Shown here: positions 1 to 4,242 of the stretch, one piece after another
Layout: every line of letters starts with the position of its first letter
How positions within the stretch are numbered: position 1 is the stretch's first letter
Origin: a virus
Taxonomy: Duplodnaviria; Heunggongvirae; Uroviricota; Caudoviricetes
IMG/VR virus record: IMGVR_UViG_2740892017_000001
Strand: one strand, 5' to 3'
DNA length: 4,242 nt
Position numbers and translations under genes: made by a program
The notes under the pieces: model-generated
What the model saw: only the letters and a program-made list of their open reading frames with translations
What the model was told of the DNA's origin: nothing
Database searches by the model: none

Positions 1-452
1 GCGATCTGTTCAAATGTTATTACCCGATCTCGATGGAAGTTATTGAGTGATCTCCTTTCATGAAAATACGCAAAAGTCGACACACGGCTGTAAGCCACAC
101 CCGCCATCGCATACGCGCTGAACCATTCATTCACGCGTACAGACGGCCCCGCCATCACGCTGAACCAGCGGTTACGCACGGAATCTTCATGCCAGCGGGT
201 ATCGCTGTAGCGCGTTTTTTGCTCATCCTCAGCATTGGCATAACTGAAGGACGTAATCAGCCCCAGCGCGTCCGTAAACTCATAACGGTATTTCACGTTA
301 ATCCCGTTCAGATCATCACTACCGGGAACGTTCGTCGAGGCATGGAGATACCCCGCGCTCAGCGTGGACTGATGTTCTGCTGCACTCGCTGGCGTAGCAG
401 CGGCGACCTGCCAGACTACTGCGGACAAAATAACAGCACATAATTTACGCAT
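1..452 (-). CDS. lom: Lom-like outer membrane protein (Ail/Lom/PagC family); the Lom-like part covers about 72..452, then the open frame continues with unrelated sequence to the window edge (probably truncated or fused, possibly a pseudogene)
   Basis: Minus-strand ATG at 452..450 with a GAGAGG Shine-Dalgarno (plus-strand complement at 458..463) 5 nt upstream. My manual translation gives MRKLCAVILSAVVWQVAAATPASAAEHQSTLSAGYLHASTNVPGSDDLNGINVKYRYEFTDALGLITSFSYANAEDEQKTRYSDTRWHEDSVRNRWFSVMAGPSVRVNEWFSAYAMAGVAYSRVSTF, a signal peptide plus the first beta-strands of an Ail/Lom-type barrel, closely matching the first ~127 aa of lambda Lom as I recall it. After codon 127 (about nt 72) the translation becomes AYFHERRSLNNFHRDRVITFEQI..., which does not resemble Lom or any beta-barrel strand pattern. 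There is no stop before the window edge. The supplied ORF track does not list this partial ORF; I derived it by hand. Confidence 0.8.
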   Translation of the reverse strand, partial: MRKLCAVILSAVVWQVAAATPASAAEHQSTLSAGYLHASTNVPGSDDLNGINVKYRYEFTDALGLITSFSYANAEDEQKTRYSDTRWHEDSVRNRWFSVMAGPSVRVNEWFSAYAMAGVAYSRVSTFAYFHERRSLNNFHRDRVITFEQI

Positions 453-471
453 AATTACCTCTCGCTTTTCT

Positions 472-503
472 GCAATAAAAAAGGCGCCATTTCTGGCGCC
501 CGT
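472..503 (-). terminator. Rho-independent terminator between J and lom
   Basis: On the minus strand: GGGCGCC-AGAAAT-GGCGCC followed directly by TTTTTTTATT. This is a perfect 6-7 bp GC stem with a 6-nt loop and a U-run, starting about 17 nt after the J stop codon. There is no T-run on the plus-strand side, so it is unidirectional for minus-strand transcripts. Confidence 0.75.
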
Positions 504-519
504 ATCTGGGTTATAAAAT

Positions 520-3500
520 TCAGCTAATCGTGATGCCTGCAGTGGCTTTCTTCATCACCACAACCAGCAAATCGCTGATACTTGCTGTGGGATACCAGTT
601 ATTTACCAGCCATGCTGACACCGAAAACTCCAGTGTCATGTGACCGTGACCGGCAGGCATATCAATAACACCACTGTAAATCAGCGTATTATCCAGCGCG
701 GTACGGTTATAAATTTCAGCACCGTTTTTCCGCACTATCAGACGGCATGAGGAGTAAATATCAGTATGCTCTTTCTCATGTTTAGCGCCGCTGAATGCCA
801 CCGCCGGAATAACAATCTGCCGGTCAAACGGCTGATCGTCATAAACCCTGACGGTAATGGTTCCTGATGGCCACCGCTCCGGTGCACGGGAGTCCCGGGG
901 GAAAGCTTTGCCCACTGTTTTAACGAGATCGCCTTCAATCTGGTTCGCGGACAATTTTCCCAGAACCCGACAGTTCTCGTTAATCGTGACGTTGTTGAGC
1001 GTCCCGGAGTTCGCATTCACGTTACCGCTGATATCGGCATTTTTCGCCGTCAGCCGCCCGTCCGGTGTCAGGGAAAATGCCGGAGGATTACCGCCGCTGG
1101 TAATGGTGGGAGCCGTCAGATATTTCAGGAACACTTCATTCATAAATATCTGATCGCCCTGACCAACAAACATCGGCTTTGTGTTGCCATTCGCAGGATT
1201 AATCATCGCAATCCTGTCTGCCGCCAGCAGCACCTGACTCTGCATTCCTGCTGGCGTATTCTCAATACCGGCACCGATACCCGCAATATAAAGGCGTCCG
1301 TCCTGCATCTGCTGCAGTTTCACGGCCCACATGCTGTTCAGGTTATTATTTGTATCAACCTGAACTTTCTGTATCTGCTGGATTGCCGCACTCTGATTTT
1401 CCAGTTTTTTATTGACGGTCTGCGTGATTTCATTGCTGACATTCGTAATGGACGTCCTGATTTCAGCCAGGTCCGGCGCAAGCTGACCGTTATCAATCTG
1501 CGTCCACAGCTCCTGGGCCAGATGTGTTTTCCCGATTTCTCCTTTGAAAAAATCCAGGTAACCTTCCGCATCATCGCTCGCCCGACCGACAGCCTCCACG
1601 AATGCCGATTTGCCAACAGTATTCACACTGCGGATATAAAAATAATAATCATGGCCCGGTTTGATATTGATACTGGCAGCTATCCAGTACAGCGCCGAGC
1701 CAAGATAGCGGGCTGCGGTTTCAACCTGCCTGATATCCGCAATCCGCTTTTCCGAGAACCAGAACTCAAACTGTACCGTCGGGTCATAAACGGCAAGATG
1801 TGGCGTTGCGGTTATCTGAAAATAGCCCGGCGTCAGCTCAATCCGCGACGGTGCTGCCGGTGCGGCAATCCGGAAGGTGGTGGTGGCAGGTTCACCCTGC
1901 TGGCCATAGCTGTTTATCGCCCGCACCGTCAGGGTGTATTCCCCGAGCGGCAGGCCGCTGAAACGGTGCTCCGTGTCTGCGGTGATGGCGGTGGTCACCA
2001 GTCTGGCATCCGTTCCCTTACCACTGGTCAGGCGCAGACTGAAGCGCACACCCTTCACCACCCGCGGCGTGTCCCATTTCGCCTGCGCCAGATACTGGCC
2101 GTCAGCTGCGCTCACCTCCACCGTCAGGTGCTGCACTGCCGGTGGGATGACGCTGTTCAGGGAACCTGACTGCGGCTCAAAGCGGGCACCGTTATCCACG
2201 ATGGCTTCTTTTTCCGGTACGTGCTGCACCGCCGTGATGGCAAAGGTGCCGTCCGTGTTTTCCCGGATGGAGACACAGCGGAACAGGCGACGGCGCAGTG
2301 ACGGCAGGGAGAGTCCCCACACCCCGTATGTCTCCACACCATCAGGCAGGGTACTGACCTGTATCCGGTCCGGCGCGGGGTGTGCGGTGATGTCCACACT
2401 CACCGGCTTACCGCTGCCGTTAATCAGGTTCACCGCCGATGTACCTGTCTCCGGCAGGGTAACCTCACGGTCCAGCGTCAGGGTGCGGGTGGCAGCATCA
2501 ATGGACAGGACACGTCCGCCGGTCAGGGTCCCGGCATAGTCATTATCACAGATTTCAATAATGTCACCGGGTGTGTGCCGCAGCCCCTGAGACCCGAGCG
2601 TGAAATCCACCGTCTGCGTTTCCAGCAGTTCGGTCTTTATCACCCACAGTCCGGCACGGTGGGCCTGACCGCGGCTGGTACAGCCGAACGCGTCCATCTT
2701 CAGCAGGTTGCGTCCGTAGCGCAGTATGGCTTCCGGGTCTTCCACCAGTTCCGTGGAGGTCTGCCAGCCGTTCTGCGGGTCGGTGTAATTCACCTCCACC
2801 GCCGTGTGCCGGTCCTTCAGGGCACTGAAGCTGTAGCGGAATCCCACGCCGTTATCATCCACCACCACATCGCTGTTGGTGTACGGCCACACCACATCCG
2901 ACGGGCGGTCCTGAACGAACGTCAGCGTCTGACCGTTCCATACCGGCATACAGCGCATCGCAGAGCAGAAATCACTGAGAACGTCCCACGCCTTACGCTG
3001 TTGTGCCAGGTACGCATTAAAGGTCATCCGCGGCTCGGTCCCCCCGAAACCATCCGGGACCGTCTGGTCGCAGTACTGCCCGATGGCATACAGCGCCCAC
3101 TTGTCCACATCCGCCGCCCCCAGACGTTTTCCCATGCCGTAGCGCGGGTGAGTCAGCATGTCCCACAGACACCAGGCCGGGTTGTTGCTGTATGCCGGTT
3201 TCAGACTGCCGTCCCAGATACCACTATACGTGCGTTTTTCCGGGTCATAGTTTGACGGCACCTGGATGATGCGACCGCGGATATGGTAGTTCACCGTCAT
3301 CTGCTGGCCGCCGAACTGCTCCGCATCCACCTGCAGCCCCACAATGGCCGTGTTCGGGTAGCACTGTTTCACATCGATGATTTCGGTGTATGACGACCAC
3401 AGCGTCTTATTCTGCAGCTGGTCCGTGGTGCTGTCCGCCGTCTCCCTGACCATCCGGATGTTAAAGGGCCGGGGAGGCAGATTATCCAGAATCACCGAGG

Positions 3501-3993
3501 CCAGGAACTGTGAGGTGGTCTTGCCGTTAATGGTGACGTCCTTTTCTGTCACCCAGTTACCGTTACGCTGTAACTGAATCAGCAGGCGGACGGATGCCGG
3601 GTTACGGTCACCCTTTGAGGTGGTCTCCACCAGTGACTGCACCCCGAAGGTAACCCGCAGGCGGTCAATGTTCGCGGACGTAATGGTGCGCGTCACCGGT
3701 TTTGCCTTCGTCACTTCCACGCCCAGTCCGGTTTCAGCTCCGGAGGACTCAAAGCCTTCCGGTGGTGTCTGCTCCTGCTCCCCGGCGCGCCAGACCGCCG
3801 TCACACCGTGTATCACGGGATTGCCGTCCGTGTCCGTCAGTGGGGTTTTGTTCACCAGAATACTCTGCAGTCCCTTCACCGGACCTTCTATCGGTCCCTC
3901 ACCAATCGCATCAATCACGCTCATCATCTGCGTGGATTTGAGATTATCCTTCGCCTCACGAGGCGTGTGTGCCTTACCGCCACCTTTTCCCAT
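520..3993 (-). CDS. J: Lambda J-like central tail fibre / host specificity protein (tail tip attachment protein), 1157 aa
   Basis: Single uninterrupted minus-strand ORF, ATG at 3993..3991, stop TGA at 522..520. It is preceded by a Shine-Dalgarno-like GGGGAAGG (plus-strand complement at 3998..4005) 4 nt upstream of the ATG. The N-terminus [22 protein letters not shown], and internal motifs such as [55 protein letters not shown] and [41 protein letters not shown], match my recollection of phage lambda gpJ (1132 aa) nearly residue for residue over most of the length. Size and position next to lom also match the lambda J-lom arrangement. Antisense ORFs inside it are GC-driven artefacts. Confidence 0.95.
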
Positions 3994-4090
3994 ACAGCCT
4001 TCCCCTGAATAAATTAACCGCCACTTGCCATTCCGTACAGAAGTCGGATATCCTTCGCCCGAAAAGCATGAAACACATTTCTGCCATGCT

Positions 4091-4131
4091 AAAGAGAAAC
4101 CCCGGTATCAGCAGATACCGGGGTTTTCTTT
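4091..4131. terminator. Strong GC-rich hairpin flanked by A-run and T-run; candidate bidirectional intrinsic terminator upstream of J
   Basis: Plus strand: AAAGAGAAA-CCCCGGTATC-AGCA-GATACCGGGG-TTTTCTTTC. This is a perfect 10-bp stem (4100..4109 pairing with 4114..4123) with a 4-nt loop. It is followed by a T-rich tract on the plus strand (4124..4131) and, read on the minus strand, by TTTCTCTTT (complement of 4091..4099). Confidence 0.55.
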
Positions 4132-4174
4132 CATGCCCACCGATAATCCTGTTGGTTAAAACCGGTAATGGTAA

Positions 4175-4209
4175 GCGTCAACGGAGCACCGTATTGACGC
4201 TTATTTATT
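4175..4209 (+). terminator. Second hairpin followed by a T-rich tract (weaker terminator-like structure)
   Basis: GCGTCAA(4175..4181) pairs with TTGACGC(4194..4200), and an inner CGG/CCG extension (4182..4184 with 4189..4191) encloses an AGCA loop. It is followed on the plus strand by TTATTTATT (4201..4209). On the minus strand it sits immediately after a TAA stop (4203..4201) but lacks an adjacent U-run. Function uncertain. Confidence 0.3.
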
Positions 4210-4242
4210 GGTGAGTACTACGTTCCATGGCAGGAGTTCGTC
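4201..4242 (-). CDS. Possible 3' end (last 13 codons, ...DELLPWNVVLTNK*) of an unidentified ORF entering from beyond the window
   Basis: Only one minus-strand frame is open from the window edge; it ends at TAA 4203..4201 and the other two frames hit stops within about 10 codons. The C-terminus does not match what I recall of lambda gpI (tail assembly protein I), but my recollection of gpI is unreliable. Far too short to identify. Confidence 0.25.
   Translation of the reverse strand, partial: DELLPWNVVLTNK

Follow-up and report, generated by a model that had tools for sequence, protein, structure and literature searches.

The IS21 and IS5376 prototypes of the IS21 family of insertion sequences end in CA-3' and carry multi-repeat terminal inverted repeats (L1/L2 and R1/R2), which are bound by IstA and of which two repeats are needed per end (PMC10122671). 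ISEc12, a member of the same family with a length of 2581 bp, codes for IstA, a DDE transposase, and IstB, an AAA+ helper, and resembles the prototypes in its istA-istB layout, its terminal CA-3' and its long imperfect inverted repeats made up of phased direct repeats. A published copy of ISEc12 lies in the T6SS gene tssM, where it is flanked by the 5-bp duplication ACTGC and is a fixed insertion in clade C of the ST131 lineage (PMC10711316). The Lom proteins of VT1-Sakai and phage lambda belong to the Ail/OmpX family, and members of the Ail/Lom group are recognized by a full-length profile match and by a C-terminal aromatic residue, the beta-signal of outer-membrane barrels. Copies of ISEc23, an element of the IS66 family, are 2532 bp long with the gene order tnpA-tnpB-tnpC, are flanked by 8-bp duplications and begin with the sequence also found at the right end of the stretch described below.

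The DNA analysed here (the window) is a stretch of 4,242 nucleotides from the IMG/VR virus record IMGVR_UViG_2740892017_000001 (Caudoviricetes). It contains the following features.

Positions 1..72, minus strand: terminal inverted repeat of ISEc12 (IS21 family) at its left, istA-proximal side, comprising the last 72 bp of the element and assigned by identity to ISEc12 ends.
Positions 1..452, minus strand: read-through fusion ORF of 127 Lom and 25 IS-encoded residues, from the translation.
Positions 73..77, no strand: one copy of the target-site duplication AAAGT, from comparison of JJ1887 with the intact gene.
Positions 73..452, minus strand: 5' two-thirds of lom, an Ail/Lom outer-membrane beta-barrel gene, as a pseudogene fragment (Pfam, identity to VT1-Sakai, PGAP).
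Positions 482..501, minus strand: terminator-like GC-rich hairpin (GGGCGCCAGAAATGGCGCC) and T run, located after the J stop and before the lom start (consensus scan only).
Positions 520..3993, minus strand: intact gene J, tail tip attachment protein of 1157 aa (ORF list; gpJ WP_000514710.1; Pfam GpJ domains).
Positions 3994..4170, no strand: first 177 nt of the non-coding I-J spacer, which is 342 nt long in JJ1887 (sequence).
Positions 4171..4242, minus strand: outermost 72 bp of ISEc23 (IS66 family), transposase-proximal end, assigned by identity to ISEc23 ends in many records.

The adjacency of J and lom fixes the context as that of a lambdoid prophage. The break in lom at the left end of the window almost certainly arose when ISEc12 transposed into lom in a remnant lambdoid prophage. 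The closest parallel is the tssM insertion of ST131 clade C, which involves the same element, a 5-bp duplication, the splitting of a gene into two pseudogene fragments and clonal inheritance across many genomes, and which differs in its target, a T6SS gene instead of the prophage gene lom (PMC10711316).

The lom fragment begins with the start codon at 452..450 and extends through codon 126 to the second base of codon 127. When nt 1-520 were compared with phage records by megablast, lom of VT1-Sakai was 99.8% identical at the DNA level over nt 73-520, and 126 of the 127 N-terminal residues are identical to VT1-Sakai Lom, the one difference being T60M. Codon 127 reads TTT in the window and TTC in the intact gene; its third base is derived from the IS, and F127 is retained by coincidence, because the base supplied there by the element is a T. 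The initial annotation had described the protein as Lom-like up to ...MAGVAYSRVSTF (residue 127, codon at nt 74..72) and as continuing in frame with AYFHERRSLNNFHRDRVITFEQI to the window edge, and the minus-strand translation from 452 to 3 gives the same reading. The segment AYFHERRSLNNFHRDRVITFEQI is translated IS DNA. The fusion ORF has 152 aa in total, leaves the window and reaches its stop two codons past the edge.

The Pfam profile Ail_Lom (PF06316) matches the window ORF with E = 3e-82, over profile positions 1-131 of 199 only, in agreement with the earlier estimate that about 70 residues of the barrel are missing. The C-terminal aromatic motif, also reported as absent, is indeed lacking, the fusion ORF ending in ...TFEQIAE; neither the full-length profile match nor the C-terminal aromatic residue of the Ail/Lom family is thus found in it. 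Compared with Lom of VT1-Sakai and lambda, the window copy is without the last 72 residues and has 25 IS-encoded residues instead. Because the profile match stops at position 131 of 199, the window contains a fragment of an Ail/Lom member and not a functional member, and Lom function would have been lost with the missing part. Given the way in which outer-membrane barrels assemble, the fusion product should be unable to form the 8-stranded barrel, and this copy of lom is accordingly best regarded as a pseudogene. PGAP labels the gene in JJ1887 an Ail/Lom pseudogene missing its C-terminus. The ORF at the window edge (150 codons) is properly labelled as a pseudogene fragment of lom joined to an IS end and should not be called a Lom variant.

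The position of the break follows from the behaviour of two classes of database matches. In the megablast search of nt 1-520 against phage records, the alignments with other lom genes begin at nt 73 (in some cases 72), and none extends into nt 1-71. With nt 1-144 as the query, lom genes match 73-144, while unrelated IS-bearing loci match 1-72 (1-73 or 1-75 by chance extension); matches spanning the junction were found in 342 of 5426 complete E. coli genomes. Since both classes of hits split at the same point, the break is placed at 72|73 and is a genuine one; the similarity is not lost there by accident. This falls within the range of about nt 70-75 proposed in the initial annotation, which had left the choice between deletion, recombination and insertion as the event joining lom to foreign DNA; insertion proved to be the correct option.

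The sequence of nt 1-72 is 100% identical to ISEc12 ends that lie inside repA, traG, psu, Ag43 and other loci on chromosomes and plasmids. In these unrelated contexts the matches end at the same boundary, nt 72-75, as is expected of a multicopy element. The tip of ISEc12 is at nt 72, reading 5'-TG on the minus strand and ...CA-3' on the plus strand, and three repeat units phased at 23 nt are present in nt 1-72, with GATCT at plus-strand nt 3, 26 and 49. An IS terminal repeat and a target-site duplication, for which a check had been recommended, were thus both located, the former as the ISEc12 end at nt 1-72 and the latter as AAAGT at nt 73-77. In JJ1887 the first IS gene is istA, whose start lies 121 nt outside the window and some 190 nt from the junction.

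It had been considered that a convergent flanking gene might end at nt 44-63, on account of plus-strand stop codons at 44..46, 48..50 and 61..63. All three are present as TGA codons; the proposed gene was rejected, as this sequence is IS terminal-repeat DNA and the only genes nearby are istA and istB, which are on the minus strand like lom.

A naturally short or frameshifted Lom variant without any foreign DNA would be compatible with an ORF that stays open to the window edge, and nothing else speaks for it. It is contradicted by the 100% identity of nt 1-72 to ISEc12 ends in plasmid tra and rep genes and at other unrelated loci, by the failure of nt 1-71 to match any lom gene, and by the location of the true C-terminal third beyond the IS. 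Such a variant is extremely improbable and is refuted by the IS identity of nt 1-72 together with the displaced C-terminal third. Intact Lom homologues sharing this C-terminus had been named as evidence that would count against a junction; no intact Lom bearing the tail ...AYFHERRSLNNFHRDRVITFEQIAE was seen, and the tail is IS DNA. Nor does Lom-like sequence continue past nt 72 in another frame, which had been named as the mark of a frameshift, the 3' part being situated, in complete genomes, 2.6 kb off, beyond the IS.

The window includes only 72 bp of the IS; for the source genome, the remainder of ISEc12 and of lom is predicted from complete genomes sharing the junction. The chromosome of E. 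coli JJ1887 is identical to window nt 1-4171. On the lom strand, PGAP annotates there, in this order, gpJ, an Ail/Lom pseudogene without its C-terminus, an ISEc12-family transposase IstA, an ISEc12-family helper ATPase IstB, an Ail/Lom pseudogene without its N-terminus, and a tail-fibre gene. IstA (513 aa) scores 310 bits on NCBIfam transpos_IS21 (cut-off 160), and IstB (248 aa) scores 270 bits on NCBIfam IS21_help_AAA (cut-off 200) and also matches Pfam IstB_IS21. The IS21 gene order of istA followed by istB is therefore present in the JJ1887 sequence contiguous with nt 1-72, outside the window, and both ORFs of the copy in lom are intact in JJ1887.

The tips of ISEc12 are TGCGTATT...AATACGCA, and in JJ1887 the arms of the imperfect inverted repeat reach about 65 bp inward. 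An AGATC core recurs every 23 nt, at 19, 42, 65 and 88 nt from the tip at the left end and at 18 and 41 nt at the right end, which gives the element the tip and the phased-repeat terminal inverted repeats of the IS21 family. With four phased units, three of them in the window, the left end of ISEc12 differs from the two repeats of the IS21 and IS5376 prototypes; these units are candidate binding sites of IstA. Two independent ISEc12 copies, located in psu and traG, agree with it in tips and in length and show 1-2 base differences.

The motif AAAGT is found on both sides of the IS in JJ1887, the second copy being at the far IS end and hence outside the window, and occurs once in the intact lom of VT1-Sakai (...GGAGAAAGTCGAC...). 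A short target-site duplication, 5 bp in the case of ISEc12 and single in the empty site, is a feature of the IS21 family and is present here; the ISEc12 copies in psu and traG have 5-bp duplications of their own, AACGG and CCTGG. Taken alone, this site is also compatible with a duplication of 4 bp, AAAG, and an IS tip bearing one additional T. That reading is ruled out by the other two copies, whose tips are TGCGTA...TACGCA with 5-bp duplications, and by the published tssM insertion (PMC10711316).

Removal in silico of the IS and one AAAGT restores a 199-aa Lom ending in ...GIGYRF, which covers Ail_Lom positions 1-199 of 199. Along its entire length, the reconstructed gene of 600 nt shows 100% identity with lom genes annotated as intact in other genomes, e.g. 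that of O104:H4 2011C-3493, and the alignment of the 199-aa protein with lambda Lom (solved chain 9wso_C), OmpX and Ail extends from one terminus to the other. The C-terminal ends are comparable, with GIGYRF in the reconstructed protein, GYKF in VT1-Sakai, and similar ends in lambda Lom and OmpX. A perfect empty site combined with the AAAGT duplication implies that the junction is the product of a simple transposition event. The insertion splits lom after codon 127, and the last 72 residues, including the C-terminal ...GYRF, are displaced by 2.6 kb.

The proposed course of events is as follows. ISEc12 would have inserted into lom at AAAGT, duplicating 5 bp; the remaining lom frame would then run through 25 IS codons before it stops. 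The source genome is expected to contain, beyond the window, istA, istB, the right IS end, the second AAAGT and the 3' third of lom. A single insertion event was presumably inherited by a large clonal group.

The far side of ISEc12 lies outside the window, several ISEc12 copies are present per genome record, and a private ISEc23 insertion that sets the source strain apart from all complete genomes is a sign of recent IS activity. In the light of these observations it may be asked whether the ISEc12 copy later mediated a deletion, an inversion or recombination with another ISEc12, so that its far side is no longer 3' lom and the junction would mark the breakpoint of a rearrangement. However, every junction genome inspected shows a simple insertion (JJ1887 by sequence, loci L007, L009 and L010 by their gene maps), the junction is carried by 342 complete genomes, and there is no sign of a rearrangement within the window. 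Such a secondary event is very unlikely, and a simple ISEc12 insertion in lom remains the preferred reading.

Both ends of the window reach exactly 72 nt into a multicopy IS (1-72 and 4171-4242). The window is probably a complete short-read contig of unique DNA situated between two repeats, which would fit a de Bruijn-graph k of 73, and the homology probably ends abruptly at the edge, and the window stops there, because the contig broke at the repeats. This resemblance to a short-read contig ending 72 nt into an IS on both sides might suggest a chimeric join of a lom contig with an IS contig. Against such an assembly artefact, the identical junction is present in 342 independently finished genomes, with the matching duplication at the other IS end, and many draft contigs (L011-L014) break at or just inside ISEc12, as a true insertion produces. 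An artefact is therefore a minimal probability and has already been effectively refuted, and the ISEc12 insertion is taken as genuine.

In the draft contigs L011-L014 the end lies 1, 127 or 206 nt inside this ISEc12, with L014 ending at the junction and L012 and L013 127 nt inside; these observations come from the 24 blocks with the longest contigs among the 4997 for the J protein, none of which was identical to the window. Contigs from short reads that end at a fixed distance inside an IS give an apparent abrupt loss of homology at their edges. The phage record ON470626.1 (vB_EcoS-783R2, 24 kb) ends inside the ISEc12 tip at window nt 9 and is probably a contig broken at ISEc12, not a complete phage genome.

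At the right end of the window, the ISEc23 tip GTAAGCG..., which is that of the known copies, begins at nt 4171, so that the I-J spacer is interrupted by the element. Divergence from JJ1887 sets in at nt 4172, nt 4171 being G in both by coincidence. Of the IS66 features, the tip is seen in the window, and the genes and 8-bp duplications are seen in other copies only; the 8-bp target-site duplication of this copy is predicted to be CGGTAATG at 4163-4170. The junction 4170|4171 is absent from all 5426 complete E. coli genomes, and the insertion is therefore private to the source strain or rare. In NZ_OZ039398 gene I of this prophage contains an ISEc23 copy, at a distance of about 240 bp (L006, 4431-6962), and in CP124420 (L009, 1-1385) an IS66-family element is located upstream of gene I. 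The prophage remnant has gathered several independent IS insertions, lom::ISEc12 among them.

The junction-positive strains listed include JJ1887, O25b:H4, uk_P46212 and ZH193, which we take to be ST131, and the carriers listed look like O25b:H4 / ST131. The insertion is an ordinary case of a prophage accessory gene disrupted by an IS. It is already known, as hundreds of complete E. coli genomes have it in their PGAP annotation; in the literature, no paper describing lom::ISEc12 specifically was found. The junction 72|73 is a clean clonal marker (342/5426) and could serve in lineage typing in the manner of the published tssM::ISEc12 junction. The in-frame read-through into the IS end creates an annotation pitfall: in some draft annotations (L010, 6542-7000; L013, 6542-7000) the 152-aa Lom'-IS fusion is called as an ordinary Ail_Lom gene.

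The lom promoter of phage lambda is active in lysogens. With the IS oriented as lom and istA only some 190 nt from the junction, read-through into istA is conceivable. It is a speculative and very unlikely idea that transcription from the lom promoter reads into the left end of ISEc12, or that the 152-aa Lom'-IS fusion is made with an effect on the envelope. With such read-through, the lom copy would be an unusually active source of ISEc12 transposase in its clone, which looks like ST131, the lineage with the fixed tssM::ISEc12 insertion. The terminator-like hairpin at 482-501 suggests that lom may be transcribed apart from the late tail operon.

Thousands of recorded assemblies contain the J protein. 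Upstream of J, the full I-J spacer occupies 11994-12335 of the JJ1887 locus, whereas genes I and J abut in phage lambda. A spacer hairpin at 4100-4123 has a 10-bp stem and T-rich runs on both strands, and a second hairpin with a T run is located beside gene I, at about 12297-12331 of the JJ1887 locus. Window nt 3980-4171 are 100% conserved in O157:H7 prophages also. Neither the window nor the uninterrupted JJ1887 spacer yielded more than sub-threshold chance matches in Rfam scans, and the preprint on Pas sRNAs offered no match attributable to the I-J spacer. An AgvB-type anti-sRNA in the spacer was rejected, as anti-sRNAs of this type are located at the PR' moron site (PMC4104026). Possible identities for the spacer are a pair of terminators and a small RNA or moron not yet described.

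In JJ1887 the prophage seems to be a remnant. In its tail-fibre region (locus 14700-16520), two oppositely oriented tail-fibre assembly genes are situated beside a truncated recombinase gene, and the region looks like a decayed invertible segment. At the other end of the locus (1-5115), the tape-measure gene is annotated as N-terminally truncated and adjoins a gene for a WbuC-family cupin. This truncation may be peculiar to JJ1887 or its annotation, since a tape-measure gene of 1080 aa is present in other assemblies with the same J (L007, L008 and L010-L014).

Follow-up and report, generated by a model that had tools for sequence, protein, structure and literature searches.

In phage lambda, the tip attachment protein gpJ (TipJ) comprises a hub, two FNIII/Ig domains, a tail-tip fibre segment and a C-terminal receptor-binding domain that engages the trimeric porin LamB (PDB 8xck and 8xcj). 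Receptors have also been located for other J classes: phages phi330, 434 and Gifsy-1 use OmpC, and phage 21 natively uses LamB, with a single J mutation adding OmpC use (PMC11336670). gpJ-A8, which derives from a natural Escherichia coli phage J and whose domain has natural counterparts in phages Chlobot and SPF_0923, also binds OmpC (PMC11338833), and its structures are available in a closed state (PDB 9wca) and, as gpJ 713 in complex with the E. coli EDL933 OmpC G17, in an open state (PDB 9wcb). gpJ-1A2 is an engineered lambda chimera (Brödel et al. 2024, Nature; PMC11338833) that retains the lambda hub, FNIII domains, short helical shaft and β-prism and carries a receptor-binding cassette in recoded DNA; it is used in the STEC therapeutic candidate EB003 (bioRxiv 10.1101/2025.02.28.640725). 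According to the authors of these studies, both chimeras recognize OmpC, not LamB (PMC11338833; bioRxiv 10.1101/2025.02.28.640725).

Here we analyse a 4,242-nucleotide stretch of viral DNA (IMG/VR record IMGVR_UViG_2740892017_000001; hereafter the window), for which an original prediction, made from the sequence alone, had proposed that a divergent J end implies a receptor other than LamB. Our analysis indicates, with a probability of about 0.88, that the J end in the window is a 1A2-type domain that docks on the trimeric porin OmpC rather than on the maltoporin LamB, and does so selectively for the ompC allele. OmpC binding by this type of domain is neither new nor unusual: experiments have established the receptor of the identical domain, Pfam lists the family and structures of related complexes have been solved.

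The J gene and its mosaic organization

The window contains the J gene of a lambda-like E. coli prophage (Table 1). It is a 100% nucleotide match to J of Escherichia phage vB_EcoS-783R2, where the identical DNA has the gene order H-M-L-K-I-J-lom, with J in the I–J–lom position of the lambda tail module; in the window, the I side of J is replaced by an insertion sequence (IS) end. The encoded protein shares 69% identity with lambda gpJ over its whole length (BLASTP) and has the lambda domain order, with PF24801, PF13550, PF24421, PF24489, PF09327 and PF12421 (FNIII-A_GpJ, Phage-tail_3, Ig_J, Ig_J_second, Phage_Tail_Tip and Ig_GpJ_C) all above their curated cut-offs. The product would form a trimeric central tail fibre.

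Identity to lambda gpJ is distributed unevenly along the protein. Residues 1–810 are 77% identical (627/812), as are residues 901–1003, whereas the last 154 residues (1004–1157) are only 41.5% identical (66/159), a fall with a Fisher exact p = 4e-18 relative to residues 1–810. The strong divergence that had been claimed for the last ~150 residues is thus borne out. The C-terminal peptide quoted for the window is the exact end of the open reading frame 3993..520, and the lambda C-terminus given for comparison matches NP_040600 in the BLASTP alignment. The first ~800 residues, described as a close match to lambda, are homologous, but at 77% fall short of near-identity, and the boundary given at position 985 needs correction to the codon boundary at 984, residues 1004–1157 being encoded by 523–984.

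A second divergent block lies in the region that we call the alpha-helical shaft, following the naming in PMC11101478. Its residues 826–895 are identical to lambda gpJ at 12 of 70 positions (17%), with a net 25-residue insertion. This block, which the original prediction did not mention, is even more divergent than the C-terminal end. The wider shaft segment (residues 811–900) is 97–98% identical to those of phage 21, Stx2a_WGPS6 and Chlobot, and 59% identical to that of Stx2a_WGPS2.

Downstream of J, as in lambda, lies the 5′ part of lom, annotated as Lom in the matching records. The hairpin between J and lom occupies a site at which terminators are annotated in phages 21, 434 and mEp460; a promoter/terminator scan of the window yielded no more sites than shuffled sequence. 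An Rfam scan returned only two sub-threshold matches to snoRNA models within the J coding sequence, which we regard as chance.

Table 1. Features of the window, with residue numbers referring to the J protein unless stated otherwise.
Feature	Position	Strand	Residues	Description
Gene J (central tail fibre/tip attachment protein)	520..3993	-	1–1157	Intact 1157-aa ORF plus stop codon
Second mosaic module, alpha-helical-shaft region	1309..1518	-	826–895	Sequence unrelated to lambda's; 25 residues longer
Receptor-binding cassette	523..1041	-	985–1157	NADISG|NVNANSG...; segment grafted in chimera 1A2; includes 523-984
Ig-like C-terminal receptor-binding domain	523..915	-	1027–1157	Pfam PF12421 Ig_GpJ_C, E = 4.5e-37
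Variable loop 1	871..891	-	1035–1041	SRAPERW; high column entropy; between predicted strands
Variable loop 2	754..780	-	1072–1080	HEKEHTDIY; high entropy
Variable loop 3 and flanking strand ends	676..708	-	1096–1106	High entropy
Variable loop 4	640..657	-	1113–1118	MPAGHG; entropy profile; between predicted strands
Variable loop 5	595..615	-	1127–1133	AWLVNNW; high entropy
Terminator-like hairpin between J and lom	482..501	-		Consensus scan: 8-bp stem, 6 G-C pairs, then TTTTTATT
5′ part of lom (Ail/Lom outer-membrane protein gene)	73..452	-	1–130 of Lom	Pfam Ail_Lom E = 3.6e-82

An exchangeable cassette with five variable loops

A comparison with J genes of Shiga-toxin phages shows that the J end behaves as an exchangeable cassette. 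The J protein of Stx2a_WGPS6 is 97% identical to that of the window over residues 1–600 and 811–1003 and 89% over residues 601–810, and carries a 434-type end that is 39% identical; at the nucleotide level, identity is 85–100% upstream and collapses at the cassette. Conversely, the J protein of Stx2a_WGPS2 has a different shaft and shares the window's end (98% identity).

Column entropy over 17 homologues revealed that the variability of the domain is concentrated in five inter-strand loops, and that the strands between them and the C-terminal tail are conserved, in agreement with the proposal of conserved flanks around a re-tailored middle. Loop 1 has indel differences from the phage 21 and A8 types, and loop 2 is 5–6 residues shorter than in these types. 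Loop 3 overlaps the gap between the strands predicted at positions 108–115 and 119–128 of the structural model, the variable positions of loop 4 are H1116 and H1118, and loop 5 is unlike across the window, A8, phage 21 and lambda types.

The structural model, an AlphaFold2 prediction of the C-terminal domain compared with the lambda gpJ domain as the original prediction had proposed, is a β-sandwich with a mean pLDDT of 79 (block means of 81–97 across most of the domain core, lower toward the C-terminus). Its four best matches in the PDB, 9wcb, 9wca, 8xck and 8xcj, are all gpJ C-terminal fibres (TM 0.70–0.71; E = 7e-19 to 1e-16), so the predicted domain has the Ig-like β-sandwich fold of gpJ. 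Sequence searches likewise matched the solved gpJ chains (9wca, E = 7e-108; 8xcj, E = 2e-86).

Identity to the 1A2 graft

We compared the cassette with the 'GpJ 1A2' DNA in the supplement of PMC11338833, which was available as machine-converted PDF text with base drop-outs. Plain tblastn on this text gave identities of 48–60%, which are misleading through frameshifts. We used instead a three-frame search for exact words, run alongside controls, the 1A2 gene having been located via the lambda J start and then translated. From NADISG|NVNANSG onwards, the translation matches window residues 985–1157 at every readable position, across the variable loops. Within exact 5-mers common to the machine-read 1A2 DNA lie 163 of 176 residues, compared with 27 for lambda, 29 for 434 and 78 for phage 21; the other 13 residues are at OCR frameshifts only, and are compatible with identity but unconfirmed by exact words. 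The class-specific residues KHEKEHT and ATAGITIS agree between the window and 1A2. The window's natural DNA words have no match in the same supplement, because the graft was recoded.

Receptor phenotype of 1A2 particles

The published behaviour of 1A2 particles therefore bears directly on the window's domain. In wild-type MG1655, which is LamB+ and carries the K-12 OmpC, 1A2 delivered to 5.2% of cells at an MOI of 50, compared with 97.7% for wild-type lambda, and delivery rose to 98.7% in MG1655 carrying ompC-EDL933 (Fig. 1b source data; PMC11338833). In MG1655 ΔlamB ΔompC supplied with ompC in trans, 1A2 delivery at the highest MOI was 76% or more for 20 of the 23 alleles; alleles G1, G2 and G40 gave ≤2%, the K-12 allele being among the non-functional ones (PMC11338833). 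The OmpC of the ST131 strain TN03 was permissive (PMC11338833). The source-data sheet for Extended Data Fig. 2c of that study duplicates the panel b values for 1A2 and A8, and the ΔlamB ΔompC plus OmpC-EDL933 result thus rests on Extended Data Fig. 8a.

The proposed receptor other than LamB is accordingly upheld, since lambda particles that carry the same cassette in 1A2 switch their receptor from LamB to OmpC (PMC11338833; bioRxiv 10.1101/2025.02.28.640725). The non-LamB conclusion is supported because of these experiments, and not through divergence alone, from which it was originally drawn: the conclusion was right, but the reasoning was insufficient by itself. Divergence cannot tell LamB from another porin, because the J end of phage 21, the nearest characterized natural relative, is equally far from lambda's and uses LamB. 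Because the window occurs as exact copies in chromosomes of the O25:H4/ST131 type and the TN03 OmpC is permissive, we also count the host match for OmpC.

Comparison with other J ends

The window's domain and 1A2 share their C-terminal residues, as described above, and the 1A2 receptor is OmpC, used allele-selectively and independently of LamB. They differ in context, the window's J having a shaft 25 residues longer and, N-terminally, a part of the EHEC-prophage type with 77% identity to lambda. A8 has the same fold, provides the best structural match and shares the conserved strands and C-terminal motif with the window, but its domain is only 60–63% identical, with loop 1 four residues shorter and loop 2 5–6 residues longer. 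In function, A8 accepts K-12 OmpC, whereas 1A2 does not and performs better on alleles G55, G56 and G67 (PMC11338833).

Lambda gpJ belongs to the same family, with the same domain order and an Ig-like C-terminal domain inserting loops into a trimeric porin, but its domain is 42% identical and its receptor is LamB rather than the OmpC of the window type. Phage 21 J has the closest domain among natural characterized phages (64%), with a shaft and prism 96–97% identical to the window's, but the ancestral phage is LamB-only (PMC11336670), and sequence differences lie in loops 1, 2, 3 and 5, of which the first two are also of unequal length. Thus, no identity above 90% to lambda gpJ or to a LamB-using J, which would have spoken for unchanged specificity, was found. 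The ends of phages 434, phi330 and Stx2a_WGPS6 are lambdoid and also OmpC-directed, but form a separate sequence class, the window being 39–41% identical in the domain to the 434, WGPS6 and mEp460 ends, which have other, longer loops. The 434 type lies outside the window's class, so that OmpC use is seen in three or more classes of J end.

We rejected an assignment of the receptor by the nearest characterized natural phage, as phage 21 (64%) points to LamB and the A8 type (60%) to OmpC, although these two ends are 81% identical to each other. The literature on lambdoid J ends, long-tailed Stx phages and ECOR temperate phages contained receptor data for other J classes only, and literature searches on phages with the window's ending (PhiR5_1, PhiR49_2, PhiR55_1, vB_EcoS-783R2, PPompW, Chlobot and HannyBb) yielded none. 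The PPompW paper concerns prophage integration only.

Alternative readings

The J frame may be a relic: an intact reading frame in a degraded prophage, with no role in infection and serving only as recombination stock for other lambdoid phages. We regard this as a serious, though minority, possibility. Window positions 4172–4242 are an end of the IS66-family element ISEc23, on the upstream side of J and 178 nt from its start; the lom reading frame is broken near position 72 and, in a matching chromosome, continues into the IS21-family element ISEc12; gene I is likewise split in that chromosome; and the protein database contains many frameshifted copies of this domain. Virion assembly may thus never occur for this IS-flanked copy. 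Against this, the frame of 1157 codons is uninterrupted and identical to the J of vB_EcoS-783R2, and the window is too short to reveal the state of the remaining prophage. A relic would concern this copy and not the specificity of its domain, and is compatible with OmpC recognition by the 1A2-type end.

It is quite unlikely that the native J uses a further receptor together with OmpC, or another primary receptor, hidden from the chimera experiments. Such experiments could miss a further receptor because 1A2 is a graft on the lambda backbone, from which the window's native hub (77% identical) and longer shaft differ, and because the recipients were all K-12-derived. The native shaft module is unlike lambda's, evolved J variants of phage 21 and lambda can use two or three porins simultaneously (PMC11336670), and Gifsy-1 J has been reported to engage several outer-membrane proteins. 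In the lambda system, however, specificity maps to the C-terminal domain, the graft of which alone switched the receptor (PMC11338833), and the ≤2% delivery with non-permissive ompC alleles in the ΔlamB strain argues that no other K-12 outer-membrane protein substitutes.

That the domain still binds LamB, its divergence reflecting drift or adaptation to LamB variants, is compatible with the size of the divergence: phage 21, whose ancestral form is LamB-only (PMC11336670), has an end with 46% identity to that of lambda and 64% to that of the window. Continued LamB binding is nevertheless highly implausible, and already contradicted for K-12 LamB, given that particles with the identical domain reach 5% of LamB+ K-12 cells against 98% for wild-type lambda, deliver efficiently in a ΔlamB background with a permissive ompC allele, and gain access to MG1655 when the ompC allele alone is swapped.

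Proposed mechanism

By analogy with 1A2, the native full-length J with its OmpC-directed end would behave like the chimera, accepting the majority of OmpC variants that occur naturally in E. coli, among them the O157:H7 EDL933 and ST131 TN03 forms, and not the K-12 form. The docking geometry can be modelled by homology with the solved lambda gpJ–LamB and A8 gpJ–OmpC complexes: the distal variable loops of each domain would touch both the lumen and the extracellular loops of a single porin monomer. Porin binding would then spread the three receptor-binding domains apart, and this movement may be relayed via the β-prism and helical shaft, opening the tail tip for DNA ejection.

Implications for lambdoid prophages

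No other J ending is as common among E. coli genomes as the window type, the DNA of which is present in 3,349 of 5,426 complete genomes, where it is annotated as gpJ. Allele selectivity may divide E. coli lineages into those that admit and those that exclude the dominant lambdoid prophage family, which includes long-tailed Stx phages; that it would be a main driver of OmpC surface-loop diversification, and that the longer-shafted native J might have a further receptor, belong to the same speculation, which we consider doubtful as a whole.

The J-end domain decides which E. coli strains lambdoid prophages enter, including the long-tailed Shiga-toxin phages with the same ending, and a domain of the window's type serves to target an engineered delivery particle directed against STEC. 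Knowledge of a 1A2-type ending makes host range predictable from the ompC allele, and explains why such phages are not expected to use K-12 laboratory strains via the J fibre.

J and its divergent C-terminus

Over its whole length, the window has its matches in lambdoid prophages and phages; positions 9-4171 are identical to the Escherichia phage vB_EcoS-783R2 (100% nucleotide identity), in which J bears the annotation 'tail tip host specificity protein J' and the gene order is H-M-L-K-I-J-lom. The J frame is intact in the window, and its product contains six gpJ Pfam domains arranged in lambda's order. The I-J spacer, part of which occupies 3994-4171, is long (342 nt in vB_EcoS-783R2 versus 60 nt in lambda), and contains a strong G+C-rich inverted repeat near 4098-4131 (AACCCCGGTATC...GATACCGGGGTT), after which the minus strand reads TCTCTTT; this hairpin has a terminator-like appearance and lacks an Rfam family match.

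Features of the window and of its J protein
Feature	Position	Strand	Basis or detail
Gene J, long ORF, 1157 residues	3993..520	minus	ORF listing
PF12421, 'Tip attachment protein J, C-terminal receptor binding domain'	J residues 1027-1157		Pfam, last of six
Five variable segments of the J domain	J residues 1035-1041, 1072-1080, 1096-1106, 1116-1118, 1127-1133		
Terminator-like hairpin, between J and lom	501..482	minus	
lom, 5' part	452..73	minus	Pfam Ail_Lom

The original prediction held that the C-terminal region of J, at 523-985, diverges from lambda gpJ, and hence that the receptor is not LamB. The C-terminal peptide that it quoted is the exact ORF product, the lambda C-terminus that it gave matches NP_040600, and the end coordinate that it stated misses the codon boundary, 984, by a single base. 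The divergence is confirmed: identity to lambda gpJ is 77% over residues 1-810 (627/812) and 77% over residues 901-1003, as against 41.5% over residues 1004-1157 (66/159), and the drop from the first of these segments to the last is far greater than chance would give (Fisher p = 4e-18). A second divergent block, absent from that prediction, spans J residues 826-895 (window 1309-1518), is 17% identical to lambda and is 25 residues longer; it lies in the region named the alpha-helical shaft in the lambda structure paper (PMC11101478). The wider shaft segment (J residues 811-900) is 97-98% identical to those of phage 21, Stx2a_WGPS6 and Chlobot, and differs from that of Stx2a_WGPS2 (59%), whose end is nonetheless like the window's (98%). 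On these alignments, the helical-shaft region is a second mosaic module of J, swapped independently of the receptor-binding end.

Comparison with the 1A2 graft

A PDB sequence search with the last 259 residues of J placed 'A8 gpJ 713' (9wca/9wcb; E = 7e-108), the domain of which is of the Chlobot/SPF_0923 type, ahead of lambda gpJ (8xcj/8xck; E = 2e-86). A8 is one of two characterised gpJ chimeras, the other being 1A2 (Brödel et al. 2024, Nature, PMC11338833), and the 'GpJ 1A2' DNA, with a recoded graft, is printed in the supplement of that paper (PMC11338833). We took this DNA from machine-read text with OCR drop-outs, and compared it by three-frame translation and exact 5-residue words. The translated pieces include PERWPSG, VYDDQPF and FDRQIVI, and 163 of the last 176 residues of the window's J lie in exact 5-residue words common to the 1A2 text; the other 13 fall at frame breaks of the machine-read DNA, which is compatible there with the window's residues. 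The same test gave lower scores for the controls lambda (27), 434 (29), phage 21 (78), PhiR49_2 (115) and WGPS2 (151). Therefore, as judged by word matching, the window's domain is the 1A2 domain itself.

Receptor of the 1A2-type domain

At an MOI of 50, 1A2 particles yielded 5.2% GFP-positive cells in wild-type MG1655, which has LamB and the K-12 OmpC, and wild-type lambda particles and A8 yielded 97.7% and 95.7%, respectively (PMC11338833). With the EDL933 ompC allele as the sole relevant change in MG1655, 1A2 delivery was 98.7% (Fig. 1b source data, PMC11338833). In MG1655 ΔlamB ΔompC supplied with natural ompC alleles, delivery by 1A2 at the top MOI was at least 76% with 20 of the 23 alleles, and at most 2% with G1, G2 and G40 (PMC11338833). 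G1 is numerically the MG1655 allele. The permissive alleles include G17, which is that of EDL933 (title of 9wcb; matching numbers), and G33, which by matching numbers is that of the ST131 strain TN03. The source sheet of Extended Data Fig. 2c (ΔompC ΔlamB with OmpC-EDL933) duplicates the MOI and delivery values of panel b (OmpC-MG1655) for 1A2 and A8, and we left this panel out (PMC11338833); the duplication looks like a source-file copy error, and the EDL933 result is in other panels. In a later preprint by the same group (10.1101/2025.02.28.640725), gpJ-1A2 is again stated to recognise EDL933 OmpC 'rather than LamB', and it serves there in the therapeutic particle EB003. The published delivery data thus support a receptor other than LamB, as predicted, namely OmpC in an allele-selective manner, with the behaviour of the native full-length protein read from the chimera.

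Divergence from lambda alone does not settle the receptor. The phage 21 ending is 46% identical to lambda's, as distant from lambda as the window's ending is, and ancestral phage 21 uses LamB only, a single J mutation adding OmpC use (PMC11336670). Because phage 21 is the nearest natural characterised relative of the window's domain, it would have predicted LamB. OmpC is the receptor of the 434 class and of the long-tailed EHEC phage phi330 (PMC12502783), the genome of which is closest to WGPS6. At the J C-terminus, the domain of phage 21, which uses LamB, and that of the A8 type (Chlobot, SPF_0923), which uses OmpC, are 81% identical, so the LamB/OmpC switch probably lies within a few loop substitutions, which fits the reported single-mutation gain of OmpC use by phage 21.

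Exchange of J endings

In an alignment of J proteins from eleven lambdoid phages, the last ~154 residues sort into discrete classes: a lambda type, with LamB as receptor; a phage 21 type, with the sub-types Stx1_499 and Chlobot/SPF_0923; a 434 type, including mEp460 and Stx2a_WGPS6; and the window type, found in vB_EcoS-783R2, PPompW prophages, Stx2a_WGPS2 and PhiR5_1, with PhiR49_2 at 88%. The window-type ending shares 42% identity with that of lambda, 64% with phage 21, 60% with Chlobot and 40% with 434. The J of Stx2a_WGPS6 shares 97% identity with that of the window in residues 1-600 and 811-1003, and 89% in 601-810, yet has a 434-type end. Binned nucleotide identity shifts abruptly near a conserved junction sequence and again past the stop codon. 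The J ending is thus a cassette that can be exchanged.

Among 17 homologues, variability in the end domain clusters in five segments (Table), which fall on inter-strand loops of an AlphaFold2 model. Three relatives (P0028, P0030 and P0032) are intra-domain mosaics, window-like in the first half, including loop 1 (RD[SP]RAPERW), and of another type in loops 2, 3 and 5; specificity loops may therefore also reshuffle inside the domain.

Structural model

The AlphaFold2 model of J residues 985-1157 has a mean pLDDT of 79; block means are 81-97 for most of the beta-sandwich and fall toward its C-terminal end. Its best structural matches (TM 0.70-0.71) are two A8 gpJ structures, one open in complex with OmpC and one closed, and two lambda fibre structures, one closed and one bound to LamB. 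In lambda, each of the three domains engages one LamB monomer, inserting four distal loops into its extracellular lumen (PMC11101478); on binding, the domain bases spread, and the tail tip opens as the change travels along the beta-prism and the helical shaft (PMC11101478). For docking geometry and for the behaviour of the native, longer-shafted J, we infer that the window's J would follow the lambda mechanism with OmpC as the porin, and its five variable loops would form the allele-reading surface.

Genomic context and prevalence

The 71 nt at window 4172-4242 are the end of the IS66-family element ISEc23 (minus-strand end ...GTTGACGCTTAC), which adjoins the I-J spacer at a distance of 178 nt upstream from the start codon of J. 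None of 5426 complete E. coli genomes has exactly this junction; in NZ_OZ039398.1, that ISEc23 end is 239 nt farther off. At the other side (window 1-72), the Ail/Lom resemblance of the lom frame ends after residue 130 of 150 translated; this stretch occurs at 100% identity in many genomes and in the phage record vB_EcoS-783R2, and in the matching chromosome NZ_OZ039398.1 the lom sequence runs into the IS21-family ISEc12, with the remainder of lom beyond. The prophage surrounding the window's J is probably degraded. Chromosomes of O25:H4/ST131 type, among others, carry exact copies of the window.

Protein relatives of the J domain are found in E. coli, E. albertii and Shigella, and include many frameshifted fragments and intra-domain mosaics; five of them (P0027, P0034, P0035, P0037 and P0098) are frameshifted translations, consistent with many decaying J prophage copies in E. 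coli. The finding is already known: the domain belongs to a curated family, experiments have established which receptor the identical domain uses, and related complexes have been solved. Of the 5426 complete E. coli genomes, 3349 carry the 465-nt J-end segment at roughly 90-100% identity, with a median of two copies per genome; among the matches listed, the copies are annotated as gpJ or phage tail tip protein. The window type is the most frequent J ending of E. coli.

Follow-up and report, generated by a model that had tools for sequence, protein, structure and literature searches.

An ISEc23 end joined to half of the native I-J spacer upstream of a lambdoid gene J

Background

In bacteriophage lambda the late genes follow the order L-K-I-J-lom, and the gap between I and J is about 60 bp. 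Morons are protein-coding genes that possess their own promoter and terminator and are situated between late genes (Juhala et al., 2000, as cited in PMC4104026). In several lambdoid prophages of E. coli, a small RNA gene is found between I and J. PasB, an 83-nt Hfq-dependent sRNA of E2348/69, is encoded on the minus strand at NC_011601.1 1466343..1466261 and was detected with the Northern probe AATCCCGCAGTGATCGCGGAGCT (Pearl Mizrahi et al., 2021, PMC8550237, Table S6); the end of gene I is at 1466255 there, and the start of J at 1466496. Earlier detections of this RNA in O157 Sakai are EcOnc22, EcOnc23 and EcOnc24, of approximately 85 nt and destabilised in a delta-hfq strain (Tree et al., 2014, PMC4104026, Table S2). 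The location of the PasB/EcOnc22-24 locus in the lambdoid I-J spacer is also described by Zhu, Shabalina and Storz (2026, bioRxiv 10.64898/2026.05.13.724894).

The coordinates given in PMC4104026 are about 140 nt off the current Sakai record, as calibrated on AgvB. The EcOnc22, EcOnc23 and EcOnc24 peaks fall in the I-J spacers of Sakai prophages Sp15, Sp14 and Sp11, antisense to J, and the first 23 nt of the probe for these RNAs (PMC4104026), GGGAGAGAACGATGAAGATTAAC, equal the sense-strand sequence immediately beyond the PasB terminator in the same three spacers. The anti-sRNAs of the AgvB/AsxR type were considered as candidates for the spacer RNA and rejected, as they lie at the moron site downstream of PR'.

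Here we examine a 4,242-nt stretch of phage DNA, referred to as the window, which contains gene J, and in particular the 249 nt upstream of J (3994..4242). This region had been described, in what we call the original prediction, as about 200 bp of non-coding DNA with two hairpins, located where a tail-assembly gene would normally abut J. The locus shares with lambda the gene order L-K-I-J-lom and shares with morons the presence of additional DNA, with its own promoter and terminator, between late genes. It differs from both in that this DNA consists of an antisense sRNA gene and a putative terminator cassette, with no protein-coding moron, and in that it is interrupted by an insertion sequence (IS) in the window.

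Results and discussion

Gene content of the window

Most of the window is occupied by J (520..3993, minus strand), which codes for the 1157-aa tail-tip and host-specificity protein gpJ. The gene begins with ATG at 3993..3991, preceded by the Shine-Dalgarno sequence AGGGGAAGG at 4006..3998, and its product contains the Pfam domains FNIII-A_GpJ, Phage-tail_3, Ig_J, Phage_Tail_Tip and Ig_GpJ_C. It is identical to the product of the WP_000514710.1 loci, which lie downstream of the homologs of H, M, L, K and I in many E. coli genomes. Downstream of J is a 5' fragment of lom (73..452, minus strand), a member of the Ail/Lom family that is 99.8% identical to the first 380 nt of the Sakai Sp9 lom. The similarity to Sp9 stops at window position 73, where lom is cut by an IS; in relatives the gene is annotated as a C-terminally truncated pseudogene. 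Positions 1..72 are the terminal 72 nt of ISEc12, of the IS21 family, and are continuous with positions 10410-10481 of a locus in isolate 30348_2#256 (NZ_OZ039398.1, locus L001 hereafter), where they lead into istA/istB.

Thus 72 nt of an IS are found at each end of the window, ISEc12 at 72..1 and, as discussed below, ISEc23 at 4242..4171. With the same length of repeat at both ends, the window is probably a complete short-read contig bounded by repeats and is therefore not extendable from itself.

Two pieces upstream of J

By the evidence of database matches, the stretch upstream of J is made of two unrelated pieces, which meet between positions 4171 and 4170. In a megablast search of 5426 complete E. 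coli genomes with 3900..4242 as the query, the part 4171..3900 was found, with 100% identity, in thousands of prophage J loci, and the first 71-72 nt of the query (4242..4171) matched a different sequence. The whole query was covered by one record, NZ_OZ039398.1, in which the two parts are 239 bp apart. Direct blastn comparison, numbering the minus strand of the window from its own 5' end, aligned positions 1-72 with L001 6001-6072 at 100% identity, and positions 72-4242 with both L001 6311-10481 and the corresponding locus of E. coli 4/1-1 (L002, 5001-9171), at 100% over 4171 nt.

The outer piece, 4171..4242 on the minus strand, is the right end, i.e., the last 72 nt, of the IS66-family element ISEc23, and is 100% identical to the annotated copy in L001. 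In that locus, the matched stretch overlaps the end of the ISEc23 transposase coding sequence (6042) and the terminus of the IS (6072). The L001 copy is 2532 bp long (3541-6072), has the gene order tnpA-tnpB-tnpC, starts with GTAAGCGTAAAC and ends with GTTGACGCTTAC. Its left and right ends both begin with GTAAGCGT when read inward, and match in about 22 of 30 positions, as counted by eye. The IS in the window likewise ends with GTTGACGCTTAC at 4171, which reads GTAAGCGTCAAC on the other strand and has the same GTAAGCG start as the left end of the L001 copy. Terminal inverted repeats beginning with GTAAGCG are characteristic of the IS66-family element ISEc23, and this sequence is present at 4171.

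The protein-coding evidence agrees with the assignment. The frame that is open from the window edge on the minus strand reads DELLPWNVVLTNK and stops at TAA 4203..4201, the stop codon already noted in the original prediction. This peptide is identical to the C-terminus of the ISEc23 transposase WP_000080195.1 in L001 (...WPSNRVDELLPWNVVLTNK, followed by the stop), so that 4201..4242 holds the last 13 codons and the stop of tnpC, and the presence of a DDE transposase of the IS66 type is recognized by the identity of this segment. The Pfam DDE_Tnp_IS66 domains are found in the transposase of a related copy (locus L014); the window holds the C-terminal tip only. A homolog of the tail-assembly protein gpI (PF06805) ending at 4201, which would have made the region an ordinary intergenic one, was sought and ruled out, as the open frame is the transposase, and the true gpI of this lineage ends 342 nt before J. 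To the original question, whether the upstream gene is a tail-assembly gene similar to I, K or L or else cargo, the answer is neither, and its identity is settled as the end of a transposase.

The more distal of the two hairpins, hairpin 2 (4172..4203, minus strand), has the form AAGCGTCAA..CGG-loop-CCG..TTGACGCTT. Its folding energy of -17.0 kcal/mol is far below that of shuffled sequences (-5.4 +/- 2.3; z = -5.1). The hairpin lies wholly in the 72 nt that are identical to ISEc23, within the last 32 nt of the IS, from the stop codon through the right terminal inverted repeat (...GCTTAC), and belongs to the IS terminus and not to the phage.

The distance of 207 nt between the stop codon and the start of J, as originally measured, is correct. 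The view of it as one non-coding intergenic region is not, for it is a composite, in which 4242..4171 is ISEc23 and only 4170..3994 (177 nt) is phage spacer. A complete ISEc23 and a remnant of it would look alike from the 72 nt available in the window, and our identification applies to the IS end. In its last 72 nt, its transposase C-terminus and its terminus, the element is identical to known ISEc23, and its orientation is that of the copy in gene I of 30348_2#256. It differs in that one end is visible in the window, and in that an insertion point 177 nt before J was not found in the collections searched. The exact IS-spacer junction is absent from the 5426 complete E. coli genomes, the GTDB representative genomes, the JGI metagenomes and IMG/VR. 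Similarly, the IS adjoins the spacer in none of the ten listed places with the exact J protein; in one of these, L014, it is found in the K region.

Every piece of the window is of a known kind: an IS66-family end, a common lambdoid spacer, gpJ and a truncated lom. Since the odd stretch upstream of J is accounted for by an ISEc23 end and a native half-spacer, it is best described as an ordinary IS-disrupted prophage. The window very probably derives from a PPompW-like lambdoid prophage of E. coli that has undergone degradation, and the region upstream of J represents a junction between a mobile element and the phage. Among the explanations originally offered, a rearranged or degraded prophage, with J and lom set apart from the rest of the tail module, was essentially right: an IS66-family element lies directly upstream of the J leader, and ISEc12 cuts lom. 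All bases match known sequence, and the observation is of little importance in itself, adding a further example of a decaying prophage with an IS insertion or an IS-mediated deletion.

The native I-J spacer and PasB

In the IS-free relatives, i.e., E. coli 4/1-1 and the PPompW phages (locus L003), gpI (PF06805) is separated from J by a spacer of 342 bp, and the 177 nt of it that adjoin J are identical to window 4170..3994. Other lambdoid phages of the Stx type have I-J spacers of about 240-260 bp. The expectation that a tail-assembly gene abuts J therefore fails for this lineage, for which the lambda gap of about 60 bp was the wrong baseline. A structured I-J spacer of 240-340 bp is normal in PPompW-like and Stx-type lambdoid phages and does not warrant an anomaly flag.

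The spacer is long in this lineage because its I-proximal half houses pasB. In 147 records of lambdoid and Stx phages, this half (L002 4837 to approximately 5001) is found between I and J with 74-99% conservation. On the strand opposite J, L002 has a near-consensus promoter TTCACA-16-TATAAT, and, abutting the stop codon of I, a terminator that consists of a hairpin and a run of seven T. Between L002 and E2348/69, a manual count gives a single difference in the PasB stretch. The RNA of the I-proximal half is therefore PasB, transcribed antisense to the late operon; in a gathering-threshold scan pasB had no Rfam family. A sense-strand ORF is also seen in this half, and its frame is not kept between alleles. 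A CRP-like site, AAATGTGA-N6-TCAGAA, adjoins the pasB promoter, within the 239 bp that are next to the IS in L001.

The PasB sequence, together with its promoter and terminator, occupies L002 4842-4973 and is absent from the window, which begins at L002 5001/5002; the IS junction is about 28 nt beyond the -35 box of pasB. The spacer fragment in the window is thus the J-side continuation of the pasB-carrying spacer of the intact relatives, but pasB, its promoter and its terminator are all outside. In the source strain, pasB has been either lost or moved approximately 2.5 kb away from J.

Origin of the junction

Two routes to the arrangement in the window are close in probability. We give a nearly even chance to a fresh transposition of ISEc23 between ...TTTTTATGC and CATTACCG, with CATTACCG as the 8-bp duplication, in which case gene I, pasB and its promoter would be intact beyond an IS of about 2.5 kb. 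The ISEc23 end is exact to the base at 4171, and the phage DNA that follows is collinear with the empty site; an insertion at this point would have made the first 8 nt of that DNA, CATTACCG at 4163..4170 (minus strand), the target-site duplication. The same IS is moreover found independently elsewhere in the tail module with clean 8-bp duplications, namely in gene I of L001, where the duplication is GTATATCC and the left flank of the IS is the gene I sequence ...CCGTATATCC, and in the K region of L014, where it is GTATTTTC. However, CATTACCG is unlike either of these two targets, and, the IS-spacer junction being found in none of the collections searched, the left junction is out of view.

The second route is an IS-mediated adjacent deletion, which we regard as a serious possibility, if rather short of even. 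In an ancestor similar to L001, with ISEc23 in gene I, the 239 bp beside the right end of the IS would have been lost, i.e., the remnant of I, pasB, the pasB promoter and the CRP-like site, and the IS end would have come to lie against CATTACCG. In L001 this IS indeed lies 239 bp upstream and is oriented alike, and the remainder of the locus matches the window at 100% over 4171 nt. Many IS-free genomes, of which L002 is an example, are just as identical to the window, though, so that the identity with L001 is not diagnostic. Other deletions are known to end in this spacer: in NZRM4165, I is fused into hairpin 1 (see below), and Sakai Sp9 is devoid of K and I. The window flank also departs from the GTATnTnC targets seen twice for this IS, and deletion is therefore weakly favoured by the flank; two target sites are nevertheless too few to define a preference or to decide the matter.

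It is very improbable that the join between the IS and the spacer is a chimeric contig end: the exactly 72 nt of repeat at each end (IS66 and ISEc12) are typical of a de Bruijn-graph contig, and the junction was found nowhere else in the collections searched, but such a contig extends k-1 bases into a repeat only with reads that span the junction, and the break coincides exactly with the IS terminus, which is what genuine transposition or an IS-mediated deletion would give.

The J-proximal half of the spacer

The phage part of the region, 3994..4170 on the minus strand, is the J-proximal half of the I-J spacer native to PPompW-like lambdoid prophages, in the allele that we call type A, and is 100% identical to L002 5002-5178 and L001 6312-6488. 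These 177 nt are present in 1446 of the 5426 complete E. coli genomes (27%), including ST131 and O157:H7 strains, and the identity is at least 99% in 1442 records. A search for the exact sequence of hairpin 1 retrieved 112 IMG/VR contigs and a locus from E. albertii. In every one of these 113 loci that is long enough to show it, the 177 nt run directly into the start of J. The half-spacer is almost invariant, yet across the 113 loci it is joined upstream to several different alleles of PasB and the I-proximal half, and it is also joined to J alleles that elsewhere carry another cassette. The 177 nt are thus exchanged en bloc, whichever PasB and J alleles they accompany. A search for distant homologs found none in E. 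coli and only near-identical copies in phage records.

Small ORFs of 8, 24 and 48 codons in 3994..4242 were considered and rejected, as they have no ribosome-binding site and cross the hairpin or the IS junction. The whole 249 nt fold better than all 200 shuffled sequences (z = -3.2). Because the 177 nt are almost invariant, their conservation is not specific to structure. In Rfam there was no match at the gathering threshold for the window or for L002, and an E-value scan of the native spacer likewise gave nothing at threshold; the best sub-threshold matches were terminator look-alikes, e.g., SSRC34_2 with 27.3 bits against a threshold of 48. The original suggestion of a structured RNA element is thus unsupported for the bases in the window, PasB being encoded in the other half of the spacer.

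Hairpin 1, a putative terminator

Hairpin 1 is predicted by folding to have a perfect 13-bp stem with a 4-nt loop, AAACCCCGGTATC-TGCT-GATACCGGGGTTT, with the core at 4126..4097 and the extended form at 4131..4091. It is flanked by an A-tract on the 5' side and by TTTCTCTTT on the 3' side, and eight of the stem pairs are G:C, giving the GC-rich stem-loop of an intrinsic terminator. On the J strand the folding energy is -29.8 kcal/mol, as compared to -10.7 +/- 2.5 in shuffled sequences (z = -7.6), and on the opposite strand it is -28.3 kcal/mol (z = -7.4). Both hairpins of the original prediction are therefore real and far above chance. Counted from the 10-bp GC core, the T-tract reads TTTCTCTTT on the J strand and TTTTCTTTC on its complement; parts of each can pair with the opposite A-tract, and the T-tract on the J strand is interrupted. 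A simple scan for consensus terminators missed hairpin 1, having treated the A/T tracts as part of the stem. The 113 loci show no change in the stem, and hence no covariation; variation is confined to the flanking A/T tracts, where natural variants include TTTCTGTTT and TTTTCTTT.

We infer that hairpin 1 is an intrinsic terminator, putative as yet, and, as it has both an A-tract and a T-tract, potentially and probably bidirectional. In lysogens, RNA polymerase lacking modification by the antiterminator Q would be halted at it before J and lom, and antisense transcripts leaving J would be halted as well. During lytic growth, the Q-modified polymerase would read through it.

A second allele of the J-proximal half

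At least two unrelated alleles of the J-proximal half exist, type A in the window and type B elsewhere. Type B is carried by prophage PP6 of E2348/69, by Sakai Sp9, Sp11, Sp14 and Sp15, and by PhiR12, JLK-2012 and phage 1717. The half-spacer beside PasB is thus type B in E2348/69 and the four examined prophages of Sakai, whereas the window has type A. Type B contains a GC-rich hairpin, CAGGCACCC-loop-GGGTGCCTG-TTGTTTTT, with a T-run on the J strand. Like hairpin 1, it is GC-rich and located between the pasB promoter region and the ribosome-binding site of J; its T-run, to which the interrupted T-tract of hairpin 1 would correspond, is on one strand only, unlike in the window, where A/T tracts are found on both sides. 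There is no sequence similarity between the two. The stem of type B has undergone a compensatory change from C:G to T:A, in Sakai Sp9 and Stx2c_JNE072859, via a T.G intermediate seen in PhiR12_2star and PhiR5_1, whereas the stem of hairpin 1 is invariant. That two unrelated alleles have both retained a terminator-like hairpin on the sense strand, in the interval from the pasB promoter to the ribosome-binding site of J, suggests a function.

Possible roles of the 177-nt cassette

The cassette could be an uncharacterised regulatory module, either a second sRNA or a gate, opened by Q-dependent read-through, that sets the expression of J and lom in lysogens, but we consider such a role doubtful. 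In its more specific form, also unlikely in our opinion, the cassette would be a small transcription unit, for example one producing an RNA of about 70 nt, antisense to the J leader, that starts from 4025..4054 on the plus strand, ends at hairpin 1, and regulates the translation of J or acts in trans. A promoter-like site at this location, TTGCCA-18-TATCCT, is directed toward hairpin 1, a strong hairpin followed by TTTTCTTTC on that strand. The site is weak, however, matching in 9 of 12 positions, with 0.5 such sites expected in the region by chance. The behaviour of the cassette as an independent module, combined with several PasB alleles and with J alleles that have other cassettes elsewhere, and its high conservation in 27% of E. 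coli genomes are consistent with such a unit, and prophage intergenic regions are rich in sRNAs (PMC4104026). Against it stand the lack of an Rfam match and the structure of type B, which has no antisense T-run, so that the feature is not conserved across alleles. The one prophage checked for expression data, Sakai Sp9, also carries the other allele: the O157 Sakai Hfq-binding data do not cover type A, as this ompW prophage is type B and is without K and I.

A moron, in the sense of a cargo gene that entered between J and the tail-assembly genes together with a terminator of its own, is highly improbable: an ORF does end 207 nt upstream of J with a terminator-like hairpin after it, and the native spacer may fairly be called an sRNA moron, albeit with the pasB part outside the window, but the end of the ORF is identical to that of the ISEc23 transposase, the hairpin is native to 1446 genomes that do not have this ORF beside it, and the ORFs of 8-48 codons in 3994..4170 have no ribosome-binding site and extend through the hairpin or past the IS junction.

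The type A cassette, with its hairpin 1, places a very widespread putative terminator just upstream of J.

Recurrent disruption of the tail module and the I-J spacer

The tail module and the spacer between genes I and J are struck by disruption repeatedly. ISEc23 is found within gene I of isolate 30348_2#256 (L001 3541..6072) and in the K region of another locus (L014 1939..4470). At locus L036, the spacer gives way to unrelated sequence, possibly another IS, at 16 nt upstream of hairpin 1, the proposed bidirectional terminator of the type A spacer; at L089, an unrelated replacement is located upstream of the pasB promoter region. In NZRM4165, a deletion joins gene I to the 3' arm of hairpin 1 (L018 2209..2613), and in Sakai Sp9 genes K and I are both absent (L027 37148..37772).

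Insertion junctions and the limits of the window

IS sequence occupies exactly 72 nt at either end of the window, flanking 4098 unique bases. One end belongs to ISEc12 of the IS21 family (window 1..72) and cuts lom between positions 72 and 73; the other belongs to ISEc23 of the IS66 family (window 4171..4242), with its junction between 4171 and 4170. The window looks like a whole de Bruijn-graph contig (k-1 = 72) with repeats at both limits and, if so, would not be extendable from itself.

The ISEc23 junction (4170/4171, corresponding to 5001/5002 in the IS-free relative L002) lies no more than 1-2 nt from the mosaic joint at which the two types of spacer half, A and B, part; at this divergence, GAATTTTTAT followed by GCCATTACC stands against TTTTAT followed by TCCGTCATGA. 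The coincidence may be due to chance, which we estimate at about 1-2% for a random spacer position.

Terminator hairpins of the two spacer types

The 13-bp stem and the loop of hairpin 1 are identical in 113 loci, among which variation around the hairpin is seen only in the flanking tracts (window 4091..4099 and 4127..4131), where TTTCTCTTT is changed to TTTCTGTTT or TTTTCTTT, and GAAAGAAAA to GAAAGAAA (L040, L041, L032 and L112). The type B half contains a conserved predicted sense-strand terminator hairpin (L004 1410..1460; L007, that is, E2348/69, 1920..1965; L026 about 590..640; L027 37700..37745). In this hairpin a C:G pair is changed to T:A in a compensatory manner (CAGGCATCC/GGATGCCTG), via a T.G intermediate, and the adjacent block AAATGTGAAGATATTCAGAATTTTTATTCCGTCATGA is kept also in alleles with a diverged PasB body.

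PasB: a putative CRP site and apparent homologues in Sakai

Beyond the window, 10 nt past the IS junction (L002 4976..4991), a palindrome resembling a CRP site, AAATGTGA-N6-TCAGAA, is found shortly upstream of the pasB -35 box. Its half-sites are unchanged among divergent spacer alleles, and the 6-nt middle differs (AGATAT, AGAGTT, AGAAAT). PasB levels are reported to be higher under non-activating than under activating growth conditions (PMC8550237). If glucose is present in the activating medium, these levels would fit cAMP-CRP control.

PasB of E2348/69 maps to L007 1762..1844. The 2021 PasB table gives no EHEC homologue (PMC8550237). EcOnc22/23/24, Hfq-dependent RNAs of about 85 nt (Tree et al. 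2014, PMC4104026), are apparently its counterparts by homology in Sakai. Over its first 23 nt, the Northern probe used for them agrees with the same stretch of the I-J spacer (Sp15, L019 989..1231; Sp14, L020 920..1162; Sp11, L021 970..1212). Published coordinates are shifted by about 140 nt relative to the current record, an offset between genome versions that we calibrated on the STnc100/AgvB pair of Sakai Sp10. The two RNAs of this pair are convergent and lie end to end (Rfam; L022 728..920, plus strand, and 921..982, minus strand).
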